In this document: positions 1-64,000 of the stretch, piece after piece
Layout: every line of letters begins with the position of its first letter
Position numbering within the stretch: position 1 is the stretch's first letter
Assembly (NCBI RefSeq): GCF_046119375.1
Contig: NW_027362761.1
Location: 890,382,001-890,446,000, forward strand
Direction of reading: 5' to 3'
Origin: Phyllobates terribilis
Lineage: Eukaryota
Length of the DNA: 64,000 nt
Position numbers and translations under genes: made by a program
Notes under the pieces: model-generated
Seen by the model: the letters and a program-made list of their open reading frames with translations, nothing else
What the model was told of the DNA's origin: nothing
The model's database searches: none

Positions 1-1590
1 CAGAATTGGGATGAGGGTTATCATGTATACCAGGATGAGTGGTACCATACATACCAGAATAGGGATGAGAGGTACCATGCATACCAGGATAAGGATGAGG
101 GGTGGCATGCATACTAGGATGAGGGATTGGGTGCCACGCATACCAGGTTTCGGGGATGAGGAGGCCATACATATCAGAATTGGGATGAGTGGAGTGGTGC
201 CATGCATACCAGGATGAGGGGTACCATACATACCAGAATAGGGATGAGAGGTACCATGCATACCAGGATAGGAATGCGGGGTACCATGCATACCAGGATG
301 AGGGATGGAGTACCATGCATACCAGGATTGAGGGATGAGGAGGCCGTACATACCAGAATTGGGATGAGGTACCATGTATACCAGGATGAGGGGTACCATA
401 CATACCAGAATAGGGATGCGGAGTACCATTCATACCAGGATGAGTGATGGGGTGCCATGCATACCAGGATGAGGGGTACCATGCATACTAGGATAGGGAT
501 GAGGAGTGCCATGCATACCAGGATTGGGGATGAGAGGTACCATGCATACCAGGATTGGGGATGCGGAAACCATGTATACCAGGATGAGGGATTGGGTACC
601 ATACATACCAGGATTGGGGGATGAGGGGTGCCATACACACCAGGATTGGGATGAGGGGTGCCATGTATATTAAAGTTGGGATGAGGGGGCCATGCATACT
701 TGAATGAGAGATGGGGTGCCATGCATATCAGGATTAGGATGAGGGTTGCCATGTATACCAGATTTGGAATGAGGGGTGCCATGCATACCAGGATTGGGGA
801 TGAGGAGTGCCATGCATACCAGGACTGGGGATAAGGGGTGCCATTAAAACCAGGATTGGGGATGAGGAGTGCCATGCATACCAGGATTGGGGATGAGGGG
901 TGCCATGCATACCAGGATTGGGGATGAGGGGTGCCATGCATACCAGGATTGGGGATTAGGGGTGCCATGCATACCAGGATTGGGGATGAGGAGTGCCATG
1001 CATACCAGGAATGAGGATGAGGGGTGCCATGCATACCAGGATTGGAAATGAGGGGTGCCATACATACCAGGATTGGGGATGAGGGGTGCCATGCATACCA
1101 GGATTGGGGATGAGGAGTGCCATGTATACCAGGATTGGGGATGAGGGGGCCATGCATACCAGGATTGGGGATGAGGGGTGCCATGCATGCCAGGATAGGG
1201 ATGAAGGGTGCAATGCATACCAGAATAGGAATCTGGGGGGGCCATGCATACCAGGATTTGGGTGAGGGGCCATGCATACCAGGATAGAGATGAGGGGTAC
1301 CATGTATACTAGGATAGGGATGAGGGGTACCATGCATACCCAGATGAGTGATGGGGTGCCATGCATACCAGGATGACGGGTACCATATATACCATGATAG
1401 GGATGAGGCACCATGCATTCCAGGATAAGGCTGAGAGGGGCCATGCATACCAGGATTGGGTATGAGGGAGCCATGCATACTATGATGAGGGGCACCATGC
1501 ATGCCAAGATTGGGATGAGGGGTGCCATGCAAACGAGGATTGGGGATGAGGAGCACCATGTATACCAGGATTGGGGATGAGGGGTGCAGT
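1..1590. repeat. ~31-bp G-rich minisatellite (ATGAGGGGTGCCATGCATACCAGGATTGGGG-like), about 50 degenerate units, running off the left edge
   Basis: Direct reading of the tandem units; the many low-complexity ORFs here reflect the period. Confidence 0.95.
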
Positions 1591-1597
1591 TGTAAAA

Positions 1598-1877
1598 GTC
1601 ACTTGTCAAAGTCACTTGTCAGAATCACTTGTCAGAATCACTTGTCAACATCACTTGTCAGAATCACTCGTCAGAATCACTTATCAAAATCACTTGCCAG
1701 AATCACTCGTCAAAATCACTCACCAGAATCACTTGTCAGAATCACTCATCAAAATCACTCGTCAAAATCACTCATCAGAATCACTTGTCAGAATCACTCA
1801 TCAAAATCACTTGTCAAAATCACTCGTCAAAATCACTTGTCAGAATCACTTGTCAGAATCACTTATCAAAATCAGTT
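1598..1877. repeat. 13-bp tandem repeat (ATCACTTGTCAGA), about 21 units
   Basis: Direct reading. Confidence 0.95.
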
Positions 1878-2990
1878 CTCAGACAGGGTATTTAGCCTCA
1901 AACTGACATCATTCTGATGTTTGATTTTGATATCTGATCATGTCATAAAATGGACACTGTACAGGTCATATTTTGTGCAGAGAACACAGTCAGAGACAAT
2001 TTTTTTTTCAGGAGCTCAATATGGGCAGATATATTTTTATACATGGGACATTATAATGGCACAGTAATTTTTAAAGTCACCTTGTCAGGATGTGCTGCAA
2101 ATGGCCAAAGAAGAGGGAACTATGCAGAGCAAGTTGTGGAAGTGAACAATCATCCGATCTTCTGGATCAGATGGAGAAGACGTCACCTTTGAAGTAGTTG
2201 GTTGGAAATGTTTCTTTGTGATACTATGTCTAATCAGTACTGTAGTTACTGTATGGACCACAGTCTGATGATGGCTGGTGACAACATCTCACAGCATCTC
2301 CTTACCATTATTAAGGACATACTGGGAGTTCTGGCTTCATGTGATACAAATAAATATGAAATGGCACTGGGGAAAAGATAAAAAAACGCCTCCTAGTGCA
2401 ACAACTTCAACATAGGTTTGCAGCTTCAAGCTAGTACTAATACTCTGAAAAGCCGTTCAGCTTAAAAGGTTGTTTACAGAGCAAGCACAACACTGTGGTT
2501 CAGCATATTGTATAGGTCTGATTGCATAAAGTAACCAGCTTTTTTAAACTATAAACAACCCAACAAACAGGCATAAAGTTAGAGGCCTAAAGTATACACA
2601 ATGTATTTCAATGCCAGCACAGTGTTTTCATCAGGTTCAGAAACACATTTAAATGTGCTGTCTCATTGCAAAAAATGGGTACAATTGTAAAGTGCAAAAA
2701 GTGTAAAAACAAGTAACTTTGCAATTTACCTCTTATTAAAAATCATCTCTGCTGTAAAGAGCTAAGGGATTTTTAATTCTATAGTCTACTTATCGTGCAT
2801 GCTTGAATGCTTTATGCTTTAGAGCCAGCCAGCACTGATGTAAAGCTATGCAGATCACTGCATCTGGGCAGCTTCAGTGTCCCTGTGCTTTTGCCATGCT
2901 GCAGAGCAATAGCCTTCATTGGCAAGAAAGAAGTGGGGAGGAAGAGGAGTAGTGCACTTCTAAAGAAAGAAGACGACACAGTACTCTTAA

Positions 2991-3592
2991 AGAGGTTGTC
3001 CAATGCTCTATATTGACAACATATAGGTAATCAATATTAGCTTAATTGGGATGCGATACCCAGCAGCCTGTCGATCACCTGTTTCTGGTGCCTGTGGCCA
3101 AATGTGGTGATCAGCTGTGGAGAGGAACAGAATAGCTCTGTTAATACTATAGTGCTGCAGAGGGGTACTATAGATCTACTCATCTCATATGCATTTTAAG
3201 GTTTTGGTGCTGTATTTAAGTACATATGGTGGCTCTGTTGGTGTATTCATGTACTGATCGTGGTTCTAGTTCTGTTTTCATGTACTGATGGTGGTTATGG
3301 TGCTGTATTTATGTACATGGTGGTTCTAGTTTTGCATTCCTGTACTGTTGCTGGCTCTGGTGTTTTATTCATGTTCAAATGGTGATTTTGGTGAGGTTTT
3401 CATGTACTGATGATGGTTCTGGCAATGTATACATGCACTGATGCTGTATTCATGTACTATTGATGGTACCAGTGATTCCATTACAACTAGAGTCTATAGG
3501 AAGCTGGTATTAATAGTTATGAGCACTATGATGATTATGGTTTATCAGCTCTATATCAGAGAGCAGATACAATCTAAAAAATAGACACCCCT
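2991..3592. mobile_element. Non-autonomous Kolobok/T2-MITE-type DNA transposon with an internal ~35-bp degenerate minisatellite
   Basis: TTAA at 2987-2990 and 3593-3596; imperfect TIR AGAGGTTGTC...GACACCCCT; internal GTATTCATGTACTGATGGTGG-like repeats at ~3200-3470. Confidence 0.65.
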
Positions 3593-4885
3593 TTAACTAT
3601 AATGAGGTCTGTTTGGTTTCCATTATGGTATTTGTAAAATGCTGGACACCTTAATTTAAGTTAATTTATTTTCCATGATTAGCTTTGGGCTTGACATTTA
3701 AAATATAGGATATCAGGGATAAATGTCACTATTTATCCCTTGTATAGTTTAAAGTGACTGAGCTTAGTTCATAATTATACTTCATTTGCCAAATCGCGCA
3801 AATTCTACTGAGAAATTTGATTTGTATAGAAATTATTCGATGGAGATTGAATGTTCTTTATTATGCTCTAGGGTGTCTTCATAACCTAGAGCATAATAAA
3901 CTTAGGATGTAATAAAAAAAATAACACTCACCTCACCATTCACCTGTTCTGCCACCCCTGCAGCTTGCTGTCCTGTCCCTCATGCCTTCTTTTCTCACCT
4001 TCCCTGTTGTATACAACCTCTTTGGCCTGTGATACTTTGTCAGAACTTCTAGCACCAAAAAGGCCTCCAACGTTGGTGTACACTGCAACATTATGACGTC
4101 TGTGAACCAAAGTCTAGTCAGCACCTCGAGGGAAGCACATCATGACATCTCGATGTGTGTCATGATGGCACCACGTGCATTGTGATGGCACGGCGTGCAG
4201 AGACATTACAGGCCTCTTTATTGGCAGAAGGCCTGGCATAGAGTAAAGCAGACCAAAGAAGGTGCATGGCGAGGGAGGGGAGGGAAAAAGAAAAGTTGCA
4301 GAGGACCAAATGGTAGGCTGCAGTGCAGGTGAGGCAGGTGAGCAATAAGGTATTTTTTACTTTTCAATTACACTTGAAAAAATGTCCTCATCTCTATGCA
4401 CTACCAAAGGTGAATAAAGGAACATCCCCATATCTATGAGACCAATAATGAGACCAATAATATTAAGGATGAGGTAATTTAATGAGAAATCTAGGGAATT
4501 GTTAGATAGTTTACTGCACAGATTAACTGAAGCTTGCAAGGCACAAGCGATGTATTGCAGCAATTTCATTATACATTATGATCCATTGATATAAAGGCAA
4601 TAGGTTCTTTTGGGATGGAAAACATTTTTTGCATGTTATTGGATAACTTTAGTTAATAAAATTGTATTATGTTTCTGTCTGCAGTTTTATTCCTTCATTC
4701 CTTTTCAGAATCCAGACACGCAGTCCAAATTTCATATTTTTTTCATATGAGAATTTCTCCCCCAGAAATATAAGCGAAATGTCTGGCCTGTATGTATCCA
4801 GGGTACTGATGTCTCCATTAGCCTGTATATATGCACAGTTCCTATGCTGTACTTATTCCCTGTGTGCTTTTCTCCTTCTCTACAG

Positions 4886-4951
4886 CTTGTCTTTGATCTC
4901 TTTTCTATAGTTGGCTTTGACCGCCTCCAGATAACTAATAATTTAAAGTGG
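4886..4951 (+). CDS. Candidate 66-bp phase 0-0 coding exon of an unidentified host gene (LVFDLFSIVGFDRLQITNNLKW)
   Basis: Pyrimidine tract plus TACAG acceptor ending 4885, GTAAGC donor at 4952, open frame, non-repetitive context. No homology could be checked. Confidence 0.35.
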
Positions 4952-6544
4952 GTAAGCTGTGATGTCAATTCACTTTATACCTCTAGTTCACATTAAACAG
5001 TGTTATGAGTCCTCATGTAGCATCTAGATAATTCTAGTACATATAAAGAAACATGTTGATTATTTTATGTTACCACATTTTTTATGTTCCACAAACAAAG
5101 TTTGTCCAGCAGTGAAAAATATGTCACTTTACTTGCAATTTTGACCATGGTATGGTGGGAAGAGTGGGAGAATTTTGGTATTCAAAATCCCTTTGGTCAA
5201 TGTATAGATTGGTATATTAGGTACATGATAATTATTTGGTCAGTTGATGTGCCGTATGTATGTTAATCAACTCTATCAATAAGAATGGAATGCACACAAT
5301 TGCTTACTACAGCACTGAACTCAATTCTACATGCTGCCAATGCATATTCACACATTCTGCACATAAGATCAGGGCGATTTCAGTTGTAAAGTGAACTCGG
5401 GCTAAACTAAATTGTAACTTTCATGACTCATTTTTTCAAGAAGCTAAAAAAATGCCCCAAATGGCGGTTAGAAAGAGCAAATCACGAAAAAAAAAATCTG
5501 CCAGTATATGGATTTAAATTCTTGCAGTGTTGTATACATTATTGAAAGCAAAAAATGTCCCTTGTCATATGTGGAGTGAACCACTAGAGCATTAAAAAGA
5601 AGCATTTTTGTAGCATTTATAACAAACCGTGGTGGGTGCAACATGTCCAATGCAGCCCTATGTAACGAGCCGCGTTTATTCTTAATTATGCCAGACGTAT
5701 TGTTCAGAAGGTAATGGGACATGAGCCATTGTTCCTATGAGCTTGTACATTGACTCTTGTTGTACGTTGACTTGTTTTATGTTGATGTGTTGAGTGACTG
5801 CTGATTACCTATTGCATCAGCCCCAGCATTTTATTATTCTACTAACCTTGGAGGTCAAAGACACAGGTAAATTGAATAATCAATGTTTGTTAATATGTTG
5901 AATGCCTGCTGATTATCTACTGCATCAGCCCCTGCAGTTTATTGTTTTATAAACCTTAGAGGACAAAATATGCAGGTTAATTGAACACTCAAACAATGAG
6001 GGGGAAAGAGTTCAACAGGGAAAGAATATGGGTGTTTAGTGGGATAAGCCCTGTTCCATGCGGTCTTCTAAAGACAGCCATGCCAGCAGAAAAGAGCACC
6101 CACTGACCTTCGTGTCTCAACACCCTGCAATTCAACCAGGTACATGAGAGCAGAGTCGGTATTTTTTGATCATGTGGCATTTAAAAGGTTAACAAAAAAG
6201 AGAGAGCAGATAAAGAAAATGGGCTTTGCTTAAGCGTGAAGCTTTTTATATATTTAATTTAAGTCCATGAACACCATTTGGTTTAACCACTTACTGCCAA
6301 ATTCACTTTTGACTGTCGTAACAGAGCTCCATTTTACAAATCTGACGTGTAACTTTATGGAGTAATAAGTTTAGAATGCTTCGACTGTTTTTTTGATTGT
6401 TTTTTCACGTTGCGCTTTATGTTAGTGATAAAGATAGGTGAGTATAATTTGAGGGGTTTTCTTTTGAAAATATCTGAAATGTTTTAAATAAATTTTTAAT
6501 TATTAATTAAATAGTTACTCATACAAGGAAGAAAAATGAGAAGA

Positions 6545-7051
6545 AAGGTGTCACTCACCATGAGCTGCGGAAAAAAGTCTTTATTCAAGCAAAGACATCA
6601 GGAGAGGCGGTTCGCAGGTGTGTGCAGGAGAGTGCAAGGCAGGTCTACGGCCATTTCGCACTCGTAATGTGGTTCTATGGGTCCACGTATGCGAGGGCGT
6701 GCTGCTCCAACTTAAACTAAGGTGAGCAACATCCGCCCCTGCACCTGTTTCGGTGATAGTGATTATGCTAATGATAAAAACATATTACCTAAGGACTACA
6801 ATCACAATGAAAACAATTAAATAAATACAGACATATCCAACTTGTCATTGAGTCCAAGTGGACCCTGGGCATTACTTTTAAGGATTAATCTACCCTCTTT
6901 TATTAGTAACAATTGGTTATGGTTTCCCCCACGTCGGGGATATTCAACTCTTATTAAACCAGCAAAGCAAAGCAAATTCGGTTCTGCGTTATGGAATTCT
7001 CTCAAATGTTTAATTAATCGGGGGGCTCCTTTACATGTTGTAATTGATCTA
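6545..7051 (-). mobile_element. Penelope-like element 1, 3' portion (C-terminal half of GIY-YIG endonuclease plus downstream sequence)
   Basis: Minus frame reads RSITTCKGAPRLIKH...PRRGGNHNQLLLIKEGRLILKSNAQGPLGLNDKLDMSVFI*, like the C-terminus of the PLE at 52800-52969 (PRRGGDRVRLLKQREAYWI...PKGWNREYD). Confidence 0.8.
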
Positions 7052-9663
7052 TAAACCAGGGGTGGAGTCCTGAGGAGATAATTTGCATATTCCCACTGCA
7101 TTTTGGGGTAAGTGAAGAGTCTCCGCGAGCTCAAAGAACACTGGATTTTGGCTGTTGGAGCTGAAAAGAGGATATCGGTAAACCAGGGGTGGAGTCCTGA
7201 GGAGATAATTTGCATATTCCCACTGCATTTTGGGGTAAGTGAAGAGTCTCCGCGAGCTCAAAGAACACTGGATTTTGGCTGTTGGAGCTGAAAAGAGGAC
7301 ATCGGTAAACCAGGGGTGGAGTCCTGAGGAGATAATTTGCATATTCCCACTGCATTTTGGGGTAAGTGAAGAGTCTCCGCGAGCTCAAAGAACACTGGAT
7401 TTTGGCTGTTGGAGCTGAAAAGAGGACATCGGTAAACCAGGGGTGGAGTCCTGAGGAGATAATTTGCATATTCCCACTGCATTTTGGGGTAAGTGAAGAG
7501 TCTCCGCGAGCTCAAAGAACACTGGATTTTGGCTGTTGGAGCTGAAAAGAGGACATCGGTAAACCAGGGGTGGAGTCCTGAGGAGATAATTTGCATATTC
7601 CCACTGCATTTTGGGGTAAGTGAAGAGTCTCCGCGAGCTCAAAGAACACTGGATTTTGGCTGTTGGAGCTGAAAAGAGGACATCGGTAAACCAGGGGTGG
7701 AGTCCTGAGGAGATAATTTGCATATTCCCACTGCATTTTGGGGTAAGTGAAGAGTCTCCGCGAGCTCAAAGAACACTGGATTTTGGCTGTTGGAGCTGAA
7801 AAGAGGACATCGGTAAACCAGGGGTGGAGTCCTGAGGAGATAATTTGCATATTCCCACTGCATTTTGGGGTAAGTGAAGAGTCTCCGCGAGCTCAAAGAA
7901 CACTGGATTTTGGCTGTTGGAGCTGAAAAGAGGACATCGGTAAACCAGGGGTGGAGTCCTGAGGAGATAATTTGCATATTCCCACTGCATTTTGGGGTAA
8001 GTGAAGAGTCTCCGCGAGCTCAAAGAACACTGGATTTTGGCTGTTGGAGCTGAAAAGAGGACATCGGTAAACCAGGGGTGGAGTCCTGAGGAGATAATTT
8101 GCATATTCCCACTGCATTTTGGGGTAAGTGAAGAGTCTCCGCGAGCTCAAAGAACACTGGATTTTGGCTGTTGGAGCTGAAAAGAGGACATCGGTAAACC
8201 AGGGGTGGAGTCCTGAGGAGATAATTTGCATATTCCCACTGCATTTTGGGATAAGTGAAGAGTCTCCGCGAGCTCAAAGAACACTGGATTTTGGCTGTTG
8301 GAGCTGAAAAGAGGACATCGGTAAACCAGGGGTGGAGTCCTGAGGAGATAATTTGCATATTCCCACTGCATTTTGGGGTAAGTGAAGAGTCTCCGCGAGC
8401 TCAAAGAACACTGGATTTTGGCTGTTGGAGCTGAAAAGAGGACATCGGTAAACCAGGGGTGGAGTCCTGAGGAGATAATTTGCATATTCCCACTGCATTT
8501 TGGGGTAAGTGAAGAGTCTCCGCGAGCTCAAAGAACACTGGATTTTGGCTGTTGGAGCTGAAAAGAGGACATCGGTAAACCAGGGGTGGAGTCCTGAGGA
8601 GATAATTTGCATATTCCCACTGCATTTTGGGGTAAGTGAAGAGTCTCCGCGAGCTCAAAGAACACTGGATTTTGGCTGTTGGAGCTGAAAAGAGGACATC
8701 GGTAAACCAGGGGTGGAGTCCTGAGGAGATAATTTGCATATTCCCACTGCATTTTGGGGTAAGTGAAGAGTCTCCGCGAGCTCAAAGAACACTGGATTTT
8801 GGCTGTTGGAGCTGAAAAGAGGACATCGGTAAACCAGGGGTGGAGTCCTGAGGAGATAATTTGCATATTCCCACTGCATTTTGGGGTAAGTGAAGAGTCT
8901 CCGCGAGCTCAAAGAACACTGGATTTTGGCTGTTGGAGCTGAAAAGAGGACATCGGTAAACCAGGGGTGGAGTCCTGAGGAGATAATTTGCATATTCCCA
9001 CTGCATTTTGGGGTAAGTGAAGAGTCTCCGCGAGCTCAAAGAACACTGGATTTTGGCTGTTGGAGCTGAAAAGAGGACATCGGTAAACCAGGGGTGGAGT
9101 CCTGAGGAGATAATTTGCATATTCCCACTGCATTTTGGGGTAAGTGAAGAGTCTCCGCGAGCTCAAAGAACACTGGATTTTGGTTGTTGGAGCTGAAAAG
9201 AGGACATCGGTAAACCAGGGTTGGAGTCCTGAGGAGATAATTTGCATATTCCCACTGCATTTTGGGGTAAGTGAAGAGTCTCCGCGAGCTCAAAGAACAC
9301 TGGATTTTGGCTGTTGGAGCTGAAAAGAGGACATCGGTAAACCAGGGGTGGAGTCCTGAGGAGATAATTTGCATATTCCCACTGCATTTTGGGGTAAGTG
9401 AAGAGTCTCCGCGAGCTCAAAGAACACTGGATTTTGGCTGTTGGAGCTGAAAAGAGGACATCGGTAAACCAGGGGTGGAGTCCTGAGGAGATAATTTGCA
9501 TATTCCCACTGCATTTTGGGGTAAGTGAAGAGTCTCCGCGAGCTCAAAGAACACTGGATTTTGGCTGTTGGAGCTGAAAAGAGGACATCTGTAAACCAGG
9601 GGTGGAGTCCTGAGGAGATAATTTGCATATTCCCACTGCATTTTGGGGTAAGTGAAGAGTCTC
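7052..9663 (+). repeat. 127-bp monomer array, 20 complete units plus a 72-bp partial unit
   Basis: Exact 127-bp period; only five substitutions seen (~7172, 8251, 9184, ~9221, 9590). Confidence 0.98.
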
Positions 9664-9692
9664 ACTGTTTTTAGAACATTAACAATAAGAAC

Positions 9693-10655
9693 ATGGAAGA
9701 GTCCAGGAGCCATTTGGTGAGCTGCATATCCTGCTACATGTTCACAGACTTGCCAGTGGAAAAGCCAAACTTCACATCCCAGAAATGCAAGCTTGTGTCC
9801 CTGTTGGAGGAAAAGTTGCGAAATCTAGAAGAGAGGTTAACTACCTTGAAAATCATTAAGGAAGGTGAAGAGTTCTTAGACAGAGCAGAATTATCTCTTC
9901 ATGATTCAGAAAGAGAAGAAATTCGAACTGCACCTGACGAAACAGAGGAATGGAAGCATGTGACCCACAGAAGCAGGAGGATCGAGAGGCAGTCAGCACC
10001 CATACTGCTCAGGAACCAGTACCAGGCTCTCACGCAGGAGAACCATGAAGAAATACAGCAAAATAAGACTTTGCTAGCAATGAATAACCTTGTAAGCCCT
10101 CAGAATCCTCCTGGATGGAGAAAGAAGAATGTTGTGAAGAAAAAACGGAGAGTGGTGGTCATGGGGGATTCCCTGTTAAGAGGAACAGAGGCCGCTATCT
10201 GCAGACCAGACATAACCTCAAGAGAAATGTGCTGTCTTCCAGGAGCAAAAATTAAAGATGTGTCTAACAGGATATCAAGACTCTTCAGACCTACAGATCA
10301 CTACCCATTCCTGCTAATACATGTGGGGACAAATGACACCGCAAGAAAGGACCTGTAAACCATCTGCAGTGACTTTGAAGACTTAGGCAAGAAAGTGAAA
10401 GAATTGGGAGCGCAGGTGGTCTTCTCATCCATCCTCCCAGTGGATGGCCATGGAACAATGAGGTGGAATAAGATTCTACAGGTGAACAACTGGCTACGTC
10501 GATGGTGCCGTCAACAAGGATTTGGATTTCTGGATCACGGAATGAATTACCTATACGATGGACTACTTGCTAGAGATGGGGTGCACCTTACGAAGACTGG
10601 AAAACATGTATTTGGAAGTCGCCTTGCTACACTCATCAGAAGAGCTTTAAACTAG
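9693..10655 (+). pseudogene. CR1 ORF1 (N-terminal Cys motif, coiled coil, SGNH/GDSL esterase), ~320 aa with one in-frame TAA at 10356-10358
   Basis: SCISCYMF motif; VVVMGDSLLRG, LIHVGTND and DGVHL esterase blocks; the two track ORFs are in the same frame. Confidence 0.9.
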
Positions 10656-10777
10656 AACAATGTGGGAAGGGAAGCAAAAGGCCAGAAAAAGCCATACAGC
10701 TGACAAATACTATTGAGATCTCTGCTACTGGAAGTGGAAAGGAAGAACAAAGACAAAACAATTTAAATAATAAAAAT

Positions 10778-13572
10778 ATGGGAGGAAGAGAAACCAATCA
10801 CAAACTAAAATGTTTTTATACAAATGCACAAAGCATTGGCAACAAACAAGGAGAATTGGAACTACTAATGCAGGAAAAGGAATATGATGTCATTGGAGTC
10901 ACTGAAACTTGGTGGGACGATACACATGTTTGGAATAAAAGGCTAAAAGGATACAACTTATTTGCAAGAAACAGACTTGATAAACGAGGAGGAGGTGTTG
11001 CATTGTATGTTAGAAAAGCGTATATCTGCACAGAGATTGAATCTTCAGAGACTGGGAGTTCTGTGGAAACTGTTTGGGTAAGAATACAAGGAGAGAACAA
11101 CGGAAAGGACACCATTGTAGGCATTTACTACAGGCCACCTGGGCAAGCTGAAGATATGGATGAACTCTTTATGTATCAAATGACCAAGTTCTCCAAAAAA
11201 TATGACGTAGTGGTCATGGGAGATTTGAACTATCCAGACATTTGTTGGGAATCTCTCTCAAGTAAAACTAACAGGTCAAGCAAATTCTTATCGTCTCTTG
11301 CTGACAACTTTATCTTCCAAAAGGTAGGGGAGAAAACAAGGGGATCTGCTACTTTGGATCTAATCCTTATAAACAGGGAGGAAATGGTTGAGGAGGTAAA
11401 GGTGGCTGGGACCCTAGGAGGCAGCGATCATGCTATTATAGAATTTTGGATAACTAGAGGAGGAAGACATGTGAAGACTCAAACTTCAAGGTTAGATTTT
11501 AGAAAGGCAGATTTTAAGAGACTCAGAAAGAGAATAGGAGGGATCCAATGGCTGGATGTCCTTAAGGACAAAAATGTCCAGGAAGGATGGGAAATTTTTA
11601 AAAATGAGATTCTCAAAGCACAATCGCTAACAATCCTGAAAAGTAGGAAGAATGGGAAGCATTTAAGGAAACCAGGATGGATGAACACAGAACTTAAACA
11701 CATGCTAAAAAGAAAGAAAGAAATGTTTATTAAATGGAAAGAGGGAGGCATATCTAAAGAAGATTATAATGCAGTCTGCAGATCCTGCAGGGCACGTATC
11801 AGGTTAGCTAAAGCTGACAATGAATTAAGGCTTGCAAGAGATGTCAAAAGCAATAAAAAAGGATTTTGGGGGTATGTCAAAAGTAAAAGAAAAGAAAAGT
11901 CAAAGATGCTATAGGATTTTTACAGGATGAAAATGGAGAAATGGTAAGAGAGGATGTTGAGAAGGCCGAACTTTTTAATTCCTATTTTGCATCTGTTTTC
12001 TCTCAGAAAGAAAATGTAACATCAACTGATCTTCACTGTCCTTTTAAAGGAATAGAGGAATCCAAGTTATCTGTAAACAGAAAGATTGTGAGGGAATATT
12101 TAGCTAACATAAATGAGTTCAAGTCTCCAGGTCCAGATGAATTACACCCCAGAGTACTGAAGGAGATCGTAGAAGAAATTTTAGAACCACTCTCCATAAT
12201 CTTTGAAAATTCTTGGAGAACAGGAGAAGTCCCAGAAGACTGGAGAAGAGCAAATGTTCTTCCTATCTTCAAAAAGGGGAAGAAGGTGGACCCAGGGAAC
12301 TATAGGCCGGTGAGTCTGACTTCTATACCAGGAAAGATCTTTGAACAAATTATTAAACAACATGTATGTAAGTACATGGATAAGAATGAAGTGATTAACC
12401 AGAGTCAGCATGGGTTTGTAACTAACAAGTCATGTCAGACTAACTTAATTTCCTTCTATGACAGAATCACTGACTGGGTGGATCAGGGAAATGCTGTAGA
12501 TATAGTATATCTTGACTTCAGCAAAGCATTTGACAAAGTATCTCACACCATCCTTATTGAAAAAATGACCAAGTATGCAATGGACCAGGCAACTGTTAGG
12601 TGGATTCATAACTGGCTTAGTGATCGGACTCAAAGGGTGGTTGTAAATGGCTTCACATCCAGCTGGATGAATGTCTCAAGTGGGGTGCCACAGGGCTCCG
12701 TCCTGGGACCTGTATTGTTCAACATCTTTATCAATAATTTAGATGAAGGAATTGAGGGTAAACTGATTAAATTTGCTGATGACACAAAGCTAGGAGGGAT
12801 AGCTAATACTAGAGAAGAGAGAGAGAGGATTCCAAAAGACCTAAATAAACTGGAGCAGTGGGCAGCAACCAACAGAATGGTTTTTAACAGGGAAAAATGC
12901 AAAGTACTACATCTGGGCAATAAAAATGAAAAAAGCATATACAGAATGGGAGGAATAGAGCTAAGCAACAGTACATGTGAAAAAGACTTAGGTATACTAA
13001 TAGATCATAGACTGAACATGAGTCAACAGTGTGATGCAGCAGCAAAAAAGGCAAATACAATTCTGGGATGTATTAACAGAAGCATACAGTCTAGATCACG
13101 TGAAGTCATTATCGGTCTTTACTCCTCTTTGGTCAGACCTCATCTGGAATACTGTGTACAGTTTTGGGCACCACATTTTAAAAAAGACATAGACAAACTG
13201 GAGCAAGTTCAGAGAAGAGCGACCAGAATGGTGACTGGTCTGCAAACCATGTCCTATGAGGAACGGTTGCAGGATTTGGGAATGTTTAGCTTGCAAAAAA
13301 GAAGACTGAGAGGAGACTTAATAGCTGTCTACAAATATGTCAAGGGCTGTCACATTGTAGAAGGATCATCTTTATTCTCATTTGCACAAGGAAAGACTAG
13401 AAGCAATGGGATGAAACGAAATGGGAGGAGACACAGATTAGATATTAGAAAAAACTTTTTGACAGTTAGGGTGATTAATGAGTGGAATAGGCTGCCACGA
13501 GAGGTGGTGAGTTCCCCTTCAATGGACGTCTTCAAACAGAGGCTGGACAGACATCTGTCTGAGATGATCTAG
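10778..13572 (+). pseudogene. CR1 ORF2 (apurinic endonuclease plus reverse transcriptase) with one frameshift
   Basis: YTNAQS, GDLNYP and GGSDH APE motifs; GVPQGSVLGP and FADD RT motifs; a 5-bp AAAGA duplication at ~11886-11895 shifts the frame. Confidence 0.95.
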
Positions 13573-13656
13573 TGAATCCTGCTTTGAGCAGGGGGTTGGA
13601 CCAGATGACCCAGGAGGTCCCTTCCAACTCTACCATTCTATGATTCTATGATTCTA

Positions 13657-14425
13657 CAGTATTCACAAAATCTTACGAATAATGGTCTGATTGTCTTGTA
13701 AAATCAACAAGGACAAAACAGACCATATAGCACATGTGTCGTTTTACAAGATATAAAATCTTTAACGCACCATAAAACTGGACCTAACTGGAAGGAGGTG
13801 TCAGTCAGATGTTGAGGACAAAAAGAACATTGCCCACATTAAAAATTACCTAAAGGGATACTATTTTTAAACTAATTATCGTTCACTGATGCTATTTTGT
13901 TTTTAACCAGTAAATCTCTGAGATTTCTACTTCTTTTGTATGAAAAAAGGGTATTTGTCACTCAAGTCCTTGTCATTTTTAAGAAGATGCCAGTGTCTTC
14001 TTATTGCTGCATGGACCACATTGTCCATTTCTGTATGTTGAAAAGTGAGAGTAAATCTATCTAACCCCTCTTTGTTGAATGTTTTTTTGGGGACAATAAT
14101 TCTTTCTGTGTTTTTTGTTAACTTGTTCAATAGAGAACGGGGATATCCTCTCTCTAAAAAAGCATGTGTAAGTTCTGCCACCTGATTCTTAAATTTTGCT
14201 TCATTGTTAGTAATTCTCCTTACTCGCATCAGTTGGCTGTACGGGAGGCTTCTCCTAGTGTGGAATAGGTGGGCATTGTTGCAATGTAAAACTGAGTTAG
14301 TCGCTGTGGTTTTTTTTATGAATTTTAGTACATATCCTCCTGTCTATGATGTTGATCTTAACATCTCAAAACTCAAGCGAATCTCCTCCACAACTGGCTG
14401 TGAACTTCATGTTCTCTACAATTAA
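13657..14425 (-). mobile_element. Penelope-like element 1, upstream portion (RT C-terminus/thumb and N-terminal GIY-YIG), decayed and 5'-truncated
   Basis: Minus strand KTTATNSVLH...SLPYSQLMRVRR...FLERGYP...AIRRHWHLL and FISCKTTHVLYGLFCPC; several stops and deletions. Confidence 0.8.
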
Positions 14426-15159
14426 ATAGTTATACCATGCAAAATAGTTACTAAATAGCAATTAACTTACTCTACTTACTGTAGTATAATTTTTCAAATG
14501 TCCATTTATTTTGTTATGTGAGGCTTACAAATTTAGAAGCAAATTCTCATTTCTTACTAGTTTTTAAAGCCTACTTTTTTCAGAACAACTTCACTTTTTA
14601 AGTGACTTTGAGTTGCTTACTTATAGATCAAAAAACCTCCACATTAGAACCTATTTTAGAAACTGCTTCCCTACCTAATGTAAAGTGAAATCAAACATAA
14701 ACAATTACATTTTTTTCACTAAAATGTTGCTTAACCTTCAAGTATTTCAATTCCATAGGGGATTATAGGGGGAAATTGACCTTACAATTTATTGCAAAGT
14801 TTCTCTGAAAAGCTGCAATAGCCCATATCCTGTCAGAAGCTAATGTTTGGCCACACAGCAGGCCTTGAAAGCGAAGAAGCACAAATTTGGAGCACAAATT
14901 TGTCTAGAGTATATTGTGGGTGCCATGCCACATTTTTAGAAACACAAAGTATCAGAAAATCCACAAAACTGGCCCCATTTGTAAAACTATCAATGGATGT
15001 ATGAACATTTTAAATGCACAGGTGCTTCATAAAAATTTTACAACATAGAAAAGTTAAAAGGAAAAATGTAATTTCTCCTATTATAACATAAAGTGATGCA
15101 GTCCTAAGTTTTCCAGTTATATATTTTAGACTCCAACTAAGATGAATGTGATGGTTTAA

Positions 15160-18073
15160 CCCCTTCAGTACCTTTGACGTACATGTACATCAAAGGTAGT
15201 ATCCCTGCCTTTGATGTGGGCTCACTGGGCCCACATCTTTCCCGCACGTATGTCTGATTTAATCAGCCATCAAGTGCCTCTAACAGCCGTGGGCAGAGCA
15301 GTGTTCTGCCTGTGGCTGTTAACTACGGATGGGCCGATCCGTGGATGTTCGGGTCAATCGGGATTGGCAAAACTGGCTTGGGTACCAGAACGGTACCTGA
15401 ACTTGATCCCGAACCAGAATGGGGGGCCCAAACATGGTCCAAACCAATGGTTCCTGTGCTTTCATTCATGTGACAGAGTGGGAAACATTGGATCTGATTG
15501 GAGGTAACCTTAGGCACTCGGCACTCCGACACTCATTAGTCCGGCACTCGCCTTGCCTTCATGTGAACTGGTCGCTGTGAACAGAGGTGACATCAGTGAG
15601 GTTATCTCAGTTTACAGCGACTCTGCCCTCGTGAAAACCGGCCACTGTGAACTGAGATAACCTTACTGACGTCACCTCAGTTCATAGCAGCCAGGTCTCG
15701 GGGAGCACAGCGTGAGACCTGGCAGTGGCTGCTGCTTCAGTCTATGAAGCTGTGCTTTTTGAACGGAGTTCCATAGACTGGATGAAGAAGACTGGGATTG
15801 TCGTGGGACCTCCATATTATGGATTACGTTGGACCTTGTGGATTATTATTTTTTTTATTTATTTTTTAATAAATGAGGGAAAGAAGGAAATTGTTGGGGA
15901 GTTTCTTTTAAAATACTTTTTTCTGTGTGTTTTCTCTTTTTGCTTACTGGATTAGTAATGGGGGTGTCTTATAGATGCCTCTCTATTACTAACCTGTGGC
16001 CTTCATGTCAGCAGACATTACACAGCTGACATAAACCTCACAGTCTCATTACCCTGATTCCCATCTCTCCAGTGCAATAGGGAAGAGCTGAGGCGAAGTG
16101 CCATAATTGGCGAATCTAATGGATGCATCATTTCTGGGGTGGCTGTGGGCTTGTCCTATTAGGCTAGGAAGGGGACAATATCAATGTCCCTTCCCAGTTT
16201 ATTAATATCAGCCCCCAGCTGTCTGTTTTGCCTTAGCTGGTCATTAAAATAGGGGGAACCCACATTTTTTTTAGGGTTCCCCCATTTTTAATAACCAGCA
16301 AAGCAAAGCAAACAGCTGGAGGCTGATATTAATAGATTGAGAAGGTCCATGGATATTGACTCCTTCCCAGAATAAGACCAGCTCACAGCTGTCTGCTTTC
16401 CCTTGGCTGGTTATTAAAAATAGGGGTGAACCCAAGTCCTTTTTCTGATTTACTTATTAGTATTTTTCATTAATTTATTAGTAATAAAGAAATTAGTAAA
16501 CTGATGTGGGGTCCCCCCTATTTTTGATAACCAGCCAAGATAAAGCAGACAGCTGGGGGCTGGTATTCTCAGGCTGGGAATGTCCATGAATATTTAGCCC
16601 TCCCCAGCCTAAAAATAGCAGCCCGCAGCCACCCAAAAATAGGCATATGCATTAGATGCGCCAATTCTGGAACTTTGCGTGGCTCTTCCCACTGGCCCTG
16701 GTGTGTTGGCAAGCAGGGTAATATTTTGGGGTTGAAGTCAGCTGTGTAATGTCCGTTGACATCAAGCCCAGAGGTTAGTAATGGGGCAGTGTTTATCAGA
16801 CACCCCCATTATTAACCCTGTAAGTGAGTAGTTAAAAAAACACAGACATGCAGAAAAAAATACCTTATTTGAATAAAGACTCCCCCACTCCCTCGTTTAC
16901 CCATTTATTAATTAAAAATAAAATCCAGGCAGTTCCGACGGTAATCCAATAGTGAAATGTCCCACGACGCCCATCGAATCCTATGGAGTCTCGTTCTGAA
17001 AAAGTTCTCAGAAGGAGACTTCATAGTTCACTTACGGTCAGCGACAGGCACGGATTTTCTCATAGCCCTGCCTGCCGCTGATCATGAGTAACCTTATTGA
17101 GCCTCACTCTAAGAATGTTCTGATAACCAGCCAAGATAAAGCAGACAGCTGAGAGCTGCAGCCCGCAGCTGTCTGCTTTATCAGTGCTTGTTATCAAAAA
17201 TAGAGGCAACCCCACATATTTTTTTGCGTTTATTTTATGTTTTTTATACACTTTGCCAGCCAATCACAGCCATGTCAATACTTGGTATGGCTGTGATGGG
17301 GCCAGAAGTTCCCACACCGTAAAAGCTTGTTGATTGGCTATGCGTCATTCATCCCTGCCCATTGGTGCCCCAGTGTTGAAGCCCGGCTATGTATAGCACA
17401 GGAAATTGGAAAATTGCAGCTCCAAAGGGGACTATTAAACACAGTAAAAAGTAAAAAAAATGTTCTTCAAATCACCCCCTTTTGCCCCAATAAAAATAAA
17501 AAAACATATTTGGTATTGCTGCACTCTTAAAAGCCTAATCTCTCAAACGGCAATCAAAATATTGGACCTACCCTCAAAGGGTATCAATAAAAACATCAGC
17601 TCAGGGTGCACAAAATAAGCCCTCACCCAGCCCCACGTCCCAAAAAAAGAAAACGTTATGGATCTCGGAAAATGGATACAAAAACAAAAATTTTTTTTTC
17701 ACAAATTTCCAAATTATTTTTCATCACCTAAATAAAACAAACTATACATGTTTGGTATCTGCATACTCATACTGAGCTAGGGAATCATATTGCCAGGTCA
17801 GTTTTACCATATAGTGAACATGGTAAATAAAAAACCCAAAAAACAATTGTGGAATTGCACTTTTTTTGAAATTTCAATGCACTTGGAATTTTTTCCCATT
17901 TTCCAGTACACTATATGGTAAAATTAATGGTGTTGTTCAAAAGTACATCTCGTCCCGCAAAAAACAAGTCCTCGTACGGCTATATGGCCAGAAAAAAAAA
18001 TGTTACGACTCTGGGAAGAAGGGGAGGAAAAAAACAAAACGAAAAAACAGAAAATTGACGGGTAGTGAAGGGG
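15160..18073. mobile_element. Non-autonomous piggyBac-like element with nested, internally palindromic repeats
   Basis: TTAA|CCCCTTCA...TGAAGGGG|TTAA; large imperfect inverted repeat at ~15950-16830; no transposase ORF. Confidence 0.65.
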
Positions 18074-19522
18074 TTAATATTTATAAACAATTTTTTAGAA
18101 GGTTATTTACCTCTTAATGCAATGTGATGCAAACATAAGATTTATATTAGTAAGGGATGTTTACAGTATAAAATCTTGCTAGAAACCAGTCAAGCAGGAA
18201 AATTTCAATGGAGAATACTGTAGAATATTTCTGGGTAAATAAAGAAGCAATGTTAGGATGCATTTACATTGGTTTACTGACTGTCATATAAAAGACCTCT
18301 GATCGGGTACATGCATGCCAATCAACAGTTGTTTAACATCTTGTTTAAACAGGCCAAATGCAGTTACATGGATACAGAATGATCATTAATACAAGTATTG
18401 TGTGCACATAAAATTATTGTTCTCAGAATCACATGCCTTGTTTCCACAGAATGATGTGCTGCCAAAAATGATGATTTTCAATCAAATTTAAAAATCATTT
18501 CACTTAACGAACAAGCTTTTAAATGAGCTGTCATTACATATTTTAGGTATAAGCATGCACCTAAATCAGTATTAATAGAAACAGATTCACTTTTACAAAA
18601 ATATCCCATTTTAGTTACTTTAAAAAGATACATGATCATTTTTAAAGAGAACTTAACTTGTCAGCCGATTCATGCTGCCCAAACCAAGGAATTTCATGTT
18701 TCACTTTTGCTCATTTTAATTATTTTTTCTTCTAAAATAGCAGATGATTAACCTACAAAGTTTGTACATAGCCACCCAAAACCCCAGAGGACACCGAAAA
18801 AAAACATTTATAATTTGTATTAAACAGTAAATTAAAACTAAAATGATTATTATTAGTTACAGCTCAGAGAATCCATTCAGAGAACACTGATCCACAGGCC
18901 ATATCAGTAGTCCGTGGCCCCCAGACTGACGTCATGAGGACCACCTCTTACATGCTGGAATCCCAAGCGCTTCTTCTGTTTTTTTTGGCCCATATCTTTG
19001 TTGCAGCCTGATACATGTCTGATGATGCACTGGGCCACTTAATCAGAGGAGGTAGCAGGGATTCTAGCAGATAGGCAGCGATTCCCAGAGTGTGAGGTCC
19101 AGTGGCCAGGGACTATTAATGTGGTTACTGGACCAGGATTCAGGGTTCACCGAAACAATTAACTCATCTCTACTGGCCAGGCTCGTTTGGCCCTTCATTT
19201 CAAGCAGATTACATACTGTATAAAATATTACAGATGCAAAGAATTATTCTAAGTGACTTACGAAAGTGTGCATAAATAAAAGGTGAAAAAATTGCATAAA
19301 CAGAGTATGCAAATCTAGTACCAGATCTATACAGATCTATGCAGCTAAACTCTCTTAAAGGCAATATTTCTACAAGACAATAATGCTGTACTTGCTGCAT
19401 CTGGATTTTTTTTCTCTATTGGAGTTAAAAAGAATGCAACAGAAACAAAATTGTTATGTCTTAGCATGAAATTGAAGGCATATAACAATAAAGTCCCTTC
19501 ACCTCAATGGGAGTTCCATTAA

Positions 19523-19697
19523 AGGGAATGTGTTATCAGAAAATGACAAACTGTTAAAATCAGGTTATTGTGTTAATTGTAATTTTACAACTATTTTGGT
19601 ATATGTACTGTATATTTCAAAATAGTTTTAAAATTACAATTAACACAAATGCCTGATTTGAACAGTTTGTCATTTTCTGATAACATAATATCTAACT
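19523..19697. mobile_element. Fold-back MITE (T2/Kolobok-like left end)
   Basis: TTAA|AGGGAA start; arms GTTATCAGAAAATGACAAACTGTT and AACAGTTTGTCATTTTCTGATAAC. Confidence 0.65.
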
Positions 19698-20305
19698 TCT
19701 GATAACAGTGTAATATATATTACATTGTGTATAAAAAAACGAAATCTTACAATCAGGGCCGGCGTCAGGGCGGGGCAGACTAGGCATCTTGGGGGCCCTC
19801 AATGTCTACAGCAGAAGCCTCACTGATAGAGAGAGATTGGTTGAGGACCTGTAGTGACATCACGATCATGTGACCTGTGATGTGACCGTGATGTCACCAC
19901 AGGCCTTGCACTCTGGGGAACTTCAGAACCTTGGGTGAGGGCCTGGCATTAAGAGAGGAGGAGCATGCAGTGAAGGATAGGAACACTGGCCACTGAATCT
20001 CCTCAATCAGAGGGATAGAAGCACATATTGGCCAGTGCTCCTGTCCTCCTGCACAGAGCCTGAGGGGAGGGAGAGCCAGAGATACAGCACCTACTGAGCT
20101 GATGAGCTGAAAGGATAAGAAGTATGAAGTTGAAATAGTGCCAATGACCAGCGTAAAAATTGTAAGCATGGCTGGTTTTAGACAAAGTGGGACCCTAGGC
20201 TCGCACATTGCGCCATCACACTTAAACATTTTGGCTGTATTTACGTGCACTGAGTACAGGCCCATTAAACGAGCGTGATCGACAATATTGAAGTCATTCG
20301 GTGCT

Positions 20306-21321
20306 TGTGACGCGCCCCCTGGGCCGTGGGGTACTCGTTAGCCGGGCCGGTCGATGCTGGGGGATATCACAGTGGTGGTGACCCAGACGTGACCCAGGGC
20401 GGTCAATAAAAGGGGTTTTAAAGAAAAGGGAATAGAGTTTCTATATATAATGTTCGTGACGCCACCTGTGGTATGCGGCTATATGGAGCCGCCGCTGCGG
20501 TGCGCATCCTCTGTAGCTGATGATGATGGAGCAGAGTTGGTTCAGCTCTCCACAGGCAGAGCTTAGCTCCAGGGCAGGAAATGGTGACGTTATAGATGTT
20601 GCTGTGCAGTGTAGTGCAGGGGATGGCGCAGTTAATAATCAGTCCACAACTTAATGGCGGTTTCCTCTTATCTTTACTTGTGGTGGTTAGGCAGACCGGG
20701 GCACGGGTACTAGCTGGTAGTAGAGGTCCGGGCAGCCTGGAAGCAAGTTGGGAATCCACCTCGCCAGGTGAAGTTGGAGGCCTTCCCTTTGCGCTAATCT
20801 CTTTGGCCCTGCTGCTTATAGCTGTGCTGTGGCCCTCGTCCCTGAGTAAAACGTCTTTGTGCTCACCTGTATGGCAGGCAGCTTGGGCCTTCCTGGAGTG
20901 TCGCTCCCACATGGCGGTGATGGGCCCTATGTGCTGCTGAGCTTCCGGGCGTCTGATGGGGCCAGGAGACCTGCAGTCGCCAGCCCTCCGGTTTCTGCTG
21001 CTGGGCTTTCAGTGCTCCACAACCTCAGACTCCGGTGTCTGGTTCTTCTACGCTCCTCTCTGGGGTGAACTGCCATGCAGCTCCACTCCCCAGGTCTTTC
21101 CTCGTCGCTGTCCTGTCTTCAACTCCTCTCAACTCACTCTAACTAACCCCGCCTTAGATTCCAGTTGCTAAGGGGAGGAGCTCCCCTTGCTGGTCTGGAG
21201 CCAGGAAAGTGTTGCATGCTAGTATACCTGACTAGGGGACCTCTGCTTGCTTCCAGGCATGGCATCACCCCTTGTGAGGGAGGCAATGCCACTGTGGCAA
21301 CCGGACTCCTGGGGTGCCACA
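20306..21321. mobile_element. Probable solo LTR (~1 kb)
   Basis: TGTGAC...GCCACA termini, GC-rich, CTTG at 20304-20307 and 21322-21325 (left boundary ambiguous by 2 bp). Confidence 0.6.
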
Positions 21322-21837
21322 CTTGTTTCCTGGCTGCTTTACACCGGCTGAGAAAGGATGATGGGGACAGAACAATCACCAATAGATCAATCCCCATACA
21401 TATAATGTTCTCAGCAGTACATCTGCAGATTACACCAGGCGATGTGCTGCTGTGAACAATGATTTTTGTTCTGGCATAAACAATCCAATCACCTGATGAA
21501 TGAGCAGCATTTTGCTCGTTCGTTGGGCGATTGCCGACACGTTTACACCTATGAGCTCTCATCTGCACTGCCAGGATTTATAAATGTGGATGTCACACAC
21601 ACACAGTGTCACATACTGTGTGTCACATCATGCCACTGTGTCTATACCTGGCCATCTACATACACTATTTACATATATACAAGTTAGAATAATTCAATAA
21701 AATATATAAACATACACACATGTACACGGCAAACACACATACACAGTGCACACACGTACATTGCACACACTTGTACACACATACACACACACACATGTAC
21801 AGGGCACACACAGCCCACACTTGTACACACACACGTA

Positions 21838-23485
21838 CAGTTATATGAAAAAGTTTGGGCACCCCTATTAATCTTAAGCTTAATGTTTTATAAAAATTGG
21901 TGTTTTTGCAGCAGCTCTTTCAGTTTGATATATGTAATAACTGTTGGACACAGTAATGTTTCTGCCTTGAAATGAGGTTTATTGTACTAACAGAAAATGT
22001 GCAATCTGCATTCAAACAAAATTTGACAGGTGCATAAGTATGGGCACCTCACCAGAAAAGTGACATTAATATTTAGTAGATCCTCCTTTTGCGATAATAA
22101 CAGCCTCTAGTCGCTTCCTGTAGCTTTTAATGATTTCCTGGATCCTCGATGAAGGTATTTTTGACCATTCCTCTTTACAAAACAATTCCAGTTCAGTTAA
22201 GTTTGATGGTCGCTGAGCATGGACAGCCCTCTTCAAATGATCCCACAGATGTTCAATGATATTCAGGTCTGGGGACTGGGATGCCATTCCAGAACATTGT
22301 AATTGTTCCTCTGCATGAATGCCTGAGTAGATTTGGAGCGGTGTTTTGGATCATTGTCTTGGTGAAAGATCCATCCCCTGCGTAACTTCAACTTTATCAC
22401 TGATTCTTGAACATTATTGTCAAGAATCTGCTGATACTGAGTGGAATCCATGCGTCCCTCAACTTCAACAAGATTCCCGGTGCCGGCATTGGCCACACAG
22501 CCCCAAAGCATGATGGAACCTCCACCAAATTTTACTGTGGGTAGCAAGTGTTTTTCTTGGAATGCTGTGTTTTTTGCCGCCATGCATAATGCCTTTTTGT
22601 ATGACCAAACAACTCAATCTTGGTTTCATCAGTCCACAGGACCTTCTTCCAAAAAGAAATTGGCTTCTCCAAATGTGCTTTTGCATACCTCAGCCGACTC
22701 GGTTTGTGGCGTGCTTGCAGAAACGGCTTCTTTCGCATCACTCTCCCATACAGCTTCTCCTTGTGCAAAGTGCGTTGTATAGTTGACCGATGCACAGTGA
22801 CACCATCTGCAGCAAGTTGATGCTGCAGCTCTCTGGAGGTGGTCTGAGGATTGTCCTTGACTGATCTCACCATTCTTCTTCTCTGCCTTTCTGATGTTTT
22901 TCTTGGCCTGCCACTTCTGGCCTTAACAAGAACTGTCCATGTGTTCTTCCATTTCCTTACTATGTTCCTCACAGTGGAAACTGACAGGTTAAATCTCTGA
23001 GACAGCTTTTTGTATCCTTCCCCTGAACAACTATGTTGAATAATCTTTATTTTCAGATCATTTGACAGTTGTTTTGAGGAGCCCATGATGCCACTCTTCA
23101 GAGGAGATTCAAACAGGAGAACAACTTGCAAGTGGCCACTTTAAGTAGCTTTTCTCATGATTGCATACACCTGGCTCTGAAGTTCAAAGCTCAATGAGGT
23201 TACAAAACCAAAAAAAGTGCTTTAGTAAGTCAGTAAAAAGTAGGTAGGAGTATTTAAAACAAGAAAATGATAAGGGTGCCCATACTTATGCACCTGTCAA
23301 ATTTTGTTTGAATGCAGATTGCACATTTTCTGTTAGTACAATAAACCTCATTTCAAGGCAGAAACATTACTGTGTCCAACAGTTATTACATATATCAAAC
23401 TGAAATAGCTGTTGCAAAAACACCAATTTTTATAAAATATTAAGCTTAAGATTAATAGGGGTGCCCAAACTTTTTCATATAACTG
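21838..23485 (-). mobile_element. Tc1 (DD34E) transposon with ~200-bp TIRs; transposase (23086 to 22066) frameshifted
   Basis: TA flanks, TIR CAGTTATATGAAAAAGTTTGGGCACCCC at both ends; same family as 39840-41489. Confidence 0.95.
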
Positions 23486-23509
23486 TATATATATGTACAT
23501 AGCACACAC

Positions 23510-23840
23510 ATGCTGCACAACAAACAACCTCACATACACACACTGCACACACCTCACATAACAGACACTGCACACCTCACATACACACACCCCACATAAA
23601 CTCATTGCACACAACTCACATAGCAAACACTGCACAGACATCACATAACACACTGCACACACATCACATAACACACACTGCACACATCACATAACACACT
23701 GCACACACATCACATAACACACTGCACTCACATCACATAACACACTGCACACACATCACATAACACACTGCACACACATCACATAACACACTGCACTCAC
23801 ATCACATAACACACTGTACACACATCACATAACACTCAAA
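23510..23840. repeat. CA-rich 21-bp minisatellite (CACACATCACATAACACACTG)
   Basis: Direct reading. Confidence 0.85.
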
Positions 23841-24105
23841 CACATCATTGAGCTCAGTTATTGGCTGCAGTGCTGTTGACATGGTGCAGAAAATAACAGA
23901 TAGCAGCGATGGAGACTGAGCGCTGGACCAGAGAGTGAGTAAAACACGGTTTGTTTTTTTAAAACAGCCTGTGCCAAGGACAAGGGTTTTCTGTAGACAA
24001 CAAAACCCTTTCACATGATTCACTATAAAAGGCTGTAAGTATTTTAATTTATTTTTAAAGATACAGTGCTCTTGTGGTTGATGCTTTTTACACTTTTATT
24101 TTCAG

Positions 24106-24266
24106 ATGTGCATTTCAGCAAAATATCTCATCCAAGTAGAACAAAACTTTTACAGGAATACATGTGGCTTTTTCAACATAACATTTCGGCTCTTCCCGAG
24201 ACTTGTTCACATATAGTTACAGTGACAAGTGGAAAAAAGATCTCCAGGAAAAGAAACCAAAAAGCT
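24106..24266 (+). CDS. Candidate 161-bp exon, unidentified host gene
   Basis: TTTTATTTTCAG acceptor, GTAAGT donor at 24267, one frame open throughout (VHFSKISHP...RKRNQKA). No homology support. Confidence 0.25.
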
Positions 24267-24401
24267 GTAAGTATAAAGAATTCAAGCAGGTACTGCTCAC
24301 AACGTATATCAGCTCAATATGATGTGTGATCTGGTTACTAACCAGATCCACTACTAGTATACTGGAATAGAATTTCTATGACACTATAGTGTGCATATAG
24401 C

Positions 24402-24438
24402 TTCCCTGAAGAGCTTGTTATGGTGAAACATTTCGGGA
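24402..24438 (+). ncRNA. Degenerate minimal type I hammerhead-like motif
   Basis: TTCC-CTGAAGA-GC(TTGTTATG)GT-GAAA-CATT-TC-GGGA: both core boxes and a 4-bp stem I, but a weak stem II. Confidence 0.4.
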
Positions 24439-24552
24439 CACGCACATCTGAAATATAGGGCTTTCTACTACTCTACTACTAGGGTCACATGTGGACTTCC
24501 CTTGTCAGGGCGGAAGCAATGGGTTAGTGGTAGTGTGCTTAGGGCTTACTAG

Positions 24553-25788
24553 CAGGGCCGGCGTCAGCACCCGGCACACCCGGGCAAGTGCCGGGGCCCT
24601 GGAAAATCAGAGGGGCCCCCCGCTCACTCACTTTCGGGGCCCACCGCCCACTCACTGTCGGGTCCCTGGCCGCTTCCTCGGCACCTGTCCAGTGACGCAG
24701 GCGCTGCTTGATTGCCGGCATTCCCCCAGTCCCAGACATGGCCGCGCGCTGTGCGGCTGTGTCTGCTAGTAATGACACGGAAGGGTCGACGGCACTGCAC
24801 CTTTAATTGTGCTTGTGTGTCGCCCCTGCCGCGTCATTACTAGCAGACACAGCCGCACAGCGCGCGGCCATGTCTGGGGGAGTACCGGCAATCAAGCACC
24901 ATCGGAGGTCCTGCACAGATGGGGGGGAGCGGCCCGGACCCGACCGCAAGTGGGCCCCTCTGATGGTCCAGGGCCATGATGTCTGTGACACGCCGGGGGC
25001 CCTGCACTGCCCCATACCTGAGGAGCTGCTGGACAGGACACTGGACCGGGGACAGGTGAGTGAGGCTTCCCCAATCCCCATATTAAAAATATTTGAAATG
25101 GGTCTGTGTGAGTGCATGTATGTGAATGTCAGTGTGTATAACTGTGTATATATATTTGTCTGCTTTATATATGTTTTTAAGAATTTGTGTAAAAATGTGT
25201 GTATGTCTGTATGTGTACATATCTGTGTACCGTGTGTGCGTGCGTCTGCGTACCGTGTGTGCGTGCATATGTCTGCGTACCGTGTGTGCGTGCATATGTC
25301 TGCGTACCGTGTGTGCATGCATATGTCTGCGTACCGTGTGTGCGTGCATATGTCTGCGTACCGTGTGTGCGTGCATATGTCTGCGTACCGTGCGCGTGCA
25401 TATGTCTGCGTACTGTGTGCGCGTGCATATGTCTGCGTACCGTGTGTGCGTGCATATGTCTGCGTACCGTGTGTGCGTGCATATGTCTGCGTACCGCGTG
25501 CATGCATACGTCTGCATACCGTGTGTGTGCGCGTGCATATGTCTGCGTACCGTGTGTGTGCGTGCATATGTCTGCGTACCGTGTGTATGTGTGTGCGCAT
25601 GTCTGCGTACCGTGTGTGTGTGTGTGCACATGTCTGCATATGTGAAGGATGAGGTGGCAGGCTGGGCCCTGTGTACTATATATATATATTTCTCTGCGGT
25701 ATCTGTGCATCATGCATCGTGTATGTGTTAAAAGGGGCCCACTGAGACTCTTTCACCCGGGGCCCAGAAAAACCTGGAGCCGGCCCTG
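24553..25788. mobile_element. Non-autonomous hAT element carrying a ~22-bp minisatellite (~25215-25640) and an internal hairpin
   Basis: TIR CAGGGCCGGC/GCCGGCCCTG; perfect 8-bp TSD CTTACTAG (24545-24552, 25789-25796). Confidence 0.9.
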
Positions 25789-26961
25789 CTTACTAGGCCT
25801 CCCAACTGGCTCCACCAGACTAAAAAACTGGTTGGCCTCAATAAGGTGTAAGATGTGATGATCGTCCCCCATCTATTCCTGAACATAAGCAACTGGGTGA
25901 GATCAATCCATTTTTTTCTACTTTTAATGTGTATGCATTGTGATATACATATGTGACCACTGTCACTCCTCGATAACATTAGCACCTGGATGTATAAATA
26001 CTATTATATTTGAGCTGAAAAGTGTCAGTTCTACATCTTTTTAGTATGTGTTTATTGTGTGCTATATAATGTATTTGTCGTTTTGCCTATTGTAGTATTT
26101 ATTGATTTTAGTGGTATTATCATTAAAATTTATATTTTAATATACTCACCTTAGTGCTAGATTTGAAATGCACATATAAATAAAAGTGTACAAAGTATCA
26201 ACCACGAGAGTGCTGTATCATTAAACATTTATTGGTAAATTTTCTTACAAGCATCTCACCCAAAAAAATGTGTGCTCACCTTCTTCTATTTAATGTGCAT
26301 TTTAATTTATTGACTTCACAAAAAAGTCTCCATGGTTTGGCAAGCTGCTATCACATCCATTACCCCATAGTGATATCACCGTGCTGAATATATGCTAAAC
26401 GAAAAATCAACAGAAAGGTACAAAGTCAACAGACTCAACGTAATAAAAATGTATTAGTCAATCATTGCTAAGAATGGCGTAGGACAGCCAAAGCTTTCAT
26501 GACTCTAGTAGGTCAACCATCAAAAAGTCATACCAAGGTGTTTGACTCCTTGAGTTTGTTTTGAATGTATAAGATAACCAACCTTGAAACTTACAACACT
26601 TTATTTTCATTCTCATTGCCATTTTTTTAATCCGACCACACATAATTATGGTCATCCAGTGTCAATATTAGCCATCCCGTTCAGAAAAGTAACACGTTAA
26701 CATCTAGAAAAGAAATCTATTCATATAAGCAGCTTGGTAAATTGCCAATGTAAGTAAAAAATAAAGAGGTATTCTCAAGTTTGGAAGTTATCCGCTACCC
26801 ATGGGATAGGTGATTATCACTGGGGGTCAGACTGCTGGGACCACCATGACTACTAAGAACCAAGGCTCTGAAGAGCCACATGTGAATGGATCTGTGGTCA
26901 ATCATGCACACAGCCACTCCATTCATTCTTAATGAGACAGCCAGAGATAGCCAAGTGAAAC

Positions 26962-28404
26962 CAGGCCCGGCGTCAGCACCTGGCGCACCCGGGCAAGTGT
27001 CGGGGCCCTGAGCAGGTGGGGTGCCCACTCGCCATCGGGCACCCCGCCGCGCTATGGGACCCATGAGCGGTGCGATGGCGCTGCCAGTGCCCAACCCCTT
27101 GCTCTATGCCCCGGCAGCCGGTGGCACAATACTTACCTCTCCCCGTGCCCCCGCGGCAACTCCAGTCTCTTCCGTGGCTGCTGCACTGTGACGTCTCAGG
27201 TCAGAGGGTGCGGTGACGTCTTTCCACCGCGCCCTCTCCTGAGCAGTCACAGCGCAGAGCGGGAAGACGCCGGCGCGGGTGAGGAGTCCGGGGCAGCGGC
27301 AGCAGGTGAGAAGTGAGGTGACTATTTGATTTGTTTCCTTTATGTACAGTATGGACGCATGGAGCATTATATGGGGGGGTGACATCCTGCATGGGGCATT
27401 ATATGGGGGGGAGAGGTGACATCTTCCATGGGGCACTATATGGGGGGGAAGTACATCCTGCATGGGGCATTATATAGGGGGGTGACATCCTGCATGGGCC
27501 ATTATATGGAGGGGAGAGGTGACATCCTCCATGGGGCATTATATGGGGGGGAGTGACATCCTGCATGGGCCATTATATGAGGGGGAAGTGACATCCTGCA
27601 TGGGCCATTATATGGGGGGGAAGTGACATCCTGCATGGGGCATTTTATGGGGAGGGGAGTGACATCCTGCATGGGGCATTATATGGGGGTCGAAGTGACA
27701 TCCTGCATGGGCCATTATATGAGGGGGAAAGTGACATCCAGCATGGGCCATTATATGGGGGGGAGTGACATCCTGCATGGGCCATTATATGATTGGGAAG
27801 TGACATCCTGCATGGGCCATTATATGGGGGGAAGTGACATCCTGCATGGGGCATTTTATGGGGAGGGGAGTGACATCCTGCATGGGGCATTATATAGGGG
27901 TAGAAGTGACATCCTGCATGGGCCATTATATGAGGGGGAAAGTGACATCCAGCATGGGCCATTATATGGGGGGAGTGACATCCTGCATGGGGCATTATGT
28001 GTATGAGGGGGAACAGCCTGCATGGGGCATTATATGGAGGCCAGTATCCTGTATGGAGCGTTATATGGGGGCCAGTATCCTGTATGGAGCGTTATATGAG
28101 GTTCGTGATTCTGTATGGAGCATTATATGGGGTCCATTATTCTGTATGGAGCAATATATGGGGCTCATTATACTGTATGGAGGACTATATTGTCCGGTTT
28201 GCACTGTGCGCTGAGAAGATTCGCCAGTTTCTGAGCTTTGTAGAATTTACAATAGATATCACTCGTAATGTAAGTGAAATCTTCAGCAATGTGCTATATA
28301 TATATTTCTCTGCAGTATCTGTGCATCATGAATCGGGGTATGTGTTAAAGGGGCCCACTGAGACTCTTTCGCCCAGGGCCCACAAAAACCTCTAGCCGGC
28401 CCTG
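26962..28404. mobile_element. Non-autonomous hAT element of the same family carrying a ~33-bp G-rich minisatellite (~27350-28190)
   Basis: TIR CAGGCCCGGC/GCCGGCCCTG; TSD AGTGAAAC/AGTGAAGC (7 of 8); termini shared with 24553-25788. Confidence 0.88.
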
Positions 28405-29160
28405 AGTGAAGCGCTCAGTTGCTCTTCAGCCTATGGAAGTAAAGAGAAATTTTTGCCAGACTAACCTATTTATAAGACTGATTCTTACCATTGTACAAAT
28501 TGTTTCAAATGTATACCTGATGGAAACTTCTAGAACAGTGGAGATTGTTTTAATACTGGTTATAGTGCATAGTAGAACATAGAAACCATCAGGGTATACA
28601 AAAGCAATTCAGTTTGAGGAGAGGAATCTCATTCTGAAACAGATGTCTAGAAACCTTGGCACTCACCATGTTTTTTTGAGTTTTAGTACACCCAATAGCG
28701 AGCTTTCCATAATTATTGAAGAAAAGTGATTAGTTTTGAATACTACTTTATGTTATATTTCAAAATCCTGTTTCTTAGTATGCTGCTAAAATATTCACTT
28801 AAAGGACGATTCCAGTAATAAGAATGTATCGCCTATCCAAAGGATAGTTGTTAGGTTTTAAATCAGTGGGAGTTTCACTTCAGAGATCCTTATCCATCAT
28901 CAGAATTGGACACTTTTGTCTCCAGTCTAAATGGAGCTGCAGAGTGCTCTATTCTTCCCTCTCTATGGGACTTCCAAAGAATACAAGAACTGTAATTGGC
29001 TTTCTCGAATAGTCCCATTAAGCATGAATGCAGTCTAGAATGCACACTGACTATTCAGATGGGGGACAAAATATTCCAGTCAGTCAAAAGATGAGGGTCT
29101 CAATGGTTAGACAATCACAGGTCTAGAAGTTATCACCTATGGTGTGGAATGGAGATTACT

Positions 29161-29398
29161 TAATAATAATCTTTATTTTTATATAGCGCTAACATATTCC
29201 ACAGCACTATCGTCGCTGTCCCCATTAGGGCTCACAATCTAGATTCCCTATCAGTATGTCTTTAAAGTGTGGGAGGAAACCCACACAAACACAGGGAGAA
29301 CATAAAAACTCCTTGAAGATGTTGTCCTTGGTGGGATTTGAACCCAGGACCCCAGCGCTGCAAGGCTGCAGTGCTAACCACTGCGCCACCGTGCCACC
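29161..29398 (-). mobile_element. tRNA-derived SINE
   Basis: Minus strand GGTGGCACGGTGGCGCAGTGG (A box) and GGTTCAAATCC (B box); 3' (TAT)n tail. Confidence 0.85.
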
Positions 29399-30289
29399 CA
29401 ACTTGGTATTCCTGGTACAAGATGTTGACTATAACTATCTAATCCATTTAATGATTATGTGTGAACCTCTTTAATCTCATAATCTTGGAATATATTTGTG
29501 ATTTCCCATGGGACTGCAGGTAAAGCTATAGATTGAAAGATTAAAATTAATATTATCTTGTGACAATGGCAACTGTGAAAAAGTTGAAGATATTCTGTAT
29601 TAGATAGAAAGTCAAGCTTTGAAATTGATGGGTTGGAAGCATAAAAATGTGCAAGTGTACTTATGCGGGCAACTTTAACGTGGGCCAAATCATATTGCTA
29701 GAATATCTAGAGGCAGAGCATATTCAAAATGGCAGATATTGCGGAACATTCCCAGTATGCAGTAATTAGTACCTAGCAAAGTGGTCCAAAGAGGGATAAC
29801 TGGTGCACTAGCAAAAGGGTCATGGGCTCCCAAGACTCAGTGATGAAAGGGGAAGACTAGCTTGCTGGATCCTGTTCCACAGAAGAGATACTTTAGTAAA
29901 AAATGCTAAAAAAAAGTTAATGCAATTTGTAAGGTGGCGTGGGCCACCCGGGGCCAGCTACATGAAAATGGGGGTCCTTACTAGATGTATGTGGTTGTAT
30001 TACTGCTATCGACACCTTCATGTTCAGCTCTGCCACAAGATGTGTGGCGCCGGACAATTTTAAAATCTTGATGAGTAAACCAGATAAGTTTGTAAAAATA
30101 GAGTCCTTTTTATTGACAATAAAACTTATGTACAGAGGGTAGTAGGAAATGAGCTTGCTGTTTTCTTCTGCACAATACAGAGGCACATTCTTCATGGTCA
30201 TGGATGGCGGCATAATACTTGTGGTGAACATTACAAGTGAACAGCAGGACAAATTTGTTAATTCCATCTTCCTGGTACAGAGCCATACA

Positions 30290-30430
30290 GTGCAATGTGT
30301 TTTGTTGTGACCACTGCACCCAAACTACAATCTAGGGCCCCACAGGTCAATGTGTTTCTCTGTGACCACTGCACCCAAATTACAATCTAGGGCCCCACGG
30401 GTCAATGTGTTTCACTGTGGCCACTGCACT
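30290..30430. repeat. 55-bp tandem repeat, about 2.5 units
   Basis: TGTGACCACTGCAC recurs at 30306, 30361 and 30416. Confidence 0.85.
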
Positions 30431-30899
30431 CTTGTTAAACAATGTAAGGGAGCTCTCACTAACTACCACCTTACCGACATGTCCCAGCCTGGCTGACCCT
30501 GGCTTTTCCAGTACTTAAGTGCCCCTGACTTTACTGCTATAAGGAACTGCCACACTGTATAATTCTTTATGAGACTTGCTCCCTTTCCTTGTCTTGGCTG
30601 CCACACACACACATCCAGTGATGATAATCTTCCTCTGAGGGTGTCCTTTCTTGTCTCCCGCTCATTAACAACTAACTACAAAACCAAGAACTAACACATA
30701 GGTCCCTATTACTGCTCCCCTACAGTTAACCCTGTCACCCCTGACTAACAGGAACTGCAGCCTCCATGAGAATAAAATATGCAATACAATACATTTTGCA
30801 TAACATTAAAACACAGTGGTCTTCAGAGGGGGTGCACAAGCTCTTCTCCACCTTCACAACATTTAAAAAATAAATTATTCAAAAAATACTTTGCAAGAC

Positions 30900-31560
30900 T
30901 GATTTCTTTACATGTTATTGCAAAACTTAATACCAGTCATGCTGACCCCTGGACAAGACCAAAAGAACCTTAAATGGGTTTATAAGTATGAGAACTGTAA
31001 CATAGAGCAATGGCAGAAAATTGCCCAGTTTGATAAATCGATTTTTTTTTACATCTCACGGACAGAGGTAATTGTGAGTCTGTCAAAGAGATTACACCAG
31101 TATACACTACAAAGAGAAGGCAAGGTCAGCTGTGGCAGTATTATACTCAGGGCAATGTTCTGTTATGAAACATTGGGTCCAGGCATTAGGGAGGATGTTA
31201 CTTTTGACATGTAACAGGTTCCTAAACATAATTTCAGACTATGTATATCCCTTCATGGCAGAGGTATTCCTTACTGGCAGTGACCTCTTTCAGCAGAAAA
31301 TTGCAGCAACCACACAGCAAAATTTGTTAAAGTATGGTTTAGGGAGCATGACAAGAACTTCACAATGTGAATGAGGCCTCTAAATTCTCCAGATATTGAT
31401 CCAAATAAGCATCTGTGGGATGAGCTGCAAAATGATCTTTCATTGATGGAGACTCCATTTAATAATTTACAGGACTTATAGAATCTTCTGTTGATTTTTT
31501 GGTGCCAGATATTGCTAGGCACGCTCAGTTATTTTGTCATTCATAACTTGACAGGTCAAA
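30900..31560 (+). pseudogene. Heavily decayed Tc1-type transposase remnant
   Basis: Fragments such as GSIILRAMFCYETLGPGI and YVYPFMAEVF...LFQQ, plus a relic of the [16 protein letters not shown] box; many stops. Confidence 0.6.
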
Positions 31561-32133
31561 TCTGCTTTGGCAGCAAGAGATGGGGTGTGGGGTGTGTACA
31601 CAACATTAGCCAGGTGATTTTAATGTTATGACCTACAGTAAAACTCACCAAACACTCAACATGTGAACGTGGCCATAGAGTGATCAAAATATTGGCTGTA
31701 TATTGTATTGTCCCACAAAAAAATGTATTGCATGTCCCACAAAAATAAGCCTCCAAACAACTCTGTCTATGGAAAAATAAAAATTATGGGACTAGAAATA
31801 TGGTAAACATTCTAAAGAAGATTTTTTTTACATTGATAAAACATTAAAAACTATAAAAATTGAGTATTCTTATTATAGTACTGACTTCCATTATAAAGTT
31901 AATATGTCAATTAAATTGAATAGTAAGGTATTTAAAAAAAAGGTATTTTTCTAATGTTGTTTCTTTTGTATATTTCACCACCAAAAAAGTTTAATAAAGA
32001 GTCGAATGTACCAGAAAATGGCACCTCTGAAAACTACATTTTGTTATTAATAAATACAGTATGATACAAATAAACGCTCATGCATTTCCATTGTTAGAAA
32101 ATTTTAAAACTTTTGGATCTCAGAATATGGTAA

Positions 32134-32512
32134 GGGTATGTGCACACGATGCATTTTTTATGCTTTTTTTTCCCACGCAAAATTGGCTCCAAAAACGCTT
32201 TGAAATCCTTATCCCAGCAATTCCCAGAATTTGGAAGATCTGTGCACATGATAAGGAATTTTCCTGACAGGATTTCATGTGTGATTAAATCTGCACCATG
32301 TCAATTCTTCGTGTGTATTTGCCTGCGTTTTTCCTATGTAATGCATTGAAAAAACGCATGGCAAGTATGCAGGCAAAAACGCACAAAAACACATGAAAAT
32401 GCATCAAAAATGTGTGGAATTTCTGCAGTGTTTCTTCTGCCAAGAGATACAGAACCTTGCAGAAACACTGCAGAAATTTCTGCACCCAAATACTGATCGT
32501 GGGCACGTACCC
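32134..32512. mobile_element. PIF/Harbinger-type MITE
   Basis: TAA TSD at both ends; TIR GGGTATGTGCACACGAT / ATCGTGGGCACGTACCC. Confidence 0.8.
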
Positions 32513-32678
32513 TAACTCAAAAACAAATGATTTTTTCAGCGTATTTCTTACACAAAAATATCAAAACATAATTAAAACTATATGTTTCGTACTGCCATAA
32601 TCATGCTGACCCACTGAATAAAGTTAACATCTTATTTATGCAACACATGATTAGAGGAAAAAAACTTATCCTCAGAAG

Positions 32679-33245
32679 TAGAGGTGACTCTTGGTCTTCC
32701 TTTCCTGGGGCGGTCCTCATGTGAGCCAGTTTCTTTGTAGCGCTTGATGGTTTTTGCAACTGCACTTGGAGACACTTTCAAAGTTTTCCCAATTTTTCGC
32801 ACTGACTGACCTTAATTTCTTAAAGTAATGATGGCCACTCGTTTTTCTTTACTTAGCTGCTTATTTCTTGCCATAATACAAATTCTAACAGTCTATTCAG
32901 TAGGACTATCAGCTGTGTATCCACCAGACTTCTGCACAACACAACTGATGGTCCCAACCCCATTTATAAGGCAAGAAATCCGACCTATTAAACCTAACAG
33001 GGCACACCTGTGAAGTGAAATGCCAAGAGTGTGCAAAGCAGTCATCAAAGCAAAAAATGGCTACTTTGAAGAACCTAGAATATAAGACATATTTTCAGTT
33101 GTTTCACACTTTTTTGTTAAGTATATAATTCCACATGTGTTAATTCATAGTGTTGATGCCTTCAGTGTGAATGTACAATTTTCATAGTCATGAAAATACA
33201 GAAAAATCTTTAAATGAGGTGTGTCCAAACTTTTGGTCTGTACTG
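32679..33245 (-). mobile_element. 5' terminal fragment of the DD38E family found intact at 47228-48856
   Basis: Reverse complement of ~47228-47840 with a short deletion; ends TTTTGGTCTGTACTG|TA. Confidence 0.85.
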
Positions 33246-33255
33246 TATATATATA

Positions 33256-34383
33256 GCGCATATACTCGAGTATAAGCCTACCCGAGTATAAGCTGAGGTA
33301 CCTAATTTTACCCCCAAAAAATGGGAAAATTTATTGTCTCAAGTATAAGCCTAGGGTGGGAAATGCAGCCGCTATTGGTAAATTACCCCATTCTGGTATG
33401 CATTTCTCCCTCATCCCCAATCCTGGTATGCATGGGTCCCTCATCCCAAATCCTGGTATATATGGCCCCCTCATCCTAATCCTAGCATGCATGGCCTCCT
33501 CATCCCCAATCCTGGTTTGCATTGCCTCCTCATCCCAAATCCTGGTATGCATGGCCTCCTCATCCCCCAATCCTAGTATGCATGGCCTCCTCATCCCCCA
33601 ATCCTAGTATGCATGGCCTCCTCATCCCCCAATCCTAGTATGCATGGCCTCCTCATCCCCCAATCCTGGTATGTATGGAACCCCTCATCCATCAATCCTG
33701 GTATGCCTAGCCTCCTAATCCCCCAATTCTGGTATGTATGGCAACCCTCATCCCCCAATCCTGGCATGCATGGCCTCCTCATCCCCCAATCCTGGTATAG
33801 CCCCCTCATCCCCCAATCCTGGTATGTATGGCCCCATCACTGTACACATAAAAAAATAAACACTTATACTCGCCTTCCTTCCTTCCTCACCTCTACTCCA
33901 GCACTGCGCTGTGTTCTGCTGCAGCAGCTCATGTCAGCATCTGAGCAGCACATGGCGTCACGGCCATGCACTCTCAGACACTGATGTGTGCTGCCAGCAT
34001 ATTCACTCCTCTCCACGCTGGGACTATGTGCGTGGAGAGGAGCGAATATGCATTCTCTTTAGCAGCGGGCACTGTCAGCAGGAGCTGTGGCTCAGCGCTC
34101 CTCTGTGCCCACTACTAAAGAGAATGAATATTCATTCTTCTCCACGCCCATGGGAGTGGAGAAGAGGGAATATTCATTTCCCTTTATCAGTGGGCACACG
34201 TGGTAGCTGCAGCAGCCTGCTACTGAGTGTGCCCCGCTCCTCCGCCGCTGCAACACCCCCCCACCATTATCCACCACCGGGATTTCTATATACTCGAGTA
34301 TACACCTGAGTATAAGCCAAGTGGGGCTTTTTCAGCACAAAAAAATGTGCTGAAAAACTCGGCTTATACGCGAGTATATATGG
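33256..34383. mobile_element. Non-autonomous Tc2/pogo-like element carrying a ~30-bp minisatellite (~33395-33835)
   Basis: TA flanks; TIR ...ATATACTCGAGTATAAGCC / GGCTTATACGCGAGTATAT...; superfamily call from TIR and TSD pattern only. Confidence 0.7.
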
Positions 34384-34392
34384 TATATATAT

Positions 34393-36205
34393 TGTGGTGC
34401 AGTAAAAGGTGTAATACTGGATGTAAGGTGTATTTCTCCCAGCAAGATAAAATGTGGCCTGGATTTTCCCTAATTCTCCGGGTTTTCAGTGCAACACCTG
34501 ACATACACAGCTACAGCAATCAAGCCTACATAAGCCACTTACCTAAGCCTTACCTAAGCTTGATAGGACGCTACGGTTCTATAATGACTTCCGAAAACTT
34601 AATGAAGTTTTGAAATTTGACGCCTACCCCATGCCCTGGGTGGATGAATTGACAGAGCGGTTTGGGCAGGCACGGTACTTTTCAACCCTTGACCTCTCAA
34701 AAGTGTACTGGCAGGTGCCCCTAATGGAGGCGGCTAAGGAAAAAACGGCCTTTGCGACGCCCGAAGGGCTATTCCAGTATAAACTATTACCCTTTGGTTT
34801 GCATGGCGCACCGGCGACGTTCCAGCGGTTAATGGATATTATTCTCTGTCTTCATCGCCGTTATGCCTCTGCCTATCTTGACGACAGTGTTGTGTACAGT
34901 GCAGACTGGGAAAATCACATACCAAAAGTACAGGCGGTAATAGATTCCCTCCGACAAACAGGGCTAACCGCCAACCCAAAGAAATGTTCCATAGGGTTGG
35001 AAGAAGCTCGGTACTTGGGTTATGTCATTGGGAGAGGAGTCCTCAAACTCCAAGTAAACGAAGTAGAGCCAATTCAGAACTGGCCCCGCCCCCTCACAAC
35101 AAAGCAGATGAGAGCTTTTCTAGGTTTAGCGGGATATTACAGGTGATTTATTCCCAACTTTGCCACCTTGTCAGCTTAACAGACTGCTTGAAAGGGAGAA
35201 AGTCTGTGATTATCCGCTGGAATGATCAGACAGAGGAGGCTTTTGTAAAATTAAAGTCTGTACTGTGTGATACACCGGTTCTGGTTACACCAAATTTCAA
35301 AAGGGAGTTCATTGTGCAGACTGATGCCTTGGAGATAGGTCTTGGTGCCGTGCTGTCTGAAGAGCTTAATGGGGAAGAGCATCCCGGTAGTTTCCTGAGC
35401 CGGAAGCTTACTCCAGCCAAAACAAGATACAGTATAGTAGAGAGAGTGCCTGGCCATTAAATGGGCACTTAAGTCTCTCCGCTATTACTTGCTGGGGAGG
35501 ACATTTTGTTTGGTGACCAATCATTCCACTCTTATGCAGATGAGTCAAGCTAAGGAAAGGAATGCACGAGTCACTAGGTGGTTTCTGTCCCTCCAAAATT
35601 TCAAGTTTTCAGTGGAACATCGGGCAGGCAGACTGCTGGGGAATGTGGATGCCCTGTCCAGAGTCCAATGTATGACATGTGTCCACCCCCATAGGGTTGA
35701 ACAAAGGGGCGAGGTATGTGGTGCAGTAAAAGGTTTAGTACTGGATGGAAGGTATATTTCTCTCAGCAAGATAAAATGTGGCCTGGATTTTCCCTAATTC
35801 TCTGGGTTTTCAGCGCAACACCTGACATACACAGCTGTAACACTCAAGCCTGCATAAGCCAGTTAGGGGGGAAATCTCAGGGTGTGAGGAGTTAGGCTGA
35901 AGTGAGCCTGAATTTGTATTGCTGTTTAGATACATGCTGGAAAGGTCTGTGACAAAGATTCATGCAACCCTGGGAATGGCAACTAGCCACATCACTAGTA
36001 GTGACCAGATGGCCGCTTAGTTAAGCCATGCAAGGGTGAGTCTGAGACCGGTTGTTCTCCAAGTTGGAGTACATTTATGTGTTTTTTTTCCCTTTCTGCC
36101 ACCTGCTCTTTAAAGTGTGAATAAAACACTGAAGTTTGGACTTTAAGCCTGTGTGTTGCCTCATTACTGTGTTTCTGCCGCTGCCTACCAGAACAAATCC
36201 CTGCA
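34393..36205 (+). mobile_element. Internally deleted Ty3/Gypsy LTR retrotransposon (Gmr1-type order): partial 5' LTR, RT-RNase H pseudogene, PPT, 3' LTR (35717-36205)
   Basis: ~125-bp repeat at 34393 and 35717 starting TG; YLDD, QTDA and DALSR motifs; purine tract before the 3' LTR; ATAT flanks. Confidence 0.85.
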
Positions 36206-36294
36206 ATATATATACGAACATATATACATATATATATACATATATATATAAGGGCCTAATTCTAGTAACTCAGAATTCTCTAATAAGATATGTA

Positions 36295-37898
<1,604 letters not shown>

Positions 37899-38974
37899 TA
37901 TTTATAATTTTTAACATTAAAGGGAATCTGTTTCTGTCTCTACGTTATGAGACTCTTAGATTAAGTGGCAAAAACCTGGTGACAGATTCCCCAGGTCTTT
38001 GACACTTAATCTAAGAATGTCATAACGTAGAGACAGAGACACTAATTTTCTCCATGCGTCCCTTACTGGACTGCTCTCTATAGTTTTTTATAAAATCACT
38101 TTTTATAGATATTGTCCACACAAATATAAGCATTGATATTATACAAGTGACATCTGCCGTCAAATACAACACAGCGGTGTAAGACCTATCAGTTGACACA
38201 ATTATGTTTATAAAATGTTACTCAAATATTATTAAACTGCAAATATCCATAAAAGCGCAGCGGCAAAATATGCATATGATGTGGATTAATTAACAACAGT
38301 GTGTATGTCAGCTATTATATTGCAATTATCAAGCACAGTGGTTATTCCAGATTACTTCACCTAATTTATAAACAAAACATCATTTGTTGTTCCTATAGGA
38401 AAACAATTGACTACCACAAATATCTACGTAAATACAAAGTTATCAACCACTGAGGACTCTCAAATTTTAATATTTTGTTTTTATGGCTCTTCTGCAACAA
38501 AAAAATACAGCTGTAATTGGTACATCATGAATGTGGGGCCAGTGTACATTTCACAGTGTGGCCCAAGAGATTCATATATGATTCTAATGCTCATTGTATC
38601 AGGGGCAAATCTTCTCATCTATGACCAGATTATACTACATGAAAGCAGCAAACAGATCGTTTACTATTAAACTCTGCAATAAGTTGTTTCTGAAATGATA
38701 GCTACCACTAGATGAAAACTGATATCGGGTAGGTATACAGTATGCGATGCTTACTATATCTGTGTGATGGCAGGGGCGCCTTTTCGTTCCACGTTCCAAT
38801 CGATTTGTCCATGAAGTGATCACGGGGCGCCGATGGGTTGTCATGACAGCCGAGGGTCTACTGAAGCCCCCTGTGCCTGTCGTTATGATGCTCCTCTGAA
38901 AGCCAACTTCCATTCATAGGAGATTGTGATTTTAGCTATAGTACATAGCAGTGCTGACATATTTGGTATACAAA

Positions 38975-39564
38975 TATTTGGTATCGCTGCATTCGTAAAA
39001 GTTCGATCTATCAAATGTATAAAATAACTAATCCGATCGGTAAACAGCGGAACGAAAAATAAATCAAAAAGCCTGAATTACGTTTTTTTAGCTGTCGCAG
39101 CATTGTGTTGCTGTGCAATGAGAGGCGATTAACCAATGAAAAAAGAAACAGGTGTCAGACAATGGGGACAAAAGCAAAAAAAACAGTCATACAAATTTCT
39201 GCATTTTTTTTCACCCAAAAAAAAAAAAATACATGCATACTCATACTGACCTGGAGAATCATATTGCCAGGTCAGTTTTACCATATAGTGAACATGGTAA
39301 ATAAAAAAAAAATAATAATAATACATTGTGAAATTGCACTATATTTGCACTATCAACGCACTTGGGCTTTTTTTTCCTGTATTCCAGTATACTATGTGGT
39401 TGATTGAATTTGTAAATAATTGTAATTTGAACGTAGAATTTGTCCCCCAAAAAACAAGGTCTCACACGGCCATATTTACAGCAAAATAAAAAAGTTATGG
39501 CTCTTGGAAAAGGGGAGGAAAAAATGAAAATGACAAAATAAAAAATGGTCATGGCGTGAAAGGG
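38975..39564. mobile_element. Right arm of a piggyBac-like non-autonomous family related to 15160-18073
   Basis: Similar to ~17500-18073 (e.g. AATCATATTGCCAGGTCAGTTTTACCATATAGTGAACATGG); ends GAAAGGG|TTAA. Left end not found. Confidence 0.6.
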
Positions 39565-39839
39565 TTAAAGCGCTGGACAGGAATGTAAGATGTGATGTGG
39601 GCAGTAGCATGCAGGGGAGAGGGATGAAGCCATGTCATCCTAAATTCATTCCATTGTGCGCTGTACTCAGCAGTGTCATGGAGAGCGGCTAAAATTATTT
39701 TGTGTTTTCAAAATAGCTGATGCCCTTGCATTAGAACTATTATTCCTCATTTCATTGTAATTTTTGTGGGCATGGTTATTTATATATGTATAGGCTACAG
39801 TCATGGTCCTGGGACAAGGACTCTGCTTGGGATGAGCTA

Positions 39840-41489
39840 CAGTCATATGAAAAAGTTTGGGCACCCCTATTAATCTTAAGCTTAATGTTTTATAAAAATT
39901 GGTGTTTTTGCAACAGCTATTTCAGTTTGATATATGTAATAACTGTTGGACACAGTAATGTTTCTGCCTTGAAATGAGGTTTATTGTACTAACAGAAAAT
40001 GTGCAATCTGCATTCAAACAAAATTTGAAAGGTGCATAAGTATGGGCACCCTTATCATTTTCTTGTTTTAAATACTCCTACCTACTTTTTACTGACTTAC
40101 TAAAGCACTTTTTTTGGTTTTGTAACCTCATGGAGCTTTGAACTTTATAGCCAGGTGTATGCAATCATGAGAAAAGCTACTTAAAGTGGCCACTTGCAAG
40201 TTGTTCTCCTGTTTGAATCTCCTCTGAAGAGTGGCATCATGTGCTCCTCAAAACAACTGTCAAATGATCTGAAAACAAAGATTATTCAACATAGTTGTTC
40301 AGGGGAAGCATACAAAAAGCTGTCTCAGAGATTTAACCTGTCAGTTTCCACTGTGAGGAACATAGTAAGGAAATGGAAGAACACAGGGACAGTTCTTGTT
40401 AAGGCCAGAAGTGGCAGGCCAAGAAAAACATCAGAAAGGCAGAGAAGAAGAATGGTGAGATCAGTCAAGGACAATCCTCAGACCACCTCCAGAGAGCTGC
40501 AGCATCAACTTGCTGCAGATGGTGTCACTGTGCATCGGTCAACTATACAAGGCACTTTGCACAAGGAGAAGCTGTATGGGAGAGTGATGCGAAAGAAGCT
40601 GTTTCTGCAAGCACGCCACAAACAGAGTTGGCTGAGGTATGCAAAAGCACATTTGGAGAAGCCAATTTCTTTTTGGAAGAAGGTCCTGTGGACTGATGAA
40701 ATCATGATTGAGTTATTTGATCATACAAAAAGGCGTTATGCATGGTGGCAAAAAAACACAGCATTCCAAGAAAAACACTTGCTACCCACAGTAAAATTTG
40801 GTGGAGGTTCCATCATGCTTTGGGGCTGTGTGGTCAATGCTGGCACTGGGAATCTTGTTAAAGTTGAGGGACGCATGGATTCCACTCAGTATCAGCAGTT
40901 TCTTGACAATAGTGTTCAAGAATCAGTGATAAATATGAAGTTACAAAGTGGATGGATCTTTCAGCAAGACAATGATCCAAAACACCGCTCCAAATCTACT
41001 CAGGCATTCATGCAGAGGAACAACTACAATGTTCTGGAATGGCCATCCCAGTCCCCAGACCTGAATATCATTGAACATCTGTGGGATCATTTGAAGAGGG
41101 CTGTCCATGCTCGACGACCATCAAACTTAACTGAACTGGAATTGTTTTGTAAAGAGGAATGGTCAAAAATACCTTCATCCAGGATCCAGGAACTCATTAA
41201 AAGCTACAGGAAGCGACTAGAGGCTGTTATTTTTGCAAAAGGAGGATCTACTAACTATTAATGTCACTTTTCTGGTGAGGTGCCCATACTTATGCACCTG
41301 TCAAATTTTGTTTGAATGCAGATTGCACATTTTCTGTTAGTACAATGAACCTCATTTCAAGGCAGAAACATTACTGTATCCAACAGTTATTACATATATC
41401 AAACTGAAATAGCTGTTGCAAAAACACCAATTTTTATAGAACATTAAGCTTAAGATTAATAGGGGTGCCCAAACTTTTTCATATGACTG
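39840..41489 (+). mobile_element. Complete Tc1 (DD34E) transposon
   Basis: TA TSD; ~200-bp TIRs CAGTCATATGAAAAAGTTTGGGCACCCC; uninterrupted ORF. Confidence 0.97.
40239..41261 (+). CDS. Tc1 transposase, 340 aa, intact DD34E triad
   Basis: Paired-like HTH N-terminus; WTDE, QQDND and SPDLNIIE with 34 residues between D and E. Confidence 0.92.
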   Translation: MCSSKQLSNDLKTKIIQHSCSGEAYKKLSQRFNLSVSTVRNIVRKWKNTGTVLVKARSGRPRKTSERQRRRMVRSVKDNPQTTSRELQHQLAADGVTVHRSTIQGTLHKEKLYGRVMRKKLFLQARHKQSWLRYAKAHLEKPISFWKKVLWTDEIMIELFDHTKRRYAWWQKNTAFQEKHLLPTVKFGGGSIMLWGCVVNAGTGNLVKVEGRMDSTQYQQFLDNSVQESVINMKLQSGWIFQQDNDPKHRSKSTQAFMQRNNYNVLEWPSQSPDLNIIEHLWDHLKRAVHARRPSNLTELELFCKEEWSKIPSSRIQELIKSYRKRLEAVIFAKGGSTNY

Positions 41490-44400
41490 TATCTACTAGT
41501 CAGTTAGATATTAATTGAACAGCACAACATTGTTTCTCCTGGCATGCACACAGTTTACATCCAATAATAAAATGGCTTTGTTCATGATGACAGTGGCATT
41601 ACAAACAAAAAAGTTAACTTTATTCTTTCTGGGAGCCGTCGAATTTGAGTCAAAGAGGCGGTGCCCAGGGCAGCTTCAGTCACTGCTCACAGCACTGTGA
41701 ATGGCATCTCTGAGCACACCCCGGGATTTGAATGAAATCTAGCTCTGCACTTATACATTGTAGATCCAGCAGTCAATCAAAGGCATCGGCAATGGGGATA
41801 TGAATGGAGCAGCTTCAGTCATACTGTACTGTGAGTGGACGCTGCAATCACGCCCAGCACCTGGATTGGCAGCCAGCTCTGCAGCGTATCAGTGCTGAGC
41901 TGGCTGTCATTCCAGTCCTGGGGCGTACCTACAACTGCCACTCACAGAACTGTAAGCAGTGACTGAAGTCTCTCTGGGCATCTCCTGTATAACTGAAAGC
42001 TGGCGGCTCCAGGGAGGAATAAAGGTCATTTTCTTGCAGTAGTTGCACTTTTAGTAAGATGACTGGACAGCTTTATAATGCTATTTACTATCAACAGGTA
42101 AATAGCGTAATCTCAGGTGGCATGTTCCCCTTAAGTCACTCTTTTGTTTTTTTGATATTAGTTGATATTTTTTGCTCCAAATTTTTTTACATGGCATACG
42201 TGGTCCATCTTTTCAGAGCAAAATATTGAATGATCTGCTAAAATGTTGAAAAGTTTGCTGCAAAAATTCAGCTGCTTATAAAATCACTCTAAAGAGGAGA
42301 ATGGAGAACATTTGAGCAAAAAATTTTGCAAACTGAATAAGTACTAAATATAAGGTAACCCTAAACTTCGCCCACAATGGCAAACATTAAAACAAGGTGA
42401 ACACAAATAAAATGACTTTAAAAAAGATGCAAATTTAGACAAAAATAAGGCACAAATGAAAACAATACGAAAAAAAAAAAAAATTAGACAAAAAAAAATG
42501 CAGGCACAATAATGAATTGGGACCTATATGTTTACTGCACATTATATTTGCTCACTGTAAATACCAAAAACATTATCTGACTTAGATAAGAACTGAGGAC
42601 ATTTAATAAAACATTTATCATTAAGATCAGTAACCTTTTTCGTTCTACATAGGTCCTGTCTCTGCTAAGATTGTGCCTATAACAAAGTAGCACAAAGTAG
42701 AACGAAGCAGTGGTATTGAGAATAGGCCAACTAACGATAGCCACAATATAACTATCCTGTTATAATACGTCAATCTTTTCATATTTTCATATATACCATA
42801 AACTATACACACGCATGTTGTTGGTCTACATTAGATATCTGTAATGTTTATTGTTGCTTTAGGCTGAGTGAAATAAATGTAGACACATATAATCAGAGGG
42901 GCAAAATCAACAATTCCGCACCCAGAAGAAAGGTGAAGGCTTAAGCTCAGTTGTGTGCAAAAATGTCCCAATGTTCAATTATTTTTTTTTAAGATATTAT
43001 CATTATACAATCAACATTTTAGATTGTGATCGCATATAGTTGATTCATATCATTAATAATAATTAATCCAGCTGCTGTACAGAACTCATTGAACCTTGAA
43101 CCTACTGCCTAGTTTAAGACCATCGCATTCTTCTAGCCCTACCTACTGAAATTGAACCTTATGCGCAATCGACCTGAAGTCACAATGGCCGCAGCTACAC
43201 TATCTATGCAAGATGATTAACTTTTCTACAGTTAGGTTCTCAAATAGACACATCAATGAGGTCACTGAGCTTTCATAATATTTCACATATGCTTAAAAGG
43301 ATGGCAGGATAATCCGAACTCTCATCTATTTGTATACATTTAGATTAGTATTTGGCAATGAGTTGTGCCACATTGTAGCTAATGAATTTAAAGTTTCACA
43401 GTGAGATTAAAAAAAATATACTAGTTTAAACTATAATTGTGAAGATGGCACATTGTCTAGGCAAGGGGCTAAAATCCCTCCTCCATTATGTTTCATTAAA
43501 AGAGTAGGCTGGTTTTCACAATTCCAGTTCTGGTTGAAGATTTTATGATCCAGCTGATCATGTGGATCCAACGACTGAACAGTGAATGCCTGAATTATCT
43601 TTATGTAATATTTTTTTCTAGATTTGTTAAATATGTAATAAACACTTAAATCAATGGAGCGAGTCATCCTTCAGAACCAACATATACCCTGTACGCTAAA
43701 GGGAGGAGTCCAATTGCTGAATTTCTAGTCTATTATCTTATAATACAAATAGTATAATAAAGTATTAATTATAAAATAATCTAAAATATTGTCGTTTTCC
43801 CCCACACCTTAAAATTTTTAAATGCCATGGGCAGACGCAAGGGCAATGATATACAACTTTTATACAATTGCGACAACTGCCAATCTTTATTATGCCAAAG
43901 TGTTTAATGCAACCGTGGATTATGGCAGAATATATAATAAATATAATACAGTAAGAATTTCATTAACTATACTGTAGACCAATGTCTTACCTCATATGGT
44001 TGATCTATCCCTTGTAAAGCTATTAGGAATCTAGTTTCCACAGGGAATGAGATCAGTATAATGACTTGGGTTCTTGAGTGTCCTTCACTTCGTGTCCACG
44101 AATAGCTAAGATCAATGTGAAAATAAACTGCTCTGTCCTTGCCCTGTATTGTGCAGGATAATGAAGGCACAAGCCAGGTGGCAAGTGCTGTCCAGGTGGA
44201 GATCACAGCTTCATGTCCCAGTAATCACTTGCTACTTGCTTGTGTGATGTTGTCTGCCAGTGTCTAAGTACAGGGTGTGATGGTGATAGTCACAGGCTGT
44301 GCCCTCCCTCCCTCCTCTCCTGCTTCTGTGTCCTTTTTAACTAACTTTTCCCAGATGTAACTCCTCCTACCCTCAGTTCTGCATTGTAGACATATTCCCA

Positions 44401-44648
44401 CTGAATATGTGACTCTCTTATTCTGGATTTTTATACCAAAAACCTGTTTTGCAGCAAAGTACCAGGTAGAGCTGGTATGAGTATTTGATAATAACACACA
44501 CAGTGTTTTATGGTAAAACAAGACGGTATTTAATGATTGTTCTAGAAAGACGTGAACTCAATAAACAGACACTCAATTTCCAAGGTGACAAAGTGATATC
44601 AAGATATAGATATACTTTACACATGTAGTGAAGGATCATCTCAATATA

Positions 44649-45705
44649 CAGTGGGGAAAATAAGTATTTGATACACTGTCAATTTTGCAAGTTTTCCCAC
44701 CTAGAAAGAATGGAGAGGTCTGTATTTTTTATTGTAGGTACACTTCAACTGTGAGAGGCAGAAAATCACATTTGATGATTTTTACATTTAATTTGCATTT
44801 TCTTGCATGAAATAAGTATTTGATACAATAGGAAAACCGAACTTAATATTTGGTACCGAAACATTTGTTTGCAATGACAGAGGTCAGACATTTCCTGTAG
44901 TTCTTGACCAAGTTTGCACACTCTGTAGCAGAGATTTTGGCCCACTCCTCCATACAGATCTTCGCCAGATCTTTCAGGTTTCGGGGTTGATGCTGGGCAA
45001 CATTGAGTTTCAGCTCCCTTCAAAGATTTTCTATTGAGTTCAGGTCATGAGACTGGCTAGGCCACTCCAGGACCTTGAGATGTTTCTTACGGATCAGCTC
45101 CTTAGAAGCCCTGGCTGTGTGTTTCGGGTTATTGTCATACTGAAAGACCCAGCCATGACCCATCTTCAATGCTTTTATTCAGGGAAGGAGGTTGTTCCCC
45201 AAATCTTGCAATATATGACCCCATCCATCCTCCCTTCAATACAATACAATCCTCCTGTCCCCTTTGCAGAAAAGCACCTCCAAAGAATGATGTTTCCCCC
45301 ACCATGCTTCATGGTTGAAACTGTGTTCTTGGGGTTGTACTCATCCTTCTTCTTCCTCCAAACACGGAGTGTGAAGTTGATATAAAAACGTTACATTTTG
45401 GTCTCATCGGACCACATGACCTTGTCCCACGCCGGGGACCATTGGATGGTCATTGGCAAACTTCAAACAGGCCTGGACATGTGCTGGCATGAGCAGCGGG
45501 ACCTTGCATGCCCTGCAGGATTTTAGTCCATGACGGCATAGTGTGTTACTAACGGTAATGTTTTCAGACTGTGGTCCCAGCTCTCTTCAGGTCATTGACC
45601 AGATCCTCCGGCTTAGTTCTTAGATGATTTCTGACCTTTCTCAGAATCATCCTTACCCCATGAGGTGAGAACTAGCATGGAGCCCCAGAACAAGAAAGAT
45701 TGACA
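44649..45705 (-). mobile_element. Tc1 transposon, left part (3' of transposase); host of the PLE insertion
   Basis: TA|CAGTGGGGAAAATAAGTATT TIR; decayed transposase on the minus strand; ends in TSD CAAGAAAGATTGACA (45691-45705). Confidence 0.85.
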
Positions 45706-45771
45706 TACTATAGAGTAACCTCGGCACTCAAGAGTTCATTAAAGTAAAATTTTTAATGCAGTCAATAAATT

Positions 45772-45816
45772 AACAAAACATTTCGGTCAAACAGACCTTC
45801 ATCAGCACACTGTTGG
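45772..45816 (-). ncRNA. Hammerhead ribozyme core in the inverted pLTR
   Basis: Minus strand CTGATGA-A-GGTC(TGTTT)GACC-GAAA-TGTT. Confidence 0.6.
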
Positions 45817-46492
45817 ACATAAATAAAAGAAAATAACGTAAGAGGAACCAAAAGAAAACATAAAGAAAATATCAATTAAAATGAACAGAACATGGACACA
45901 AATTAGGTAACACCTACCAGACTGCTTGTGGGAGCTAAAGTATAGATGCAGAGGAAGAGGACTCAGTGTCTCAAATAGCGTAAATCTATATGGGTAGCAG
46001 AAATGTGAGGCTTAGTTTACATGTAATGTGGCTGCATGTCCAAGCAGTAGTGTAGGAATGGCATACCTTGGATAGGAGTACGTATCTGGAGCTGGCAGGG
46101 AACGCGGTATCCACCGCTAGTTCCTGATGCTGTGTGAGTGATAGTGGGAGGGTCCCTAGTTAAAGGAGAGTAGTGGGACAGCTGGTGAAGTCCGGCCAAT
46201 CACCGCAAAGCGGCAATATGCCAACCGTGCTTGGCCAGAAATACCCGCGTGACGTCACGGGAAGTGACGTATCGCTAGTGAAGTGTATGCGTTCAAAGCG
46301 CTCAGAGATTGCGTTCCACAGGGCCTAAAGTGAGCGTGCCTGACCCTGGAGACATGCGTTCCACAGGCTGGAAGCATGTATATGTCGGGGCATGGTTAGA
46401 GATAGGTGAATCCACAGGCTGGAGGCATGTATATGTCGGGGCATAGCTAGAGATGGGAGAATCCCTGAGGGAGGGACCAGAGGATGGTATAT

Positions 46493-47078
46493 GGCTATGT
46501 GCCCACGATGCAGAAATGAAGCAGAAAATTTCTGCAGCATTTCTGCATCTCCCTGGCAGAAAAAACGCATGCAGATTGTGCATGCGTTTTTCCTGCAGAA
46601 TACATGCGGATCCACATGCGGATTCACATGCGTTTCCGCATGTAGATTGACAAGCGCTTTCCAGGCGATAGCATCACTTGGAAAGTGCTTGACAACTAGG
46701 TCACACTGTATAAATCCATGCAAACAGCATGGATTTATACAGTGTGAACCGTAAAAAATAAAACAAATAAAGCTATACTCACCCCCGAGGCCCCGGGGTG
46801 GCTGCAGCGCTGCTTCCTGGCTGGTTCCCGGCTGCCGGCATATCGCGAGACACAGCGGTGAAGGGCCTGCAGTCACATGACTGTTTCGTCACCGAAGGTC
46901 CTTCAGCGCTGCTGGCATTCAAAGAGAAGCCTTCGGAAAGGTGAGTATAAAATTTATTTGTTATTTTATTCTTTTTTTACAGGTACAATGGTACCCAGGT
47001 CTGGATGAGAGTCTCCTCTCCTCCAGAACTGGGTACCATCCGCACATAGAGACGCATAGAAGCCGCTTGTAAAAATGT
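46493..47078. mobile_element. Fragment of a Harbinger-like MITE between the inverted and direct pLTRs
   Basis: Starts GGCTATGTGCCCACGAT, like the TIR at 32134; no matching right TIR seen. Confidence 0.5.
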
Positions 47079-47227
47079 GAATATGATTTGCTTTCCTTTC
47101 TGTAGGGCTTTATTTTTGTTCTGTATTGCCTTAGTCCCTATTACTCTATGTTGCAAATTATGTGAATTATGTAGCAGTTTTTTACACTATTATCAATGCC
47201 ACTGTTGACAGAACTCTGTCATATATA

Positions 47228-48856
47228 CAGTACAGACCAAAAGTTTGGACACACCTTCTCATGTAAAGATTTTTCTGTATTTTCATGACTATGAAAATTG
47301 TACATTCACACTGAAGGCATCAAAACTATGAATTAACACGTGTGGAATTATATACTTAAAAAAAAGTGTGAAACAACTGAAAATATGTCTTATATTCTAG
47401 GTTCTTCAAAGTAGCCACCTTTTGCTTTGATGACTGCTTTGCATACTCTTTGCATTCTCTTGATGAGCTTCAAGAAGTAGTCTCCGGAAATGGTTTTCAC
47501 TTCACAGGTGTGCCCTGTCAGGTTTAATAAGTGGGATTTCTTGCCTTATAAATGGGGTTGGGACCATCAATTGTGTTGTGCAGAAGTCAGGTGGATACAC
47601 AGCTGATAGTCCTACTGAACAGACTGTTAGAATTTGTATTATGGCAAGAAAAAAGCAGCTAAGTAAAGAAAAACGAGTGGCCATCATTACTTTAAGAAAT
47701 GAAGGTCAGTCAGTCCAAAAAATTGGGCAAACTTTGAAAGTGTCCCCAAGTGCAGTTGCAAAAACCATCAAGCGCTACAAAGAAACTGGCTCACATGAGG
47801 ACCACCCCAGGAAAGGAAGACCAAGAGTCACCTATGCTTCTGAGGATAAGTTTATCCGAGTCACCAGCCTCAGAAATCGCAGGTTAACAGCAGCTCAGAT
47901 TAGAGACCAGGTCAATGCCAAACAGAGTTCTAGCAGCAGACACATCTCTTCAACAACTGTTAAGAGGAGACTTTGTGCAGCAGGCCTTCATGGTAAAATA
48001 GCTGCTAGGAAACCACTGCTAAGGACAGGCAACAAACAGAAGAGACTTATTTGGGATAAAGAACACAAGGAATGGACATTAGACGAGTGGAAATCTGTGC
48101 TTTGGGCTGATGAGTCCAAATTTGAGATCTTTGGTTCCAACCACCGTGTCTTTGTGCGACGCAGAAAAGGTGAACGGATGGACTCTACATGCCTGGTTCC
48201 CACCGTGAAGCATGGAGGAGGAGGTGTGATGGTGTGGGGGTGCTTTGCTGGTGACACTGTTGGGGATTTATTCAAAATTGAAGGCATACTGAACCAGCAT
48301 GGCTACCACAGCATCTTGCAGCGGCATGCTCTTCCATCCGGTTTGCGTTTAGTTGGACCATCATTTATTTTTCAACAGGACAATGACCCCAAACACACCT
48401 CCAGGCTGTGTAAGGGCTATTTTACCAAGAAGGAGAGTGATGGGGTGCTACGCCAGATGACCTGGCCTCCACAGTCACCAGACCTGAACCCAATCGAGAT
48501 GGTTTGGGGTGAGCTGGACCGCAGAGTGAAGGCAAAATGGCCAACAAGTGCTAAGCATCTCTGGGAACTCCTTCAAGATAGCTGGAAGACCATTTCCGGT
48601 GACTACCTCTTGGTGCTCATCAAGAGAATGCCAAGAGTGTGCAAAGCAGTCATCAAAGCAAAAGGTGGCTACCTTGTAGAACCTAGAATATAAGACATAT
48701 TTTCATTTGTTTCACACTTTTTTGTTAAGTATATAATTCCACCTGTGCTAATTCATAGTTTTGATGCCTTCAGTGTGAATGTACAATTTTCATAGTCATG
48801 AAAATACAGAAAAATCTTCAAATGAGAAGGTGTGTCCAAACTTTTGGTCTGTACTG
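47228..48856 (+). mobile_element. Complete DD38E (Intruder-type) Tc1/mariner transposon inserted in the (TA)n of the 5' pLTR
   Basis: TA TSD; long TIRs CAGTACAGACCAAAAGTTTGGACACACC; flanks rejoin to match 53085-53120. Confidence 0.93.
47641..48693 (+). CDS. Transposase, 350 aa, DD38E
   Basis: Open ORF; WADE, QQDND...SPDLNPIE with 38 residues between D and E; stop lies inside the right TIR. Confidence 0.9.
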   Translation: MARKKQLSKEKRVAIITLRNEGQSVQKIGQTLKVSPSAVAKTIKRYKETGSHEDHPRKGRPRVTYASEDKFIRVTSLRNRRLTAAQIRDQVNAKQSSSSRHISSTTVKRRLCAAGLHGKIAARKPLLRTGNKQKRLIWDKEHKEWTLDEWKSVLWADESKFEIFGSNHRVFVRRRKGERMDSTCLVPTVKHGGGGVMVWGCFAGDTVGDLFKIEGILNQHGYHSILQRHALPSGLRLVGPSFIFQQDNDPKHTSRLCKGYFTKKESDGVLRQMTWPPQSPDLNPIEMVWGELDRRVKAKWPTSAKHLWELLQDSWKTISGDYLLVLIKRMPRVCKAVIKAKGGYLVEPRI

Positions 48857-49770
48857 TATATATACGTATATCTGCATGTCTAATCTATTTATTCTCAGTG
48901 GGTGTCTTACCGTACTGTTGTTAATACTGATGAGAAATTTTGTATACCATAGAAATTTTGTATACCATAATAATTTCTTCTTTCCCCTTCTCTCCCCCCT
49001 TTTTCCCCCTCCTCCTCCTGTTTTACAGATATACCATCTTCTGGTCCCTCCCTCAGGGATTCGCCCATCTCTGGCCATGCCCCGACATATACATGCTTCC
49101 AGCCTGTGGAACGCATGTCTCCAGGATCAGGCACGCTCACTTCCGGCCCTGTGGAACGCAATCTCTGAGCGCTTGGAATGCATACACCTCACTAGCGATA
49201 TGTCACTTCCCGTGACGTTACGCGGGTATTTCCAGCCAAGCGCGGCTAGCATATTGCCGCTTTGCAGTGATTGGCCGGACTTCACCAGCTGTCCCACTAC
49301 TCTCCTTTAACCAAGGACCCTCCCACTATCACTCACACAGCACCAGGAACTAGCGGTGGATACCGCGTTCCCTTCCAGCTCCAGATACGTACTCCTATCC
49401 AAGGTATGCCATTCCTACACTACTGCTTGGACAAGCAGCCACATTACATGTAAACTAAGCCTCAAATTTCTGCTCCCCATATAGATTTACGCTATTTGAG
49501 ACACTGAGTCCTCTTCCTCTGCATCTATACTTTGGCTCCCACAAGCAGTCTGGTAGGTGATAGCTAATTTATATTTTTGATCCATTGCATTTATCCGTGC
49601 CATTAGGTGGATGCTACTTTATCTCTCACAGATTTGACAACAGAACTTATGTATGTCAAATAGTCCTGTTCTGCCCTGTGGCCTCATTTGTGTCCATGTG
49701 CTCTTTAATTTAATTTATAATTTCTTTATGTTTTCTTTTGGTTCCTTACGTTATTTTCTTTTATTTATGT

Positions 49771-49816
49771 CCAACAGTGTACTGATGACAGTCTGTTTGA
49801 CCGAAACGTTTTGTTA
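49771..49816 (+). ncRNA. Hammerhead ribozyme core in the 5' pLTR
   Basis: CTGATGA (49782-49788), GTC-TGTTT-GAC stem II, GAAA (49803-49806), palindromic AACGTT; stem I imperfect. Confidence 0.6.
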
Positions 49817-49977
49817 ATTTATGGACTGCATTAAAAATTTTACTTTAATGAACTCTTGAGTGCCATGGTTGCTCTATAGCATAGTACGGGTTCGGCCCCT
49901 ACTCGAGCACCAGTGTCCAGCAGTGCAACGATTTTCTCTACTATTGTAATGCCATTCCACTTGCACGCTGTTGTGAA

Positions 49978-50736
49978 ATGACATCCATTACCTTCTCATA
50001 TAATGCGGATGAAGCCTCTACCATCCTTGCACAAGCCAGCATATCCAGTGATTTCTTGAGGGTCCCACCCAAAGAAACAAGGGGCCATGACCTAGAGATG
50101 GAACAGTGACACCTGATCAACATAGAGTTGCATTGCGCAACTCTAACCGAATACTTGAGGGTCCAACGGATCCCCAGGGGACTGAGGGCACCTATACGAC
50201 CTACTTTATTTTCCGACCTGCCAGAATACTGTAATAAGTTTGAGCAAATCCTAAATAAATGCTCATTTGATCTGATGACATTAACTGTTGACTTTTTGCA
50301 CAAGGCCATCATCTCTACGAAAGACCAGATCAAAAATATTGAATCACAACTCACATCATCCATTAGTCCAGAGGAGTGGCCTGCCCTTCAGAGTAAGATC
50401 AAGAGCAACATCGATCATCACAGAAAGGACACAGAATCCAGGAAAAGAAGCAAATTTCTAAGGGATATTGAGGACTACGAGCAGAATAGGGTTTATCGAT
50501 GGCAGAACAAATATTCTGTAGGGGGAAACCCACATCGATTTGCCAGATCATGTACCGAAATATCTTCCTCCGGCTCGGAGGCAGACAGGAGAGATCAATT
50601 TACCCCTTCTTCTCGTTTTTTAGGACAACAAAGGAGACGTCCATCAAGAAGAAGACGAGAAGAGGCGGGCAACATCAGAGGCAACACGGATTTCATCAGG
50701 GTGACCCGATCCCAGGCACAGCGCCCCTGGTGCTAA
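49978..50736 (+). pseudogene. PLE upstream ORF / N-terminal domain with one in-frame TGA at 50107
   Basis: EYLRVQRIPRGLR motif, helical middle, Arg/Ser-rich end; same frame either side of the stop. Confidence 0.7.
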
Positions 50737-52969
50737 ATATTTCCTCCAAAACCCTAAGCATTGCCCAACTGTCTGTATTGCAAAAAGGTCTCTCCTTCTG
50801 TCCAGTCAGTCGATTTAACACCTTTAATCTCGACATGGAACTTCAGCGGTTCTATCGCTCTTTAAGACTTAAGACACGCTTTGCCAAACCTGAGCTTACA
50901 GGCATTAGCAATTCCACCACTACTTCTAACCAAGATGCAGCTATTACATCCAACAGTCTAGGTCTTTATACCAAAAGCTCTTACAGGCCTCCCCTGGGCT
51001 CTCATGCCCTAGAAACCTTTATTGGTTTTGTAGACACGGCCTTTAAGGAATTATGGTCCAAGATTGATAGAGGTAAACTGCACTTTGAACCCAATCTTTC
51101 TCCCCTCGACCAACAAGGGCTCAATAGCCTGAAGGAGGATAAGAGTAATATTATAAAACCAGCAGACAGAGGGGGCGCAATTGTTATCATGGACAAAAGT
51201 CAATACATCAAAGAGGTGGAAAGTCAACTCAATGACACTACCACTTATCATCAGTTACCCCAGGACCCTACCTCCCAAATCAGTAGCTCGATATCTTCGG
51301 TCATCAACCGATTTGTTACAGCAGGCACTATTGACATTAAAACCGGCGAGTTTCTCACCAAGAAACACCCCATAACACCTGTCATTTACGTTTTGCCCAA
51401 AATCCACAAGAGCTTGATTGAACCTCCAGGACGACCAATAGTGGCCTCCACCGAGTCACTACTTTCCCCTCTATCTATTTTCTTGGAGAAAATACTTACA
51501 CCCCTAGTACAAAAAAGCCCATCCTTCCTACTAGACACAGGATCCTTTCTCACAACATTGACCAATCTAAAACAGGTCCCTCCAGGAGCCATTTTGGTCT
51601 CCTTCGATGTTAAGAATCTCTATACATCCATATCCCACGATCACGGCATTAACACAGCACATGCCCTTCTAACAGAATCACTCATTGACCCGCAAATTGT
51701 TGATCTTTCCATCGAATTAATTACCTTGGTACTCACCAAGAACTACTTCTTATTCCAGGACACTTATTATCTACAAGTTAAAGGCACTGCCATGGGCTCC
51801 AACGTGGCTCCCCCGTATGTAAATTGCTATATGGCCACATTTGAAAGCCAGGTAGTCTATTCCAAATCCTTGTTCCAAGAACATTCCATCGTTTGGAAAG
51901 GGTACATTGACGATATCTTTTGCATATGGGGAAGCCCGTTGGAGACTTTTGAAGCCTTCCATGTTTTCCTGAATTCCGCTTGGCCCGACCTGGGCTTCAC
52001 AATGACTCATGACTATCAGAAAGTGAGCTTTCTTGACACAATGGTGATGAAAGACGAGTATGGGTGTCTTACAACAGACCTCTATACTTACCCTACGGAC
52101 CGGAATGGTCTATTACACTTTACCAGCAATCACCCAAGGTCCATTAAGAAATCCATACCCAAATCCCAATTACAAACAGTTGAACGGATCGTGACCAACG
52201 AATCCATTCATAACCAGAGACTACAAGAAATGGGCTCTAAATTTAGCGAACGGGGATACTCGTCCTCTATATTACAACCACAGACAACGACAAACAAAAT
52301 CGCATTCCCTTTGTCCACACATTCCACCCCTACGCTTATATCCTACACAAAACCATTCGGAAACACTGGAACATATTACGGACAGGGTATCCAAATATTA
52401 CTTCCTTTCAACGGCCGTTCATGCCTTGCTTCAAGAGAGCCCCCAATCTTAGGGATTCTCTGGTATGTGCAGACATTGGCAAAACAAACCAGGGACCGAA
52501 ACAACGATTCCTTCAGAATCCTAAATTGGGAACTTTCCCTTGCCTGCAATGCCAGCAAAATAACAACGTTTTAAAGGGCAATATTGTTTATCATCCCCAC
52601 ACAGGCAAGAAATACAATATTAAAAACTACTTTACCTGCAGCAGTGCATTTGTCATATACCTCATTAAATGTTCATGTGGTCTAATCTACATAGGCAAAA
52701 CTACTCAGCCTGTCAATGATAGAATCTCCAAACACAAATCTACGATTCGGTGTAAGAATCTGCTACTACCTATTCCCCATCACTTCATTTCAGCAGGTCA
52801 TAACATATCCCAACTAAAATACCAGGTTTTGGAACTGGTACTGCCACCACGCCGGGGGGGCGACCGGGTCCGCCTCCTGAAACAGAGGGAGGCCTATTGG
52901 ATACATGAAATGGAATCCCTATCACCTAAGGGATGGAATAGGGAATATGATTTGCTTTCCTTTCTGTAG
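50499..52969 (+). pseudogene. PLE RT plus GIY-YIG endonuclease ORF with a frameshift near 52270
   Basis: LNISSK...QKGLSFCP, KPADRGG, YVLPKIHK, FDVKNLYTSI, GTAMGS, YIDD, FLD, RGY; then PCLQCQ linker and VIYLIKCSCGLIYIGKT. Confidence 0.92.
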
Positions 52970-53084
52970 GGCTTTATTTTTGTTCTGTAATGCCTTAGTC
53001 CCTATTACTCTATGTTGCAAATTATGTGAATTATGTAGCAGTTTTATACACTATTATCAATGCCACTGTTGACAGAACTTTGTC

Positions 53085-53118
<34 letters not shown>

Positions 53119-54063
53119 GCATGTCTAATCTATTTATTCTCAGCGGGTGTCTTACCGTACTGTTGTTAATACTGATGAGAAATTTTGTATACCATAGAAA
53201 TTTTGTATACCATAATAATTTCTTCTTTCCCCTTCTCTCCCCCCTTTTTTCCCCCTCCTCCTCCTGTTTTACAGATGTACCATCCTCTGGTCCCTCCCTC
53301 TGGGATTCGCCCATCTCTAGCTATGCCCCGACATATACATTCCTCCAGCCTGTGGATTCACCTATCTCTAACCATGCCCCGACATATACATGCTTCCAGC
53401 CTGTGGAACGCATGTCTCCAGGGTCAGGCACGCTCACTTTCGGCCCTGTGGAACGCAATCTCTGAGCGCTTGGAACTCATACACCTCACTAGCGATACGT
53501 CACTTCCCGTGACGTCACGCGGGTATTTCTGGCCAAGCGCGGCTAGCATATTGCCGCTTTGCGGTGATTGGCCGGACTTCACCAGCTGTCGCACTACTCT
53601 CCTTTAACTAGGGACCCTCCCGCTATCACTCACACAGCACCAGGAACTAGCGGTGGATACCGCATTTCCCTGCCAGCTCCAGATACGTACTCTTATCCAA
53701 GGTATGCCATTCCTACACTACTGTTTGGACATGTAGCCACATTACATGTAAACTAAGCCTCACATTTCTGCTTCCCATATAGATTTACGCTATTTGAGAC
53801 ACTGAGTCCTCATCCTCTGCATCTATACTTTAGCTCCCATAATCAGTCTGGTAGGTGATACCTAATTGATATTTTTGATCCATTGCATTTATTCATGCCA
53901 TTAGGAGGATGCTACATTATCTCTCACAGGTTTGACACCAGAACTTGTGTATGTCAAATAGTCATGTTCTGCCCTGTGGCCTCATTTGTGTCCATGTTCT
54001 GTTTAATTTAATTTATATTTTATGTTTTCTTTTGGTTCCTTACGTTATTTTCTTTTATTTATG

Positions 54064-54110
54064 TCTAACAGTGTACTGATGAAGGTCTGTTTGACCAAAA
54101 CGTTTTGTTA
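54064..54110 (+). ncRNA. Hammerhead core in the 3' pLTR, probably inactive (GAAA changed to AAAA)
   Basis: CTGATGA 54076-54082; AGGTC-TGTTT-GACC; AAAA 54097-54100. Confidence 0.5.
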
Positions 54111-54240
54111 ATTTATGGACTGCATTAAAATTGTTACTTTAATGAACTCTTGAGTGCTGAGGTTACTCTATAGCATAGTATGGGTTCGGCCCCTACTCAA
54201 GCACCAGTGTCCAGCAATGCAGCAATTTTCTCTATGATCC

Positions 54241-54686
54241 CAAGAAAGATTGACAGTCATCTTGTGTTTCTTCCATTTTCTAATAATTGTGCCAACAGTT
54301 GTTGCCATCTCACCAAGCTGCTTGCCTATTGTCCTGTAGCCCATCCCAGCCTTGTGCAGGTCTACAATTTTTTCCCTGGTGTCCTTAGGCAGCGCTTTGA
54401 TCTTGGTCATGGTGGAGAGGTTGGAATGTGATAGACTGAGCTCTGTGAGAGGCAGAATTCTTGCTGGTTGGTAGGTGATCTAATAATTATTTCATGCAAT
54501 AAAATGCAATTTAATTATTTAAAAATCATACAATATAATTTTCAATATGATTTTCTGTTTTTTATTTTTAGATTTTGTTCCTCACAGTTGAAGTGTACCT
54601 ACGATAAAAATTACAGCCTCTCCAGTCTTTGCAAGTGGGAAAACTTGCAAAATCGGCAGTGTATTAAATACTTGTTTTCCCCACTG
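54241..54686 (-). mobile_element. Tc1 transposon, right part (5' of transposase); partner of 44649-45705
   Basis: TSD copy 54241-54255; minus strand [24 protein letters not shown]; TIR ...TTTTCCCCACTG|TA. Confidence 0.88.
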
Positions 54687-54989
54687 TACATTCGTCTAAA
54701 TTTTATTTAGGAGGCACAGTGGTGATTTGTATTTTTAGAAGCACAGTGGCTATTCAAATTTTCAGGGAGCATAGCGACTATTCATATTTTTCAGGTGCAT
54801 AATGGCTATTCATATTTTCAGGGAGTACAGTGGATGTACAGTCCTGCTCTTAGTTATTGTAACCCATGAAGTTTAAGTATATAATTTGGAACATCTGAAT
54901 AAAATGAAACAAGTGAAACGTTTTTTTTGCATAGAACACATTTAGGCTCGCCTGTGGTAAATCACAAAAGAGATTCACCTGTGATTAAT

Positions 54990-56110
<1,121 letters not shown>

Positions 56111-56661
56111 GCACATGCTGTTTATTATGTTTTTTTTTTTGTAAATTGCAACATGGAAGTTGAAAAACAATGTTTTATCGTTGTATCACTTTGGACCACT
56201 AATTAAAAAATCAATCCTGAGGATATAACTTTTGGTACATTTCCATTTATTTTTAAAGATATTGTACAGTCTATGAAAAAAATGAAGTGGTGCCATTGAT
56301 GGTGAGCAGCACTGTATTTAGTTGCACATTGAGGGATATTCAGGGGCATTATGTGGGGCATTTTTGTATTTTGATGCACAGCATGCAATTTTTTTTTTTT
56401 TTCAGGAATATCAAACTCTGCAAAGACGAGTCGTGGCCAGGAGACGTCATCATAAATGCTTGGAGCAGGTGGAAAAAAAACAGAAAGTGAACAATTTAAA
56501 TCACAGGAGATATCACCTATAAGCTATTGGATGTAAAAGTTTATGTTGCATCTCCAATCACTTATTGTTATTCAGAGTGATCAAGGGTGATAACATCCTT
56601 TTTTTGTGGAACAACAACTCCCAGCATACTCTATCATTTATGGGTTTTACTGGGACATGTA

Positions 56662-58243
56662 CACTGCTCAAACAAATAAAGGGAACACTCAAATAACACA
56701 TCCTAGATCTGAATGAATGAAATATTCTCATTAAATACTTGGTTCTGTACAAAGTTGAATGTGCTGACAACAAAATCACACAAAAATCATCCATGGAAAT
56801 CAAATTTATTAACCAATGGAGGCCTGGATTTGGAGTCACCCCCAAAATTAAAGTGGAAAAACACACTACAGGCTGATCCAACTTTGATGTAATGTCCTTA
56901 AAACAAGTCAAAATGAGGCTCAGTATTGTGTGTTGCCTCCACGTGCCTGGATGACCTCCCAACAACGCCTGAGCATGCTCCTGATGAGGTTGCGGATTGT
57001 CTCCTGTGAGATCTCCTCCCAGACCTGGACTAAAGCATCCGCCAAGTCCTGGACAGTCTGTGCTGCAACGTGACGTTGGTGGATGGAGCGAGACATGATG
57101 TCCCAGATGTGCTCAATCAGATTCAAGTCTGGGGAACGGGCGGGCCAGTCCATAGCTTCAATGCCTTCATCTTGCAGGAACTGCTGACACACTTCAGCCA
57201 CATGAGGTCTGGCATTGTCCTGCATTAGGAGGAACCCAGTGCCAACCGCACCAGCATATGGTCTCACAAGAGGTCTGAGGATTTCATCTCGGTACCTAAT
57301 GGCAGTCAGGCTACCTCTGGCGAGCACATGGAGGGCTGTGCGGCCCTCCAAAGAAATGCCACCCCACACCATTACTGACCCACTGAAAAAAACGATCATG
57401 CTGAAGGATGTTGCAGGCAACAGATCGCTCTCCATGGCGTCTCCAGACTCTGTCACATCTGTCACATGTGCTCAGTGTGAACCTGCTTTCATCTGTGAAG
57501 AGCACATGGCGCCAGTGGCGACTTTGCCAATCCTGGTGTTCTGTGGCAAATGCCAAGTGTCCTGCATGGTTTTGAGCTGTGAGCACAACCCCCATCTGTG
57601 GACGTCGGGCCCTCATACCACCCTCATGGAGTCAGTTTCTAACCGTTTGTGCAGACACATGCACATTTGTGGCCTGCTGGAGGTCATTTTGCAGGGCTCT
57701 GGCAGTGTTCCTCCTGTTCCTCCTTGCACAGAGGCGGAGGTAGCGGTCCTGCTGCTGCATTGTTGCCCTCCTACAGCCCCCTCCACGTCTCCTGGTGTAC
57801 TGGCCTGTCTCCTGGTAGCGCCTCCAGCCTCTGGACACTACGCTGACAGACACATCAAACTTTCTTGCCACAGCTCGCATTGATGTACCATCCTGCATGA
57901 GCTGCACTACCTGAGCAACTTCTGTGGGTTGTAGAGTCCGTCTCATGCTACCACGAGTGTGAAAGCACAACCAATATTCAAAATTTACCAAAACATCAGT
58001 CAGAAAGCATTGGTACTGAGATGTGGTCTGTGGTCCCCACCTGCAGAACCACTCCTTTATTGAGGGTGTCTTGATAGTTGCCAATAATTTCCATCTATTG
58101 TCTATTCCATTTGCACAACAGCATGTGAAATTGATTGTCAATCAGTGTTGCTTCCTAAGTGAATAGTTTGATTTCACAGAAGTTTGATTTACTTGGAGTT
58201 ATATTCTGTTGTTTAAGTGTTCCCTTTATTTTTTTGAGCAGTG
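56662..58243 (-). mobile_element. Complete Tc1 (DD34E) transposon with frameshifted transposase
   Basis: TA flanks; TIR CACTGCTCAAA(C/A)AAATAAAGGGAACACT; LFTDESRF, MQDNARPH and SPDLNLIE. Confidence 0.92.
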
Positions 58244-58354
58244 TAGTTTCACACAGTACTGTACAATCTTATATTACAGGTGTGTACAGGTCTGTGTAAA
58301 ACTAGATCTGTTCGGATGTGTCCCGCCACTGCTGACGTACTAGCTGTACATAAA

Positions 58355-58693
58355 GGCCCCAATTCATCAAAGTGTTTACACCAGCAAGCTAAAACACTTT
58401 GGAAAGTCAGAGTTTTGGCCAGCTCCACCAAAATGGGTGGAGCTGGAACGGGAAGGGGCTTAATGATGCCCCCTCATCTACTTCATAACAAGCTGTGGCG
58501 TACCTTGCATCACAAATCTTACTGCAGTCTTTAAGTAAGATTTGTAGCAAGGCGCATGGAGTCAAATGCAAATTTTGAGACGCACCTGATTCATAAAGGG
58601 GCATGAGCTTTTTAAGGAATCAGGCAGGTCTGACTCCAACACACTCCCTCATCAAGACTTGCATGAACAATGCCAATTTGATGAAGAGGGGCC
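58355..58693. mobile_element. MITE, Harbinger-like
   Basis: TIR GGCCCC(AA/TC)TTCATCAAA; 3-bp AAA flanks. Confidence 0.65.
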
Positions 58694-58735
58694 AAAGTGT
58701 TCTCCATTGTTATATAAAGCGTTATTCCTCATTAT

Positions 58736-59940
58736 TAGTGTTGAGCGATACCTTCCGATATCGGGAAATATCGGATCGGATTGGATCGGACCGATACCGA
58801 AAAAGTATCGGATATCGCCGATTCCGATACCGGAAACCAATGCAAGTCAATGGGACAGAAATATCGGAATGAAAATAAACCCTTTCTTTCCTTGTAGGTT
58901 AATTCTACATGAAGGAAAACAACTAAGAATAATGTAGAATGTATTGGGGGAGGTGGGAGAGACAATAAAGGCATAGAGGTTTAGCCCAATCAAATGGAAT
59001 AGCAGGAATTAATATTTTTTTTAAGACGTTCTGAGTTACAGAAATATTGACTATGTTAAGTATTTTTATATTTTGTCAGATATTTATGTTTCACTACTTC
59101 CACGCTCTTCACCTTCTTTTTTACTTCTCCCACACTTTCTCCTTCATCATCCTCAGCATCTTTTTCATCCTCTTCTTCTTCACCTTCTTCATCTTCTTCT
59201 TCTTCACCTTCTTCGTATTATTCTTTTTTTTTACATTCTTCATATTCTACTTCTTCATCTTCTTCATATTCTTTTTCTTCATCATATTCTTATTTGTGAC
59301 AGGCATTCCTGTAGTTGTTATTTATAAAAGGTTGGACATTACACCTTTCGTTCTGCCCGTCACAAAAGATTTACAACAGGATTTGTCCGCGTTCAGTTTG
59401 GCCTGCAGCAGCAGGTCTTTTCCAGGGGCACCACGAGGAGGAATGGACTCACCCCCATACACTGCTTAGTTATCTTCTGCTTATAATTTAGATATTATCT
59501 TTTGCTCTGATTTTTAGTCTTATGCTTAATGTTCTTCCGCTTTTTGTTCTGCAGCTTCTTGTATTTCTGCTTCTTGGTTTTCTGTCTCTTGTTCTTCTGT
59601 ATCTTGGTGCTTGTCTTCTCTTCTTTGTCCTCTTGGTCAACTTCTTCAGGGTCATCTTCTTGGTCTTCTTCGGGGTGGTCTTCAGGGTCGTCTTCTTCGG
59701 GGGTCCTCGTCTTCGGGGTCCTCGTCTTCTTCGGGTTGGTCTTCTGGGTCCTCGTCTTCGGGGTCCTCGTCTTCTTCGGGATGGTCTTCAGGGTCCTCGT
59801 CTTCTTCGGGGTGGTCTTCAGGGTCCTCGTCTTCTTCGGGGTGGTCTTCAGGGTCCTCGTCTTCAGGGTCGTTGTCTTCGGGGTCCTCGTCTTCTTAGGG
59901 TTGGTCTTCAGGGTCCTCGTCTTCAGGGTCTTCGTCAGGG
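58736..59940. mobile_element. Left end of a probable hAT-like element (TAGTGTTGAGCG) with ATCGG/CCGAT subterminal repeats and CTT-rich low-complexity tracts
   Basis: Clustered ATCGG motifs at 58745-58830; pyrimidine-rich triplet tracts at 59090-59290 and 59520-59940. Right end not in the window, so no TSD test. Confidence 0.5.
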
Positions 59941-59984
59941 AGATCCAGAGTGATTACCAAGAACCATTTCAAAAAGCGTGAACT

Positions 59985-62900
59985 TGGAAATGTAGCAGAA
60001 GGTACAAGAAAGCTGAGGAACTACCGAGAACCAGCTGACAGTACTGGAACCCGGATGGGTAGCAGAAGGTACAAGAGCCAATGGAACTGCCGAAGACCAG
60101 CTGACGGTACTGGAACTCGGTTACTAAGCAGGAGGTACCTGTGCCAGAAAGCACTACCAAGGACCAGCAGACGTTGGTGGAACTTGGATACCGAGAAGGA
60201 GGCACCTAATCGAACAAATTATTAAACAACATGTATGTAAGTACCTGGATAAGAATGAAGTGATTAACCAGAGTCAGCATGGGTTTATAACTAACAAGTC
60301 ATGTCAGACTAACTTAATTTCCTTCTATGACAGAATCACTGACTGGGTGGATCAGGGAAATGCTGTAGATATAGTATATCTTGACTTCAGCAAAGCATTT
60401 GACAAAGTATCTCACACCATCCTTATTGAAAAAATGACCAAGTATGCAATGGACCAGGCAACTGTTAGGTGGATTCATAACTGGCTTAGTGATCGGACTC
60501 AAAGGGTGATTGTAAATGGCTTCACATCCAGCTGGATGAATGTCTCAAGTGGGGTACCACAGGGCTCCGTCCTGGGACCTGTATTGTTCAACATCTTTAT
60601 CAATGATTTAGATGAAGGAATTGAGGGTAAACTGATTAAATTTGCTGATGACACAAAGCTAGGAGGGATAGCTAATACTAGAGAAGAGAGAGAGAGGATT
60701 CAAAAAGACCTAAATAAACTGGAGCAGTGGGCAGCAACCAACAGAATGGTTTTTAACAGGGAAAAATGCAAAGTACTACATCTGGGCAATAAAAATGAAA
60801 AAAGCATATACAGAATGGGAGGAATAGAGCTAAGCAACAGTACATGTGAAAAAGACTTAGGTATACTAATAGATCATAGACTGAACATGAGTCAACAGTG
60901 TGATGCAGCAGCAAAAAAGGCAAATACAATTCTGGGATGTATTAACAGAAGCATACAGTCTAGATCACGTGAAGTCATTATTGGTCTTTACTCCTCTTTG
61001 GTCAGACCTCATCTGGAATACTGTGTACAGTTTTGGGCACCACATTTTAAAAAAGACATAGACAAACTGGAGCAAGTTCAGAGAAGAGCGACCAGAATGG
61101 TGACTGGTCTGCAAACCATGTCCTATGAGGAACGGTTGCAGGATTTGGGAATGTTTAGCTTGCAAAAAAGAAGACTGAGAGGAGACTTAATAGCTGTCTA
61201 CAAATATGTCAAGGGCTGTCACATTGTAGAAGGATCATCTTTATTCTCATTTGCACAAGGAAAGACTAGAAGCAATGGGATGAAACTAAATGGGAGGAGA
61301 CACAGATTAGATATTAGAAAAAACTTTTTGACAGTTAGGGTGATTAATGAGTGGAACAGGCTGCCACGAGAGGTGGTGAGTTCCCCTTCAATGGACGTCT
61401 TCAAACAGAGGCTGGACAGACATCTGTCTGAGATGATTTAGTGAATCCTGCTTTGAGCAGGGGGTTGGACCAGATGACCCAGGAGGTCCCTTCCAACTCT
61501 ACCATTCTATGATTCTATGATTCTAATCCAAAGGCACTGCCGAGAACCAGCTGACGGTACTGGAACCCGGATGGGTAGCAGAAGGTACCCATGTAAAAAA
61601 AAGTTCAAGGCCGCGAGCCGCCCACAGTTACCAAAACCCACAGTCCTACAGGGGGTGCTTGTCCTATTGGCACTATGGAACCAGCCTTCATTGCCTGATC
61701 CCGCAGCCCACATAGGAGTCACCTAAACTGCAGGCACCATAGAGTCGGCTAACCCGACCGCAACACGACAGGACAACGCATTGGAGGCAAAGTGACGTTG
61801 ACACTACCCGGAAACAGCTGGCGTGCTGGAACCAGACTGGGCAGGAGGGAGTACCCGTGCCAAAGTCAATGCCGAGAACCAGCTGACGGTACTGGAACCC
61901 GGATGGGTAGTAGAAGGTACAAGAGCAAATGGAACTACCGAGGACCAGCTGACGGTACTGGAACCCGGATGGGTAGCAGAAGGTACAAGAGCCAATGGAA
62001 CTGCCGAAGACCAGCTGACGGTACTGGAACTCGGTTACTAAGCAGGAGGTACCTGTGCCAGAAAGCACTACCAAGGACCAGCAGACGTTGGTGGAACTTG
62101 GATACCGAGAAGGAGGCACCTAATCCAAAGGCACTGCCGAGAACCAGCTGACGGTACTGGAACCCGGATGGGTAGCAGAAGGTACCCATGTAAAAAAAAG
62201 TTCAAGGCCGCGAGCCGCCCACAGTTACCAAAACCCACAGTCCTACAGGGGGTGCTTGTCCTATTGGCACTATGGAACCAGCCTTCATTGCCTGATCCCG
62301 CAGCCCACATAGGAGTCACCTAAACTGCAGGCACCATAGAGTCGGCTAACCCGACCGCAACACGACAGGACAACGCATTGGAGGCAAAGTGACGTTGACA
62401 CTACCCGGAAACAGCTGGCGTGCTGGAACCAGACTGGGCAGGAGGGAGTACCGGTGCCAAAGTCAATGCCGAGAACCAGCTGACGGTACTGGAACCCGGA
62501 TGGGTAGTAGAAGGTACAAGAGCAAATGGAACTACCGAGGACCAGCTGACGGTACTGGAACCCGGATGGGTAGCAGAAGGTACAAGAGCCAATGGAACTG
62601 CCGAAGACCAGCTGACGGTACTGGAACTCGGTTACTAAGCAGGAGGTACCTGCCAGAAAGCACTACCAAGGACCAGCAGACGTTGGTGGAACTTGGATAC
62701 CGAGAAGGAGGCACCTAATCCAAAGGCACTGCCGAGAACCAGCTGACGGTACTGGAACCCGGATGGGTAGCAGAAGGTACCCATGTAAAAAAAAGTTCAA
62801 GGCCGCGAGCCGGCCGCAGTTACCAAAACCCACAGTCCTACAGGGGGTGCTTGTCCTATTGGCACTATGGAACCAGCCTTCATTGCCAGATCCCGCAGCC

Positions 62901-63420
62901 CACATAGGAGTCACCTAAACTGCAGGCACCATAGAGTCGGCTAACCCGACCGCAACACGACAGGACAACGCATTGGAGGCAAAGTGACGTTGACACTACC
63001 CGGAAACAGCTGGCGTGCTGGAACCAGGCTGGGCAGGAGGGAGTACCCGTGCCAAAGTCAATGCCGAGAACCAGCTGACGGTACTGGAACCCGGATGGGT
63101 AGTAGAAGGTACAAGAGCAAATTGAACTACCGAGGACCAGCTGACGGTACTGGAACCCGGATGGGTAGCAGAAGGTACAAGAGCCAATGGAACTGCCGAA
63201 GACCAGCTGACGGTACTGGAACTCGGTTACTAAGCAGGAGGTACCTGTGCCAGAAAGCACTACCAAGAACCAGCAGACGTTGGTGGAACTTGGATACCGA
63301 GAAGGAGTCACCTAATCCAAAGGCACTGCCGAGAACTAGCTGACGGTACTGGAACCCGGATGGGTAGTAGAAGGTACAAGAGCAAATGGAACTACCGAGA
63401 ACCAGCTGGCGGTGCTGGAA
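59985..63420. repeat. Higher-order tandem array: ~597-bp units (starts 61529, 62126, 62721, 63318) built from 66-bp subunits, interrupted by a CR1
   Basis: Unit spacings 597, 595 and 597; CCAGCTGACGGT at 61879, 61945 and 62011. Confidence 0.92.
60212..61522 (+). mobile_element. 5'-truncated CR1 (RT fragment open 60260-61441), same young family as 7052-13656
   Basis: About ten differences from 12341-13656 over ~1.3 kb; identical tail; 6-bp TSD CTAATC (60206-60211, 61523-61528). Confidence 0.97.
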
Positions 63421-64000
63421 CCCAGGGTAAATACTAAAAACAGAGTGGAGCCAGAGGTGTAATTGGAGCAAGTTTTAAATCAGTAGTACAGTGGATGTGG
63501 ACAAAGCAGGAGAATTTGCCGGACACACAGCAGGGGAACAGCTGACGTTACTGAACCCCAATAACACTGGAGCAAGCGTTGACTGTGCAGACGGCACTTC
63601 TGAGCAGCAACTAGCGGTATTGGAGCCCAGGGTAAATACTAAAAACAGAGGAGCCAGAGGTGTATTTGGAGGAGGTTTGAAATCAGTAGCACAGTGGATG
63701 TGGACAAAGCAGGAGAAATTGCCGTCCGCATAGCAGGGGAACAGCTAACGTTACCGAGCCCCAATAACACGGCAGCAAGTGTTGACTGTGCAGACGGCAC
63801 TTCCGAGCGCCAACTGGCGGTGTTGGAGCTCAGGGATAATACTGAAAACAGAGGAGCCAGAGGTGTAATTGGAGCAACTTTAAAATCAGTAGTAGTGAGA
63901 ATGTGGACAGAGCAGGAGAAATTGCCGTCCGCACAGCAGGGGAACAGCTGACGTTACTGAACCCCAATGACACGGCAGCAAGTGTTGACTATGCAGACGG
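63410..64000. repeat. 203-bp diverged tandem repeat, about 3 units, running off the right edge
   Basis: ATGTGGAC at 63495, 63698 and 63901. Confidence 0.88.

What the first reader, a model, noticed from the sequence alone, without database searches (positions are those of the whole stretch)
7052..9692. CR1 LINE whose 5' end is a 2.6-kb array of 127-bp monomers, resembling a rodent-L1-style modular promoter
Seen: 20 complete plus one partial 127-bp units with only five substitutions, ending 29 bp before the ORF1 ATG, and lying inside the insertion boundary (the flanks rejoin a split PLE). Known: mouse L1 uses tandem ~200-bp 5' monomers as an additive internal promoter, which lets an element starting within a monomer stay expressible. 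I know of no such architecture described for CR1. Inference: this is a CR1 lineage that independently evolved a copy-number-tunable promoter array that travels with, or regrows on, the element.
Basis: partly seen in the sequence, partly recalled or inferred. Interest (0 to 1): 0.9.

Follow-up and report, generated by a model that had tools for sequence, protein, structure and literature searches.

The report
CR1 retrotransposon with tandem-monomer 5' end
A young CR1 jumping gene in a poison-frog genome carries about 20 near-identical 127-bp repeats as its leader, a layout known from mouse L1; related frog and lizard CR1 copies have it too, but whether the repeats drive transcription is untested.

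Summary
Positions 7052-9663 hold 20 full and one 72-bp partial 127-bp unit with five substitutions, ending 29 bp before the ORF1 ATG of a CR1 LINE.

The array lies inside the insertion. Removing 7052-13656 restores an open GIY-YIG reading frame of a minus-strand Penelope-like element.

It is a family trait, not a local oddity:
- An intact Dendrobates tinctorius CR1 (92% identical body) has 2.3 homologous 128-bp monomers in front of ORF1. It too lies inside its insertion, within a 36-bp satellite.
- Contig word depth suggests roughly three monomers per ORF1 5' end genome-wide, so 20.6 looks like an outlier.
- The scan's first readers noted the same arrays on many other pieces of this genome. 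I could not check those notes.

Three Zootoca vivipara CR1 copies carry unrelated 183-bp and 122-bp modular 5' arrays. The architecture therefore recurs within CR1.

Only the octamer ATTTGCAT and a 25-nt block are conserved between the frog subfamilies. The GTAAGT "donor" is not. The 2.6-kb leader has no sense-strand ATG.

Promoter activity, start sites, and whether the 20 units arrived with the insertion or grew afterwards remain untested. This copy is dead: an ORF1 nonsense mutation and an ORF2 frameshift.

Verdict: a new variant of a known kind (monomeric LINE 5' UTR), apparently undescribed for vertebrate CR1.

The parts
7052..9663 (+). 5' array: 20 full and one 72-bp partial 127-bp monomer, 99.8% identical. 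No ATG on the sense strand.
7081..7088 (+). Octamer ATTTGCAT at monomer positions 30-37, shown here for unit 1 and repeated in every unit. It is the only named factor motif conserved in the D. tinctorius monomers.
9664..9692 (+). Non-repeated 29-bp tether between the last (partial) monomer and the ORF1 ATG. T-rich, contains TTTTTAG.
9693..10655 (+). CR1 ORF1 (320 codons, SGNH/GDSL esterase type) with a private nonsense codon TAA at 10356-10358. Almost all other contig depth at this place reads GAA.
10778..13572 (+). CR1 ORF2 (AP endonuclease and reverse transcriptase), broken by a 5-nt AAAAG duplication within 11885-11899.
13573..13656 (+). CR1 3' UTR ending in the (ATTCTATG)n microsatellite at 13635-13656. 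No poly(A).
6817..7051 (-). Left flank: C-terminal part of the GIY-YIG domain of the interrupted Penelope-like element.
13657..14229 (-). Right flank: upstream part of the same Penelope-like ORF. The reading frame continues across the 13657/7051 join.
60212..61525 (+). Second, 5'-truncated copy of the same CR1 family, 99.2% identical over 1314 bp. Shows the family is young.

Best explanation
The 127-bp array is the 5' untranslated leader of a young CR1 family of dendrobatid frogs. It is copied with the element through its RNA. It most likely acts as a repeated internal promoter/enhancer module in the manner of mouse L1 monomers.

Shown:
- The array lies within the retrotransposed unit in two independent insertions.
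- The monomers are homologous between two subfamilies whose bodies differ by 8%.
- Copy number differs between copies (2.3 against 20.6).
- The leader is free of upstream AUGs on the sense strand only.
- An octamer and a 25-nt block are conserved in each monomer.
- Three independent 5' ends fall within 6 nt of the same monomer position.

Inferred:
- RNA polymerase II starts at or near TAAACC/CAGGGG of a monomer.
- Each monomer carries its own factor sites, with the octamer as a candidate POU site.
- Copies truncated within the array during the inefficient CR1 reverse transcription would therefore keep a working promoter.
- Monomer number drifts by unequal exchange, replication slippage or template switching.

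This particular copy is dead and is an outlier in length. Whether its 20 units arrived with the insertion or grew afterwards is open.
For: - Inside the insertion, window copy: the flanks rejoin in frame in a PLE GIY-YIG domain.
- Inside the insertion, second copy: L001, an intact D. tinctorius CR1 (ORF1 320 aa, ORF2 910 aa), has 2.3 x 128-bp monomers at 9661-9960. They are 86% identical to the window's and lie 40 bp before the ATG. The whole element sits in register inside a 36-bp satellite.
- Conserved monomer features: ATTTGCAT, AAGTGAAGAGTCTCCGCGAGCTCAA and AGCTGAAAAGAGGA. CpG observed/expected is 0.44-0.68 against 0.23 in the element body.
- No sense ATG in 2641 nt (55 expected), against 62 antisense. 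The same holds in L001 and in the unrelated lizard modules; the per-unit shuffle probabilities are 0.056, 0.025 and 0.14, and the product of about 2e-4 is my own arithmetic.
- 5' ends: the window starts at TAAACCAGG. A contig of run X25 reads ATGTTAAAATTGT|TAAACCAGGGGAGG. L001 starts at CAGGGG. The chance of this coincidence is about 0.0075.
- DNA contigs hold monomer and ORF1 words at similar, very high depth, about 2.7 monomer equivalents per ORF1 5' end.
- Three Zootoca CR1 copies on three chromosomes have 0.76-2.5 kb modular 5' arrays.
- Precise GT-AG removal of the 122-nt module in some lizard units implies passage of the array through spliced sense RNA.
- Mouse L1 precedent for monomers, tether, a mean of about 3 and a maximum of 50 monomers: PMC7778262, PMC5381506.
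Against: - There is no direct evidence of transcription starts or promoter activity. The RNA-labelled runs exist only as contigs without strand and may contain DNA. The raw RNA runs came from another organism and laid no reads.
- The longest array sits on a dead copy, while the intact copy has only 2.3 units.
- The array's internal divergence (5 substitutions in 2612 bp) is somewhat below the roughly 10 expected from the body's private changes (P about 0.065). This fits later growth or homogenisation.
- GT-box, GATA and GTAAGT motifs are not conserved between subfamilies, and there is no TATA, Inr or YY1 core.
- Family-wide linkage rests on two sequenced copies plus unverified scan notes.
- The array length is not confirmed by long reads.
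Confidence: 0.6

Rival explanations
1. Neutral minisatellite in the leader. The 5' UTR of this CR1 family happens to contain a tandem duplication that expands and contracts by slippage or unequal exchange. The array has no promoter role, and the 20.6 units here are a local post-insertion expansion on a dead copy.
For: The units are 99.8% identical, with only singleton changes. Array divergence is lower than expected from the body. This copy is non-functional, whereas the intact L001 copy has 2.3 units. The depth ratio suggests about 3 units is typical.
Against: The monomer architecture persisted through 8% body and 14% monomer divergence, with conserved blocks. The sense strand is depleted of ATG. 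The 5' ends coincide in phase. An unrelated lizard CR1 family evolved the same layout. A functionless repeat would not be expected to recur and persist, though this argument is indirect.
Confidence: 0.25
2. Spliced leader. Each monomer's GTAAGT is a splice donor facing the single TTTTTAG acceptor 18 nt before the ATG. The array would then be removed from the translated mRNA and kept only in the unspliced transposition template.
For: GTAAGT occurs at position 57 of each window monomer, and TTTTTAG lies in the tether. Acceptor-like TTTTTAAG is also present in L001. Lizard CR1 arrays do contain a precisely removable GT-AG module. Human L1 splicing and SpIREs are known (PMC5860796).
Against: The donor is not conserved: L001 monomers read ATAAGT, as does window unit 10. 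No monomer-to-tether joint appears in contigs of three RNA-labelled runs. The last partial monomer ends 16 nt past the putative donor, so the monomer-tether junction is not a splice product.
Confidence: 0.08
3. Assembly artefact. The array exists, but its length at this locus is inflated by the assembler.
For: Near-identical tandem units are error-prone in assembly. No spanning reads could be examined, because only short-read contigs were available.
Against: Five singleton variants mark five different units, which pure collapse or expansion artefacts would not create. 2.6 kb is well within the span of long reads. The scan's notes report arrays of similar size elsewhere in the genome (unverified).
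Confidence: 0.05
4. Pre-existing satellite. A 5'-truncated CR1 landed next to a 127-bp satellite that has nothing to do with it.
For: None beyond the juxtaposition.
Against: Array and CR1 together interrupt one PLE codon, and the flanks rejoin in frame. The same monomer-ORF1 linkage occurs inside another insertion in L001.
Confidence: 0.02

Closest known systems
Mouse and rat L1 monomeric 5' UTR (A, Tf and Gf monomers plus tether)
   Same: Head-to-tail monomers at the 5' end inside the element. A non-repeated tether leads to ORF1. Monomer number varies between copies, with a low mean and rare very long arrays: mouse mean about 3, maximum 50 (PMC7778262). Here the values are 2.3 and 20.6, with about 2.7 by depth. 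Monomers differ between subfamilies while the ORFs stay conserved (PMC5381506).
   Different: A different LINE clade: CR1, with an esterase ORF1, a microsatellite tail and no poly(A). Monomers are 127 bp rather than about 200 or 650 bp. The tether is 29-40 bp rather than about 250 bp. There is no YY1 core and only weak CpG enrichment. Promoter activity is proven for L1 and untested here. The 5' ends seen so far share one phase.
Tribolium castaneum CR1-3_TCa with TCAST satellite in its 5' UTR (PMC3411249)
   Same: A CR1-clade element whose 5' UTR consists of satellite-type monomer sequence, proposed to serve as its promoter and to spread by retrotransposition.
   Different: Only 1.2 monomers of a 360-bp major centromeric satellite, interpreted as capture from the satellite. 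No variable multi-copy array and no tether architecture. An insect, not a vertebrate.
Zootoca vivipara CR1 family
   Same: CR1 with an esterase ORF1, 67% nucleotide identity to the frog element over 3.5 kb. Its 5' arrays of 0.76-2.5 kb are 97.5-100% identical to the reference units, vary between copies and are followed by a tether and ORF1.
   Different: The modules are unrelated in sequence (183 bp and 122 bp) and lack an octamer. The 122-nt module behaves as a GT-AG intron that is present or precisely absent. The tether is 123 bp.
Human L1 splicing and SpIREs (PMC5860796)
   Same: LINE 5' UTRs can contain working splice sites, and spliced RNAs are reverse-transcribed into new copies. The lizard arrays show this footprint.
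   Different: In the frog family no spliced junction was seen, and the putative donor is not conserved.

Membership tests
CR1 clade of non-LTR retrotransposons | ORF2 encoding an AP-type endonuclease followed by a reverse transcriptase | tested here: met
   Pfam Exo_endo_phos (7.6e-17), Exo_endo_phos_2 and RVT_1 (3.6e-35).
CR1 clade of non-LTR retrotransposons | ORF1 with an SGNH/GDSL esterase domain | tested here: met
   The ORF1 N-terminal piece is 87% identical to D. tinctorius P0001, which carries PF13472, as do most of the 69 homologues. The 221-aa piece before the stop has no Pfam hit of its own.
CR1 clade of non-LTR retrotransposons | 3' UTR ending in an (ATTCTRTG)n octamer microsatellite, with no poly(A) tail | tested here: met
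   ...CCATTCTATGATTCTATGATTCTA ends at 13656. The same tail is present in L001. The feature is described in PMC4316615.
CR1 clade of non-LTR retrotransposons | Insertion without a long target-site duplication; frequent 5' truncation | tested here: met
   The flanks rejoin with no duplicated bases and the frame is kept. A 5'-truncated sister copy lies at 60212-61525.
L1-type monomeric 5' UTR promoter (functional class, not phylogenetic) | Tandem monomers at the 5' end inside the element's boundaries, joined to ORF1 by a unique tether | tested here: met
   for the window; for L001.
L1-type monomeric 5' UTR promoter (functional class, not phylogenetic) | Monomer number varies among copies of the family | tested here: met
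   20.6 units (window) against 2.3 (L001). The depth ratio is about 2.7. The scan's notes list arrays of 342-9601 bp, not verified.
L1-type monomeric 5' UTR promoter (functional class, not phylogenetic) | Monomers alone drive transcription, and activity rises with number | not testable with these tools
   Needs reporter assays.
L1-type monomeric 5' UTR promoter (functional class, not phylogenetic) | Transcription starts inside monomers | tested here: inconclusive
   Three 5' ends lie within 6 nt of one monomer position, which hints at a defined start. There are no stranded reads or CAGE data, and the raw RNA runs laid 0 reads.
L1-type monomeric 5' UTR promoter (functional class, not phylogenetic) | CpG-island character and a YY1 site, as in mouse T and G monomers | tested here: not met
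   CpG observed/expected is 0.44 (window) and 0.68 (L001). There is no AAGATGG core. This is a difference in detail, not in architecture.

The most novel reading that the evidence does not exclude
Tandem-monomer internal promoters are a convergent solution that non-L1 LINEs also reach. A frog CR1 and a lizard CR1 would each have built variable arrays of self-sufficient promoter modules upstream of a short tether. In the frog these modules centre on a conserved octamer that could tie expression to germline or early-embryo POU factors. The arrays would buffer the severe 5' truncation of CR1 and tune expression by copy number. In the lizard, each module would even carry its own intron.
Probability: 0.45. 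Interest if true: 0.75.

Novelty: new variant of a known kind. Interest (0 to 1): 0.62.

Why it matters
CR1 is the dominant LINE of birds, reptiles and many amphibians. Yet its 5' UTR and promoter are poorly known, because almost all copies are 5'-truncated (PMC4316615). The specialised CR1 surveys I could read do not mention 5' arrays or promoters (PMC4316615, PMC11303007).

A young family with intact copies and a modular leader offers a tractable system for finding the CR1 promoter. Two unrelated monomer systems, in a frog and a lizard, alongside rodent L1, turn the question "why do LINEs evolve monomeric promoters?" into a comparative one.

There is also a practical point. Such arrays inflate element length beyond the 6-kb cut-offs used to call full-length CR1s. 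They may therefore be annotated as free satellites.

Tried and rejected
- Raw RNA-seq runs X21-X23 laid 0 reads because they come from another organism. There is therefore no strand, start-site or splice information.
- Read laying refuses stretches with more than 12 repeat copies. The 5' junction and the array length could not be examined, and both calls are now used.
- Exact-protein look-ups found nothing on record for the window's ORF1 piece or for the antisense 112-aa array ORF.
- The ORF2 homology search was swamped by bird and turtle CR1s and returned no dendrobatid proteins. No further frog copies could be fetched.
- The Ranitomeya imitator loci (P0003, P0004) returned no DNA because the files are too large.
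- Two metagenome scans with conserved monomer blocks found nothing.
- Rfam gave no family match for the monomers. There are no inverted repeats at the array ends.
- Single CR1 copies of Chelydra, Alligator and Calypte have no 5' tandem array. The trait is not universal in CR1.
- The GT-box, GATA and Staf reading of the monomer is rejected as a conserved feature, because only the octamer survives in L001.
- The tether alignment across taxa was too weak to claim homology.
- The antisense 112-aa ORFs are a by-product of the repeat: 62 antisense ATGs and a period that is not a multiple of 3.

Full report
**1.

Tandem Repeats Finder reports one array at 7052-9663: period 127, 20.6 copies, 99% matches, no indels. 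Cutting the array into units gives 20 complete copies and a final 72-bp piece. Exactly five substitutions are present, each a singleton in a different unit: 1, 10, 17, 18 and 20. A 41-nt monomer probe matches 21 times, against 0 expected in shuffles, and nowhere else in the 64-kb window. The array ends at 9663 and the first long ORF starts with ATG at 9693, so 29 unique bases lie between them.

**2. What follows the array is a CR1 LINE**

- ORF2 (10778-13572) carries AP-endonuclease and reverse-transcriptase domains.
- The ORF1 piece is 87% identical to a D. tinctorius protein with an SGNH/GDSL esterase domain, and most of its 69 homologues carry that domain.
- The element ends in ATTCTATGATTCTATGATTCTA without poly(A). 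This is the CR1 hallmark described in PMC4316615.

This copy is dead. ORF1 has TAA at 10356, where almost all other DNA and RNA-library contig depth reads G, giving GAA. ORF2 carries a 5-nt AAAAG duplication relative to L001.

The family is young. A 5'-truncated copy at 60212-61525 is 99.2% identical.

The host is a dendrobatid frog, judged by the best hits. The species is not given to me.

**3. The array is inside the insertion**

On the minus strand the flanks encode a Penelope-like element. Deleting exactly 7052-13656 produces an open frame reading ...FYKTIRPLFVRFCEYC|RSITTCKGAPRLIKH...PRRGGNHNQLLLIKEGRLILKSNAQGPLGLND.

A paralogous PLE at about 52095-53017 has 50 residues between KT and PRRGG. 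The rejoined flank has 51, and the two are in register across the join. A satellite already present at the target is therefore excluded.

**4. It is a family trait**

The closest ORF1 protein, P0001, maps to a D. tinctorius scaffold (locus L001).

- That CR1 is 92% identical to the window's over 4.3 kb.
- It has both ORFs intact: 320 aa and 910 aa.
- It is preceded by 2.3 copies of a 128-bp unit at 9661-9960. The unit is about 86% identical to the window's monomer and ends 40 bp before the ATG.
- Element plus monomers sit inside a 36-bp satellite whose register continues on both sides...GGTCGTCAT | CR1 | ATCACATCC....

So monomers are carried by retrotransposition in a second, independent insertion.

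In Logan contigs of a DNA run, monomer words and ORF1 words both occur at very high summed depth. A rough conversion gives about 2.7 monomer equivalents per ORF1 5' end. The tool warns that depth is not copy number. If this figure is roughly right, 2-3 units is typical and 20.6 is an outlier. That resembles mouse L1, with a mean near 3 and a maximum of 50 (PMC7778262).

The scan's first readers noted the same 127-bp arrays in front of CR1 ORF1 on many other pieces of this genome, spanning 342 to 2550 bp and once 9601 bp. I could not read those loci, so these notes are leads, not evidence.

**5. Anatomy of the monomer**

Between the window and L001 monomers the conserved blocks are GAGGAGAT-ATTTGCATATTCC (the octamer), AAGTGAAGAGTCTCCGCGAGCTCAA and AGCTGAAAAGAGGA.

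The GGGGTGG, GATA and GTAAGT motifs of the window's monomer are absent from L001. CpG observed/expected is 0.44-0.68 in monomers against 0.23 in the body. There is no TATA, Inr or YY1 core.

The 2641-nt leader has no ATG on the sense strand, where 55 are expected, and 62 on the antisense strand. L001's leader and both lizard modules also lack sense ATGs. The per-unit shuffle probabilities are 0.056, 0.025 and 0.14. This fits selection on a scanned mRNA leader.

Three independent 5' ends fall within 6 nt of one monomer position:
- the window (|TAAACCAGG);
- a contig end in run X25 (ATGTTAAAATTGT|TAAACCAGGGGAGG);
- L001 (|CAGGGG).

The chance of this is about 0.0075. It hints at a defined start site near the monomer boundary, with the octamer about 30 nt downstream of it. 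That position is about 97 nt upstream of the next monomer's equivalent start.

**6. RNA evidence is uninformative**

Three RNA-labelled runs hold monomer words at depths equal to or above ORF1; for X15 and X16 the ratios are 6.4 and 6.7, against 2.7 in DNA. These runs exist only as unstranded contigs and may contain DNA. No splice joints were seen. The only raw RNA runs offered belong to another organism and laid no reads.

**7. Did the 20 units arrive with the insertion, or grow later?**

The body's private changes predict about 10 substitutions in 2612 bp, and 5 are seen (P about 0.065). This is compatible with arrival as a long array. It is also compatible with some later growth or homogenisation. 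All five changes are singletons, so no recent local duplication has copied a mutated unit. The question stays open.

**8. The architecture recurs in CR1**

A Zootoca vivipara CR1 is 67% identical in nucleotides to the frog element over 3.5 kb. It has a 2.5-kb array in front of ORF1. Two further copies on other chromosomes have 0.76-kb and 0.84-kb arrays built from the same 183-bp and 122-bp modules, followed by the same tether.

The 122-nt module is bounded AAG|GTGAGC...TTTTCTAG|G. Where it is missing, the junction is exactly GGAGCAGAAG|GGCTGC. The module is present at 4 of 11, 3 of 3 and 1 of 3 unit junctions in the three copies. I read this as an intron in each monomer that was spliced from some units before reverse transcription. 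This resembles human SpIREs (PMC5860796). It implies that such arrays are transcribed in sense and inherited through RNA.

Single CR1 copies from a turtle, an alligator and a hummingbird have no 5' array.

**9. Comparison with what is known**

The layout matches the bipartite monomer-plus-tether 5' UTR of mouse and rat L1 (PMC5381506, PMC7778262). However, it belongs to a different LINE clade, the monomer sequence is unrelated, the tether is much shorter, and there is no CpG island or YY1 site.

A beetle CR1 (CR1-3_TCa) with 1.2 TCAST satellite monomers in its 5' UTR, proposed as a promoter, is published (PMC3411249).

Full-text searches found no description of multi-copy 5' monomer arrays in vertebrate CR1. 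The two specialised CR1 surveys I read do not mention them. Repbase/Dfam entries and subscription journals were not searchable.

**10. Verdict**

The array belongs to the element and to its family, and it travels with it. The promoter reading is the most economical but is untested; I put it near 0.5-0.6. The main rival is a functionless, unstable leader repeat.

This is a new variant of a known kind and was found repeatedly in this genome by the scan. The added result is that a lizard CR1 family has evolved the same design.

Noticed in passing
L003:1335-3877, L005:4105-4867, L006:4041-4877 (Zootoca vivipara, three chromosomes): A lizard CR1 family has modular 5' arrays of 183-bp units. Some units are followed by a 122-nt module bounded GT...AG with a pyrimidine tract. 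Where the module is absent, the junction is exactly the spliced product. This looks like an intron in each promoter monomer, partly spliced before retrotransposition.
   Followed up: partly
window:11941-13569 (+), protein P0084: The RT half of ORF2 is 81% identical in amino acids to a Salvator merianae (tegu) protein. This compares with 67-70% to lacertid and anole proteins and 60-62% to turtle and bird CR1s. That is unusually high for frog against lizard. Horizontal transfer among Neotropical hosts is a possibility I did not test.
   Followed up: no
window:52095-53017 (+): A second, diverged Penelope-like element with a readable GIY-YIG domain (IYIGKT...PRRGGD...REAYWI). It served here as the reference for the split PLE.
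   Followed up: partly
window:60212-61525 (+): A 5'-truncated copy of the same CR1 family, 99.2% identical to 12343-13656. It indicates very recent activity.
   Followed up: partly
table 5c (runs X1 and X14), against L003:3878-3925: Other frog subfamilies or species join monomer and tether at different monomer positions (6, 126, about 45, 72). One tether variant, GCGCGCCGGTTTTGAAGCTTTTT, resembles the lizard tether GCGCGCATTTTGACCCATCTTTTT. This may be a shared ancestral 5' UTR core.
   Followed up: no
L001:752-9396 and 13954-20963 (D. tinctorius): The locus around the intact CR1 is packed with minisatellites of 33-37 bp and 86 bp (arrays of 0.3-4.6 kb). The CR1 is inserted in register in a 36-bp array, and gene callers read that array as 524-556-aa ORFs.
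   Followed up: no
window:13617-13695 (-): A sub-threshold Rfam match of the CR1 3' UTR hairpin region to mir-3524 (24.6 bits against a gathering score of 99; E = 0.08). This is probably chance, or a sign that the miRNA family derives from CR1.
   Followed up: no

Follow-up and report, generated by a model that had tools for sequence, protein, structure and literature searches.

To our knowledge, hardly any LINE promoters are known from outside mammals, and the 5′ UTRs of LINEs usually cannot be aligned even between families. The L1 elements of mouse and rat carry 5′ promoter monomers (A, Tf and Gf) plus a tether, a modular design that preserves the promoter through retrotransposition (PMC7778262, PMC5381506). 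The human L1 5′ UTR is a single, unrepeated UTR of 900 bp, with a TATA-less promoter inside the transcript, ubiquitous-factor sites near the start, and YY1, RUNX and SOX sites. Pr77, from the non-LTR retrotransposons of trypanosomatids, is a short 5′ promoter, a single protozoan unit of 77 nt, reported to bind TBP and the SNAPc subunit SNAP50 (PMC8190864). Vertebrate snRNA-type genes (U1 to U6, 7SK, H1 and tRNA-Sec), in turn, have a distal sequence element (DSE) composed of a perfect octamer and, downstream of it, a Staf/ZNF143-type (SPH) site. In the enhancers of chicken 7SK and U4B, 4 bp separate the two (PMC2235858), the corresponding gap is 3 nt in human H1, and human RPPH1 has its octamer at −97 to −90 and a reverse Z-motif at −86 to −70.

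The window, i.e. the whole stretch of 64,000 nt of Phyllobates terribilis DNA that was analysed, contains a CR1 LINE headed by an array of 127-bp units. We consider that this array is probably, at roughly 0.6 as judged from sequence, the element's own modular, octamer/SPH-based RNA polymerase II promoter, because related CR1 elements of frogs and a snake retain the octamer/Staf core. The design resembles that of rodent L1, with tandem units at the 5′ end of the LINE, directly upstream of ORF1 and joined to it by a short tether, a unit number that varies among copies, and factor sites in each unit; it might represent a second, independent instance of the monomer solution. Unlike rodent L1, the element belongs to the CR1 clade, its units (125–128 bp across relatives) are shorter than those of mouse (~200 bp) and rat (650 bp), and their core comprises an octamer and an SPH/Staf site, without a YY1 core. 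Moreover, homologous monomers occur in a snake and in frogs; the 5′ UTRs of L1, by contrast, cannot be aligned even from one family to another. The human L1 5′ UTR and Pr77 have no sequence relation to the CR1 unit. Spacing and orientation of the octamer and the Staf-type site are those of chicken 7SK and U4B (4 nt, reverse). Unlike in snRNA-type genes, however, the module is placed in a LINE leader, is repeated up to 21 times and has a weak Staf site in the family of the window. The conserved letters of a CR1 leader unit appear to spell the octamer/SPH enhancer of snRNA-type genes.

The CR1 element and its 5′ monomer array

The element spans positions 7052–13657 on the plus strand and is a CR1, not a member of the L1 clade. 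The array (7052–9663) comprises 20 full 127-bp units and a 72-bp partial one (20.6 monomers), with five substitutions in total, and a short tether (9664–9692) links its truncated last monomer to the ATG of ORF1. ORF1 (9693–10655) is of the SGNH/GDSL esterase type and akin to annotated CR1 ORF1 proteins from reptiles, birds and frogs: its N-terminal piece is 87 % identical to P0001, an ORF1 from Dendrobates tinctorius bearing PF13472, and the broken frame gave a weak Pfam match to Lipase_GDSL_2. An exact-protein look-up with the ORF1 piece returned no record with an identical protein. ORF2 (10778–13572) codes for an AP endonuclease and a reverse transcriptase (Pfam Exo_endo_phos, 7.6e-17; RVT_1, 3.6e-35). 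The 3′ UTR (13573–13657) ends in ATTCTATG repeats, of the ATTCTRTG octamer type, without poly(A), AATAAA or an snRNA 3′ box, as in CR1 elements, whose RNA lacks a poly(A) tail.

This is a young but dead copy. Compared over 4164 nt with contigs that represent other copies, assembled from sequencing run X1, it differs at 12 positions. The stop codon at 10356–10358 interrupts ORF1, the contigs having G at position 10356, and ORF2 contains a frameshift near 11885–11940, the contigs lacking 5 nt at 11885. Read depth in run X1 climbs toward the 3′ end, and the run behaves like DNA. A run search listed no RNA run that carries the element, and three raw RNA runs, which came from another organism, yielded 0 reads over 9537–13700.

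CCAGG lies at the start of the monomers (7056–7060 in unit 1 and every 127 bp thereafter, the next at 7183). The original prediction had placed four motifs in each monomer, and all four occur in unit 1 where it put them: a GT box, GGGGTGGAG (7059–7067); a GATA-like AGATAA (7076–7081); a perfect octamer, ATTTGCAT (7081–7088), which shares one base with AGATAA; and, on the minus strand, a Staf/ZNF143 (SPH)-like 17-mer (7093–7109) that lies 4 nt past the octamer and contains plus-strand CACTGCATTTTGGGG at 7094–7108 (minus-strand CCCCAAAATGCAGTG). The octamer and AGATAA are present in all 21 units, and the GT box and the Staf-like string in 20, the exceptions being the unit at 9211, with a broken GT box, and that at 8195, with GGGA. 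A PSE-like block beginning TCTCCGCGAG (7120–7138) occurs in 20 copies. A motif search found no Sox-Oct composite, TATA box, YY1 core, AATAAA or 3′ box. Reading the Staf site on the plus strand (TTCCCAC...) gave only 4.0 bits. The sequence GTAAGT, present in 20 units, could be read as a splice donor; the relatives have ATAAGT, AAAAGC or AGAAGC instead, so this motif is not conserved.

Motif strength was examined against shuffled 127-mers and a background of 57.3 kb, a comparison that separated the four motifs. The perfect octamer is rare (P 0.004 per shuffled 127-mer; five in the 57.3 kb), as is the core CCCRNMATSCM originally used to define the Staf site (P 0.004), whereas CACCC (P 0.25) and WGATAR (P 0.24) occur at chance level. 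For the complete Staf/ZNF143 site we tallied by hand a weight matrix from 29 ZNF143-occupied human sites (Fig S10, PMC3499247), omitting U1-type variants, sites without an asterisk and one 16-mer; this matrix, like that used below for the PSE, represents human sites, and the scored elements are from frogs and a snake. With it, the Staf-like 17-mer scores 8.2 bits in 20 units (P = 0.15, dinucleotide shuffles), which would rank at the 2.5th percentile among true sites simulated from the matrix, and matches this good turn up once per 1.4 kb of background; the unit at 8195 reaches 11.5 bits. None of the five background octamers has a nearby Z-motif above 3.2 bits. Given the youth of the array, its 21 repeats do not count as independent support for any of these values.

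Octamer and Staf-type sites in related CR1 monomers

Only four related 5′ regions were obtained. Those compared here are L001, a second subfamily from D. tinctorius, L002, from Ranitomeya imitator, and L009, from the snake Erythrolamprus reginae. The octamer (ATGCAAAT), perfect in the 21 units of the array, is invariant in the three related units, and the homologous Staf-type site scores, with the human-site matrix, 14.3 bits in L001 (P = 0.007), 16.3 bits in L002 (P = 0.0006) and 17.8 bits in the snake. The gap between both sites is 4 nt, with the Staf site reversed, in all four units, including that of the window. Lack of conservation in related CR1 monomers had been set beforehand as a refutation of the original prediction; because octamer and Staf site are kept, it fails for both. 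The snRNA-enhancer arrangement proposed there is thus borne out for the invariant octamer and for the strong Staf sites of the relatives, and less well for the 8.2-bit site of the window. The other half of the four-motif monomer is not supported: the alignments show that the GT box and GATA, already at chance level, are lost in the relatives (the latter reads AGATCA in L001 and GGGTAA in the snake). The pairing of octamer and SPH/Staf site is a genuine feature of this CR1 lineage. Between the subfamily of the window and that of L001, no part of the monomer diverges more than the Staf-like site (~6 of 17–18 positions, versus ~13 % overall), and the version in the window's family is the weakest, having drifted to a poor match in that subfamily.

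Conservation extends beyond these two sites. The block AAACCAGGG at the monomer start is invariant in the three frog units (three-way alignment), the snake likewise retains its CCAGG core (four-way alignment), and TC(T/A)CCGCGAG and AAAGAACAC.GG.TTT are further conserved blocks of the core. Monomer cores from snake and frogs are 76–78 % identical over 79–83 columns (z = 15–16), and are better conserved than the DNA of the RT domain (65 % identical); the ORF2 proteins are 48–58 % identical. The number of monomers varies from 2.3 in L001 and 3.0 in the snake to the 20.6 of the window copy, far higher than the mean of ~3 units in mouse L1. Other CR1 5′ UTRs, from a turtle (L005), a lizard (L006) and three short contigs (L007, L008 and L011), have neither the octamer nor such a unit and were not alignable, whereas three R. 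imitator copies (L003, L004 and L010) are 5′-truncated. The octamer/SPH block pattern had no matches in metagenome scans.

Phase of copy starts and the proposed promoter

The 5′ ends of four independent copies from two genera, a small sample comprising that in the window, the X1-contig copy, L001 and the snake element, are all within 6 nt of the CCAGG phase. Together with the conservation of this block, this points to CCA(+1)GG, where the following unit begins, as the most likely transcription start. The octamer/SPH pair of one monomer would then precede the start used in the following one by ~76–104 nt. In this respect the likeness to a distal element breaks down, since the DSE is found at ~220 nt; neither is the pair followed, ~200–250 nt downstream, by a PSE-bearing snRNA-type gene, and Rfam identified no snRNA gene in the window or in L001–L004. 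An exception among snRNA-type promoters is the compact one of H1, with which this distance does agree.

In the proposed modular promoter, the conserved core of each unit would consist of a perfect octamer, as a POU-factor site, the reverse SPH/Staf site and two more blocks, in the arrangement of an snRNA-type enhancer, and the GT box and GATA would be incidental. Transcription would begin in the next unit, past the octamer/SPH pair, and a transcript starting from unit k+1 would therefore still carry complete promoter units, as needed for propagation of the LINE. The model, in which the factors bound, the start site and the polymerase are those we infer, offers testable predictions on CR1 transcription, namely its factors, its start position and the reason for the multiplication of units. 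Counting against the promoter reading are the weak Staf site, the small number of related 5′ regions, the distant CR1 elements without the unit and the start phases in R. imitator, where two truncated copies begin ~40–45 nt downstream of the module and not at CCAGG.

Other readings of the conserved core

A broader reading, which we regard as possible but unlikely, is that each monomer is a complete and compact snRNA-type promoter, with an octamer and Staf enhancer and a PSE bound by SNAPc, in a lineage present in both dendrobatid frogs and a colubrid snake. A complete promoter of ~125 bp, like the TATA-less human H1, would have been multiplied into monomers and would drive a LINE RNA without poly(A); the polymerase would be RNA polymerase II because there is no TATA box. 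The candidate PSE is the block TC(T/A)CCGCGAG. Of the 17 positions of the published PSE consensus, 14 agree with the snake block (P = 0.012) and 13 with that of the window (P = 0.09), among them the CCG that SNAP190 contacts (PMC9652321). From the start of the block to the inferred CCA(+1)GG downstream there are 61 nt in the snake, 65 nt in the window and 66 nt in L001, and human PSEs start at −59 to −62 in pol II genes and at −64 to −68 in pol III genes; relative to the inferred start, the block is thus within the ~59–68 nt expected of a PSE without a TATA box. Additionally, the TATA-less H1 core, of ~100 bp, drives a pol II reporter (PMC7949045), and the trypanosomatid LINE promoter reported to be bound by SNAP50 (PMC8190864) provides an analogy.

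Nevertheless, a weight matrix from 43 human PSEs, tallied by hand from published tables with the U1 family thinned to three rows and six unlikely rows dropped, rated the block at just 9.1 bits in the snake (P = 0.04), with 5.7 bits in the window (P = 0.22) and less in L001. Position 7 of the PSE is a near-invariant T, but is C in all the CR1 units, and the block is missing from the R. imitator unit. No 3′ box was found by the motif search, and the product would be a 6.6-kb LINE RNA and not a short non-coding RNA. The PSE model is also human rather than frog, there being no snRNA gene in the sequences searched with Rfam. The PSE-like block 61–66 nt upstream of the inferred start is, therefore, no more than suggestive, and the involvement of SNAPc in CR1 monomers is a hypothesis. 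We found no report in the literature of a vertebrate LINE with a promoter of the snRNA-gene type. Were the block to prove a true PSE, a LINE would become connected with transcription through SNAPc, and an snRNA-type promoter could be tied to the absence of a poly(A) tail from CR1 RNA.

Alternatively, the core might act as RNA in the 5′ UTR, in translation, packaging or binding of the ORF1 protein, and not as protein-binding DNA. The core would indeed be transcribed if starts are at monomer heads, and predicted folds of the frog units place the octamer/SPH module between the arms of an inverted repeat, GGAGA...TCTCC. However, the folds are no more stable than those of shuffled sequences (z = −0.2, −1.2 and +0.8) and differ between frog and snake, and the conserved letters are those of two known factor sites at their canonical spacing. 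We thus regard a function as RNA as improbable.

A similarly low probability is given to the idea, raised in the original prediction, that the array serves mainly as a super-enhancer in the germline or early embryo, where Pou5f3-class factors would bind it, and acts also on the host locus. Frog oocytes and embryos contain POU factors in abundance, and 21 octamers are packed into 2.6 kb. The pointer to class V POU proteins loses ground, however, with the absence of a Sox-Oct composite from the motif search, and a lone octamer cannot tell POU classes apart. The units are placed exactly at the 5′ end of the LINE and copies start in phase, as fits a promoter; the surroundings of the LINE are mainly transposon ORFs, with no evident host gene in the window.

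Least probable, and already disfavoured, is that the cluster is a coincidence copied by recent tandem amplification, without sequence-specific function: the GT box and GATA are no more frequent than chance predicts, the window's own Staf-like site is not significant in the shuffles, and the near-identical units amount to one observation, but the octamer and its adjacent Staf-type site are conserved in frogs and snake, in a core that diverges less than the DNA of the RT domain.

Motifs of the monomer array

The CR1 element is headed by 127-bp monomers arranged head to tail (positions 7052–9663), of which 20 are complete and the last stops after 72 bp. Across the 2612 bp of the array there are 5 substitutions. 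The GT box, GATA, octamer and Staf/ZNF143 (SPH)-type sites that the original prediction assigned to each monomer were all found as placed, with array counts of 21 for the octamer, 21 for AGATAA, 20 for the GT box and 20 for a 15-nt Staf-like string; since the units are near-identical, this repetition amounts to one observation and not to 21. Chance levels were estimated from shuffled 127-mers and from the remaining window sequence (57.3 kb). Chance seldom yields a perfect octamer (P = 0.004; 5 copies in this background), and the same is true of the predicted degenerate 11-nt Staf core (P = 0.004); CACCC and WGATAR are each expected by chance in one of every four units.

We scored Staf/ZNF143-type sites (Z-motifs) with a weight matrix tallied from 29 distinct ZNF143-occupied, non-U1-type sites (Fig S10 of PMC3499247). 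The full Staf-like 17-mer of the array reached 8.2 bits (P = 0.15, dinucleotide shuffles). Among simulated true sites this score ranks at the 2.5th percentile, and an equal match occurs every 1.4 kb of background. Its core fits the matrix at CCCR and at the C in position 12, highly conserved Z-motif positions (PMC3082894), but positions 1, 2, 7 and 14 carry letters found once among the 29 real sites. Five other octamers lie elsewhere in the window; within 40 nt of these, no Z-motif exceeded 3.2 bits.

Conservation of the octamer and Staf-type site

Related units were obtained from DNA fetched around ORF1 homologues. The octamer, and a gap of 4 nt to the Staf-type site, are kept in the window unit (20.6 × 127 bp), in a second subfamily from Dendrobates tinctorius (locus L001, 2.3 × 128 bp; ORF1 N-terminal piece 87 % identical), in the one unit of Ranitomeya imitator (locus L002; 54 %) and in the snake Erythrolamprus reginae (locus L009, 3.0 × 125 bp). 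The Staf-type site scores 14.3 bits in L001 (P = 0.007), 16.3 bits in L002 (P = 0.0006) and 17.8 bits in the snake. By parsimony, the strong site would be ancestral and the window's subfamily a drifted version; the Staf-type site is the most divergent stretch between this subfamily and that of L001. The GT box and GATA motif of the window unit correspond to GGGGAAGAG and AGATCA in L001, and are lost in L002 and in the snake (GGGTAA). The predicted motifs exist, but the interpretation stands only in part. The octamer and Staf-type site persist in related CR1 monomers and so pass the refuting condition set with the prediction, whereas the GT box and GATA motif, which occur at chance-level frequency, do not.

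The snake and frog elements are distant in protein (38 % identity in the N-terminal part of ORF1, 48 % in APE, 58 % in RT), and yet their monomers are plainly homologous as judged from the alignments: the snake monomer core (L009:3522-3900) is 76–78 % identical to frog units over 79–83 columns (z = 15–16 against shuffles), above the 65 % of the RT-domain DNA. Besides the octamer, the gap and the reverse Staf-type site, the snake keeps the blocks TC(A/T)CCGCGAG and AAAGAACAC.GG.TTT. Possible causes of the high core similarity are strong constraint, 5′-end exchange between CR1 lineages or movement from one host to another. Erythrolamprus preys on frogs. The tegu Salvator merianae (69 %) and a metagenome contig (67 %) have ORF1 products closer to that of D. 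tinctorius than Ranitomeya does (64 %; proteins P0005, P0002 and P0004), indicating that these CR1 lineages do not follow host phylogeny. No similar unit was found in turtle, lizard or three short-contig CR1 leaders. A protein labelled as an SGNH/GDSL hydrolase of Klebsiella pneumoniae (P0076, 2.9-kb contig) is 65 % identical to frog CR1 ORF1 over 55 % of its length; it probably stems from vertebrate DNA that contaminated a bacterial assembly.

A putative promoter in each monomer

TAAACCAGGGG is where the window copy starts, as does another copy seen in a public contig; the corresponding first bases are CAGGGG in L001 and, in the snake copy, the homologous CAGGAA. The 5′ ends of four independent copies, from two genera, thus fall no more than 6 nt from a single phase of the monomer. 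All three frog units share an unchanged AAACCAGGG block, of which the snake retains the CCAGG core. Transcription probably starts at this CCAGG, at the monomer head. Counting from the A of CCAGG in the next unit as +1, the octamer lies at −104 to −97 in the window (snake, −102 to −95), the Staf-type site at −92 to −76 (snake, −90 to −74), and the TC(T/A)CCGCGAG block starts at −65 (snake, −61; L001, −66). Each unit would then be the upstream promoter for a start in the following one, and a transcript of tandem units would retain complete promoters, as has been described for the monomers of mouse L1 (PMC7778262). Two truncated copies from R. imitator, with its single unit, begin around 40–45 nt downstream of the module, which fits a module firing downstream of itself. 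Two independent copies from this species are truncated at nearly one point (AGCTTGGCTGAG; L003:5925-5940, L004:16395-16455, L002:5931-5937), which may reflect either a second start site or a 5′-end template jump; L004 carries a ca. 30-nt duplication of its own first bases.

The SPH element of the chicken 7SK and U4B genes follows the octamer at a distance of 4 bp (PMC2235858). The sense strand of human RPPH1 (H1), with its complete promoter within 100 bp, has ATTTGCAT at −97 to −90, 3 nt, and a reverse Z-motif at −86 to −70. The CR1 units contain ATTTGCAT, 4 nt and a reverse Z-motif, with the spacing of chicken 7SK and U4B. The predicted likeness to an snRNA distal enhancer therefore holds for pairing and geometry, which are those of a distal sequence element, but not for position, unlike that of a classical distal element. 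Overall, we assign a probability of roughly 0.6 to the array being a monomer-built LINE promoter with an snRNA-enhancer-type core.

It is unlikely that the TC(T/A)CCGCGAG block is a PSE, the SNAPc-bound proximal element of snRNA-type genes. Its match to the U6/7SK PSE consensus (PMC7949045), 13/17 in the window (P = 0.09) and 14/17 in the snake (P = 0.012), takes in the CCG contacted by SNAP190 (PMC9652321), but position 7, a near-invariant T in PSEs, is occupied by C. With a matrix of 43 human PSEs, the score is 9.1 bits for the snake block (P = 0.04) and 5.7 for that of the window (P = 0.22), and it is lower still in L001. Although the distance of the block to the inferred start agrees with human PSEs and no TATA box was found in the units, the R. 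imitator unit lacks the block and no 3′ box was found.

RNA folding gave no support for a structured RNA leader. In predicted folds of each frog unit (window 7069-7127), an inverted repeat GGAGA...TCTCC, not kept in the snake, flanks the octamer/SPH module.

The CR1 copy and its surroundings

A 29-nt tether separates the array from ORF1 (9693–10655), which has a weak GDSL/SGNH esterase match and a premature stop at 10356; the top protein match of its first 221 residues is from D. tinctorius (87 % identity). ORF2 (10778–13572), which encodes an AP endonuclease and a reverse transcriptase domain, is frameshifted near 11885, and the 3′ UTR ends at 13657 with terminal ATTCTATG repeats. The window copy differs from public contigs of other copies at 12 of 4164 positions, and both lesions are private to it: those contigs have a G at 10356 (no stop) and 5 nt fewer at 11885; it is thus young but dead. 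The family consensus looks intact, and the family may still be active. An acceptor-like TTTTTAG (9648–9674 region) ends 18 nt upstream of the ORF1 ATG, and a donor-like string, GTAAGT, occupies monomer positions 57–62 in 20 units, being replaced by ATAAGT in L001, AAAAGC in L002 and AGAAGC in the snake.

No host gene is evident in the window, which is transposon-rich and includes two Tc1/mariner-type transposase and two further reverse-transcriptase ORFs (40194–41261, 47578–48693, 50499–52574 and 60260–61441). A 31-bp tandem repeat (GGATGAGGGG...CCAGGATTGG) lies at one window end, with its reverse complement 32 kb away (33–1587 and 33386–33833). Just upstream of the second D. tinctorius CR1 copy, that of L001, there are also two near-perfect tandem arrays, of 36 bp × 19.8 (L001:3000-3710) and 33 bp × 10.1 (L001:5064-5396).
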